DNA from: Hyphomicrobiales bacterium
GTDB taxonomy: Bacteria > Pseudomonadota > Alphaproteobacteria > Rhizobiales > Aestuariivirgaceae
Direction of reading: 5' to 3'
Assembly: GCA_027051195.1 (NCBI GenBank)
Contig: JALUAB010000099.1
Location: forward strand, 1 to 53,227
DNA length: 53,227 bases
The notes beneath the pieces are model-generated. The model saw nothing but the letters and a program-made list of their open reading frames with translations. It did no database searches and had not been told where the DNA came from. Each line of letters begins with the position of its first letter. Positions within the stretch are counted from its first letter, which is position 1. Below, piece after piece: positions 1-53,227 of the stretch. The translations under genes and the position numbers were made by a program.

Positions 1-859
1 CCGCGTGCACCTGCGCACCCGTTTCGACCCCGCGCCGCAACCGCTGACACTCGAGGACGGACACGGACCGGTGTTGCTGTTTCCCCTGCCCTATGTGGAT
101 CCGGCCCGCGCCCGCTCCGAAACCGGCGATGCCACGTTGCAGGCCCACGCGGACGTCTTCGCGCGGCTGATGGCGCACGTGCGTGAACGCATGGCGCTGG
201 CCGGCGGCAATGCCCGCTGCGTGGTGGCGGCGCATGCCACCGTGCTGGGCGGCAGGAGCAGCGAATCCGAACGCAGCCTCGCCATCGGCGGCGCCGAGCA
301 GGTGCCACCCGCCACCTTCGACGGCGCGCATTACGTGGCGCTGGGCCATTTGCACCGGCCGCAGCGCGTGGGCGCGGATCACGTCCGTTATGCCGGCTCG
401 CTGCTGAAATACTCCTTCTCCGAGGCGACGCACGAAAAGTCCGTTTCGCTGGTGGAGCTGGATGCCGCCGGATGCTGCGCGTTGGAGGAAATCGCGCTCG
501 CTCCCCGCCGCGACCTGCGGCGCGTCTCCGGTACGCTGGAAGAGGTGCTGGCGGCCGCCGTCTGCGATGCCGCCCGCGAGGATTTTCTGCAGGTGGAACT
601 GACCGACACGCTGCCCGTGTTCAACGCCATGGAAAAGCTGCGCGCGGTGTATCCAAACGTGCTTTCCGTCTCGCGGCCGGAACTCGAACGCTCGGTCGGG
701 GAATCCGCGGCGAAGGCGCGCGAGGCGGCGCGCATATCGCCGCTGGAGCTGTTCGCCGCCTTCCACCGCGAAATGACCGGCGAGGATCTGACGCAGGAAG
801 GCCGCGCCCTGCTGACGGAGATCCTGGCCGACATCGCCCGCCGGCAACGGGAGGCCTGA
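1..859 (+). CDS. sbcD: Exonuclease SbcCD subunit D (5'-truncated by window edge)
   Basis: SESER, YVALGHLH and RYAGSLLKYSFSE motifs of the SbcD/Mre11 phosphoesterase; immediately upstream of sbcC. Confidence 0.92.
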   Translation, partial: RVHLRTRFDPAPQPLTLEDGHGPVLLFPLPYVDPARARSETGDATLQAHADVFARLMAHVRERMALAGGNARCVVAAHATVLGGRSSESERSLAIGGAEQVPPATFDGAHYVALGHLHRPQRVGADHVRYAGSLLKYSFSEATHEKSVSLVELDAAGCCALEEIALAPRRDLRRVSGTLEEVLAAAVCDAAREDFLQVELTDTLPVFNAMEKLRAVYPNVLSVSRPELERSVGESAAKAREAARISPLELFAAFHREMTGEDLTQEGRALLTEILADIARRQREA

Positions 860-862
860 GCC

Positions 863-3640
863 ATGCGGCCGCTCAAGCTCGTCTTGCGGGCATTCGGCCC
901 CTACCCCGGCGAGGAGGAGGTGGACTTCACCGTCTTCGAACGCGCGCCGCTGTTCCTCATCCACGGCGATACCGGCGCCGGCAAGAGCATGCTGCTGGAC
1001 GCCATCTGCTTCGCGCTTTACGGCAAGGCCTCCGGCCCGGAACGCGAGGCGGCGCAACTGCGCAGCCAGCAGGCGAAAGACGACATGCTCACGGAAGTGC
1101 GGCTGGACTTCCGCCTGGGCGACGCCCATTACCGCATCATCCGCCGCCCCGCCCAGCGCCGTCGCAAGAAGCGTGGCGACGGCCACACCACGGAAGAAGC
1201 CCGCGCCGAGCTGTGGCACCGCGTTCCCGACCTTCCGGAAGAGGACGACGGCACGTTGATGGAAAGCGGCGTGGCCGCGGTAAACACCCGGGTGGAGGAG
1301 CTGCTGGGGCTGACCGCGGATCAGTTCCGGCAGGTGATCGTGCTGCCGCAGGGCCGGTTCCGCGACCTGCTCACCGCCGGGTCGGCGCAGCGGCAGGAGA
1401 TCCTTCAGCGGTTGTTCGACACGGAAATCCACGCCCGGCTGGAAGCGGCGCTGAAGGAACGCGCCCACGAAGGCCGCCAGCGGCTGGAACGGCTGAAGGC
1501 GCGTCGCGCCACCCTGTTGCAGGGCCACGGACTGGAGGATGTCGGCGATGATGAGGCCGCGCGGGTGGCCCTGCGGGAAACGCTCTCCAATATTGATATG
1601 GAAATTGAAAAAGTCGAGGCCGATACATCAAGTGGCGAGGAAATTCTGAAATACACATCCGACCTACTGCAAGCCCGGGAGACGGAGGAGAAACAAGCCG
1701 CCGTGTTCCTGCTGGCGCAGCGGGCACTGCAAGAGGCGGTAGCGGCCGCGCAGCGGGCCGAGGCCGCACTGGCCAAAGCGCGCCAGGCGGCGGAAGGGAT
1801 CCACCCCCTGACGGTGGAGGAGCAGCGACTGGAACAGGCATGGAAGGACGCCACCGCGCTTGCCGCGCAGGCGGAGAAGGTACAGGAGCGGGAACGCGCC
1901 CTCGCCGCCGCCCGCCAGGCGGAGGAGGAGAGCGCGGCCGAGGAGGAAAGGCTGGCCGCGCAACTGCGAACGGCGGAAGAGCGCCTGAAAGCGGCGCGGG
2001 AACAGGCCGGCGCGGAACGGGCGCTGGCGCTGGAGATGCAACAGCTGCGGAAAGCGCTGGAGCAGCGCATGCGGCTGGCCGATGCCGGACGGGCGCTCTC
2101 TCAGGCGCGGAAAACCCTGAAGGAACGCATGGCGGAACGGGAACGCACCGAGCGCGCCGTGCAGGAAGCCGAGGCCGCGCTGAATGCCCTGAACGCACAG
2201 CTGCGCCATGCGCATGCGGTGATGCTGGCGCGCACGCTGACGCCCGGCCGCCCCTGCCCCGTCTGCGGCAGCACGGAGCACCCCGCCCTTGCCGGCGCGC
2301 AGCCGGCGGATGCACCGGACGAGGCGGAGGTAACGGCGGCCGAGGACGCTCTGGCGCGCGCCCGCGCGGCGCTGGAAGCGGCGCGAACGGTGGAAGCGAC
2401 GGCGGCACGGGAAGTTTCCGCCGCCGAAGCACGGCTGCAAGCCCTGAACCAGGATCTGATCCTTCCCGAACGCACACCGGAGGAACTGACCGAAGCGGCC
2501 CACAAGGCCGGGGTGGCACTGGAACAAGCGCGCGCGGCCGTTAGGGAAGCGACGGAACTGGAGAAGGGCATCGATGCGCTGAAGACGCGGGAGAAGGAGC
2601 TGAAGCAACTATTGCAGGAGCGGCGCGAAGCGGTCATTTCGGCGGAACGGAGGCTTTCCGAGGCGCAGGCAGTGCTGGATGACCTGCGGCTGCGCGTGCC
2701 GGAAAACATGTGTGCACCGGAAGCCATCGAGAAACGCCTGCGGGAGGTGCGCGACCGGCGCGCGGCGCTGGAACGGGCACTGCGGCAAGCGGAGGAACGC
2801 TGGAAAAAGGCCGCCGGTGAGCAGGCCGCGGCGCAGGCGCGCCTGCACGATGCCGAAAGGTCGAAGGCCGAAGCCGTGGCGGCGTCTGAAAAGGCGCTGA
2901 AACGCTGTCTGGAAGCCGGGCTGCCGGAAGCGGACACCACGCCGGAACACCTGCGCCAGCGGCGAGAGGAACTGAAGGCCGCGCTCGAGGAATTGCACAA
3001 GACACGCGGCCGGTTGGCCGAACGCCGCAAGGTCCTTGAGAACACGCTGGCGGCCCTCGCCGCACTGGCGGAGGAGCGCGCGGCGCTGGAGCGCGAACAC
3101 GCGCTGGTGCACGGGCTGGCGGCGCTGGCCGGCGGCGAGAATGCGGCGCGGCTCACCCTGCAACGCTACGTGCTGGCCGCTCTGCTGGACGAGGTGCTGG
3201 CCGCCGCCAATCACCGCCTGCGGCTGATGACGCAAGGGCGCTACGAGCTGCGCCGCCGCGCCGTGCCCGGCGATTTGCGTCGCGCCGGCGGGCTGGATCT
3301 GGACGTGCTGGACGCCTGGAGCGGAGAGACGCGCCCGGCGCAGACGCTTTCCGGCGGCGAGAGCTTTCTCGCCGCGCTGTCGCTGGCGCTGGGGCTGGCG
3401 GACGTGGTGCAGGCCGGCGCCGGCGGCGTGCACGTGGAAACGCTGTTCATCGACGAAGGATTCGGCAGCCTCGATGCGGAGGCCCTGGATCACGCCATCG
3501 AGGCCCTCCTGCACCTGCGCGCGAAGGGCCGGCTCATCGGCATCATCTCGCACGTGGTGGAACTGCGCGAGCGCATCCCGGCACGACTGCACGTGCGCAA
3601 GGGCCGCACCGGCAGCTGTCTGCGGACGGTTACCGGATGA
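863..3640 (+). CDS. sbcC: Exonuclease SbcCD subunit C (SMC/Rad50-like ATPase)
   Basis: Walker A GDTGAGKS, LPQG Q-loop, long coiled coils, CPVC zinc hook, LSGGE signature, Walker B FIDEGFGSLD. Confidence 0.95.
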   Translation: MRPLKLVLRAFGPYPGEEEVDFTVFERAPLFLIHGDTGAGKSMLLDAICFALYGKASGPEREAAQLRSQQAKDDMLTEVRLDFRLGDAHYRIIRRPAQRRRKKRGDGHTTEEARAELWHRVPDLPEEDDGTLMESGVAAVNTRVEELLGLTADQFRQVIVLPQGRFRDLLTAGSAQRQEILQRLFDTEIHARLEAALKERAHEGRQRLERLKARRATLLQGHGLEDVGDDEAARVALRETLSNIDMEIEKVEADTSSGEEILKYTSDLLQARETEEKQAAVFLLAQRALQEAVAAAQRAEAALAKARQAAEGIHPLTVEEQRLEQAWKDATALAAQAEKVQERERALAAARQAEEESAAEEERLAAQLRTAEERLKAAREQAGAERALALEMQQLRKALEQRMRLADAGRALSQARKTLKERMAERERTERAVQEAEAALNALNAQLRHAHAVMLARTLTPGRPCPVCGSTEHPALAGAQPADAPDEAEVTAAEDALARARAALEAARTVEATAAREVSAAEARLQALNQDLILPERTPEELTEAAHKAGVALEQARAAVREATELEKGIDALKTREKELKQLLQERREAVISAERRLSEAQAVLDDLRLRVPENMCAPEAIEKRLREVRDRRAALERALRQAEERWKKAAGEQAAAQARLHDAERSKAEAVAASEKALKRCLEAGLPEADTTPEHLRQRREELKAALEELHKTRGRLAERRKVLENTLAALAALAEERAALEREHALVHGLAALAGGENAARLTLQRYVLAALLDEVLAAANHRLRLMTQGRYELRRRAVPGDLRRAGGLDLDVLDAWSGETRPAQTLSGGESFLAALSLALGLADVVQAGAGGVHVETLFIDEGFGSLDAEALDHAIEALLHLRAKGRLIGIISHVVELRERIPARLHVRKGRTGSCLRTVTG

Positions 3641-3688
3641 AGCTGCACACGTTGACCGCCACCCGGAAACGTGTCATGCGCCGCCCTC

Positions 3689-4459
3689 ATGGACCACGCC
3701 ACGCTCATGCACCTGTTGATGTTTCTCGCCGGCATCGCCGCCGGTTTCATCGACTCCATCGCCGGCGGCGGCGGGCTCATCGCCCTGCCCACGCTGCTGG
3801 CCGCCGGCGTACCGCCGCACCAGGCGCTGGCCACCAACAAATTGCAGGCCAGCTTCGGCACCTTCACCGCGGCGCTCAACTACGCCCGCATCGGACTCAT
3901 GCCCACCGGACACCTCCTGCTGGGCGTCGCCGCCACCGCTGCGGGCGCGCTTTCCGGCGCGCTTCTGGTGCGCCACCTGGCGGCGGATTTCCTGCGCCCG
4001 CTCATCATCGTGATGCTGGCGCTGATGTTTCTCTACATGCTGCTGGCACCGCGTACCCGCCTGAACGAAAGCGGGCCGCGCCTGCCGCAGGCCGCCTTCT
4101 ACCCGCTGGCCGGACTGGCGCTGGGGTTCTACGACGGCTTCTTCGGTCCCGGCACCGGCAGCTTCTGGATCATGGCGCTGCTGGCGCTTGCGGGCTTCGG
4201 CCTCAAGCATGCGACCGCACAGGCGAAGGTGTTCAATTTCACCTCCAACGTCGCCGCGTTCGCCCTGTTCGCCGCCTCCGGGCTGGTGGTGTGGTCCTAC
4301 GGTCTGCTCATGGGCGCGGGCCAGGTCATCGGCGCGTTGGCCGGCTCCACGCTGGTCGAACGGCGGCATGCGCGCTTCATCCGCCTGTTCTTCCTGCTGG
4401 CGGTGGGCGCCACCATCCTGCGGCTGCTGTGGTCGGAACTGCAATCGGTCCTGCCCTGA
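3689..4459 (+). CDS. TauE/SafE (TSUP) family membrane transporter, YfcA-like
   Basis: AGFIDSIAGGGGLI, ATNK and GFYDGFFGPGTGSF motifs; multiple TM helices; ATG at 3689 chosen within ORF 3671..4459. Confidence 0.88.
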   Translation: MDHATLMHLLMFLAGIAAGFIDSIAGGGGLIALPTLLAAGVPPHQALATNKLQASFGTFTAALNYARIGLMPTGHLLLGVAATAAGALSGALLVRHLAADFLRPLIIVMLALMFLYMLLAPRTRLNESGPRLPQAAFYPLAGLALGFYDGFFGPGTGSFWIMALLALAGFGLKHATAQAKVFNFTSNVAAFALFAASGLVVWSYGLLMGAGQVIGALAGSTLVERRHARFIRLFFLLAVGATILRLLWSELQSVLP

Positions 4460-4526
4460 CAGGGCATTCGGGAAATCTCCCCGGCGCCATGGCTCCCGCC
4501 CACCCACGCTCCGGACCGGGGGTGAC

Positions 4527-5018
4527 TCATCCCTTCATGCGCAGCAGGCGCGCTTTCTGGCGCTCCCAGTCGCGGCGCTTCACCGCCTCGCGCTTGTCAT
4601 GCTTCTTGCGTCCCTTCGCCAGGCCAATGAGCAGTTTCACCAGCCCCTTGCCGTTGAAATACATCTTCAGCGGCACGATGGTCATGCCCTTGCGCTGCAC
4701 CTCGTCGGCAAGCCGCTTGATCTCGCGCTTGTGCATCAACAGCTTGCGCTTGCGCCGGGGCTCGTGGTTGTTGATGTTGCCGAAGCGGTATTCCGGAATG
4801 TCCGCGTTGATCAGCCACAGCTCGCCTCCCTCCGGCGAGACGTAGGCCTCGGCGATGTTGGCCCTGCCCTCGCGCAGGCTCTTCACCTCCGTGCCCACGA
4901 GCGCAAGACCGGCCTCGAAAGTCTCGAGAATGTCGTATTCGTGCCGCGCGCGACGGTTTTCAGCCACCACCTTGCCGCCATCGTCGGTCTTGCGCGCACC
5001 GCCCTTCCTGGAAGACAT
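4527..5018 (-). CDS. smpB: SsrA-binding protein
   Basis: [40 protein letters not shown]. Confidence 0.97.
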
Positions 5019-5117
5019 GGCCCGTTCCCCGTCCGCCGTTTCGCCGTTCCGCGCTCCCGTCCGATCTTTCGCCCCATCATGTCACAAGGTTGAGCGGAAA
5101 TGCGGCGCGGCGGGTGG

Positions 5118-6014
5118 TCAATCCAGAATCCCCGCATGCCGCATGGCCGCCTTCACCGCCTTTTTCGACGAATCGGCGATTTCCACCATCGGCAGCCGCG
5201 CGAACGGAGTGCACAACCCCAGCAGCGAGCAGGCATATTTCACCGGCCCCGGTGAGGTTTCCACGAACAGCGCCTTGTGCAGCGGCATCAGCCTGTCCTG
5301 CAGTTCCAGCGCCCTGGCGTAATCCCCTTTCAGCGTCGCTTCCTGGAATTCCGCGCACAGCCCCGGCGCCACATTGGCGGTGACGGAAATGCAGCCCCGC
5401 CCACCATGCGCGTTGAAGCCCAGCGCCGTGCCGTCCTCGCCGGAAAGCTGGATGAAATCCGCCCCCGCCGAAAGCCGCAGGAGCGACGGCCGGTTGAGAT
5501 CGCCCGTGGCGTCCTTGATGCCGACGATATTGGGCACATCGTTCGCCAGCCTGGTGATGGTGTCGTTGGAAATGTCCGCCACCGTGCGCCCGGGCACGTT
5601 GTATATGAGAATGGGCAGCGCCGGCGCAGCCTCCGCCACCGCGCGGAAATGGGCGTACAACCCTGCCTGCGTCGGCTTGTTGTAATAGGGAACGACCACC
5701 AGCGCCGCGTCCGCCCCGGCCTCCGCCGCATGCCGCGTGAGCGCGATGGCCTCGGCCGTGGAGTTGGAGCCGGTGCCGGCTATCACCGGCACCCGGCCGC
5801 CCGCCTGCTCGATGACGATTTCCACCACGCGCCTGTGCTCGTCGTGATCCAGCGTCGGCGACTCGCCGGTGGTGCCCACGGCGACGATGCCATGCGTGCC
5901 CTGCTCCACGTGCCAGTCCACCATCTTCCGCAGCGCCAGCTCGTCGATGGCGCCGCCCTCCGTCATCGGCGTGATGATGGCGACGATGGAACCCTGCAAG
6001 CGGGAAATGTCCAC
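5118..6014 (-). CDS. dapA: 4-hydroxy-tetrahydrodipicolinate synthase
   Basis: GTTGES, PYYNKP, YNVPGRT, GIKDATG; GTG start at 6014 preceded by GGAGG (the ORF track extends further upstream). Confidence 0.95.
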
Positions 6015-6271
6015 GGCCCCTGCCTCCCTGGTGATGTCGTGAAGAATTCTTGAACCTGTTGCGGCGAGCATAATCATATCGGCGTGGTGGCGGCAAGCAT
6101 CCGGGCCGCGCCTGCGGGAAAGATGCCTCTTTTCCGGCGAAATTCGGCAAAATGGTGATCGGGCATCACAGCTTTGCCTCATTCTGCCGCAACAAGTGGT
6201 GGTGTTTGTGGAATGATTCCAAAGAATGCCGCACGGTTGCCCGGCGGACGAACAATGGAACGGATTCGGAA

Positions 6272-8446
6272 ATGATTTTCCTCGGGGGCGAAAGCGGAGC
6301 AAGACCACTGGCGACGGGCCTCATCCTGATGCTGGCCGCGCTGTTCACGATCTCGGCGGGTAGTGGACCGGCAAGGGCCGCCACCTGCGCGGGCGCTCAA
6401 CTTTCAGCCAATGGCGTGCAGGCGGTGAAACTGGCGCTGCGTGGCGATCTCGGGCGCGCACTGGCCGTTGCCGGCAACGACGAGGCGGCGCGCAAGACCG
6501 CCCGCTGGCTGTGGCTGCGCGCCCATCTGCGCCGTGCCTCCGCCGCCGACCTGCTGAACTTCGCCAATGCCAACCCGCGTTGGCCGCAGGCCGGCACCTT
6601 CCGCGCCCTGGGCGAGCTCAAGCTGTTGCTCCGGGGATCACAGGCGGAGCTGGCCGCCTATTTCGCCAGGCACAAGCCGGTGAGCACCTCCGGCAGGGCG
6701 GCGCTGGCCAGGTTGCACCTCGCCCGGGGAGATGCCGGCAGGGCGCGCGCCCTGCTGAAGCAGGCGTGGCGAAATCCGCGCCTTTCCGACGCGGCGGAAT
6801 CCTACATCCTGCGCAACATGCACCAGTTGCTCTCGCGCGAGGATGACGCCGCCCGGCTATGGCGCCTCATCATGGCCCAGCGCACCCGTCACGCGGTGCA
6901 ATTCGCCCGCCGCCTGCCTGCGGCCTACCGCCAGGCGGCATCCGCCGCCCGCGCCCTGATGCGCCGCCAGCGCGGCGCGCTGAATGCCTACCGCCGCCTG
7001 CCCGCCGCCATGCGCGACACGCAGGCCCTGCGCTATGCGCTCGCGCGCTACTACCGGCGCACGGACAAGCCGCTGCGCGCCCTGCCCATCCTCAAGGCGC
7101 TGCCCGCCTCCCATGCCCGCCAGATCATGCCGGAACAATGGTGGGAGGAAAAACGCCTGCTCGCCCGCCGGCTGCTGCGCAACCGCTACCGCCGTCACTG
7201 GCGCGACGCCTATCGGCTGGCCGCCTCCCACGGTTTCAGAAAGCCCGGCAAGGCCTCCTACCGCGGCGAATTCCTGGCCGGTTTCATCGCCCTGGAAAAG
7301 CTGCATGACGCGAAAACGGCGCTGAGGCACTTCCGCCGCCTGCCGAAGCTGGCCAAGAGTCGCACCTGGAAGTCCAAGGGCTGGTATTGGGTCGGCCGCG
7401 CCCGGGAGGCGCTGGGCGACATCGGTGGCGCTCGGCGCGCCTATCGCGCCGCCGCAACCACCCCCACGGTCTATTACGGCCTGCTGGCGCGCGAGAAACT
7501 GGGGCTGGGCCGCAAGCCGCTGCCGCTGAAGATGGCCTGGCCGACGGCACGGGCCAAATGCCGGGTGGGCGCGCACGAGCTGATGCGCGCCGCCCGCATG
7601 CTGTCCGCCGCCGGTCAGAAATCCCGCGTGCGCAGCTTCGTCTGGCCGCTGGCCTATTCCTTCCACAAGGCGCCGGAGCTGGCCGCCGCCGCCTCCTGGC
7701 TGTGGGACATCTCCGGGCCGACCAACGCCGTGCGCCTGGCCAAGGCCGCAGGCAGCCGCGGCATCGACATCGACAACTACGGCTATCCCATGAAGGCCTT
7801 GCCAAAGCACCGCACGCGCGAAAACATCCTGGAACTGCCGGTGGTGCTGGCCATCACCCGGCAGGAGAGCGAGTTCGACCCACGCGCGGGCAGCCATGTG
7901 GGCGCTCAGGGCTTGATGCAGCTCATGCCTGCGACGGCCCGCATGGAAGCACGTGTCCTGGGCATTACCTACCGCCGCAGCTGGCTCACCAGCCGACCGG
8001 AATACAATCTTCTGCTGGGACGCCATCACCTGGCGCGCATCATGCAGAACTTCGACGGTTCCTACGCGCTCGCGTTTGCCGCCTACAATGCCGGCGCCGG
8101 CAACGTGCGCAAATGGCTGGCAGATTACGGCGATATGCGCACCGGCACGCCTGATCCGGTGGAGTGGGTGGAGCTCATTCCCTTCACCGAAACCCGCAAT
8201 TACGTGCAGAAGGTGTTGCAGGGAACGCACGTCTATCGCACACGGCTGAAGCGACCCATGATTCCCATCTCCCGCGACCTGTGGCGCGGCGTGCCCGGCT
8301 GGCGCGAGCTGGTGCTGCGCGGCAGCGGCCACAAGGCGGAACCGACCTCCAGTGCCCGCCGGAGAGAAACCGCCAGCCGCGCCTTTCCTGCGGGTGACTG
8401 CGCCAGCGGCGCGAAGGAGATCGGCGATCTCATCGGCAAGTGCTGA
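6272..8446 (+). CDS. Soluble lytic murein transglycosylase (Slt70-like)
   Basis: Signal peptide, helical repeat region, ITRQES catalytic Glu, [19 protein letters not shown]; divergent from dapA. Start uncertain. Confidence 0.9.
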
Positions 8447-8464
8447 TGGCCGCCGGTGGAGCCT

Positions 8465-9133
8465 TCAGGCCGGCTGACGCTCATTGCCGAACAACGGCAG
8501 CACCTCCGCCACGCGGCCATCTCCTCGCGCGGCCGCTTCTCCGGCATCCACATGCAAGGTGCGCAGACCGGTAAGGCGTGCCGTTTCGAGACAGGCGGGC
8601 ACCACGAGCTCGGGATCGAAGCGAGGCATGAACACCAGCAACGCCACCGTCGTGCCGCGGGCGGCATCCAGCAGCGGCAGAGCCAGCATCTCCATGCCAT
8701 CCACTTCCAGTGGATTCTCCATATGCACCTGCAGGCGGGCAAGAAAAGCCTGCTGATGCCCCAGCGTCTGCGCCAGCATCCGCTTCAGCGTCGCCTGTTC
8801 GAAGCGCTGCCAGTCGTGAAAGACTTCCTCGCCGCTGATTTCCCGACCTGAAAGGCGGCACAACAGGCTGCCTGCCAGACGCCAGCGCAGCGGCGTGTCC
8901 ACCCCCGGCGCCTCGCTGCTCCGCCCGTGTTCCACGATGCCGGCGAAGGCCATCAGCCGCCCCAGCAGGCGCGGCGCAAAATCGGTTACTTTCGGCATGC
9001 GGCCGGCCAGCAGGAAGCGCCGCCAGGCGACATACAGCCGGGCCAGTTCCTCGTGCTCGAAGGCATCCGCCTCCGGCACCCTCAGAGGCAGTTCCACCAC
9101 CTTGCCGTCTAGCCTGTCATGCATCACGTCCAT
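8465..9133 (-). CDS. Stand-alone PAS-domain protein (PAS_5-like)
   Basis: LYxAW...P...DFxP, RWRLAGS, EMLALPL pattern typical of alphaproteobacterial PAS_5 proteins. Confidence 0.65.
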   Translation of the reverse strand: MDVMHDRLDGKVVELPLRVPEADAFEHEELARLYVAWRRFLLAGRMPKVTDFAPRLLGRLMAFAGIVEHGRSSEAPGVDTPLRWRLAGSLLCRLSGREISGEEVFHDWQRFEQATLKRMLAQTLGHQQAFLARLQVHMENPLEVDGMEMLALPLLDAARGTTVALLVFMPRFDPELVVPACLETARLTGLRTLHVDAGEAAARGDGRVAEVLPLFGNERQPA

Positions 9134-9277
9134 TCCCGTGCTCCGGATTGTGCCGATGTGGCACGTGTAGAGGCAACCCGTCCTGCACGCAGCATGATTC
9201 ATGCCAGCTGAAGGAAAGCTGACGGGAAAGGCAAAAGACATCGGACTGCAGACCGGCAATGTGGCCGTGGCGCCGGA

Positions 9278-9673
9278 TCAGCGGCAGCGCACCAGCATTT
9301 CCCAGCGTCCGCGCACAGCCCGCATCAGGGTCACTCTGGCACGCTGACTGCTTTTGCAGTTGAAATGCCGTATGGCCGCTCCGGCCACTTCCCGCATGAT
9401 GCGCTCGTCTTCTTTCGTCGAGCCCAGCCGGCGCCCCGGAGATGAAATGCGCACCACGAAACTTCCCGGTACCGTCCGCCGCCAGGCGACATCGTAGCGT
9501 TTGCCGTTGAAAACGACAGGCTCCGTCCGCCAGCCGACCTTCGCGCGAAACTCGGCGGGATCAGGTGCTTTCAGCACAAGGGGCGGGGCGTCCGCCCGCT
9601 TCTCACATCCGGCCAATGCCATTGCCGCGACTGTCAGCATGACATAAGAATATCGGCATATGATCCTGCGCAT
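9278..9673 (-). CDS. Hypothetical lipoprotein
   Basis: Basic N-terminus, hydrophobic stretch and LAGC lipobox; fills the gap between neighbours. Confidence 0.6.
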   Translation of the reverse strand: MRRIICRYSYVMLTVAAMALAGCEKRADAPPLVLKAPDPAEFRAKVGWRTEPVVFNGKRYDVAWRRTVPGSFVVRISSPGRRLGSTKEDERIMREVAGAAIRHFNCKSSQRARVTLMRAVRGRWEMLVRCR

Positions 9674-9753
9674 TTTCATTTCCCGGTCTTTTCCGGTCCG
9701 CTCTCGCGCTCAGGCATAGAGCCGTCACGGATACAAGACAAGGAGCAATCCGC

Positions 9754-10977
9754 ATGAGTGATTTTGATCCATCGGCGCACCTTTCCGAACGCCTGCGCTG
9801 CATGGAGGAATCGGCCATACTGCGTATGTCGCGGCTCACCCGCGAACTGCGCGCGCGAGGGCGGGACATCGTGTCCCTCACGCTGGGCGAGCCGGATTTC
9901 GACACGCCGGAAGTGATTCGCAAGGCCGCCTGCGCTGCGCTGGAGGCCGGTTACACGCACTATCCCCCCCTGCCCGGCTTTCCGGAGGTGCGCGCCGCCA
10001 TTGCCGAAAAGCTGCGCGAGGAAAACGGGCTTGATTACGGCGCGCAAGGCGTGCTGGTGACCACCGGCGCCAAGCAGGCGCTGGCCAATGCGGTGCTGGC
10101 GCTGGTGGATCCCGGCGACGAGGTGATCCTGCCCGCGCCCTACTGGGTATCCTACGAGATCCTGGTGAAACTGGCCGGTGGCGTGCCCGTCGTCGTCGAA
10201 GCCTATGCGGAACATGGCTTCGGCCTGAATGTGGAACGCATCGCCCGCGCGGTAACGGAGCGCACGAAACTCGTGATGATCAACACCCCCTGCAACCCAT
10301 CCGGCGCCGTGTTCACTCGCGAGATGCTGGAAGGGCTGGCGGATATCGTGCGGGCGCATCCGCGCATGATGGTGCTTTCCGACGAGATCTACGAATACAT
10401 CCTGTTCGAGAACGCGCGGCACGTTTCCATCGGCGCCCTTCCCGGCATGCTGGCGCGCACCGTTACCGTGAACGGCTTCTCCAAGAGCCATGCCATGACC
10501 GGCTGGCGGCTGGGCTACGCGGCGGCTGATCCTGCCGTCATTTCCGCCATGGCGAAGATGCAGGGCGCCATTACCTCAGGCGTGAATGCCTTCTCGCAGC
10601 GCGCCGCCATCACCGCGCTCGCGAAGGCGAGGCCGGAAGCCGACCGCATGGCGGCGGACTATGCCCGGCGCCGCACACTGATGGCGGAGCTGCTGGCCGG
10701 CATGCCCGGCATGCGCCTGCACCTGCCCGCGGGCACTTTTTACATGCTGCCGGATTTTTCGGACTTGCTGGCGCGCCTCCCGCAAGGAATGCCCAGGGAC
10801 GACGTGGCGCTCGCCGAATGGCTGCTTGTGGAACACGGCGTTTCCACCGTGCCGGGCTCGGCCTTCGGCGCGCCAGACACGCTCAGGCTATCGTTCTCGG
10901 TTTCGGATGCGGACATCCGCGAAGGCGTGGCGCGGCTGCGCGCCGGCATGGAGGCGCTGGCGGCGCGGTCCGGGTGA
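9754..10977 (+). CDS. PLP-dependent aminotransferase class I (aspartate aminotransferase-like)
   Basis: LGEPDFDTP, NPSG, SDEIYE, GFSKSHAMTGWRLG; AGGAG RBS. Confidence 0.93.
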   Translation: MSDFDPSAHLSERLRCMEESAILRMSRLTRELRARGRDIVSLTLGEPDFDTPEVIRKAACAALEAGYTHYPPLPGFPEVRAAIAEKLREENGLDYGAQGVLVTTGAKQALANAVLALVDPGDEVILPAPYWVSYEILVKLAGGVPVVVEAYAEHGFGLNVERIARAVTERTKLVMINTPCNPSGAVFTREMLEGLADIVRAHPRMMVLSDEIYEYILFENARHVSIGALPGMLARTVTVNGFSKSHAMTGWRLGYAAADPAVISAMAKMQGAITSGVNAFSQRAAITALAKARPEADRMAADYARRRTLMAELLAGMPGMRLHLPAGTFYMLPDFSDLLARLPQGMPRDDVALAEWLLVEHGVSTVPGSAFGAPDTLRLSFSVSDADIREGVARLRAGMEALAARSG

Positions 10978-11081
10978 GCGTCACACGGCCTGCAAGCGCC
11001 TCCACCGCCAGGGACAGGCGCGGAAATCGAGCGCGCGGCGCAATCCCTCACACGCCTCTGTCTGCCGCACTCCCGAGGCAA

Positions 11082-11617
11082 TGGATCCCCGGGACAAGCC
11101 CGGGGATGACACCCTGGAGTTGGGCCCGCGGATAAGGTGTTTCATCATCAGCGTCAGTGCCAACCCACTCCTTTCCCGGGCAAAAGGAAGGCTCAAGGCG
11201 CGCCGAGTGCTCCATTCGTGTCATTGCCGGGCTTTGTCCCGGCAATCCACATCGGCGACCGTGCAATTGGCGACAACGCCTGTTGCATCCCCGTGCTCCT
11301 CGAGACAAGCCCGGGATGACACGAGAGAACAGTTTTCCAATGCGGGTGCCGTCCAGATGGCCAGTGCATTGACGAACCACATGGCGCATGGGTAGCCACT
11401 ACTGGTTCGCTCCATCCTTTTCCGGTGTCATCCCCGGCTTCATGCCGGGGATCCATGGCTCATGCCGATGCAGGGAATGAAGACGTGAGAGGGGCCCGAC
11501 CGACAAGCAACGCACTTCTCTCTGCCTCAACGCATCCGTTTCAGCCGGGCGTAGTTGAAATGCTGCACGCGCCCGACCACCCTCACCTGTCATACCCGGG
11601 CTTGTCCCGGGTATCCA
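11082..11617. repeat. Cluster of five ~30-bp REP-like palindromes (TGTC-tagged, RPE-4/CGTC-family-like)
   Basis: Consensus TGTC-AT(N7)-loop-(N7')AT-CCA at 11082-11111 (rev), 11219-11249, ~11293-11321 (rev, degenerate), 11426-11455 and 11588-11617. Confidence 0.85.
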
Positions 11618-11730
11618 TGGCTCCTGATGATGCAGGAGACGAGAACGTCGAAGGTTCCGGGTGACTGTCAACACACGTCACGCCGACCTCATTCCACCCG
11701 TTTCAGCCGGGCGTAGTTGAAATGCTGCAC
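11426..11730. repeat. Imperfect direct repeat with 162-bp period, including a duplicated gene 3' end
   Basis: 11536-11568 is identical to 11698-11730 (33 bp); palindromes at 11426 and 11588 and their downstream ~30 bp align at the same 162-bp offset. Confidence 0.85.
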
Positions 11731-12315
11731 CTTGCCCGCCGGGGTCACGTGGTGTTCGTCGGCCGTCTCCAGAAGCTTGAATCCCGCTCCCAGCTCGGCA
11801 GCGATGCTTTCCGGCGAGTGGCGCATCACCGGCAGGCCGGAGCATTTCTCCGGACCATCCGGGGCGAAGGTGGCGATGATGACATGCCCGCCGGGCTTGA
11901 GCGCGGATTTGAGCACTTCGACGTAACGCCTGCGCTCTTCCGCCTGCGTGAGAAAATGGAACACCGCCCGGTCGTGCCAGATGTCGTAGGGACGCCGGGG
12001 CCGCCAGGCCAGCAGGTCGGCGATGATCCAATCCACCTGCCCCGCCCGTTCGCCCAGCCGCTCGCGGGCCTTCCCAAGCGCCGTATCGGCGATGTCCAGA
12101 ACGGTGATGTCCGCGTAGCCGCTATCCAGCAGGTAATCCACCAGACGTGAAGCGCCGGCGCCGGCGTCGATAATGGCCGCCTCACGGCCCAGCCCGGTGT
12201 TGGCGATGAGCCTCAGCGAGGTTTCCGGGCGGGCCTGGTACCAGCTCACCTCGTCTTCGTGTTTGCGTTCATAGACGCCCTGCCAGTGCTCTTTCCTGTC
12301 GATGGTTCCCGTCAT
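11689..12315 (-). CDS. Class I SAM-dependent methyltransferase
   Basis: HWxxVY, VSWYQ, IIDAGAGAS, WHDRAVFHFL, GPEKCSGLP; ATG at 12315 with GGGAGG RBS. Confidence 0.9.
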   Translation of the reverse strand: MTGTIDRKEHWQGVYERKHEDEVSWYQARPETSLRLIANTGLGREAAIIDAGAGASRLVDYLLDSGYADITVLDIADTALGKARERLGERAGQVDWIIADLLAWRPRRPYDIWHDRAVFHFLTQAEERRRYVEVLKSALKPGGHVIIATFAPDGPEKCSGLPVMRHSPESIAAELGAGFKLLETADEHHVTPAGKVQHFNYARLKRVE

Positions 12316-12382
12316 GGAGCATCCTCCCTTTCGTGTTTCAACGGGAGGATAGCACGATGACGGCTCAGCAGTCGGTAGCCGG

Positions 12383-13120
12383 CTACCGCTGCACCAGCCC
12401 GCCGTCGATGAAGTCGAAAATGACGCCGTTGGCGTCCACCTCCGGGCCGAAGATGGGCCAGGCGGCCTCGGCCAGTTCTTCCGGCGTCGGCAGGGTTTCC
12501 GGATCCTCGCCGGGGAAGGCGGCGGCGCGCATGCGGGTGCGGATGGGCCCGGGGTTGAGAATATGCACACGCACGTTCGTGCTTGCCACCTCCTCGGCAT
12601 ACACCCGCGCCATGCACTCCAGTGCTGCCTTGGTGGTGGCGTATGGCCCCCAGTAGGCGCGGCACCTGTGCCCGGCGCGGGAGGTGACGAACACCGCCCG
12701 GCCTGCGTCCGACTGCCGGAGCAAGGGGTCGAAGGAGCGGATAAAGCGCCAGTTGGCCGTCACGTTGATGGCGTAGGTGCGCTCCCAGTATTTCGGCTCC
12801 ACGTGCGCCAGCGGCGACATCGGCCCCAATACACCGGCGCAGCCGAAGAAGATGTCCAGCTTTCCCCAACGCTCGAAAATGGCGCCGCCCAGCCGGTCGA
12901 TACCCTCGTAATCGGTCACGTCCAGCGGCACCAGCGTGGCCTGTTTGCCGGTGGCGGCACGGATCTCGTCGTCCAGCGCCTCCAGCGCGCCCTGCGTGCG
13001 CGCCACAGCGATGATGTGCGCGCCTTCTTTCGCCAGTTTCAACGCCATGGCCCGGCCGATGCCCCGCGATGCGCCGGAAACCACCGCCAACCGGCCTTCC
13101 AACGCGCCCTGCTCCGCCAT
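12383..13120 (-). CDS. SDR family oxidoreductase (YciK-like)
   Basis: SGASRGIG, YATTK, NPGPIRTRMRA; usual position downstream of purF. Confidence 0.92.
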   Translation of the reverse strand: MAEQGALEGRLAVVSGASRGIGRAMALKLAKEGAHIIAVARTQGALEALDDEIRAATGKQATLVPLDVTDYEGIDRLGGAIFERWGKLDIFFGCAGVLGPMSPLAHVEPKYWERTYAINVTANWRFIRSFDPLLRQSDAGRAVFVTSRAGHRCRAYWGPYATTKAALECMARVYAEEVASTNVRVHILNPGPIRTRMRAAAFPGEDPETLPTPEELAEAAWPIFGPEVDANGVIFDFIDGGLVQR

Positions 13121-13175
13121 GCTCCCTGCTCCGTTCCTGGTTGTCGCGGATTGATCCCCGGGGCACGGATGCGCC

Positions 13176-14675
13176 TCACGCGCTGTCCGCCAGCAGCGGC
13201 AGCTGCTTCGGATCCGTCTCCCGGTCTTCCCGATCCGTCAGCGGCGTCGGATAGTCGCCGGTGAAGCAGTGATCGGTATATTGTGGCTGCGCGTCGTTGC
13301 GCCCCTCGTGCCCCAGCGCCCGGTAGATGCCGTCCACGGAAATGAAGGCGAGGCTCTCCGCGCCGATGAAGTCGCGCATCTCCTCCAGCGTGTGGGTGGC
13401 GGCAAGCAGTTGCTCGCGCGAGGGCGTGTCGATGCCGTAGTAGTCCGGATGGGTGATGGGTGGCGAGGCGATGCGCATGTGCACTTCCCTGGCCCCGGCC
13501 TCGCGCACCATCTGCACGATCTTCTTCGACGTGGTGCCACGCACGATGGAATCGTCGATGAGCACTACCCGCCGCTCCTTCAACACCGCGCGGTTGGCGT
13601 TGTGCTTCAGCTTCACGCCCAGCGCCCGGATCTTCTGCGTGGGTTCGATGAAGGTGCGTCCCACGTAATGGTTGCGGATGATGCCCAGATCGAACGGGAG
13701 GCCGGATTCCTCGGCATAGCCAAGCGCCGCCGGCACGCCGGAATCCGGCACCGGCACCACGATGTCTGCCTCCGCCGGTGCTTCCCGCGCCAGTATGCGC
13801 CCCATGGCCTTGCGCACCTGATAGACGGAGCGCCCGCCGACGATGGAGTCGGGCCGCGCGAAATAGATGTATTCGAAGATGCACGGACGTTCGGGCTGCT
13901 CCGGAAAGGGAAAGAAGCTCTGGATGCCATCCTCGCCCCGCCCGGTGATCATCACCACCTCGCCGTTCTTCACCTCGCGCACGAACTCGGCGCCGATGAT
14001 ATCGAAGGCCACGGTTTCGGAGGCCAGCAGCCAGGTGTCTCCCAGCCGCCCCAGCACCAGCGGGCGGATACCCAGCGGATCACGTGCGCCGATGAGCTTC
14101 TTCTCTGTCATCGCCACCAGCGCGTAACCGCCCTGCACTTGCCTGAGCGCGTCGATGAAGCGCTCGATGAGCCGCCGGTGCGGAGAGCGCGCCACCAGAT
14201 GCAGGATCACTTCCGTGTCCGATGTGCTCTGGAAGATGGCGCCGGATTGGATGAGCTCGCGGCGCAGGGCCAGCCCGTTCGTCAGATTGCCATTGTGCGC
14301 GATGGCAAATCCGCCGGTGGCCAGCTCGGCGAAGAAGGGCTGCACGTTGCGCAGGATGGTGGTACCGGTGGTGGAATAGCGCACGTGCCCGATGGCGACG
14401 TCGCCGGTGAGCCGCTGGATGGTCTTTTCCTTGGTGAAGTGATCGCCCACCAGGCCCAGGCGCCGCTCCAGATTGAATTGCCGACCGTCATAGGCGCAGA
14501 TGCCGGCCGCCTCCTGCCCGCGATGCTGCAACGCGTGCAGCCCCAGCGCCGTGAGCGCGGCCGCGTCCGCATGCCCGAAAACGCCGAAAACACCGCATTC
14601 CTCCCGCAGCAGGTCGCCGTCGAGATCGAAATCGCACATCATGGTTTCCGTCCCGGAAATGTCCGGCCGCGCCAT
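13176..14675 (-). CDS. purF: Amidophosphoribosyltransferase
   Basis: Propeptide then EECGVFG, LQHRGQE, HVRYST, IDDSIVRGTT. Confidence 0.97.
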   Translation of the reverse strand: MARPDISGTETMMCDFDLDGDLLREECGVFGVFGHADAAALTALGLHALQHRGQEAAGICAYDGRQFNLERRLGLVGDHFTKEKTIQRLTGDVAIGHVRYSTTGTTILRNVQPFFAELATGGFAIAHNGNLTNGLALRRELIQSGAIFQSTSDTEVILHLVARSPHRRLIERFIDALRQVQGGYALVAMTEKKLIGARDPLGIRPLVLGRLGDTWLLASETVAFDIIGAEFVREVKNGEVVMITGRGEDGIQSFFPFPEQPERPCIFEYIYFARPDSIVGGRSVYQVRKAMGRILAREAPAEADIVVPVPDSGVPAALGYAEESGLPFDLGIIRNHYVGRTFIEPTQKIRALGVKLKHNANRAVLKERRVVLIDDSIVRGTTSKKIVQMVREAGAREVHMRIASPPITHPDYYGIDTPSREQLLAATHTLEEMRDFIGAESLAFISVDGIYRALGHEGRNDAQPQYTDHCFTGDYPTPLTDREDRETDPKQLPLLADSA

Positions 14676-14687
14676 CGTCGGCCCTGC

Positions 14688-15296
14688 TCACCGATCCTTT
14701 TGCCCGCTTCCGAGAAGATTGTCGAGGCGCGTCCTGTCGCCCCTGCCGATGGGCGCGCCGGCATCGTTCGCGGCATCGCCGTTTTCCGCTCCCAGCTTCT
14801 CGCGCATCACCTGCATCATGTCCGGCGGGATGAAGTCCGTGATCACCTGCGCCGTGCCGGCCACCAGCGGCTGCAGACGCGCCTTCTCGATCCACTCCGC
14901 GCGCCGGTCTTCCGGCACCAGCCATACATAGAACATGTAGGCGATGCTCACCAGCACCAGCCCGCGCAGCACGCCGAAGATACCGCCCAGCGTGCGGTCG
15001 AAGGGGCCCACGGCGGAATCCAGCACCCAGTCGCCGATCTTCACCGAGATCACCGACATGATGAGCAGCACCAGCAGAAATACCGCCGCACCGGTGACGA
15101 TGACGGCCAGTTTGTCGCTGGCTATGAAGCCGCGGGCCACATCCACCAGTGCCGGCATCTGCACCGCCCACCAGGCCGCCGCCGCCGCCACCACCCAGGC
15201 GAACAGCGAGAGCACCTCGCGGGTGAAGCCGCGCATGAGCGCCAGCAGACCCGAGACGAGCATGATGACGACGAGAATGAGATCGAGAAGCTGCAT
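14688..15296 (-). CDS. cvpA: CvpA (colicin V production) family membrane protein
   Basis: RGFTRE and DRTLGGIFGVLRG motifs; directly upstream of purF. Confidence 0.9.
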   Translation of the reverse strand: MQLLDLILVVIMLVSGLLALMRGFTREVLSLFAWVVAAAAAWWAVQMPALVDVARGFIASDKLAVIVTGAAVFLLVLLIMSVISVKIGDWVLDSAVGPFDRTLGGIFGVLRGLVLVSIAYMFYVWLVPEDRRAEWIEKARLQPLVAGTAQVITDFIPPDMMQVMREKLGAENGDAANDAGAPIGRGDRTRLDNLLGSGQKDR

Positions 15297-15599
15297 GAGA
15301 TGCTCCGCCCTCCCCCGGACGCGACCTCCCGGCCACGTTAATGCGAATTCGGCACCGATGCGACCCGGCGCTCGGCTGGCTGGTTTTCATGACCATACCG
15401 TGGCGGGGCTCGTCAAGGGCGGGGGATGGCGATTTTCCATTCGTCCCCCGGACGAAAGCCGGGGCCTTCTGGCGGTGGCCGGAAGGCTTTCCACGAATTG
15501 CATGCTTACACCGGCATGACGAAGGGGAAGGAGCGCTTGCGTGAGGTGGAGCGCAGCAGGCAACCGAGTCGATGAATCGGCAAAATCACATCGGTGAAA

Positions 15600-16964
15600 T
15601 CACGACTGCAACAGTCGCGCGGCAAGTGCCGCCACATCGGGTATACGTTCCACCTTCAGCCCCGGTTTCTCGGGAAGTTGCGAATCCTCCGCCACCAGCG
15701 CCCGGGAAAAGCCCAGCTTGGCGGCCTCGCGCAGACGCAGCTCGGTAAGCGGCACCGCGCGCACCCGCCCCGAGAGCGCCACCTCGCCGAACACCACCGT
15801 GCCCGCAGCCTGCGCCTTGCCGGAAAGCGAGGAGACGAGGGCGGCGGCGGCGGCAAGGTCGGCGGCCGGTTCGCGCACGCGCATGCCGCCGGCCACGTTC
15901 AGATACACGTCGTGCTGGCCCAGCCGCACGCCCGCGCGCGCCTCCAGCACTGCGAGTATCATCGCCAACCGGCCGGAATCCCAGCCCACCACGGCGCGCC
16001 GTGGCGTGGCAAAGGTGGTGGGCACGGCCAGCGCCTGCATCTCCACCAGCAGTGGCCGCTGCCCCTCCACGCCGGCGAACACCGCCGCCCCCGGCACCTG
16101 GCTCTCAGCGTCTCCCATGAACAGCCGCGACGGATTGGGCACCTCCACCAGCCCGTGGCCGGCCATCTCGAACACGCCGATCTCGTCGGTGGCGCCAAAG
16201 CGATTCTTCACCGCCCGCAGAATGCGGTATTGGTGCCCGCGGTCGCCCTCGAAGTAGAGCACCGCATCCACCATGTGCTCCACCACGCGGGGTCCTGCGA
16301 TCTGCCCCTCCTTGGTGACATGGCCGATGAGCAGCATCACCGCGCCGGTCTTCTTGGCCAGCCGCACCATGGCTTCCGCACCCGCGCGCAGCTGGCTTAC
16401 CGTGCCCGGCGCGGATTCCACCACCGGCGTCCACAGTGTCTGCAACGAATCGATGACGACGATTTCCGGCTTCTCGCGGCGCAGCGTGGCCACGATGTCG
16501 GAGACGTTGGTTTCCGCCGCCAGCATCAGCGGCGCATCCAGCACGCCCAGCCGCTGCGCTCGCAGGCGGATCTGGTCCAGCCCCTCCTCGCCTGAGACAT
16601 AGACGGCGCGCCGCCCCGCCTGAGCCAGCCGCGCCAGAACCTGCAGCATGAGCGTGGACTTGCCGATACCCGGATCGCCTCCGATCAGCAACGCCGAGCC
16701 GGGCACGAAACCACCACCGGTGACGCGGTCGAGCTCGGAGATGCCGGTGGCGATGCGCGGCGGCGGTTCGCTGGTGCCGGCGAGCGGCTCAAGCCTGCGC
16801 GATTTCCCCTTCGGCAGCTGCACGCCGCCGGCGACAGCGAGCGGCTGTTCGGGGTTTTCCTCGACGATGGTGTTCCACTGCCCGCAGGCGTCGCAGCGCC
16901 CGGCCCAGCGGGCCGCTACCGCCCCGCAGTTCTGGCACACGTATGTCGCCTTCGCCCTGGCCAT
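15600..16964 (-). CDS. radA: DNA repair protein RadA/Sms
   Basis: C4 zinc finger, GGDPGIGKST, KNRFG, Lon-like C-terminal domain. Confidence 0.97.
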   Translation of the reverse strand: MARAKATYVCQNCGAVAARWAGRCDACGQWNTIVEENPEQPLAVAGGVQLPKGKSRRLEPLAGTSEPPPRIATGISELDRVTGGGFVPGSALLIGGDPGIGKSTLMLQVLARLAQAGRRAVYVSGEEGLDQIRLRAQRLGVLDAPLMLAAETNVSDIVATLRREKPEIVVIDSLQTLWTPVVESAPGTVSQLRAGAEAMVRLAKKTGAVMLLIGHVTKEGQIAGPRVVEHMVDAVLYFEGDRGHQYRILRAVKNRFGATDEIGVFEMAGHGLVEVPNPSRLFMGDAESQVPGAAVFAGVEGQRPLLVEMQALAVPTTFATPRRAVVGWDSGRLAMILAVLEARAGVRLGQHDVYLNVAGGMRVREPAADLAAAAALVSSLSGKAQAAGTVVFGEVALSGRVRAVPLTELRLREAAKLGFSRALVAEDSQLPEKPGLKVERIPDVAALAARLLQS

Positions 16965-16995
16965 GTTCATGCAAGCCCGCGCCTGCGGCGGGCGA

Positions 16996-17808
16996 TCAAC
17001 CCTTCGTCACCTGCATCCTGATAGGCCCTTCGGCGCGGCCGTGGATGAACTGATCGACATAGGGGTTGCCGGAGTTCTCCAGTTGTGAAACGGCGCCGTG
17101 CCAGATGATCTTCCCCTGATGGATCATCGCCACCTCGTCGGCGATACGACGCACGGAGTTCATGTCATGCGTGATGGTGATCGCCGTGGCGCCCACTTCC
17201 CTGACCGTCTTCACGATCAGCTCGTCGATGACCGCCGCCATGATCGGGTCCAGCCCCGTGGTCGGCTCGTCGAACAGGATGATTTCCGGCTGCGCGGCGA
17301 TGGCCCGGGCCAGCCCCACGCGCTTCTGCATGCCGCCGGAAAGTTCCGCCGGATAAAGGCCCGCCACCTCCGCCGGCAGCCCCACTTGCGCCAGCTTCTC
17401 GATGGCGATCTCACGCGCCTTGCGCCGCGGCACGCCACGCCCCTGGATCAGGCCGAAAGCGACATTCTCCCACACGGGCAGAGAATCGAACAGGGCCGCG
17501 CCCTGGAACAGCATGCCGAACTTGCCCATGAGGTGTTCGCGCGCCCTGCCCTTCAGTTGTGTCGTTTCCTCACCGTCGATGAAGATCTGTCCGGCATCCG
17601 GCCGCAACAGCCCGATGATGCACTTGATGAGCACCGACTTGCCGGTACCCGAGCCGCCGATGATGACCATGGAAGAACGGCGCTTCACGTCCAGGTTCAC
17701 GCCGTCGAGCACCACCTTGGGGCCGAAGCGCTTCTTCAGCCCGCGCACGCTGATGTGCGCTCCGTCCGCCGCCGACGTTTCCCGCCTGTCCTGCACCTGC
17801 TCCATCAC
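16996..17808 (-). CDS. mlaF: ABC transporter ATP-binding protein, MlaF/Mkl family
   Basis: GGSGTGKS, LSGGM, FDEPTTGLDP; adjacent to MlaE permease. Confidence 0.88.
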   Translation of the reverse strand: MMEQVQDRRETSAADGAHISVRGLKKRFGPKVVLDGVNLDVKRRSSMVIIGGSGTGKSVLIKCIIGLLRPDAGQIFIDGEETTQLKGRAREHLMGKFGMLFQGAALFDSLPVWENVAFGLIQGRGVPRRKAREIAIEKLAQVGLPAEVAGLYPAELSGGMQKRVGLARAIAAQPEIILFDEPTTGLDPIMAAVIDELIVKTVREVGATAITITHDMNSVRRIADEVAMIHQGKIIWHGAVSQLENSGNPYVDQFIHGRAEGPIRMQVTKG

Positions 17809-17817
17809 CGGCTCCTA

Positions 17818-18591
17818 TTATTTCGCGAACAGCGTGGCGGTGAGCGCGTAGTTGGCCGCCAGTATGAGGATGGAGGCGGACACCACGGCGTTGGTCGTCG
17901 CCCGCCCCACACCCTGCGCGCCGCCACGGGAATGAAAACCGTGGTAGCAGCCCATGAGCGCGATGATGAAGCCGAACACCGCGGCCTTGACCAGCCCCGA
18001 GGTGACATCGTCCAGCTGCAGGAAATTCACCGTGTTGGCGAGATAGGAGCCGGCGTTGAAGCCCAGCTTCTGCGTGCCGACGACGAAGCCGCCCATGATG
18101 CCTATGATATCCGCCACCACCACCAGCAGCGGCAGCGTCACGACGCCGGCGATGAGGCGCGGCGCCACGAGATATTTCAGCGGGTTGGTGGACAGCGTGG
18201 TGAGCGCGTCGATCTGCTCCGTCACCTTCATGGTGCCGATTTCCGCCGCGATGGCGGCGGAGACGCGTCCGGCCATCATCAGCCCGGCCAGCACCGGCCC
18301 CAGCTCGCGGGTGATCCCCAGCGCCACGATGGAGGAAACGAGGTTCTCCGCGTTGAAGCGCGAGGAGCCTATCCAGATCTGCAGCGCCAGAACGCCGCCG
18401 GTGAAGAAGGCCGTGAGGCCGATGACCGGCAGCGAGAAATAGCCCATGCGCACCATCTGCAACAGCCACTGGCGAAAATACCAGCGCGGCAGCAGGCCGA
18501 TGCCGAGCGCATGCCACGTGAAGACGGCCAGCCGGCCGATTTCGGCCAGCACCGTCAGCACCGCGCGTCCGATCTGGGCCAGTGGATTCAC
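17818..18591 (-). CDS. mlaE: MlaE family ABC permease
   Basis: RELGPVL, AAEIGTMKVTEQIDAL, GVGRATT. Confidence 0.92.
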   Translation of the reverse strand: MNPLAQIGRAVLTVLAEIGRLAVFTWHALGIGLLPRWYFRQWLLQMVRMGYFSLPVIGLTAFFTGGVLALQIWIGSSRFNAENLVSSIVALGITRELGPVLAGLMMAGRVSAAIAAEIGTMKVTEQIDALTTLSTNPLKYLVAPRLIAGVVTLPLLVVVADIIGIMGGFVVGTQKLGFNAGSYLANTVNFLQLDDVTSGLVKAAVFGFIIALMGCYHGFHSRGGAQGVGRATTNAVVSASILILAANYALTATLFAK

Positions 18592-18627
18592 GCGCCCTAC
18601 CGTCCCCTTGCGGCCGTCACCGGCCGA

Positions 18628-19797
18628 TCATTCCCCCGTTGGCGTGTAGAGTCGTGTAAAGCGCGATCCCAGGCTTGTCAAAATCTCGTAGGGGATGGTG
18701 CCGGCCCAGCGCGCCAGCTCGTCCACGCTCACGTGCGGCCCCATGACCTCTGCGCGCATGCCGCGCTCCAGATCCTCCGGCGGAATATGGCTCACGTCCA
18801 CCGCGGCCAGATCCATGGAAATGCGTCCGGCATAGGGAGCGAACTGCCCGGCTATGAAGACGTGCGCCGGCCCGCCGGCGGTGTCCGACAGGCAACGGAA
18901 CAAACCGTCCGCATAGCCCAGACCGAGAACGGCTATTCGCGAGTCGCGCGCCGCCCGCCAGGCGGCGCCGTAGCCCACCGTCTCCCCGCGCCGCACCTCG
19001 CGCACCTGTAGCACGGTGCCATATAGCGTCGCCACGGTGCGCATCGGGTTGGGGCGGCCGCTGAACGGGTTGCCGCCATACAACGCGATGCCGGGGCGCA
19101 GGATGTCGTATTCCCACTCCGGCCAGACCAGCGACGCGGCGGAATTGGCCAGCGACGCCGGCATCTGCGGAAACAGCGCGCGGATTTCATCGAACAGCGC
19201 CTTCTGCCGCGCGTTCATCTCGTGTCCCGGTTCGTCCGCGCAGGCGAGATGGCTCATGATCAGCTCCGGGCGGAACCGCCGAAGCAGTTCGCCCCGTTCC
19301 GCCAGCCGCCGCGCTTCGTCCGGCGCAAGCCCCAGCCGGTTCATGCCCGTGTCCACGTGCAGCGCCGCCGGCAGGCGCACCTCGCGCTCGCGGCAGAAGG
19401 CCGCCCATTCCTCCACCTCCGCGATGGAATTGAGCACGGGCAGAATCTGGTGCCGTTGAAAGAATCCCGCCTCGCCGCGCGGCAGGCCGGACAGCACGAA
19501 CACCCTGGCAGACGGCAGGGCCCGCTTAAGCGCCGCCCCCTCCTGCGGCAGGGCGACGAAAAAGGTGCGGCAACCGGCCTTCACCAGCGCCTTCGCCACC
19601 GGCTCCATGCCCAGGCCGTAGGCATCGGCCTTGACCACGGCGGCCGTCTCCGCGCCGGTGTTGGCCCGCGCGATATCGCGCCAGTTCGCCACCAGCGCCG
19701 CCAGATCGATGCAAAGAATGCCTCCCGCCAGCGCCGGATCCTCCCATGAGGCCGCCACGGATTCCGCAGGCGCCTCGTGATCACCCATGAACACCAC
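18628..19797 (-). CDS. alr: Alanine racemase
   Basis: AVVKADAYGLG, DTGMNRLG, GYADG, GRISMD. Confidence 0.96.
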   Translation of the reverse strand: MVFMGDHEAPAESVAASWEDPALAGGILCIDLAALVANWRDIARANTGAETAAVVKADAYGLGMEPVAKALVKAGCRTFFVALPQEGAALKRALPSARVFVLSGLPRGEAGFFQRHQILPVLNSIAEVEEWAAFCREREVRLPAALHVDTGMNRLGLAPDEARRLAERGELLRRFRPELIMSHLACADEPGHEMNARQKALFDEIRALFPQMPASLANSAASLVWPEWEYDILRPGIALYGGNPFSGRPNPMRTVATLYGTVLQVREVRRGETVGYGAAWRAARDSRIAVLGLGYADGLFRCLSDTAGGPAHVFIAGQFAPYAGRISMDLAAVDVSHIPPEDLERGMRAEVMGPHVSVDELARWAGTIPYEILTSLGSRFTRLYTPTGE

Positions 19798-20094
19798 TGA
19801 TTCCCCTCGACTTGCCGGTTTCCCCTCGGAAGCCCCCCAGGGCCTCCCCTGCCCCCGGCATGGGAATCATCATGTCGCACGAGGCGGGCCCCATTGTGGC
19901 GGCAATTGCGCCCGAATGTGGCAATGAGCCGGGGGCCGCGTGCATTCTGGCGCAAATGTGTCCGCTTGCGAATACCTTCTTGCCCGCAGTCAAGGACAAC
20001 ATGACCCGCGCGTGGTTTCCTCCGCCCCGCATTTGCGCCGGCGCGCGGTTTGTGCACATAGTTTCATGTTCGGCAATCACACGGGAGGCCTGCC

Positions 20095-21336
20095 GTGACC
20101 ACTTTCACCCACGCGGGCGATTTCGACGTCATCGTTGCCGGCGCCGGGCCGGCCGGACTGGCGGCAGCGGCGTTATGCGCGGAACAGGGGTTGAAAACGG
20201 CCATCGTCACCGGCCCGCTGGATCCGTTCGAAAAGCGCCACGATCCGCGCACCATCGCGCTCATGCGCCCTTCCGTGCGGTTGCTGGAGCATCTGGGGCT
20301 GTTCGCCCCCCTGAAGGATGTCTCGAACCCGCTGCGGAAGCTGCGGCTGGTGGACGATACCGGCAGCCTGTTCTCTGCCCCCTCGGTGACCTTCGATGCC
20401 CATGATGCAGGCTGGGACGCCTTCGGCTGGAACATCCCGTTGCAGAACCTGCACCCGGCCCTGGCCGCGAAGGCGCAGGAACTGGGCGTGGAATTCATCC
20501 GCGATTCGGCACTGGGCGTTGGAGCAGAACGGCGGGAGCTGGCGCGGGTGAAGCTGGCCTCGGGAGGAGAGCTGTCCGCGCCCGTGGTTCTGGCGGCGGA
20601 CGGGCGCAATTCGCGCATCCGCGGTTCCGCCGGCATGCTCATGATGCGCCATGATTACGACCAGGTGGCGCTGGGTTGTTTCTTTTCGCATTCCGCCGAT
20701 CACGGCGACATGTCCACCGAATATCACAAGCCGCAGGGCCCCTTCACCACCGTGCCGATGCCCGGGAACCGTTCTTCCCTTGTGTGGATGGTGACGCCGG
20801 AGAAGGCGCGGGCCATCACCGGCCTTTCACCGGGGCAGCTGGCGCGGCGCATCCAGCTGGAGAGTCATGGTGATCTCGGCAAGGTGAGCGACACCACGGA
20901 GCTGAAGAGCTTCCCCATGCAGACCATGGTGGCCCACGACTTCGCGAAGGAGCGCATCGTACTGGTGGGCGAGGCGGCGCACGCAGTGCCGCCCATCGGC
21001 GCGCAGGGATTGAACATGTCCTTGCGCGACGCGGCGCTGGCGGCGGAACTCGTCGGCGACGCCTTCGCTTTCGGGGAGGACTGGGGCGCAGAGAAAGTCA
21101 TGAACGATTACGACCGTATCCGCCGGCGCGACGTGTTCCCGCGCAAGATCGCCATTCACGTGGTCAACACGGCCATGCTAACGGGCTTTCTGCCCTACCA
21201 GCTGGTGCGCGCCGGCGCCATAACACTGGCGGCCAACGTGCCCATGATCCGCGACATCGTGATGCGCCAGGGGCTGGCGCCTTCGGACGAGCACGTTCCT
21301 CGCATTATGCGTGAAGAAGATCTTGCCGCAGACTGA
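20095..21336 (+). CDS. FAD-dependent hydroxylase, UbiH/UbiL family (ubiquinone biosynthesis)
   Basis: GAGPAG, AADGRNS, GEAAHAVPPIGAQGLN. Confidence 0.88.
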   Translation: MTTFTHAGDFDVIVAGAGPAGLAAAALCAEQGLKTAIVTGPLDPFEKRHDPRTIALMRPSVRLLEHLGLFAPLKDVSNPLRKLRLVDDTGSLFSAPSVTFDAHDAGWDAFGWNIPLQNLHPALAAKAQELGVEFIRDSALGVGAERRELARVKLASGGELSAPVVLAADGRNSRIRGSAGMLMMRHDYDQVALGCFFSHSADHGDMSTEYHKPQGPFTTVPMPGNRSSLVWMVTPEKARAITGLSPGQLARRIQLESHGDLGKVSDTTELKSFPMQTMVAHDFAKERIVLVGEAAHAVPPIGAQGLNMSLRDAALAAELVGDAFAFGEDWGAEKVMNDYDRIRRRDVFPRKIAIHVVNTAMLTGFLPYQLVRAGAITLAANVPMIRDIVMRQGLAPSDEHVPRIMREEDLAAD

Positions 21337-21340
21337 CTCT

Positions 21341-21811
21341 TCAGGACTTTTTCAGGAATTTCGGGCGCCGTGGCTGACACATGGCAGCATACTGGAACCC
21401 GTGCAGCCTGAGCGCCCATTGCAGGCCCACCACCGCTCCCTTCACCGGCCGCAGCAGCAGGAGAAAGGCCGCCAGCCACGGCGCACCCCACATCCACGCC
21501 GAAAAATGGATGCCCAGGAACTGTAGGGCGAGAGCCGCCAGCAGCACCAGTTGCAGCGCCACGAAGGCCGCCAGCGCCACGCCCTTGCGGTCGGCCCGGT
21601 GATGATAAAGCTCCTCGCCGCAGCGATCGCATGTATCGGCCACCTTCAGGCCGCGGGCGAACAGCCGTCCGCCGCCACAGGCCGGGCAGGCCCCGCGCGC
21701 CCCGCGCAGCATGGCCGGCAGCCAGGCGCGTCTCCGGGCGGGGTTGGCGGTGCGGCGTTCGTGCCGCGGCAGATGCGCCAGCGTTATGTCGTTCATCCTG
21801 GTCTCGTTCAT
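21341..21811 (-). CDS. DUF983-like membrane protein
   Basis: CPACGGGRLF...CDRCG zinc ribbon, two TM helices, KGAVVGLQW. Confidence 0.8.
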   Translation of the reverse strand: MNETRMNDITLAHLPRHERRTANPARRRAWLPAMLRGARGACPACGGGRLFARGLKVADTCDRCGEELYHHRADRKGVALAAFVALQLVLLAALALQFLGIHFSAWMWGAPWLAAFLLLLRPVKGAVVGLQWALRLHGFQYAAMCQPRRPKFLKKS

Positions 21812-22033
21812 GGCCCGGTGGCCTCTTCAACCGGCTGGCAGCTCGACCGCCAAGGGCCGGCCACGACGCCCGGAATTGCACGCCGATTCGTTCCCCGTCC
21901 CATGGATATTCGACAATGTGGCCGTCAATGCGAAAAGCCCCCGAATGGCCGCGCGACACGATGCCACAGGGTTTTCGCAGAGGCCCCGAACCGGCTGCGG
22001 CCATGACAAGGGACATGCGGAAACGCCGACCGT

Positions 22034-23146
22034 TCAGGCGGGATACAGCAGACAGGCGTCGCCGTAGGAAAAGAAGCGGTAGCGTTTGGCAATGGCATGG
22101 GCATAGGCCGCCCGCATCGCCTCCATCCCGCTGAAGGCGCTCACGAGCATGAACAGCGTGGACTTCGGCAGGTGGAAGTTGGTGATCATCAGGTCCACGG
22201 CGCGGAAGCGGTATCCCGGCGTGATGAAGATGTCCGTCTCGCCGGCGAAGGGATGCACCCTGCCATGCTCGTCGGTGGCTGTCTCAAGGATGCGCACGCT
22301 GGTGGTGCCCACGCACACGATGCGCCCTCCCTTCGCGCGCGCCACATTCAGCAGCGCCGCAGTCTCCCCGGAAATCTCGCCATATTCCGCGTGCATGCGG
22401 TGTTCGGAGATGTCTTCCGTCTTTACCGGCAGGAAGGTACCCGCGCCCACGTGCAGCGTCACCCGCGCCAGTTCCACGCCCATGCCGCGGATGCGTTCCA
22501 GCAGCTCTTTCGTGAAATGCAGCCCCGCCGTCGGCGCGGCCACCGCGCCCTCGCGTTCGGCGAAGACTGTCTGATAGTCGATGGCGTCGGCCATGTCCGG
22601 CCGCCGCCGTGACGCGATGTAGGGCGGCAACGGCATCTCGCCCACCCGCGCCAGCGCCGCGGAAAGCTCCTGCCCCGGGCAGGAGAAGCGCACCACCACC
22701 TCCCCACCCGCGCTCTTCCGCACGATCTCGCCCCACAGCTCGTCTACCGAACAGCCCATGCCGGAAAGGCCGAACATCACCTTGTCACCCGCCCGCAGTT
22801 TCTTCGCCGGGCGGGCGAAGGCGCGCCATGTCTGCGCGTCCTCCTGCCGGTGCAGGTTCATGGTGATGCGCGGCATCGTATCGGCGCCCTGGCGCACCCG
22901 GCGGCCGCAAAGCCTGGCCGGTATCACCTTCGTGTCGTTGAATACCAGCACGTCGCCGGGGCGCAGATATTCGGGAAGGTCGCGAAAGATGCGGTCTTCC
23001 AGCGCCGGCTTGTCCGGCGTTTCCGCCTGCGGGCGCACCACCAGCATCCGTGCCGCGTCGCGCGGCCGCACAGGCCTGAGCGCGATCAGCTCCTCCGGCA
23101 GATCGAAATCGAAGTCGGAAAGTTTCATGCTGGTAACGCCGCTCAC
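22034..23146 (-). CDS. queA: tRNA preQ1(34) SAM ribosyltransferase-isomerase
   Basis: [47 protein letters not shown]; GTGA overlap with plsX stop. Confidence 0.97.
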
Positions 23147-24246
23147 GTGCCGGTTCGCGCCGCCGCCGGCACAGCTTCCGGCGCCGCGGCGCCGTTTTCC
23201 TCGTTGGCCCGTGCCAGATCGCCCATCAGCTTCTTCGCCCGCAGATCCTCCGCGATGGTGCTGATGAGATCATGCCGCGCCACCTCCCGGGCGTGGGTGA
23301 GTGCATTGGCGAACCCGATCTCGTCGGTGCCCCCGTGGCTCTTCACCACGATGCCGTTCAGGCCCAGGAAGATGCCGCCATTGCTCTCGCGCGGATCCAG
23401 CTTTTCCTTCAGCCGCCGGAAGGCCCGCCTGGCCAGCAGGGCGCCCAGCCTGGAGAGCCAGTCGCGCATCATTTCCTTCTTCAGCAACCCGGCGATCTGC
23501 CGTGCCGTTCCCTCGGCCGTCTTCAGCGCGATGTTGCCGGTGAAGCCCTCCACCACGAACACGTCCACCGTGCCTTTCGCGATGTCGTCGCCCTCCACGA
23601 ATCCGTGATAGCGAATGGGCAGTGCCGCCTGGCGCAGAATGCGCCCGGCCCGGCGCACCTCCTCCACACCCTTGATTTCTTCCACGCCCACGTTCAGTAG
23701 CCCCACGGAAGGCTGCTCCACGTGCAGGAGCGCCCGCGCCATGGCTTCCCCCATGATGGCGTAGTCCACCAGCTGTTCGGCATCTGCGCCGATGGTGGCG
23801 CCGAGGTCGAGCACAATGGAATGCCCACGCGTGGTGGGCCACAACCCGGCGATGGCCGGGCGCTTGATGCCGGGCATGGTCTTGAGCACGAACACACTCA
23901 TCGCCATGAGCGCGCCTGTGTTGCCGGCAGAAACCGCGGCGTGCGCCTCGCCTTTCTTCACCGCCTCCAGCGCCAGCCACATGGAAGAGACGCGCCTGCC
24001 CTTGCGCAGCGCCTGGCTGGGTTTTTCATCCATGCGCACCGCCACCTCGGCATGGCGCGCCCGCACGCGCCCGCGCATGTCTGCGGGCAGCGCCCGCAGC
24101 GCTTCCTCCACGCGCGCGGAATCGCCGAACAGCAGCACATGCAGATCGTCATGCCGCTGAAGCGCCAGGCGCACGCCGGGAATGGTCATGGCCAGCCCTG
24201 CGTCGCCCCCCATGGCGTCCACGGCCAGTGTGCAGCAATCCTTCAA
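23143..24246 (-). CDS. plsX: Phosphate acyltransferase PlsX
   Basis: [30 protein letters not shown]; probable TTG start at 24246. Confidence 0.93.
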
Positions 24247-24385
24247 AGGCCTTCCCCCTGCCAGCCCCCGGCCACGCATCCGGCACCGCGCCGGGGCGTC
24301 AGCTTCCCATCCGCGAACATGCCGGGCAGGATACAGCATTCGCCGCACCGGGCAAAGGCCGGGCCTCCACGACTTTCCACCGGCC

Positions 24386-24964
24386 TCATTCGTCGTCCGG
24401 TTTCAGCCCGTGCAACACGGCGAACGGATTGTCGTCACGCCCGCCGCGCGCCTCCCCGGCCTGCGGGGTTTCCGGCGTGCCCGCCTCCACCTCCACGAAG
24501 TCCGTTCCGGGCTTGCGCGGCCACGGCTCCAATGACAGCGCCAGCACCTCGGCGGCCAGCTCGCCGAGATCGATCTCGGCGTCGCGGATGATGTCCGGCT
24601 CGTCCGGTGCGTCGGCGTCCAGCTCCATGACCGCGCCTGCCTCCAGCGCCCGCGCCTCCGGCGAATCGGCCGGCACGAACAGCCGCTCCACCTCTGCCCG
24701 CACCGTGGCCGGAAATATCTCCAGCGTGCGCACGCACTCCTGCTCCACCTCCGCCGTGAGCGCGCCGCGCACCATATAGGCACCGCCGCCCTCCGGCGCG
24801 ATGCGCAACGTCGCCGAAAGCGCCCGGATGGCCGGCAGATTCATGCGTTTCGCCAGCGCTTCCAGCTCCTTCGGCCGGGCGGAGATGGTGCGCTCCACAC
24901 CTTCGCCGATGTCCTCCACCGGCAGCGGCCGGGAGAATTCGGGCCTGATTCTCTTATCCGTCAT
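24386..24964 (-). CDS. YceD/DUF177 family protein
   Basis: [36 protein letters not shown]; upstream of plsX. Confidence 0.88.
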
Positions 24965-24984
24965 GACTTCCTTTTCCTCGATTC

Positions 24985-25542
24985 TCACCCGGCGGGTGGC
25001 CAGGGAATGTCTCCGGCCCGTATGCGCTCCGGTGACAGGCCAGCAAGCGCCTCGCGCGCCCTGCCCGCATAGGCCGCGAGCCCCGCGGCATCGCCCGCCG
25101 CATCCGTTTCCGCGTAGATATGCCGTCGCAACGCCTCTTGCAACGCCGCGGCGTCCCCCGCCGCCAGGGCGCCGCGCACCGCTGCCAACTGTGCGAAGAA
25201 GGCATCCGCCAGCCGGTGCATGCGCTTCGGCACCGCCAGGTCGCTCACTCCCATCTCGCGCAAGGATGCGTCCAGCTCGTCGAAGAACGTCTCCTGCACC
25301 GCCCGCGCCAGCTCTTCGCGTTGCGCCTTCTCTTCCATCGTCGCTTCATCGTCGGCCACAAGCGCGTCCACCAGCAGGATCACGTGCAGCCCGACCATGC
25401 GAAAGCGCCCCTCCGGCGTGTCCGGCACGCCAAGCCCGGCATAGAAGGCCGGCTGCCGCGCCTGCGCCACAATCGCGGCGTATGCGGCATCTGCCGATGG
25501 CCCCTTGCGGCCAAAAAAACTGCCGAGAAGCTGCCTGATCAT
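24985..25542 (-). CDS. Ubiquinol-cytochrome c chaperone (Cbp3-like)
   Basis: QARQPAFY, VPDTPEGRF, LREMGVSD; conserved position between bamE and yceD. Confidence 0.88.
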   Translation of the reverse strand: MIRQLLGSFFGRKGPSADAAYAAIVAQARQPAFYAGLGVPDTPEGRFRMVGLHVILLVDALVADDEATMEEKAQREELARAVQETFFDELDASLREMGVSDLAVPKRMHRLADAFFAQLAAVRGALAAGDAAALQEALRRHIYAETDAAGDAAGLAAYAGRAREALAGLSPERIRAGDIPWPPAG

Positions 25543-25610
25543 TTGCTTCCGCCCGCGGAATCGGTCATGGAAGAGGAAACGGTTTCTTGCCAGGGGAGCG
25601 TGGCGCAGAC

Positions 25611-26063
25611 ATGAGCGCTTGTCCAGAGAAGATGCGCAAGCGGCGTATCGGCCGCAGAGGAGTGCTGGGGCTGCTGGCCGCGGCCGCGCTCACGGCCTGC
25701 ACGCCCACCGTCCTGCACCACGGCTACCTGCCCCGAAAGGGTGATCTCGAACAGCTGCGCGAGGGCATGACCAAGGCCGAGGTGGAGGCGCTGCTGGGAT
25801 CGCCCTCCACCACCGCCACCATCGACACGGTGAACGACAGCTATTACTACATCTCCAGCACCACGAAGCAGACCGCCTTCCTGAGGCCGCGGGAAGTGGA
25901 CAGACGCGTGCTGGCCATACGCTTCGATGGCGACGGCCGGGTTAAGAGCTTCGCCGTCTATGGCCTGGAGGACGGCCAGGTGGTCAACATCAGCGACCGC
26001 AAGACACCGGCAGCCGGCAAGGAACTGGGTATCCTCGCCAGCCTGTTCTCGCGCTACAAGTGA
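25611..26063 (+). CDS. bamE: Outer membrane protein assembly factor BamE
   Basis: LTAC lipobox, HGY, LLGSPS, YYYIS, RVLAIRFD. Confidence 0.9.
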   Translation: MSACPEKMRKRRIGRRGVLGLLAAAALTACTPTVLHHGYLPRKGDLEQLREGMTKAEVEALLGSPSTTATIDTVNDSYYYISSTTKQTAFLRPREVDRRVLAIRFDGDGRVKSFAVYGLEDGQVVNISDRKTPAAGKELGILASLFSRYK

Positions 26064-26177
26064 TGCCGGAATACCTGGAGAATCACCACCCGCCCCGAGT
26101 TGTCCGGAACATGGGGCCAGGCCTGTGCGCGTGGCGACCTGAACCGAACAACCCCAACGCAAGCCGGTGATTTGCCC

Positions 26178-26882
26178 ATGGGCGGTTTCAATCCCTTTCG
26201 CAGATCAAGACGCAGGCCCGGCTGGCTGCTCCGGTTCATTCCGGTTTCCATCATCATCGCCGCCGCTCTCGCCATTGTCGGGCTGTTCAGGCCATTCACC
26301 GGCGAAACTTTCTGGCAGGGCGCGGCCCCGGCGCAATCCGGACCACTGCAATACATTTCATCCTTCTTCAGAAGCCTTGATGACATGCTCCCGGCCTTTC
26401 GCCGCTTTTTCCGTGGAGAAGGAAGCGGCCAGCCAACGGGCCAGGCGGCGCGGAACCCCTCCGCGGTCAGGGGACGTGCCCGCGTCATCGATGGCGATTC
26501 CCTGCGTGTGAATGGCATGGAGATCCGCCTGCACGGCATTGACGCGCCGGAACTGCGCCAGACCTGCCGCGACGAACGCGGGCACCGCTATGCCTGCGGC
26601 AGGCGCGCGAAGGCGTATTTGCGGCGGCTGGTGGCCAGCCGCGACGTCTCCTGCCGCCGGGTGGCCACGGACCGCTACGGCCGCATGGTGGCGCTGTGCA
26701 TGGTGGATGGCGAAGACATCGGCCGGCGCATGGTGCGCGATGGCTGGGCCGTGGCCTTCGTGCGCTATTCCCGCCATTACGTCGGCGATGAACGCATGGC
26801 GCGGCGCGCCCGGCGCGGCCTGTGGCGCGGACGCTTCATCCCGCCCGCCACATGGCGGCGCTTGCACCGGCGCCAGCGTTAA
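26178..26882 (+). CDS. Thermonuclease (SNase-like) family protein
   Basis: N-terminal TM, VIDGDS, IRLHGIDAPE, DRYGR, GWA, RGLW. Confidence 0.88.
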   Translation: MGGFNPFRRSRRRPGWLLRFIPVSIIIAAALAIVGLFRPFTGETFWQGAAPAQSGPLQYISSFFRSLDDMLPAFRRFFRGEGSGQPTGQAARNPSAVRGRARVIDGDSLRVNGMEIRLHGIDAPELRQTCRDERGHRYACGRRAKAYLRRLVASRDVSCRRVATDRYGRMVALCMVDGEDIGRRMVRDGWAVAFVRYSRHYVGDERMARRARRGLWRGRFIPPATWRRLHRRQR

Positions 26883-27397
26883 CGGCCGGAATCCGCCGCC
26901 GCCAGCGCCGTCGCCAGCGCGTCCACCTCATGCTCCGAGAATACACGTATTCCCGCTGCTTCCAGCATTGCCGCGCTCACCCCCGCTCCTGCCAGCATAT
27001 TGCCGGAAAAGCTGCCGTCGTGAACGCGGCGCACGCCACAGGACGGGCTGTTCTCCTTCAACAGCGCGAAACGGCAACCCTGCTCTTCCGCCAGCCGCCG
27101 CACTGCCCGCGCCCCGGCGATGAAGGCTGTGGTCACGTCCGCGCCACTCTCCGTGCGCACACGTGCCCGGCCAGCCAGCACGTCCGCCCCCGTGCCGCCT
27201 ATGATTTCCGCCGGCTCACGCGGCACGGCGAGCCCGCCCAGCAGTTCCGGGCATCCGGGCACCAGCCGCCCTTCCTCCCGCCAGCGCCGCAGCAATGGAT
27301 GCGCCAGCGGCTTCGCGGCGCCGTCAAAGCGCACCGGCTCGCCCAGCAGGCAGCGGCTCACCAGGATTCGCGCCCTGTCATCCGTGGCCTTGCTCAT
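26879..27397 (-). CDS. DUF523 family (2-thiouracil desulfurase-like) Fe-S protein
   Basis: VSRCLLG, CPELLGGL, LKENSPSCG. Confidence 0.88.
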   Translation of the reverse strand: MSKATDDRARILVSRCLLGEPVRFDGAAKPLAHPLLRRWREEGRLVPGCPELLGGLAVPREPAEIIGGTGADVLAGRARVRTESGADVTTAFIAGARAVRRLAEEQGCRFALLKENSPSCGVRRVHDGSFSGNMLAGAGVSAAMLEAAGIRVFSEHEVDALATALAAADSGR

Positions 27398-27421
27398 GTG
27401 TGGCAGAATAGCGGAAGGGAA

Positions 27422-27496
27422 TGGCGCGCCCTAGGGGAATCGAACCCCTCTTTCCAGCGTGAAAGGCTGGCGTCCTAGCCGATAGACGAAGGGCGC
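27422..27496 (-). tRNA. tRNA-Glu (anticodon TTC)
   Basis: Cloverleaf with GCGCCCT/AGGGCGC acceptor stem, CCAGC-CTTTCAC-GCTGG anticodon arm, GGTTCGATTCC T arm and encoded CCA. Confidence 0.97.
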
Positions 27497-27589
27497 GGAA
27501 AAGCGGGGCGCTGGCGAACGCCGCTTGCCCCGTTCGCGCGCCCTGTATAGTGAGCTTTGCACGCACTGGCAAGAGGCCATGCGGGCCTT

Positions 27590-29413
27590 TCAGCCGTGTT
27601 CGGCGATATCGCTCATGTGCAGCTGCACGCCGTTGCGCCCGTTGAAGTCGTCGCGCTGCAGGCGGCCGGCCACGTGCCAGGGCCTGCCGTCGCGGGCGTT
27701 GAGCAGCGCCTCACCCAGTGGCGTGTCCACGGCGCGGAAGGCGATGGCTCTGAGCGTGCCTCCGTCACCGGACTTCAACGTGCAGCGGATGTGCCTTTCG
27801 CCGACGATGTCCACCCACTGCACCCGGTGGGCGGCGAAGGCGAACACCGGCGCCGGGTTGCCCGCGCCAAAGGGGCCCGCCGCCTCCAGCTTTTCCAGCA
27901 GCGCACGGGTGGCGCCGGAAGCGGTGAGCACCGCATCCACCCGCAAATGCGGAAAGGCGGGCACGGTGGCAAGTTCGTCCTCCAGCACCGTGTTCATGAA
28001 ATCATGAAAGGCGGGAATGCCTTCTGCCGGCAGCGCCATGCCGGCGGCCATGGCATGCCCCCCGCCCTTCGTCAACACGCCTTCGGCCACCGCGCGCGCC
28101 ACCGCGCGGCCGATATCGACTCCCGCAACCGAACGCGCCGAGCCGCTGGCCTGCCCCGTGAGCGCATCCACCCCCAGCGCGATGGCGGGCAGATGAAACC
28201 GCTCCTTGAGCCTCGCCGCCACCAGCCCCAGCACGCCCGGGTGCCAGTCCTCCCCGTGCACGCAAATGATGCCCCTGCCCCGGCGCTCCAGCTGTTCTTC
28301 CGCCTGCGCGATGGCCGCTTCCAGCAGTGCCTGCTCCAGCACCTGGCGTTCGCGATTCATGTGCTCCAGTCCCGCCGCCAGCCGCTGCGCCGTGGCCATG
28401 TCCCGCGCCCGCAACAGATCGAAGGCGTCCTTCGCGTGGCCGATGCGTCCGGCGGCATTGATGCGCGGACCGAGGACGAAGCCCAGCGTGTAGGAATCCG
28501 GCGCTCGTCCGGCTCGGGCGGCATCCATCAACGCCGCCAGCCCCGGACGCGCGCGCCGGGCCAGCACCCGCAGCCCCTGGCGCACATAGGCACGGTTCAG
28601 GCCCTTCAACGGCATCACGTCGCACACCGTGGCCAGCGCCACTAGATCGAGGTGGCGCAGCACGTCGGGCCGTTCGCGCACATGGCCACGCCGCTCAAGT
28701 TCCCGCGCCGTCGCCGCCAGCAGCATGAAGGCAAGCCCCCCGGCGCACAGATGCCCGAGGCCCGAATCGTCATCCGCCCGGTTGGGGTTGACCACCGCGT
28801 GCGCGCGCGGCAGGGCTGTACCCATCTGGTGATGATCCACCACGATGGTTTCCAGCCCGCGTTCGGCGGCGTGCTCCAGCACCTCGTGCGCCATGGCACC
28901 GCAATCGAGCGTGACGAGCAGGCGCACACCGGAATCGGCCAGCGCGTCCACCGCCCGCACGGACGGCCCGTAGCCCTCCGCCACCCGGTGCGGGATGTGC
29001 ACACGCGGTGTCAGCCCCTGCTCCTCAAGAAACTCGGAAAGCATGACGGCGGAGGAAACGCCGTCCACATCGTAATCGCCGATGATGCCCACCGGCTCGT
29101 TCACGATGATGGCGTCGGCCAGCCGGGCGGCGGCCTTCTCCAGGTCGCACACGGCGGATGGCGGCGGCATCCACGTGCGCAAGGACGGGTCGAGGTGGGC
29201 GGCAGCCTCTTCCGGAGAAATTCCGCGCGCGGCCAGCAGGCGCGCCAATGCGTCCGGCAGGTCGTGCCGCTGCGCCAGCGCCATGACCGCGCGATCATCG
29301 GCCCGGCGCAATAGCCAGCGCCGTCCGGTGGCGGATCGCTCCACGCCCAGCAGCGGCTCGGCGGCATCCCCGTCCACCGCCGCTGCCACCGCCTGCACTG
29401 CCATTTCCGCCAT
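27590..29413 (-). CDS. recJ: ssDNA-specific exonuclease RecJ
   Basis: GDYDVDG, DHH, GPRINAAGR, GGGHAMAAG; ATG at 29413 with GGAGG RBS (the ORF extension runs into a MITE). Confidence 0.96.
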   Translation of the reverse strand: MAEMAVQAVAAAVDGDAAEPLLGVERSATGRRWLLRRADDRAVMALAQRHDLPDALARLLAARGISPEEAAAHLDPSLRTWMPPPSAVCDLEKAAARLADAIIVNEPVGIIGDYDVDGVSSAVMLSEFLEEQGLTPRVHIPHRVAEGYGPSVRAVDALADSGVRLLVTLDCGAMAHEVLEHAAERGLETIVVDHHQMGTALPRAHAVVNPNRADDDSGLGHLCAGGLAFMLLAATARELERRGHVRERPDVLRHLDLVALATVCDVMPLKGLNRAYVRQGLRVLARRARPGLAALMDAARAGRAPDSYTLGFVLGPRINAAGRIGHAKDAFDLLRARDMATAQRLAAGLEHMNRERQVLEQALLEAAIAQAEEQLERRGRGIICVHGEDWHPGVLGLVAARLKERFHLPAIALGVDALTGQASGSARSVAGVDIGRAVARAVAEGVLTKGGGHAMAAGMALPAEGIPAFHDFMNTVLEDELATVPAFPHLRVDAVLTASGATRALLEKLEAAGPFGAGNPAPVFAFAAHRVQWVDIVGERHIRCTLKSGDGGTLRAIAFRAVDTPLGEALLNARDGRPWHVAGRLQRDDFNGRNGVQLHMSDIAEHG

Positions 29414-29469
29414 TTTCAGCACGTCCTCCTCCGGCCTTATAAATGAAAAGTGCGCAAGCTCTATCGCTA

Positions 29470-29689
29470 GGCTCAGGACCCATAAAGGGCGTGGATGCCA
29501 GCGGCATTTTCGCGAAATATCGCTGGCTTTTCGCCCGCAGGGAATAGCCGAAGCTATTTCCAAGGGTGAAAAGCCAGCGAGATGAAGCGAAAATGTCGCC
29601 CGAAGGGTCTGGCGCAAAATCTCGATAATCCATTGCTAATTGCCGATTTTGCGCCAGACTGGCGCCGCGCAATTTATGGGTCCTGAGCC
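29470..29689. mobile_element. 220-bp MITE, copy 1
   Basis: 17-bp perfect TIR GGCTCAGGACCCATAAA; TA duplicated within CTAG; no transposase; identical to 42506-42725. Confidence 0.92.
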
Positions 29690-29730
29690 TAGCGACAGTC
29701 TTTCTAATTCACGACGATCGCACCTTCCCA

Positions 29731-29882
29731 TGTCATTGCCGGCCTTGCCTGTCCCGGACTTGATCCGGGATCCCGGCAATCCAGGGAGAAAACGACGGGC
29801 ATCAGGCACTCTCCAATTTTCAGAAAAGCTGCATGCATGTCGTATTACGCCCTGGATCCCCGGGACAAGCCCGGGGATGACG
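29731..29882. repeat. Inverted pair of REP-like (RPE-4/CGTC-like) palindromes, left unit with a nested hairpin
   Basis: 29731-29783 TGTCATTGCCGG...CCGGCAATCCA containing TCCCGGACTTGATCCGGGA; 29853-29881 identical to 11082-11110. Confidence 0.85.
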
Positions 29883-29959
29883 ATTGACAGACGCGAATCA
29901 TCACTTCCTTCCCCGCCCAGCATAGGTGCTCGTGGCGGCGGCGCACAGGGAAGCGCGAA

Positions 29960-30120
29960 GGTCGTGTGGACGAAGTGAACGAAATGGGGATTTGCGGCGA
30001 TTTTCGAGCGAAAACCGTGCGGGCTTTCGCAGGAATAGCAGCGCTATTTCAAGAAAGCCCGTGCCGGTTTGCAGCCGAAAAGCGCCGGAAAGACCTTTCG
30101 GGCAATTCGTCCGCACGTCC
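29960..30120. mobile_element. 161-bp MITE-like palindromic element related to the 220-bp MITE
   Basis: 13/15 TIR (GGTCGTGTGGACGAA / TTCGTCCGCACGTCC); long internal hairpin with GCAGGAATAGC-N3-GCTATTTCAAG apex. Confidence 0.7.
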
Positions 30121-30122
30121 CA

Positions 30123-31100
30123 TCATGTGAAGATGCTGTTGAGAAGATCGCCGTTCTCGTCCACCCGGCGGAACACCCGGCTTTCACGCACCGTGTGAGT
30201 GCGGGCGCGCATGGTGAGCGTGTGGGTGCGCACCTTGCCGTCGAGCCGCCGCACGCGGGAGAGCAGCGAGCCGCCGGTGATTCCCGTGGCGGCGAAGATG
30301 ACGTCGCCCTGCACCATGTCGGCGATGAGGAGCTTGCGGCCCGCGTCCTCGATGCCGGCGCGGCGGATGGCACGGGCATGATCGTCGGAGCGCGCCACCA
30401 GCCGCCCCTGCATCTGCCCGCCGATGCAGGCCAGCGCCGCCGCCGCCAGCACCCCCTGCGGCGCGCCGCCGATGCCCATATAGATGTCGATACCGGTTTC
30501 CGCCGGGTCGGTGGTGTGGATGATGCCGGCGATGTCGCCGTCGGTGATGAGGCGGATTTTCGCGCCCGCCTCGCGCACCTCGGCGATCAGCCCGGCGTGT
30601 CTCGGCCGGTCGAGAATGCACACCGTGATGTCGGCCACACGCACGCCCTTCGCCTCCGCCAGCCGCGAGAGATTCTCCGCCACCGGCGCATCCAGATCCA
30701 CCAGCCCTTCCGGATAACCGGGGCCGATGGCGATCTTTTCCATGTAAACCCGCGGCACCTTCACCAGCGAATCACGCTCCGCCAGCGCGGCGACGGAAAG
30801 CGCCTCCGGCAGATCCTTCGCCACCTGGGTCAGGCCTTCCACGGCGGTGCAGGCGATATCCAGCGCCGGCCCGCCCCGCCCCAGTTCCTGATCCAGCCAC
30901 AGGTGCGGCGTCTGTCCTCGCTCACCCTCGCCCACCACCACGCGCCCCGATATGGCCAACGCGTCGAAAGCCTCGGCCATGGTGTGGATAGCGGCCTCGT
31001 GCGCCAGCCGTTCGTCACCCAGCCCGCGCAAGCGCGCCGCCGCAATGGCCGCCGCCTCGGTCACCCGCGAGACTTCCACCGTCAGTTCCCGGTTGAGCAT
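30123..31100 (-). CDS. glpX: Class II fructose-1,6-bisphosphatase (GlpX) homologue with degenerate active site
   Basis: RVTEAAA, GEGE, YMEK, DRPRH, DGD, IFAATG motifs and hom-glpX-recJ synteny; the DPLEGT motif reads TAVEGL. Confidence 0.88.
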   Translation of the reverse strand: MLNRELTVEVSRVTEAAAIAAARLRGLGDERLAHEAAIHTMAEAFDALAISGRVVVGEGERGQTPHLWLDQELGRGGPALDIACTAVEGLTQVAKDLPEALSVAALAERDSLVKVPRVYMEKIAIGPGYPEGLVDLDAPVAENLSRLAEAKGVRVADITVCILDRPRHAGLIAEVREAGAKIRLITDGDIAGIIHTTDPAETGIDIYMGIGGAPQGVLAAAALACIGGQMQGRLVARSDDHARAIRRAGIEDAGRKLLIADMVQGDVIFAATGITGGSLLSRVRRLDGKVRTHTLTMRARTHTVRESRVFRRVDENGDLLNSIFT

Positions 31101-31137
31101 GTGCGCGTCCCCTCCCCTCTCTCCGGCGCCGCCGCGC

Positions 31138-32469
31138 TCAAAACCTTTCTATCCGGATCATGCGCGGCTTGCCGGCGCAGTGCCCCTCCGCCTCGATGCG
31201 GGCCAGCGCCGCGCGCATGGAGCTCTCCAGCGTGTCATGCGTGATGAGGATGAAGGGCGCCGTCTCGCGCGCTTTTTCCTCCTCCCGCAACGGCACGGTG
31301 CGCGAGATGGCCGGCCCTTTCTGCACGATGCTCTCGATGGAAATACCCTCGTCGGCGAAGGCCCGCGCGATGGCCGCCACCTCTCCCGGTTTGTCCCACA
31401 GGTCCATGGCCACGTAATAGCCGCCCTCGTGCGCCCGCATGCGGGCCTTGCGGTAGGGCTCCAGCCGCGCCGCCGGCAGGCCCAGCGGCGGCACGGAGAT
31501 GCCCCGCGCGATGTCGACGATGTCCGCCACCACGGAAGAGGCCGTAGGGTGTGCGCCGGCGCCGCGTCCCTGCAACATCACGTCGTCCACGAAGTCGCCG
31601 CGCACCTCCACCGCGTTGAACACGCCGTTCACCTCCGCGATGGGCGAGCCGACGGGCACCAGTGTGGGATGCACCCGCTGCTCGATGCCATCGCCCGTGT
31701 CCACCGCCACCGCCAGCAGCTTGATGCGGTAGCCAAGCCCGCGTGCGTAGCGGATGTCCGCCAGCGTGACGTTCTCGATGCCCTCCACGTAAACGTCGTC
31801 CATGGCAATCTCGCTACCGAAGGCGAGCGAAGTGAGAATGGCCAGCTTGTGCGCCGCGTCCCAGCCGCCGATGTCGAAGGTGGGGTCGGCCTCGGCGTAG
31901 CCCAGCTCCTGCGCCTCCTTCAGCACGTCGGCGAAGTCGCGCTCCTCCTCCTCCATCTTGGTGAGGATGTAGTTGCAGGTGCCATTCAGGATGCCATAGA
32001 CGCGCTTCACGGCATTTCCCGCGATGCTCTCGCGCATCATCTTGACGATGGGAATGCCGCCGGCCACTGCCGCCTCGAAATTCAGCGATACGCCGGCCTC
32101 CTCGGCCTTGCGCGCCAGCTCCACGCCATGGTGCGCCAGCAACGCCTTGTTGGCGGTCACCACGTGCCGGCCGGCGCCGATGGCGGCCTCCACCGCGGCA
32201 CGCGCCGGGCCGTCCTCGCCGCCGATGAGCTCCACCAGCACGTCGATCTCCGCGCTGCGCGCCATTTCCACCGGATCGTCGAACCACTTATACGCGGACA
32301 GGTCATGATCACCCCGTGGCTTGCCACGCGAGCGCGCGGAAACGGCCACCACCTCTATCGCGCGCCCGCAGCGCCGCGCCAGCACTTCGCCATTGGCGCG
32401 CAACAGATCCAGCACCCCCACGCCGACGGTGCCCAGCCCGGCCAGCGCGATCTTCAACGGTTCCGCCAT
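31138..32469 (-). CDS. hom: Homoserine dehydrogenase (with C-terminal ACT domain)
   Basis: GLGTVG, VVTANKAL, EAAVAGGIP, GILNGTCNYIL, GYAEADP. Confidence 0.96.
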   Translation of the reverse strand: MAEPLKIALAGLGTVGVGVLDLLRANGEVLARRCGRAIEVVAVSARSRGKPRGDHDLSAYKWFDDPVEMARSAEIDVLVELIGGEDGPARAAVEAAIGAGRHVVTANKALLAHHGVELARKAEEAGVSLNFEAAVAGGIPIVKMMRESIAGNAVKRVYGILNGTCNYILTKMEEEERDFADVLKEAQELGYAEADPTFDIGGWDAAHKLAILTSLAFGSEIAMDDVYVEGIENVTLADIRYARGLGYRIKLLAVAVDTGDGIEQRVHPTLVPVGSPIAEVNGVFNAVEVRGDFVDDVMLQGRGAGAHPTASSVVADIVDIARGISVPPLGLPAARLEPYRKARMRAHEGGYYVAMDLWDKPGEVAAIARAFADEGISIESIVQKGPAISRTVPLREEEKARETAPFILITHDTLESSMRAALARIEAEGHCAGKPRMIRIERF

Positions 32470-32631
32470 CGGTTCACTCTTCCCTGCCTGATTCGCTCTT
32501 CTCGCTTCGCCGACTGTCAACGGCATCCAGGTTCGACCAGTGGCGCCCCATTCGTCATCATTACCGTGAAAGAGGGAAGCCACTTCCCGGTCATCCCTGG
32601 AACAGGCGCCTCCTGGTGAATGGGCAGCCTC

Positions 32632-33861
32632 TCACCCCTGCTTCACCTTGCCCTTCCTCGCCTTCGTTTCCGGCACCGGGGCGCCGGCGCGCTGGAAGAA
32701 GCGGCGGATGTTGCGCGCCGCCTGGCGGATGCGCTGCTCGTTCTCCACCAACGCGATGCGCACGTATCCCTCGCCCTCCTCGCCAAACCCCACTCCGGGC
32801 GAAACTGCCACCTCCGCTTCCTGCAACAGCAGCTTGGAAAAGGCAAGCGAACCCATCTCGCGAAAATGCGCCGGCAGCGGCGCCCAGGCGAACATGGTGG
32901 CCGGCGGCGGCGGAACCTCCCAGCCCGCCTTGGCGAAGGCCTCCACCAGCACGTCGCGGCGGCGGCGATAGACGTCGCGCGCCTCCTCCACGCAGTCCTG
33001 CGGACCGTTGAGCGCCGCGGTGGCCGCCACCTGGATGGGCGTGTAGGCGCCGTAGTCGAGATAGCTCTTCACCCGCGCCAGCGCCGCGATGAGCCGCTCG
33101 TTGCCCACCGCGAAGCCCATGCGCCAGCCGGCCATGGAATAGGTCTTGGACATGGAGGTGAACTCCACCGCCACGTCCATGGCCCCTTCCACCTGCAGGA
33201 TGGAGGGCGGCGGCGCATCGGTGAAATAGATCTCCGCGTAGGCGAGGTCGGAGAGCACGACGAGGTCATATTTTCTCGCAAGCCGCACCACTTCGCGGTA
33301 GAAGTCGAGATCGGCCATGTAGGCCGTGGGGTTGGAGGGATAGTTTAGCACCACGGCGATAGGCCGCGGCACGGAATGGCGCATGGCCCGCACGATGGCG
33401 CGCAACTGCGCCTCGCCCGGCTCCGCCGGAATCTGGCGGATGGCCCCGCCGGCGATGAGAAATCCGAAGGCGTGAATGGGATAGGTGGGATTGGGCGCCA
33501 GCACCACGTCGCCCGGCGCGGTTATGGCCTGCGCCATGTTGGCGAAGCCCTCCTTCGACCCCAGCGTGGCGATGACCTGCGTGTCCGGATCCAGCTTCAC
33601 GCCGAAACGCCGCTCGTAATAGGCCGCCTGGGCGCGCCGCAGCCCCGGAATGCCACGCGAGGCGGAATAGCGGTTGGTGCGCGGCTTGCCCACGGTCTCG
33701 ACGAGCTTGGCGTTTATATGCTCCGGCGTGGGCAGGTCCGGGTTACCCATTCCGAGGTCGATGATGTCCGCGCCGGCGGCCCGCGCCCGCGCCTTCAGCC
33801 GGTTGACCTCCTCGAACACGTAAGGTGGCAGGCGGCGGATGCGGTAGAAGTCGTCGTGCAT
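32632..33861 (-). CDS. PLP-dependent aminotransferase (AlaC/LL-DAP aminotransferase-like)
   Basis: RLPPYVF, DLGMGNPD, SDLAY, SKTYSMAGWR; commonly upstream of hom. Confidence 0.9.
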   Translation of the reverse strand: MHDDFYRIRRLPPYVFEEVNRLKARARAAGADIIDLGMGNPDLPTPEHINAKLVETVGKPRTNRYSASRGIPGLRRAQAAYYERRFGVKLDPDTQVIATLGSKEGFANMAQAITAPGDVVLAPNPTYPIHAFGFLIAGGAIRQIPAEPGEAQLRAIVRAMRHSVPRPIAVVLNYPSNPTAYMADLDFYREVVRLARKYDLVVLSDLAYAEIYFTDAPPPSILQVEGAMDVAVEFTSMSKTYSMAGWRMGFAVGNERLIAALARVKSYLDYGAYTPIQVAATAALNGPQDCVEEARDVYRRRRDVLVEAFAKAGWEVPPPPATMFAWAPLPAHFREMGSLAFSKLLLQEAEVAVSPGVGFGEEGEGYVRIALVENEQRIRQAARNIRRFFQRAGAPVPETKARKGKVKQG

Positions 33862-34019
33862 GATTCCCTCGCAGGCGCTGAAAACGAACCGCTGATTTCT
33901 TTCTAGCATCGCATGGGGCGGGAGCAAGGCATTTGCCAGCCGCGCCCCGGGCAGTCATGATTTTGTCATGGATGGCCCATAAATATCCCCCGGGCGGATG
34001 ACGGATGGAAAGGAAGACG

Positions 34020-35084
34020 ATGCCAGCTCTGCCGCGTCTGTATCATGCCGCGTTGGCGTTCATCGTGGGGCTTTTGGCGCTGCTGCCCTCGACACCGCCC
34101 GCCCGCGCCGCCAACATGCTTGCCGACACCGAGCTTTCCGGCAACGCCTATCGTTCCTTCGAGCTCATCGCCCCGGTGCCGGACTTCTGCCGCAAGGTGT
34201 GCGAGAAGGACACCGGCTGCCAGGCGTGGATGTTCTCCTGGCCCGGCAAGAAGGGCAAGCGCGCGAAATGCTTCCTCTTCGCCGGTGTGCAGGGCAAGCG
34301 CAAGGACACCTGCTGCATCTCCGGCTACAGGGGCAAGGGTTCCACCTTCGGAGAAACCATTGCCCGCTGGTTCGGTTCCGAAAAGGATACGAAGGAAAAC
34401 GCGGGCGGCGAACCCGCGCAATCGCGGACGCCACCCGAGCGGAAGACGGAACGGCCAGCGCCGCGCACGGCGCAGGCGCCGCGTCCGGCCCGGCCCACAC
34501 CAACGGAACCGCCCCTTGCGGATCCCGCCGAGGTGGAGCGCCAGCGCCAATTCTGCGCCCAATATGCCGATGCCGCGGTGCGCGCCAACAGGAAAGCGCG
34601 GGAGCTGGGCTGCGGTTTTCGTGGTGGCCTGTGGGGCGCGAGCCGTAACGGATATTTCAATTGGTGCATGAGGAACAACGAACAAAGGGCTGAAAGAAAC
34701 ACGCAACGTCGCCTTGCGGCATTGCAGGAATGCGAACGCCGCCTGGCCACCCGGCCTCCCGTGCCGGCAGCGCCCCCCGCGCCGGGCGTGGCGCCCATGC
34801 CGCCCGACCCCGGCCATCCGGACGCCCGCCCAGCGCCACCGGCTGTTCGCTACATCTGGCGCCAGGCACGTTATACCTACAGCTGGCTGAAGCGCTCCGG
34901 CCCCGGCCCGCGCACCACGCCGTGGCGACCGACGCTTTCCGGCAAGTGCGTGCTTGTGCGCGCCTGCGAATGTCCGCAAGGCAACACCTGTCGCGTTTAT
35001 GAGCCGGGCAGTATCGCCGTTTCATGGCCCAACGGCTGCGATGGTCCGCCCGCCTATTACGTATGCCGCGTGCGCCGGCGCTGA
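34020..35084 (+). CDS. Secreted Cys-rich protein with N-terminal PAN/apple-like domain
   Basis: Signal peptide ending in ARA; CxxxC...C.AW.F...C.L...CCISG pattern; Pro-rich linkers; two more Cys-rich modules. Confidence 0.7.
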   Translation: MPALPRLYHAALAFIVGLLALLPSTPPARAANMLADTELSGNAYRSFELIAPVPDFCRKVCEKDTGCQAWMFSWPGKKGKRAKCFLFAGVQGKRKDTCCISGYRGKGSTFGETIARWFGSEKDTKENAGGEPAQSRTPPERKTERPAPRTAQAPRPARPTPTEPPLADPAEVERQRQFCAQYADAAVRANRKARELGCGFRGGLWGASRNGYFNWCMRNNEQRAERNTQRRLAALQECERRLATRPPVPAAPPAPGVAPMPPDPGHPDARPAPPAVRYIWRQARYTYSWLKRSGPGPRTTPWRPTLSGKCVLVRACECPQGNTCRVYEPGSIAVSWPNGCDGPPAYYVCRVRRR

Positions 35085-35161
35085 AGCGCCCGCCCGGGCA
35101 GCGGCGCATTGCCAGTCATTCCGCCCTCTGCTAGCTGAAGGAGAGCGCAAGGGAGGCGGAC

Positions 35162-35974
35162 ATGGCGGAAGAGAGCGGCTGCGACACCCTGAATCTGGCC
35201 ACGTGGAACGTGAATGGCATCCGCGCCCGGCTGGCCACCGTCACCGCGTGGCTGAAAGAGGCGCGGCCGGACGTGGCCTGCCTGCAGGAGATCAAGACCG
35301 AGGAAAGGAACTTCCCCCGCGAGCCTTTCGAGGAGCTGGGCTACAACCTCGCCATTCACGGGCAGAAGGGGTTCAATGGCGTGGCCATACTCTCCCGCCA
35401 TCCGCTGGAGGACGTCACCCGCGGCCTGCCCACGTGGGAGGGCGAGGATCAGGCGCGCTACATCGAGGCCGTGGTTTCCACCGGAAGCGGCGCGGTGCGC
35501 GTCGCCTCCATCTACGCACCCAACGGCAATCCCGTCGATTCGGAGAAGTTTCCCTACAAGTTGAAGTGGCTGGACGCCCTGCGCCGGCACGCCGCCGACC
35601 TTCTGGAGCTGGAGGAGAAATTCGCGCTGGGCGGCGACTACAACATCATCCCCACGCCCGATGACGCGAAGAACCCCGAAAAATGGGAGGGCGATGCTCT
35701 CTTCTCCCCGCAGGCACGGGCAGCATACCGGCGACTGATCAACATCGGCCTGGTGGACGCGGCGCTCACGTGCAAGGGCGAGCCGCAGCAATTCACCTTT
35801 TGGGACTACCAGGGAGGGGCCTGGCAGAAGAACGACGGCATCCGCATCGACTTCTTCCTGCTCTCGCCGCAGGCCGCGGACGTGATGTGCGACGCCGGCA
35901 CCGACAAGCGTGTGCGGGCGTGGGAGAAGCCCTCCGACCACGTGCCGGTGCTGGTGGAACTGGAGGTGGACTGA
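35162..35974 (+). CDS. xth: Exodeoxyribonuclease III
   Basis: TWNVNG, LQEIK, GDYN, RIDFFL, SDHVP. Confidence 0.95.
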   Translation: MAEESGCDTLNLATWNVNGIRARLATVTAWLKEARPDVACLQEIKTEERNFPREPFEELGYNLAIHGQKGFNGVAILSRHPLEDVTRGLPTWEGEDQARYIEAVVSTGSGAVRVASIYAPNGNPVDSEKFPYKLKWLDALRRHAADLLELEEKFALGGDYNIIPTPDDAKNPEKWEGDALFSPQARAAYRRLINIGLVDAALTCKGEPQQFTFWDYQGGAWQKNDGIRIDFFLLSPQAADVMCDAGTDKRVRAWEKPSDHVPVLVELEVD

Positions 35975-36142
35975 GCTTGCGGCCCGGGATTACCCCGAAA
36001 GCTGCATTTGTGCGGTTTCATATCACCCCTAGTTTACCCTGAATTGCATTTTTCCATATCACAAACTATGGATTAATTCCCGAAAGCGCATACACGCCAT
36101 GCTGACGTGTTCCCTGCGGAACATCATGGTGTGGAGAAGTGT

Positions 36143-36823
36143 ATGCGTAGCGGTTTCACATTGGCAGGCGCTGTGCTCGGCGCCCTGTTGTCCGGGTTGA
36201 CGCCGGCGCTGGCGGAGGATGGCCCGGAAAGCATGCTGGTTTCCCCGCGCGAACATGCCTGCCTGGCGCTCGCCATCTACCACGAGGCCCGCGGCGAGCC
36301 GTTGGAGGGACGTATCGCCGTGGCCATGACCGTGCTAAACCGCGTGGCCTCCCGGGCCTACCCCGATTCCATCTGCGGCGTGGTGTTCCAGAACATGCGC
36401 TGGCGCAATGCCTGCCAGTTCACCTTCGCCTGCAACGGTCGCTCCCTGTGGCCGAGGAACACACGCGCCTTCGCCCGCAGCGCCGCGCTGGCCGCCATCG
36501 TGCTCAAGCGCGCCACCACGCCGGAGTCCTTCCCCTCGGACTATTTTCTGGCAACCATGCGCGAATACGCCCACGTGACCCACTACCACCGCGTGGACGT
36601 GAAGCCCGCATGGTCGGCCCGGCTGGTGCCGGTGAAGCGGGTGGGCGATCATCTGTTTCTCGCCTCCACCCGGGTACTCAACCGCATGTCCGTGCGGCTG
36701 GTTTCCACCAGCGCGGCGCAACGGCGGAAAAAGGCGCTCCCAGCCCGCACCATGCGCCCGCGTCCGGCCGCCGCCCACGAGCTGCCACGGCCCGGAGGCA
36801 TCGCGCCCGTTCCCGGCGCATGA
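36143..36823 (+). CDS. Cell wall hydrolase, SleB/Hydrolase_2 family
   Basis: Signal peptide, [32 protein letters not shown]. Confidence 0.9.
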
Positions 36824-36832
36824 GCGCGGCGC

Positions 36833-38776
36833 TCATTCCGCCGGCGTCGGCTCGGCGGGCCGCTCTCCACCCTCTTCCGGCGGCGCTTCTCCTTCCGCCT
36901 CCGCCAGCCGCCGTTCGGCCTCCACCAGCCGCCGGCGCGCCTCGTCCGCCTCCTGCTGGCGACGCCACATGTCGGCGTAGGTACCGCCCCTTGCCAGCAG
37001 CTCCGCGTGCGTGCCGCGCTCGGATACGCGCCCGCCCTCCAGCACGATGATTTCGTCGGCGTCCACCACGGTGGAAAGCCGGTGCGCGATCACCAGCGTG
37101 GTGCGGTTTTCCGAAACCTTGTCAAGCGCGGCCTGAATTTGCCGCTCGGTCATGGTATCCAACGCCGACGTCGCCTCGTCCAGCACCAGAATCGGCGGAT
37201 TTTTCAGAATGGTCCGCGCGATGGCCACGCGCTGCTTCTCGCCACCGGAGAGTTTAAGCCCCCGCTCGCCCACCAGCGTGTCGTATCCCTTCGGCAGCGA
37301 CATGACGAAATCGTGGATCTGCGCCATCTTCGCCGCCTCCATCATCTCTTCGTCCGTGGCGTCCAGCCGCCCGTAGCGGATGTTGTAGCCAATGGTGTCG
37401 TTGAACAGCACCGTATCCTGCGGCACCATGCCCAGATGCCGGCGCAGGGACCGCTGCGTGACGGCGCGGATGTCCTGCCCGTCGATGAGAATGCGTCCCT
37501 CGTTCGGCTCGTAGAAGCGGAACAGCAGCCGCGAGATGGTGCTCTTGCCCGCGCCCGACGGACCGACGATGGCCAGCTTCTTCCCGGCCGGCACGGTGAA
37601 GCTCACCCCGTGCAAAATCTCACGGTCGGCATCGTAGCCGAAGCGCACGTTCTCGAAGCGCACCTCACCGTTCTTCACCACCAGCTCCCGCGCATCCGGC
37701 GCGTCGGTTATTTCCGGGGGCATGTCCAGCAGCAGGAACAGGTTCTCCAGATCGGTCAGCCCCTGCCTTATCTCGCGATACACGGAGCCGAGAAAGTTCA
37801 ACGGCTGGCCCAGCTGGATGAGCATGGCGTTTATCATGACGAAGTCGCCCACCGTCAGCCTGCCCGCCTGCACATCCATGGCCGCCAGCACCATCACCAC
37901 CGTCAGCCCGGCTGTGAAGATGGCCGCCTGCCCGGTATTCAGCAACGCCAGCGACTTGGAAGTGGTGATGGCCAGCTTCTCGTATTTCGCCATGGCGGCG
38001 TCGTGGCGCTTGGCCTCGTGCTCCTCGTTGGTGAAATACTTCACCGTCTCGTAGTTCAGCAGGCTGTCGATGGCATGGCCGGAGGCCTCGTTGTCCGCCG
38101 CGTTCATCGCCCGGCGCACCTGCGTGCGCCACTCGGTGACGCTCCAGGTGAACAGGACGTAGGCGGCTATGGTCACGGCCACCACCAGCGAATAGAGCGC
38201 CCCGAAACGGCCGAAGATGATGGCCAGCACCAGCGCCAGTTCGATGGCGGTGGGAATGGAGTTGAACAGCGAGAACCGCAGGATGACCTCGATGCCCTTG
38301 GTGCCGCGCTCCACGATGCGCGCCAGCGCCCCGGTGCGCCGCTGCAGGTGGTAGCGCAGCGACAGCGCATGCAGGTGGCGGAAGGCCTGATCGGCCAGCG
38401 CCCGCACCGCGCCCTGCCCCACCTCGGCGAAGAACCAGTCGCGCAACTGGGCGAAGGCCACCATCAGCACCCGCCCCACGCCATAGGCGATGACCAGGAA
38501 CACCGGCACGGCGGCGAACTGCCAGGCCGTGGCGTTGGGCAGACCGGAAAGGGCGTCCACCGCATACTTGTAGGCGAACGGCACCAGCACGGTGATGATC
38601 TTGGCCAGAATCAGCGAGGCCATGGCCAGCGCCACGCGGATGCGCTTGCCCGGCTGGTCTTTCGGCCACAGGTAGCCGAACAGCCGGCGCAAAGTCGCCC
38701 ACGCGCCCAGTGGCCGGGCCCGCTCGCCGAAGGCCTTCGCGTCTTCCGGCAGCGCCGATGTGGACAGTCTCGCCAT
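36833..38776 (-). CDS. ABCB/Atm1-type ABC exporter (fused permease and ATPase)
   Basis: DSLLNYETVKYF, PLNFLG, GPSGAGKST, LSGGEKQR, LDEATSALD. Confidence 0.93.
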   Translation of the reverse strand: MARLSTSALPEDAKAFGERARPLGAWATLRRLFGYLWPKDQPGKRIRVALAMASLILAKIITVLVPFAYKYAVDALSGLPNATAWQFAAVPVFLVIAYGVGRVLMVAFAQLRDWFFAEVGQGAVRALADQAFRHLHALSLRYHLQRRTGALARIVERGTKGIEVILRFSLFNSIPTAIELALVLAIIFGRFGALYSLVVAVTIAAYVLFTWSVTEWRTQVRRAMNAADNEASGHAIDSLLNYETVKYFTNEEHEAKRHDAAMAKYEKLAITTSKSLALLNTGQAAIFTAGLTVVMVLAAMDVQAGRLTVGDFVMINAMLIQLGQPLNFLGSVYREIRQGLTDLENLFLLLDMPPEITDAPDARELVVKNGEVRFENVRFGYDADREILHGVSFTVPAGKKLAIVGPSGAGKSTISRLLFRFYEPNEGRILIDGQDIRAVTQRSLRRHLGMVPQDTVLFNDTIGYNIRYGRLDATDEEMMEAAKMAQIHDFVMSLPKGYDTLVGERGLKLSGGEKQRVAIARTILKNPPILVLDEATSALDTMTERQIQAALDKVSENRTTLVIAHRLSTVVDADEIIVLEGGRVSERGTHAELLARGGTYADMWRRQQEADEARRRLVEAERRLAEAEGEAPPEEGGERPAEPTPAE

Positions 38777-39020
38777 GATGCACCGGAAATGCGCCGGCGC
38801 GCGCCTGGCGCGCCGGCGGTTCAGCACGTTCCTCCCGCTTTTAGGCCATTCGCGCCGCCGCTTCCAGCGCCCGCGCGGAATGCTACTGCCGCAAGGCGGG
38901 AATACATCCGTCACGGCCGCCGGGAGTTCATCCCTTGTGCGCGCCCGGCGGGCGGAGTAGCTGTTCCTGATAGTGGCCCGTCTCGCGGACCGCTCCACTC
39001 CTCCCGCACGGAGAATCCCC

Positions 39021-39920
39021 ATGTCCGCCGACAACTGCAACGACGATGCCCGCGGCATGCTTCTGGCGCTGGCCGCCTATGCCCTGTGGGGTGCCTTTCC
39101 GTTGTTCTTTCACCTGTTGCGGCAGGTGAACGCGGTGGAAATCGTGGCCCATCGCGCCATCTGGTCGCTGCCGCTCATCGGTCTGTTGCTGTGGCTGACT
39201 GGCCGCCACGGCGCCATCACGAAGGCCCTGGCGCCGATTCGGCGGTGGCGGCGCGCGCGCGTGCTCGTTGCCTCTGCTCTGCTGCTGCTCGTCAACTGGG
39301 GGTTCTTCGTCTGGGGCGTCACCAACGGACACACGCTGCAGGCGTCGCTCGGCTATTACATAAACCCGCTGGTAAACGTGCTGCTGGGCTTCCTGTTGCT
39401 GGGCGAGCGCTTCACCCGGGCGCAGACGCTGGCCATCCTGCTGGCCACAGCGGCGGTATTGTGGCTCACGCTGGCCGCCGGCGCGTTTCCGTGGCTGTCG
39501 CTGCTCCTGGCCTTTTCCTTCGCCGCCTATGGCTACCTGCGCAAGACCATGCCCTCGGATTCCCTGCAGGGCCTGTTCGTGGAAACGCTTTTCATGCTGC
39601 CTCCCGCCCTGTTTGCCCTGTGGCTGCTGCCACGCTTCGGCGTGACGCTTTCCTTCCCCGCCTCGCCGTGGCTTGCCTTCCTGCTGGCGCTTTCCGGACC
39701 ACTCAGCGCCCTCGCGCTGTTGCTGTTCGCCGCCGGCGCCCGGCGCATCCGCCTCTCCACCCTGGGGCTGATGCAATACATCACGCCGACGATGCATTTC
39801 CTCACCGCCGTGCACGTCTTCGGCGAACCGTTCGACTCCCGCCACCTTTTCGCCTTCGCGCTCATCTGGCTGGCGCTCTTCATCTACGGTCGCGAGAGCT
39901 GGCGCCTCTCCCGCGCCTGA
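39021..39920 (+). CDS. rarD: RarD family EamA transporter
   Basis: LWG, EIVAHRAIWS, ASLGYYINPL, YGYLRK, LGLMQYITP. Confidence 0.92.
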   Translation: MSADNCNDDARGMLLALAAYALWGAFPLFFHLLRQVNAVEIVAHRAIWSLPLIGLLLWLTGRHGAITKALAPIRRWRRARVLVASALLLLVNWGFFVWGVTNGHTLQASLGYYINPLVNVLLGFLLLGERFTRAQTLAILLATAAVLWLTLAAGAFPWLSLLLAFSFAAYGYLRKTMPSDSLQGLFVETLFMLPPALFALWLLPRFGVTLSFPASPWLAFLLALSGPLSALALLLFAAGARRIRLSTLGLMQYITPTMHFLTAVHVFGEPFDSRHLFAFALIWLALFIYGRESWRLSRA

Positions 39921-39931
39921 GGCGTTTCCAC

Positions 39932-39960
39932 TTGCCCTTCTCGCGCGCGGGGCGCACAAT
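39932..39960 (+). promoter_or_regulatory. Putative sigma70-type promoter of the dodecin gene
   Basis: TTGCCC-N17-CACAAT, 35 bp upstream of the ATG. Confidence 0.45.
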
Positions 39961-39995
39961 GATCTCCCCACAACCAACAGAAAGGGAGAAACGCC

Positions 39996-40205
39996 ATGAC
40001 GGTCGCCAAGGTCATCGAGATATTCTCCTCATCCCCGGAGAGTATCGAGGACGCCGTCAACCGCGGCATCGAGCGCGTGGAGAAAACGCTGGACGAGGTG
40101 AAGGGCGTGTGGATCAAGAGCATCAAGTGCGACGTGGAAAACGGCAGGGTTTCGCGCTGGCGCGTGGACATGAAGGTCACCTTCGTGCTGAAGGACACCT
40201 CGTGA
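39996..40205 (+). CDS. Dodecin family protein
   Basis: 69 aa, VAKVIEI..SS..SIEDAV..GI, GVWIK, WRVDMKVTF; GGGAG RBS. Confidence 0.88.
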   Translation: MTVAKVIEIFSSSPESIEDAVNRGIERVEKTLDEVKGVWIKSIKCDVENGRVSRWRVDMKVTFVLKDTS

Positions 40206-40265
40206 AAACAGCAAATGGCACCGCGCGGCCTTTCCGCCCGTGCGGTGCCGGGCTATAATGCCCGC

Positions 40266-41018
40266 ATGACTGCCGAAGCCGCCGTTCAACAGGATCTGAC
40301 CATCGACACGGCTGCGCTGCTGGAAAACATCCCGCGCGCCCGGCTGGAGCGCATGCACGCCGCTGGCATGACCATTCTGGAGAGCTACCGCGCGCTGGAA
40401 AAGGCCGGGCGCAACGTCGTAGGCCAGTGCCTGGCGCACCAGGGAACCTTCTACGAGCTGGAGCACTACCCTCGCGGCGACGTGTTCGACGAAGAGTTCG
40501 GCGCCCAATACTATTACCATGCCCACCGCCCGGAAAGCGGCGAACACGGGCATTTCCACTGCTTTCTCCGCCGCGAGGGCATGCCCGTGGGCGCCCACCC
40601 GGTGAAAATGCCACCCGACACGCCCCGCCCCGTCGGCGAGGATGCCATCTGTCACCTCATCGCCATTTCCATGGATCCCATGGGCTACCCCACCCACCTG
40701 TTCACCACCAACCGCTGGGTCACCAACGAGACTTTCTACCCCGCGGATCAGACACTCGAGATGGTCGATCGCTTCCGGGTGGATCATGCCTGGCCGTGCC
40801 TGGCCACCAACAACTGGATCACCGCCATGCTGCAACTGTTCTGGCCGCAGATCCGCCTGCTGCTGAACGAGCGCGACCGCGTGATCGCCGACTGGGCGCG
40901 CCGCCACCCGGACGTGAACGTCTATGAAGACCGCGAGCTGGAGATCACCTCCATCATGCCCATCGACGTGGACGATCAGATCTCACGGGTGGAACGGGCG
41001 CTCACGGCCGTTCGCTGA
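40266..41018 (+). CDS. DUF6969-like protein with His-rich motifs
   Basis: HYPxxDV, QYYYHAH, EHGHFHCF, CHLIAISMD, FTTNRWVT motifs, recalled as DUF6969 (not searched). Confidence 0.7.
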   Translation: MTAEAAVQQDLTIDTAALLENIPRARLERMHAAGMTILESYRALEKAGRNVVGQCLAHQGTFYELEHYPRGDVFDEEFGAQYYYHAHRPESGEHGHFHCFLRREGMPVGAHPVKMPPDTPRPVGEDAICHLIAISMDPMGYPTHLFTTNRWVTNETFYPADQTLEMVDRFRVDHAWPCLATNNWITAMLQLFWPQIRLLLNERDRVIADWARRHPDVNVYEDRELEITSIMPIDVDDQISRVERALTAVR

Positions 41019-41154
41019 CCGTCCCCTTCGCTCTCACCCCCTTGTGATGCCTCGTGAAAAAGGTGTGAAGCCGCTAACCCGCGCGCGCTGGTAGGGTCGA
41101 ACATCGGCTGGCATTTGCCGGAGCCGGAATTCGAACCTGCAAGGAGGGAAGGAC

Positions 41155-42075
41155 ATGGATCACCTCGCGCGCAATCTCAGGACGGCGGCCCTGCCTCTGG
41201 CGCTTGGCGCCGGCCTGCTTGGCGCCGGCATGGCGGCACCGGCGCCGGCCGCGCCCTGCGCTCCCCGCATGAACGATCGCAAGGCCCCCTGCAATCCTTG
41301 CGCTGCGCATCCGAAGAACAGGATGCCCAGGTCCGCCAACCCCTGCGCGGCCAAAAATCCATGCGCCGCGAAGAAGCCCGCCAACCCCTGCAACCCGTGC
41401 GGCGCCGGCAAGATGATGAATCCATGCGCAGCCGGAAATCCGTGCGCGGCGCACGCGAGGGATTACATGATGCGCAAGGCCAACCCCTGCGCGGCCAAAA
41501 ATCCATGCGCCGCGAAGAAACCCGCCAACCCCTGCAACCCGTGCGGCGCCGAGAAGAAACCCATGAAGGACAGCATGAAGATGGGCCCGGAACGTCTGAA
41601 CGAGGCTTTCGCCGCCATCCTGCCTGCACTGAGGAAAACCTACCGCGGCGGCGGGCATTTCATCGCCGACGGCCGCTGGGCGGACTGGAAGAACTTCGCC
41701 ACAAGTCCCTACAGCGGCGAAACGCACGGCGGGCGCTATCTCGTGAATTACGCCAATCCGGTGGCGGCGAAGGTCTATGGCCGCTACGAGCAGCTGCGCC
41801 GCATGCCGGCTGGCGGCATCATCGCCAAGCCCTCCTTCACGCTTGAAGGCCGCAAGCCGAAGCCCGGCCCGCTGTTTGTGATGGAAAAGATGACGAAAGG
41901 CTGGAACAAGGCCACAGGAGACTGGCGCTACGCCATGATCCTGCCGGGCGGGAAGACCTACGGCGTAACGAAAGGCCCGAACGGCGACAAGGTAGCCTTT
42001 TGCAATGACTGTCACGCAACCGCGCAGGAAACCGACGCCCTTATGTTCTTGCCCGAGAAAGTGCGGGTGAACTGA
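41155..42075 (+). CDS. Secreted NPC-repeat protein fused to a cytochrome P460-like c-type cytochrome domain
   Basis: Signal peptide; 13 Pro-Cys motifs; C-terminal YANPVA, PxGxIIAK, VMEK, GDWRYA and CNDCH heme motif. Confidence 0.8.
   Translation: MDHLARNLRTAALPLALGAGLLGAGMAAPAPAAPCAPRMNDRKAPCNPCAAHPKNRMPRSANPCAAKNPCAAKKPANPCNPCGAGKMMNPCAAGNPCAAHARDYMMRKANPCAAKNPCAAKKPANPCNPCGAEKKPMKDSMKMGPERLNEAFAAILPALRKTYRGGGHFIADGRWADWKNFATSPYSGETHGGRYLVNYANPVAAKVYGRYEQLRRMPAGGIIAKPSFTLEGRKPKPGPLFVMEKMTKGWNKATGDWRYAMILPGGKTYGVTKGPNGDKVAFCNDCHATAQETDALMFLPEKVRVN
41335..41551 (+). repeat. Intragenic 73-bp direct repeat (144-bp offset)
   Basis: 41335-41407 vs 41479-41551, one synonymous mismatch, encodes ANPCAAKNPCAAKKPANPCNPCGA. 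Confidence 0.9.
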
Positions 42076-42099
42076 ACCCCGTCGCGGAACCGATGAAAT

Positions 42100-42132
42100 G
42101 GGGCGGAGCAAGGCGCTCCGTCCCCCTTCTTG
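42100..42132 (+). terminator. Putative intrinsic terminator between convergent genes
   Basis: GGGGCGGAGC-AAGGC-GCTCCGTCCC hairpin followed by CTTCTT. Confidence 0.5.
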
Positions 42133-42151
42133 ATTCAGGTGAAACCTGCGC

Positions 42152-42388
42152 TCAGCCCTGCAGCCAGGCGCGCACCTGCTCCGGTGTCGGCACGCTCCCC
42201 ACGTGCACGATCTCGCCATTGACCGCCACGCCCGGCGTGGACATGATACCGGCAGCCATGATCTCGGCCGTGTCGGTCACCTCTTTCACCTCCACCGGCA
42301 CGCCCATCTGCTCGGCGATCTGCCGGATCATGTCCTTTGTGTTCTGGCAGTTCTTGCAACCGGAACCGTAAACGGTGAACTCCTTCAT
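42152..42388 (-). CDS. Small thioredoxin-family redox-active disulfide protein (MTH895/ArsE-like)
   Basis: GSGCKNC, GIMSTPGV, G.VP; ATG at 42388 with AGGAG RBS. Confidence 0.9.
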   Translation of the reverse strand: MKEFTVYGSGCKNCQNTKDMIRQIAEQMGVPVEVKEVTDTAEIMAAGIMSTPGVAVNGEIVHVGSVPTPEQVRAWLQG

Positions 42389-42505
42389 GCTCCTTCTCCT
42401 TGTTGGCAGGGATGCGTTACACTTGGTTATCGTATGCATGGAAGAACGCCACGCCTTCGGCACGCTCTCTACGTCTGCAAAAGTCAAACACGCGACTGCG
42501 TGCTA

Positions 42506-42725
42506 GGCTCAGGACCCATAAAGGGCGTGGATGCCAGCGGCATTTTCGCGAAATATCGCTGGCTTTTCGCCCGCAGGGAATAGCCGAAGCTATTTCCAAG
42601 GGTGAAAAGCCAGCGAGATGAAGCGAAAATGTCGCCCGAAGGGTCTGGCGCAAAATCTCGATAATCCATTGCTAATTGCCGATTTTGCGCCAGACTGGCG
42701 CCGCGCAATTTATGGGTCCTGAGCC
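42506..42725. mobile_element. 220-bp MITE, copy 2
   Basis: Identical to 29470-29689 by eye; same TIRs; inserted in the CTAG that forms the permease stop codon. Confidence 0.92.
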
Positions 42726-43690
42726 TAGGCGAACAGCGCGTTGAACAGGTAGCCCACGACGATGAACGCCACGAACAGGATGCCGGCGAAGGTGGCGATC
42801 AGCTGGGGTTTCAGGACCTTGCGCAGGATGATCATCTCGGGCAGCGAGATGGCGGCCACGGACATCATGAGCGTCAGCACCGTGCCCACCGGCACGCCCT
42901 TGGCAAGCAGGCTCTCCACCACCGGGATGACGCCCGACGCGTTGGAATAAAGCGGAATGCCGATGAGTGCCGCCAGCGGCACGGCCAGGAAGTTGTCCGC
43001 CGCCGTCTGCTTCGCCAGCCACTCCGCCGGCACATACCCATGGAGAATGGCGCCTACCGCAATGCCAATGAACACATATTTCCAGATGCGCCCGACGATT
43101 TCGCGCACCTCGCGCTTCGCGAACGCGAGGCGGCCCTTCCACGAGGTGTCCGCCTGCGGCACCGCCACCTTGCCCATGCGGATCTGCCACACGTAGTCCT
43201 CCACCCACTTCTCCAGTTTCAGGACCTCGATGAGCAGGCCACCTATGATGCCCACGGTCATGCCGGCGATCACGTAAAGCGCCGCCACCTTCCACCCCAG
43301 GACGGCCGCCAGCAGAACCACCGCCACCTCGTTGATCATCGGCGAGGCGATGAGAAAGGCCATGGTCACGCCCAGCGGAATGCCGGCCTCGAGAAAGCCG
43401 ATGAACAGAGGCACCGACGAGCACGAGCAGAAGGGCGTGACCGCGCCCAGCGTCACTGCCAGCGGATAGGAGACAAATCGTGGCTTGCCGGCCACCAGCT
43501 GGCGCACCTTTTCCGGCGCGATCATGGCGCGCAGGAAGCCCATGGCGAAGACGATGACGACGAGTAGCGTGAAGATCTTGGTGGTGTCCTCGATGAAGAA
43601 ATGCACCGCTTCGCCGAAGCGCGAGCCGGGCTGAAGCCCCAGCCACTGCCATGCGATGGTATCGGCCAGCCACGTGAAAATGGCGAACAT
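42725..43690 (-). CDS. ArsP/DUF318 family permease
   Basis: TPFCSCSSVPLF, FLIASP, GIPLY, SLPE; located between ArsR and thioredoxin genes. Confidence 0.88.
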   Translation of the reverse strand: MFAIFTWLADTIAWQWLGLQPGSRFGEAVHFFIEDTTKIFTLLVVIVFAMGFLRAMIAPEKVRQLVAGKPRFVSYPLAVTLGAVTPFCSCSSVPLFIGFLEAGIPLGVTMAFLIASPMINEVAVVLLAAVLGWKVAALYVIAGMTVGIIGGLLIEVLKLEKWVEDYVWQIRMGKVAVPQADTSWKGRLAFAKREVREIVGRIWKYVFIGIAVGAILHGYVPAEWLAKQTAADNFLAVPLAALIGIPLYSNASGVIPVVESLLAKGVPVGTVLTLMMSVAAISLPEMIILRKVLKPQLIATFAGILFVAFIVVGYLFNALFA

Positions 43691-43762
43691 GATCTCGCTC
43701 CCTGCCTTTGAGGTTGGGGAATTGTCCTCGTGCCCGGTCGGATGATCGTGGCGCCGGGAAAA

Positions 43763-44122
43763 TCAGGAGGCGCGCCGCTCCGGCGGCCGGCTCTCCTCCT
43801 CCATGGTGGAAAGCCGTGCCGCGTCATCGGCGTAGGGCGCCCTGTCCCGCAGGCCCTCCAGCGTCGTGCGCAATACCGCCGCCGCCCAGTCCGGCAGCGT
43901 CGGGTTCAGCGAATAGTGCACCCACAGGCCCTGCTTGCGCGAGGCCACCAGCCCGCCCTTGCGCAACGCCGCCAGATGCGAGGAAACGCGCGGCTGCACC
44001 ATGTCCAGAGCGTGCACCAGCTCACACACGCACAGCTCGCCGTGCGCTGCCAAAAGCATCAGGATGCGCCGCCGCGTCGGTTCCGCCAGCGCGGAAAACA
44101 GCGCCTGTTCCACTGTTTCCAT
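43763..44122 (-). CDS. arsR: ArsR/SmtB family metalloregulator
   Basis: ALAEPTRRRIL, ELCVCEL metalloid-binding motif, HTH, GLWVHY. Confidence 0.88.
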   Translation of the reverse strand: METVEQALFSALAEPTRRRILMLLAAHGELCVCELVHALDMVQPRVSSHLAALRKGGLVASRKQGLWVHYSLNPTLPDWAAAVLRTTLEGLRDRAPYADDAARLSTMEEESRPPERRAS

Positions 44123-44161
44123 GGGAAGTCTCCGGGTGCAATGAACATCATCTGGCAAATA

Positions 44162-44181
44162 TATATACACGTGAGTATATA
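44162..44181. promoter_or_regulatory. Putative ArsR operator
   Basis: Perfect 7-6-7 inverted repeat TATATAC-ACGTGA-GTATATA, 40 bp upstream of arsR in an AT-rich promoter-like patch. Confidence 0.6.
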
Positions 44182-44194
44182 GCTCGCAAGCAAT

Positions 44195-44233
44195 AAAAAT
44201 GAAAACCCGCGGCCATGAAGCCGCGGGTTTCAT
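44195..44233 (-). terminator. Intrinsic terminator of rpoBC
   Basis: AAACCCGCGGC/GCCGCGGGTTT stem followed on the minus strand by TCATTTTT. Confidence 0.8.
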
Positions 44234-44260
44234 GATCGCATGAAACGGTCTGCGCAGGAC

Positions 44261-48541
<4,281 letters not shown>

Positions 48542-48639
48542 GTCCGGACACTCCTGGATATCGATGATTCTTCAAGTCGCCGCCGCTGTGGCACGGCGCC
48601 ACGCCGCCGGCGGCTCCTCCGCCGGCGGCGCGCAGATGC

Positions 48640-52785
<4,146 letters not shown>

Positions 52786-53113
52786 CGCTGCTCTTTCTCC
52801 TGCCGCGGCTCTGGTGCGGCCGCTCTTGCCGGTTTGAAACCTTTCCGCCCGTGCCCGCCTCCGGATGGGATAGCCGCCCGCAACCGATTGCGGAATGTTT
52901 TCCCATTCGCGAGACGGCGAAAGGCACGCAACACCTCACCCCGCCCCAGCCTCAGCCGGGGCGGAGAAAGGCGCCGTGCCAACCATCTGACGTCTGCCTG
53001 TCGCGCAAGGGGCCTGCCTGTCTGTCAGCCTTGCCTCCCGTGTGCCCGCCATGACCCCGCGGGCGAAGGCCGCCGGCGAGGGGCGCCCCGCCGGCGACGA
53101 AAAAAGCGAATGC

Positions 53114-53227
53114 TTACTTCAGCTCGACGGTCGCGCCCGCTTCCTCGAGCTTCTTCTTGATTTCCTCGGCCTCGTCCTTGGAGACGGCCTCCTTCACCAC
53201 GCCGCCCTTCTCCACCAGCTCCTTGGC
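53114..53227 (-). CDS. rplL: 50S ribosomal protein L7/L12 (3' end only)
   Basis: Manual translation [37 protein letters not shown]; upstream of rpoB. Confidence 0.95.

Follow-up and report, generated by a model that had tools for sequence, protein, structure and literature searches.

An exported Pro-Cys repeat protein and a DUF6969 protein form a widespread proteobacterial gene pair, with a possible maturase role for DUF6969

What might a His-rich protein without a signal peptide do beside an exported protein in which every cysteine of a long repeat follows a proline? The question is raised by two neighbouring genes, here called gene A and gene B, in a 53,227-nt stretch of DNA from a member of the Hyphomicrobiales (the window). 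Gene A (40266..41018, + strand, 250 aa; defined by Pfam match, alignment and structural model) had been described as DUF6969-like in an earlier note on this DNA, and an HMM search bore this out, with a match to Pfam DUF6969 (PF22308) that scores 274 bits (cut-off 27) and spans model positions 2-201 of 201. A search of gene A against NCBIfam matched no model. The note had also held that the partner of gene B is not an MNIO enzyme, in agreement with which PF05114 (MNIO) has no match in gene A and was found in none of 14 genomes (0/14), namely the genome that harbours the window (G000, 96% complete) and 13 relatives of the same genus, in a search whose positive control was detected. Gene A is single-copy in its own genome, and an N-terminal hydrophobic stretch or signal peptide is absent from the sequence of its product.

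Clustered at 90% identity, the DUF6969 family has 2119 sequences or more (of 2828 candidates scored), and at 50% identity 1263 clusters (E<=0.001). The protein carries YHAH at residues 84-87, HGHFH at 94-98, His-Cys at 98-99 and Cys-His at 129-130. Among 150 representatives at 50% identity, conservation reaches 99% at each of H85, H87, H96, H98 and H130, which are accompanied by D75 (97%), E93 (94%), N149 (97%), W151 (99%), R203 (96%) and H67 (88%). The cysteines are variable in the same set, Cys99 being kept in 10% and Cys129 falling outside the top three residues, so that of the HxH, HxHxH and CH motifs to which attention had been drawn the histidines hold and the cysteines of the 'CH' motifs do not. 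The invariant His/Asp/Glu set of the family is of a pattern typical of a metal site, and it is from this residue pattern alone that we infer such a site in gene A.

The structural model of gene A is confident (pLDDT 94, pTM 0.92) and consists of a five-to-six-strand sheet with helices, in which the four conserved His of the two motifs occupy a strand hairpin, with H130 placed on the strand that follows. A Foldseek search with this model gave no match at E<=0.001, profile searches of solved structures found nothing, and an atlas search returned DUF6969 clusters only. Across 48,161 chains, VIA-align reached a best Z of 3.7 (rmsd 3.7, 80 aligned), or 3.2 on a second look, and an unmatched fold is not the same as a proven new one. 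A HIT-like reading of HGHFH was without support in the fold and profile searches. Taken together with the residue pattern, gene A is likely to be a metalloenzyme of unmatched fold.

Several variant forms of the family deserve mention. An N-terminal hydrophobic segment is present in 22 of 151 DUF6969 representatives (e.g. P0147, P0155 and P0157), which may constitute a membrane-anchored subfamily. Among longer forms, 13 are recorded as tandem duplications (P0123-P0135, P0138) of about 480 aa; these keep the His set in both halves, which hints at a DUF6969 dimer. Two further proteins (P0171 and P0235) join DUF6969 to a coiled coil, a membrane segment and an SH3 domain, and several of the His are gone in P0235. 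A fusion of DUF6969 to a Cys repeat was not seen among the longer forms searched.

The exported product of gene B (41155..42075, + strand, 306 aa) joins an (X-Pro-Cys)13 repeat to a domain of the cytochrome P460 fold. A Sec signal peptide, judged by eye, is predicted at about residues 1-32 (41155..41250, +), and it is followed in the sequence by the Cys-repeat region (41251..41547, +), which contains an exact 24-residue internal duplication. Re-reading the sequence confirmed what had been noted of this protein, which lies directly 3' of gene A: residues 35-130 hold 13 Cys, each preceded by Pro, in 11 NPC and two APC motifs. The C-terminal domain (41590..42072, +; Lys225, Glu244 and CxxCH at 283-287) was assigned to the cytochrome P460/c'-beta fold by Pfam, Foldseek and alignment. 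Residues 178-296 match Cytochrome_P460 (PF16694) with 34.3 bits, no NCBIfam family was found for gene B, and Foldseek places the haem domain with 6hiu at E 2e-8, with 17 matches at E<=0.001 of which all those listed are members of the P460/c'-beta superfamily. Lys225 is invariant in 22/22 aligned haem domains; its counterparts in the alignment are the cross-link Lys of the VTVK motif in 2je2 and 8gar (N. europaea P460) and Phe61 of the c'-beta protein 7ead, at the P460/c'-beta cross-link position covered by a residue table in PMC11928373. The invariant Glu244 aligns with the Glu of GLEAS (the distal carboxylate), in an alignment that runs across gaps and has an E of about 0.01. By its modelled fold, then, gene B belongs to the P460/c'-beta superfamily, with the cross-link Lys kept. 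Among its 120 best homologues 112 have the Lys motif and 114 have at least three N/D-P-C motifs, the latter count being inflated by the repeat that the gene B query itself includes.

The two genes lie on the same strand, 136 bp apart, and gene B is preceded in the sequence by a strong purine-rich ribosome-binding site (41142..41154, +). A TATAAT hexamer (40254..40259, +), likely the -10 box of a leaderless transcript, stands 6 nt 5' of the gene A ATG; a promoter scan did not call it, and a TAnnnT hexamer 6-7 nt before the DUF6969 ATG occurs in 7 of 18 loci of relatives, this locus included. Since the hexamer keeps this distance from the start both here and in relatives, it suggests that gene A has its own leaderless promoter. 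A stem-loop 3' of gene B (42100..42124, +) is a possible terminator, though the count of stem-loops is not above chance. Within its own genome gene B is single-copy, and an ORF with at least two NPC was found in 1 of 158 12-kb genome segments, which is this locus, so that the repeat is no chance feature of the genome.

The genes on either side appear to be unrelated to the pair. An operon for ArsR, an ArsP-type permease and an ArsE-type thioredoxin (42152-44119, -) converges on gene B, directly after rpoC, and is ordinary in its make-up; upstream lie genes for a dodecin-like protein (39996-40205, +), RarD (38988-39920, +) and an Atm1-type ABC exporter (36833-38779, -). The earlier note had taken the ArsR operon and Atm1 to fit a metal-stress role without proving it, a point that does not survive comparison with 98 homologous loci (18 of them covering only +/-1.5 kb), among which ArsR and ArsP recur at none (0/98) and Atm1 is represented just by generic ABC matches of 29-35%. 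The ArsE-type protein, dodecin and RarD are found at this locus only, and we do not count any of these genes as parts of the system. Farther off, the window also encodes an exported protein of 359 aa (34005-35084, +) that combines PAN_4 with other Cys-rich modules.

The note had named a lack of co-occurrence of DUF6969 and NPC-repeat proteins across genomes among the grounds for refuting its proposal, and co-occurrence was found in every set of loci and genomes that we compared. An ORF with at least two NPC is present in 54/80 GTDB DUF6969 loci (the best 80 of 365), where many of the misses are short contigs, and one with at least three N/D-P-C in 52/80 metagenome loci (the best 80 of 594), or in 25 of the 32 among these with at least 1.5 kb of flank on both sides; both sets are the best-scoring ones, and Gallionellaceae and Paracoccaceae feature heavily in them. 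We quote these strict counts because a generic filter for an exported Cys-rich ORF, which retrieved 47/58 and 30/35 loci, also accepted 22/141 control windows. A check free of this bias gave the same picture: among 401 genomes sampled across the phylum, 14 carry DUF6969, and an exported Cys-repeat ORF lies within about 2 kb of it in 11 of these and an NPC gene elsewhere in two more (13/14 in total), the remaining genome (G272) showing no Cys-repeat partner in 18 kb. Within 41 relatives of the source genome an NPC gene accompanies DUF6969 in 15 of 18 positive genomes and occurs in 1 of 23 negative ones (G001, an assembly of 530 contigs), and by genus the figures are 5/7 against 0/21; Fisher tests on these relatives overstate the association, as kin are not independent.

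Co-occurrence extends beyond physical linkage. The two genes are adjacent in six and unlinked in five of the 11 genus members that have both, and relatives retain them jointly even when they are unlinked. Adjacency, often with overlap or less than 100 bp between the genes, also recurs on deep branches with differing motifs and surroundings, as judged from a quick DUF6969 tree that was used only to see this spread. The partner may be a free peptide, a fusion to a P460-fold domain (a domain present in 32/160 loci) or a fusion to a SoxA/TsdA-like haem domain (42/160 loci), and the repeat motif varies from NPC to APC, KPC, HPC, GCC, KCA and CKG on deep branches. Because both the form of the partner and the motif vary, it is the repeat rather than the haem that DUF6969 tracks. 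A compact version of the pair is found on pSymA of S. meliloti 1021 (L309:5577-6528), where a 124-aa exported Ala-Pro-Cys repeat ORF overlaps the start of the DUF6969 gene. We conclude that DUF6969 and an exported Cys repeat form a real and widespread gene pair across Proteobacteria.

Each member of the pair can nevertheless occur by itself. No partner of DUF6969 is visible in G002, G014, G019, G272 and the Azospirillum lipoferum locus, and at three loci (L306, L073 and L074) DUF6969 follows Mla-type ABC genes in a setting without a Cys peptide. Conversely, a triple-NPC pattern occurs in 52 of the 401 genomes, of which eight have DUF6969, 36 belong to a distant family (f52), three are G041, G215 and G376, and five look spurious by their matched letters; of the 39 genomes that lack DUF6969 and look real, 16 had their ORFs inspected. 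NPC arrays are thus present in 36 of the 64 f52 genomes of the phylum sample and DUF6969 in none. A 104-row DUF6969 profile run against 81 f52 genomes yielded no more than three matches, all short and weak and two of them with stops, where divergent controls scored 1e-45 or better, and MNIO was found in 3/81. Arrays without DUF6969 are also present in G041, G215, G376 and G001. Where examined in f52, G215 and G041 (L278-L289), such arrays either stand alone or are joined to a monohaem domain of SoxA/TsdA-like type; a pentahaem cytochrome is encoded in 7/14 of such array regions, and some regions carry genes for ArsM/ArsS-like proteins or P-type ATPases. These arrays possibly represent a separate, undescribed module. 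Bufferin precursors are rarely without MNIO, in 21/4072 genomes according to PMC12452194. The f52 arrays weaken a strict maturase reading; since arrays can persist without DUF6969, modification by it would probably be an upgrade and not a requirement.

A maturase is the simplest reading of the pair because DUF6969 is a cytoplasmic, enzyme-like His/Asp/Glu protein and the one partner constantly associated with it is a Cys-repeat chain, exported, of varying motif and usually encoded next to it. The explanation that we rank first, and whose chances we put at about even, is that DUF6969 is a cytoplasmic, metal-dependent maturase of the exported Pro-Cys repeat, in a bufferin-like system with a non-MNIO enzyme. 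In such a system H85, H87, H96, H98 and H130, with D75/E93, would serve as ligands to one metal or several, probably Fe, and the substrate would be the nascent repeat precursor, its cysteines being modified before export. The modification would be analogous to that of bufferins by MNIO and would be carried out by an unrelated fold; oxidative Cys heterocyclisation is the chemistry that this analogy, rather than a result, would suggest. The product would leave through Sec to serve as a multivalent periplasmic sink that takes up thiol-reactive species, such as soft metals (Cu+, As(III)) or reactive sulfur, with the fused haem domain as an exchangeable electron sink or recycler. Our broader proposal, which we advance tentatively and hold a little short of even, is that DUF6969 founds a new metalloenzyme fold that modifies X-Pro-Cys and related exported repeats, and so provides a second, MNIO-independent route to bufferin-like metal or sulfur sinks, from the iron-oxidising Gallionellaceae to Sinorhizobium meliloti; at the locus described here this would give a haem enzyme of P460 type an arm bearing up to 13 modified Cys.

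The neighbours of the pair leave room for a different chemistry. Across 160 loci, DUF302 recurs at 28, YeeE at 25, a cupredoxin-like exported protein at 24, CcdA and thioredoxin at 23 each, FGE-like proteins at 19, DUF3179 at 15, CMD at 12 and MsrB at 6, and ECF sigma factors recur as well. An ECF sigma factor with NrsF or zf-HC2 flanks many DUF6969 loci, NrsF being counted at 12 (given as 12/80, and also listed as 12 in the tally of 160). These recurring neighbours, among them YeeE, CcdA/thioredoxin, ECF/NrsF, FGE-like and cupredoxin-like genes, speak for sulfur and thiol-oxidant stress no less often than for metals, so that a sulfur or oxidant role is as good a fit as a metal one: the YeeE, rhodanese and SoxA-like domains point to sulfur, and CcdA and thioredoxin suggest that free thiols matter. 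Some neighbours are of interest in their own right. The exported 158-aa protein exemplified by L209:7895-8374 has no Pfam match, is present in 24/80 metagenome loci (the best 80 of 594) and gave an atlas lead, to be read as a lead only, to cupredoxin/sulfocyanin at 0.89. A small Cys-rich ORF with a GDCCVYC stretch (L010:6711-6932), which we take to be of the family named GDCCVxC, directly follows DUF6969 in 14/80 GTDB loci (the best 80 of 365) and likewise has no Pfam match. On a B. glumae plasmid (L308:1116-9190), genes for thioredoxin, CcdA, an ECF sigma factor, zf-HC2, an MFS protein, a Lys-Cys repeat peptide and DUF6969 are followed by arsenosugar-type glycosyltransferases.

The main rival builds on these neighbours and holds that the repeats are plain thiols, which serve as a periplasmic sulfur carrier or as a sacrificial redox buffer (for persulfide, polysulfide or HOCl), are loaded or oxidised by the fused haem and are re-reduced by CcdA/thioredoxin, DUF6969 being a cytoplasmic metalloenzyme that acts on a small sulfur compound of the same pathway and leaves the peptide untouched. 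YeeE, the SoxA/TsdA-like haem fusions, CcdA with thioredoxin, FGE-like proteins and MsrB, in the numbers given above, all suit this explanation, as do the rows of rhodanese, YeeE, peptide and DUF6969 genes in G303, Ciceribacter and S. meliloti RCAM1750, the use of arrays in f52 without DUF6969 or MNIO, and the fact that CNPC is itself a CxxC motif in sequence. A precedent is the control by SigF/NrsF of the sacrificial peptide MrpX, an oxidant sink, as set out in PMC4436054. Also in keeping with this rival, the genome that harbours the window encodes SoxY, on another contig, and two YeeE; NrsF was not found in it, and at the locus itself no Pfam match indicates a SoxY/SoxZ-type carrier or sox genes. 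SoxY, however, does not track DUF6969 by genus (5/7 against 11/21, with a SoxY profile that is not discriminating), and none of the transporter or sulfur genes recurs throughout, YeeE being missing at most loci including this one, whereas the peptide is constant; S. meliloti 1021, moreover, has peptide and DUF6969 without an adjoining YeeE or rhodanese. On balance we regard plain thiols with an untouched peptide as unlikely, at a little over one chance in four.

Maturation by DUF6969 also has to be weighed against a non-catalytic function, in which DUF6969 would be a chaperone that holds the Cys-rich precursor and, until it is exported, prevents its oxidation or the binding of wrong metal, or else a metal loader. 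The co-occurrence data serve this explanation equally well, the dispensability of DUF6969 in f52 fits an accessory role, and a His-rich surface could pass on metal. Sec exports unfolded, metal-free chains, which makes loading of the repeat with metal in the cytoplasm unlikely, and the Asp, Glu, Asn, Trp and Arg that are conserved along with the His set look more like an active site; we consider a chaperone or loader improbable. That the two genes merely share a stress regulon and travel jointly, with no direct or pathway link, is most improbable of all, for although they are unlinked in five of the 11 genus members noted above, gene A apparently has its own promoter and partnerless copies exist on both sides, adjacency recurs on deep branches despite differing repeat motifs and surrounding genes.

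These data give the DUF6969 family, which has no solved relative, a concrete candidate substrate. If DUF6969 modifies the repeats, it would represent a new class of RiPP enzyme that genome mining based on MNIO would miss, and a new bacterial means of periplasmic buffering against metals or reactive sulfur; even without modification, the exported NPC arrays, fused to two unrelated haem domains, are an undescribed and widespread family. The small copy of the pair on pSymA of S. meliloti 1021 offers a tractable model. A literature search, with subscription papers and bioRxiv supplements outside its scope, returned nothing on DUF6969 and, among the papers listed and judged by title or opening of the abstract, nothing on the repeat family, and the supplements of PMC12452194 gave no match for NPC, DUF6969 or P460. 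What is new here comprises the two-way genome profile, the absence of MNIO, the lineage with arrays and no enzyme, the P460 Lys and the S. meliloti 1021 copy.

Among known systems, the closest in layout are the bufferin/oxazolin clusters, which comprise BufA, MNIO (PF05114), DUF2063 and DoxX and are controlled by SigF/NrsF. As in these clusters, a Cys-repeat precursor with a signal peptide is encoded beside a cytoplasmic His-rich protein, and gene B shows the corresponding precursor traits of a signal peptide, judged by eye, and a repeated Cys motif. Also shared are an ECF sigma factor with NrsF near part of the loci, such sigma factors with NrsF being typical of bufferin clusters according to PMC12452194 and PMC11626156, and the fusion of some precursors to other domains. 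Unlike those clusters, the DUF6969 system is without MNIO and DoxX, its candidate enzyme has an unmatched and apparently different fold, and it features an X-Pro-Cys motif, fusions to c-type haem domains and many arrays without the enzyme. A DUF2063/RRE-like partner was absent from the recurring neighbour families scanned, and when models of BufA and oxazolin precursors were run against 10 partner proteins only one (L079) touched BufA2, with 19 bits against a cut-off of 60. The gene pair has a layout like that of a bufferin cluster without being such a cluster, as it matches neither the MNIO nor the precursor models. The MrpX-YedYZ system of Azospira suillum, which is under SigF/NrsF control, is alike in its low-complexity exported peptide rich in sulfur amino acids, its ECF/NrsF control and the reductive repair genes nearby, and differs in that the repeats here are of Cys and not Met, YedY is lacking and a dedicated cytoplasmic His protein is present. 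With SoxXA/SoxYZ and YeeE (SoxT)-rhodanese modules the system shares, at homologous loci, the fusion of the repeat to a SoxA/TsdA-like haem domain together with YeeE and rhodanese, in contrast to which it has no SoxY/Z fold, and at this locus the domain is of the P460 fold and sulfur genes do not adjoin. Finally, gene B is like the members of the cytochrome P460/c'-beta superfamily (6hiu, 2je2, 7ead and 7s5o) in its fold, in the CxxCH near its C-terminus and in the Lys at the cross-link position, with a Glu that tentatively aligns with the distal carboxylate, and it is set apart from them by an identity of only 16-24% and by the long Cys-repeat arm in front of the haem domain.
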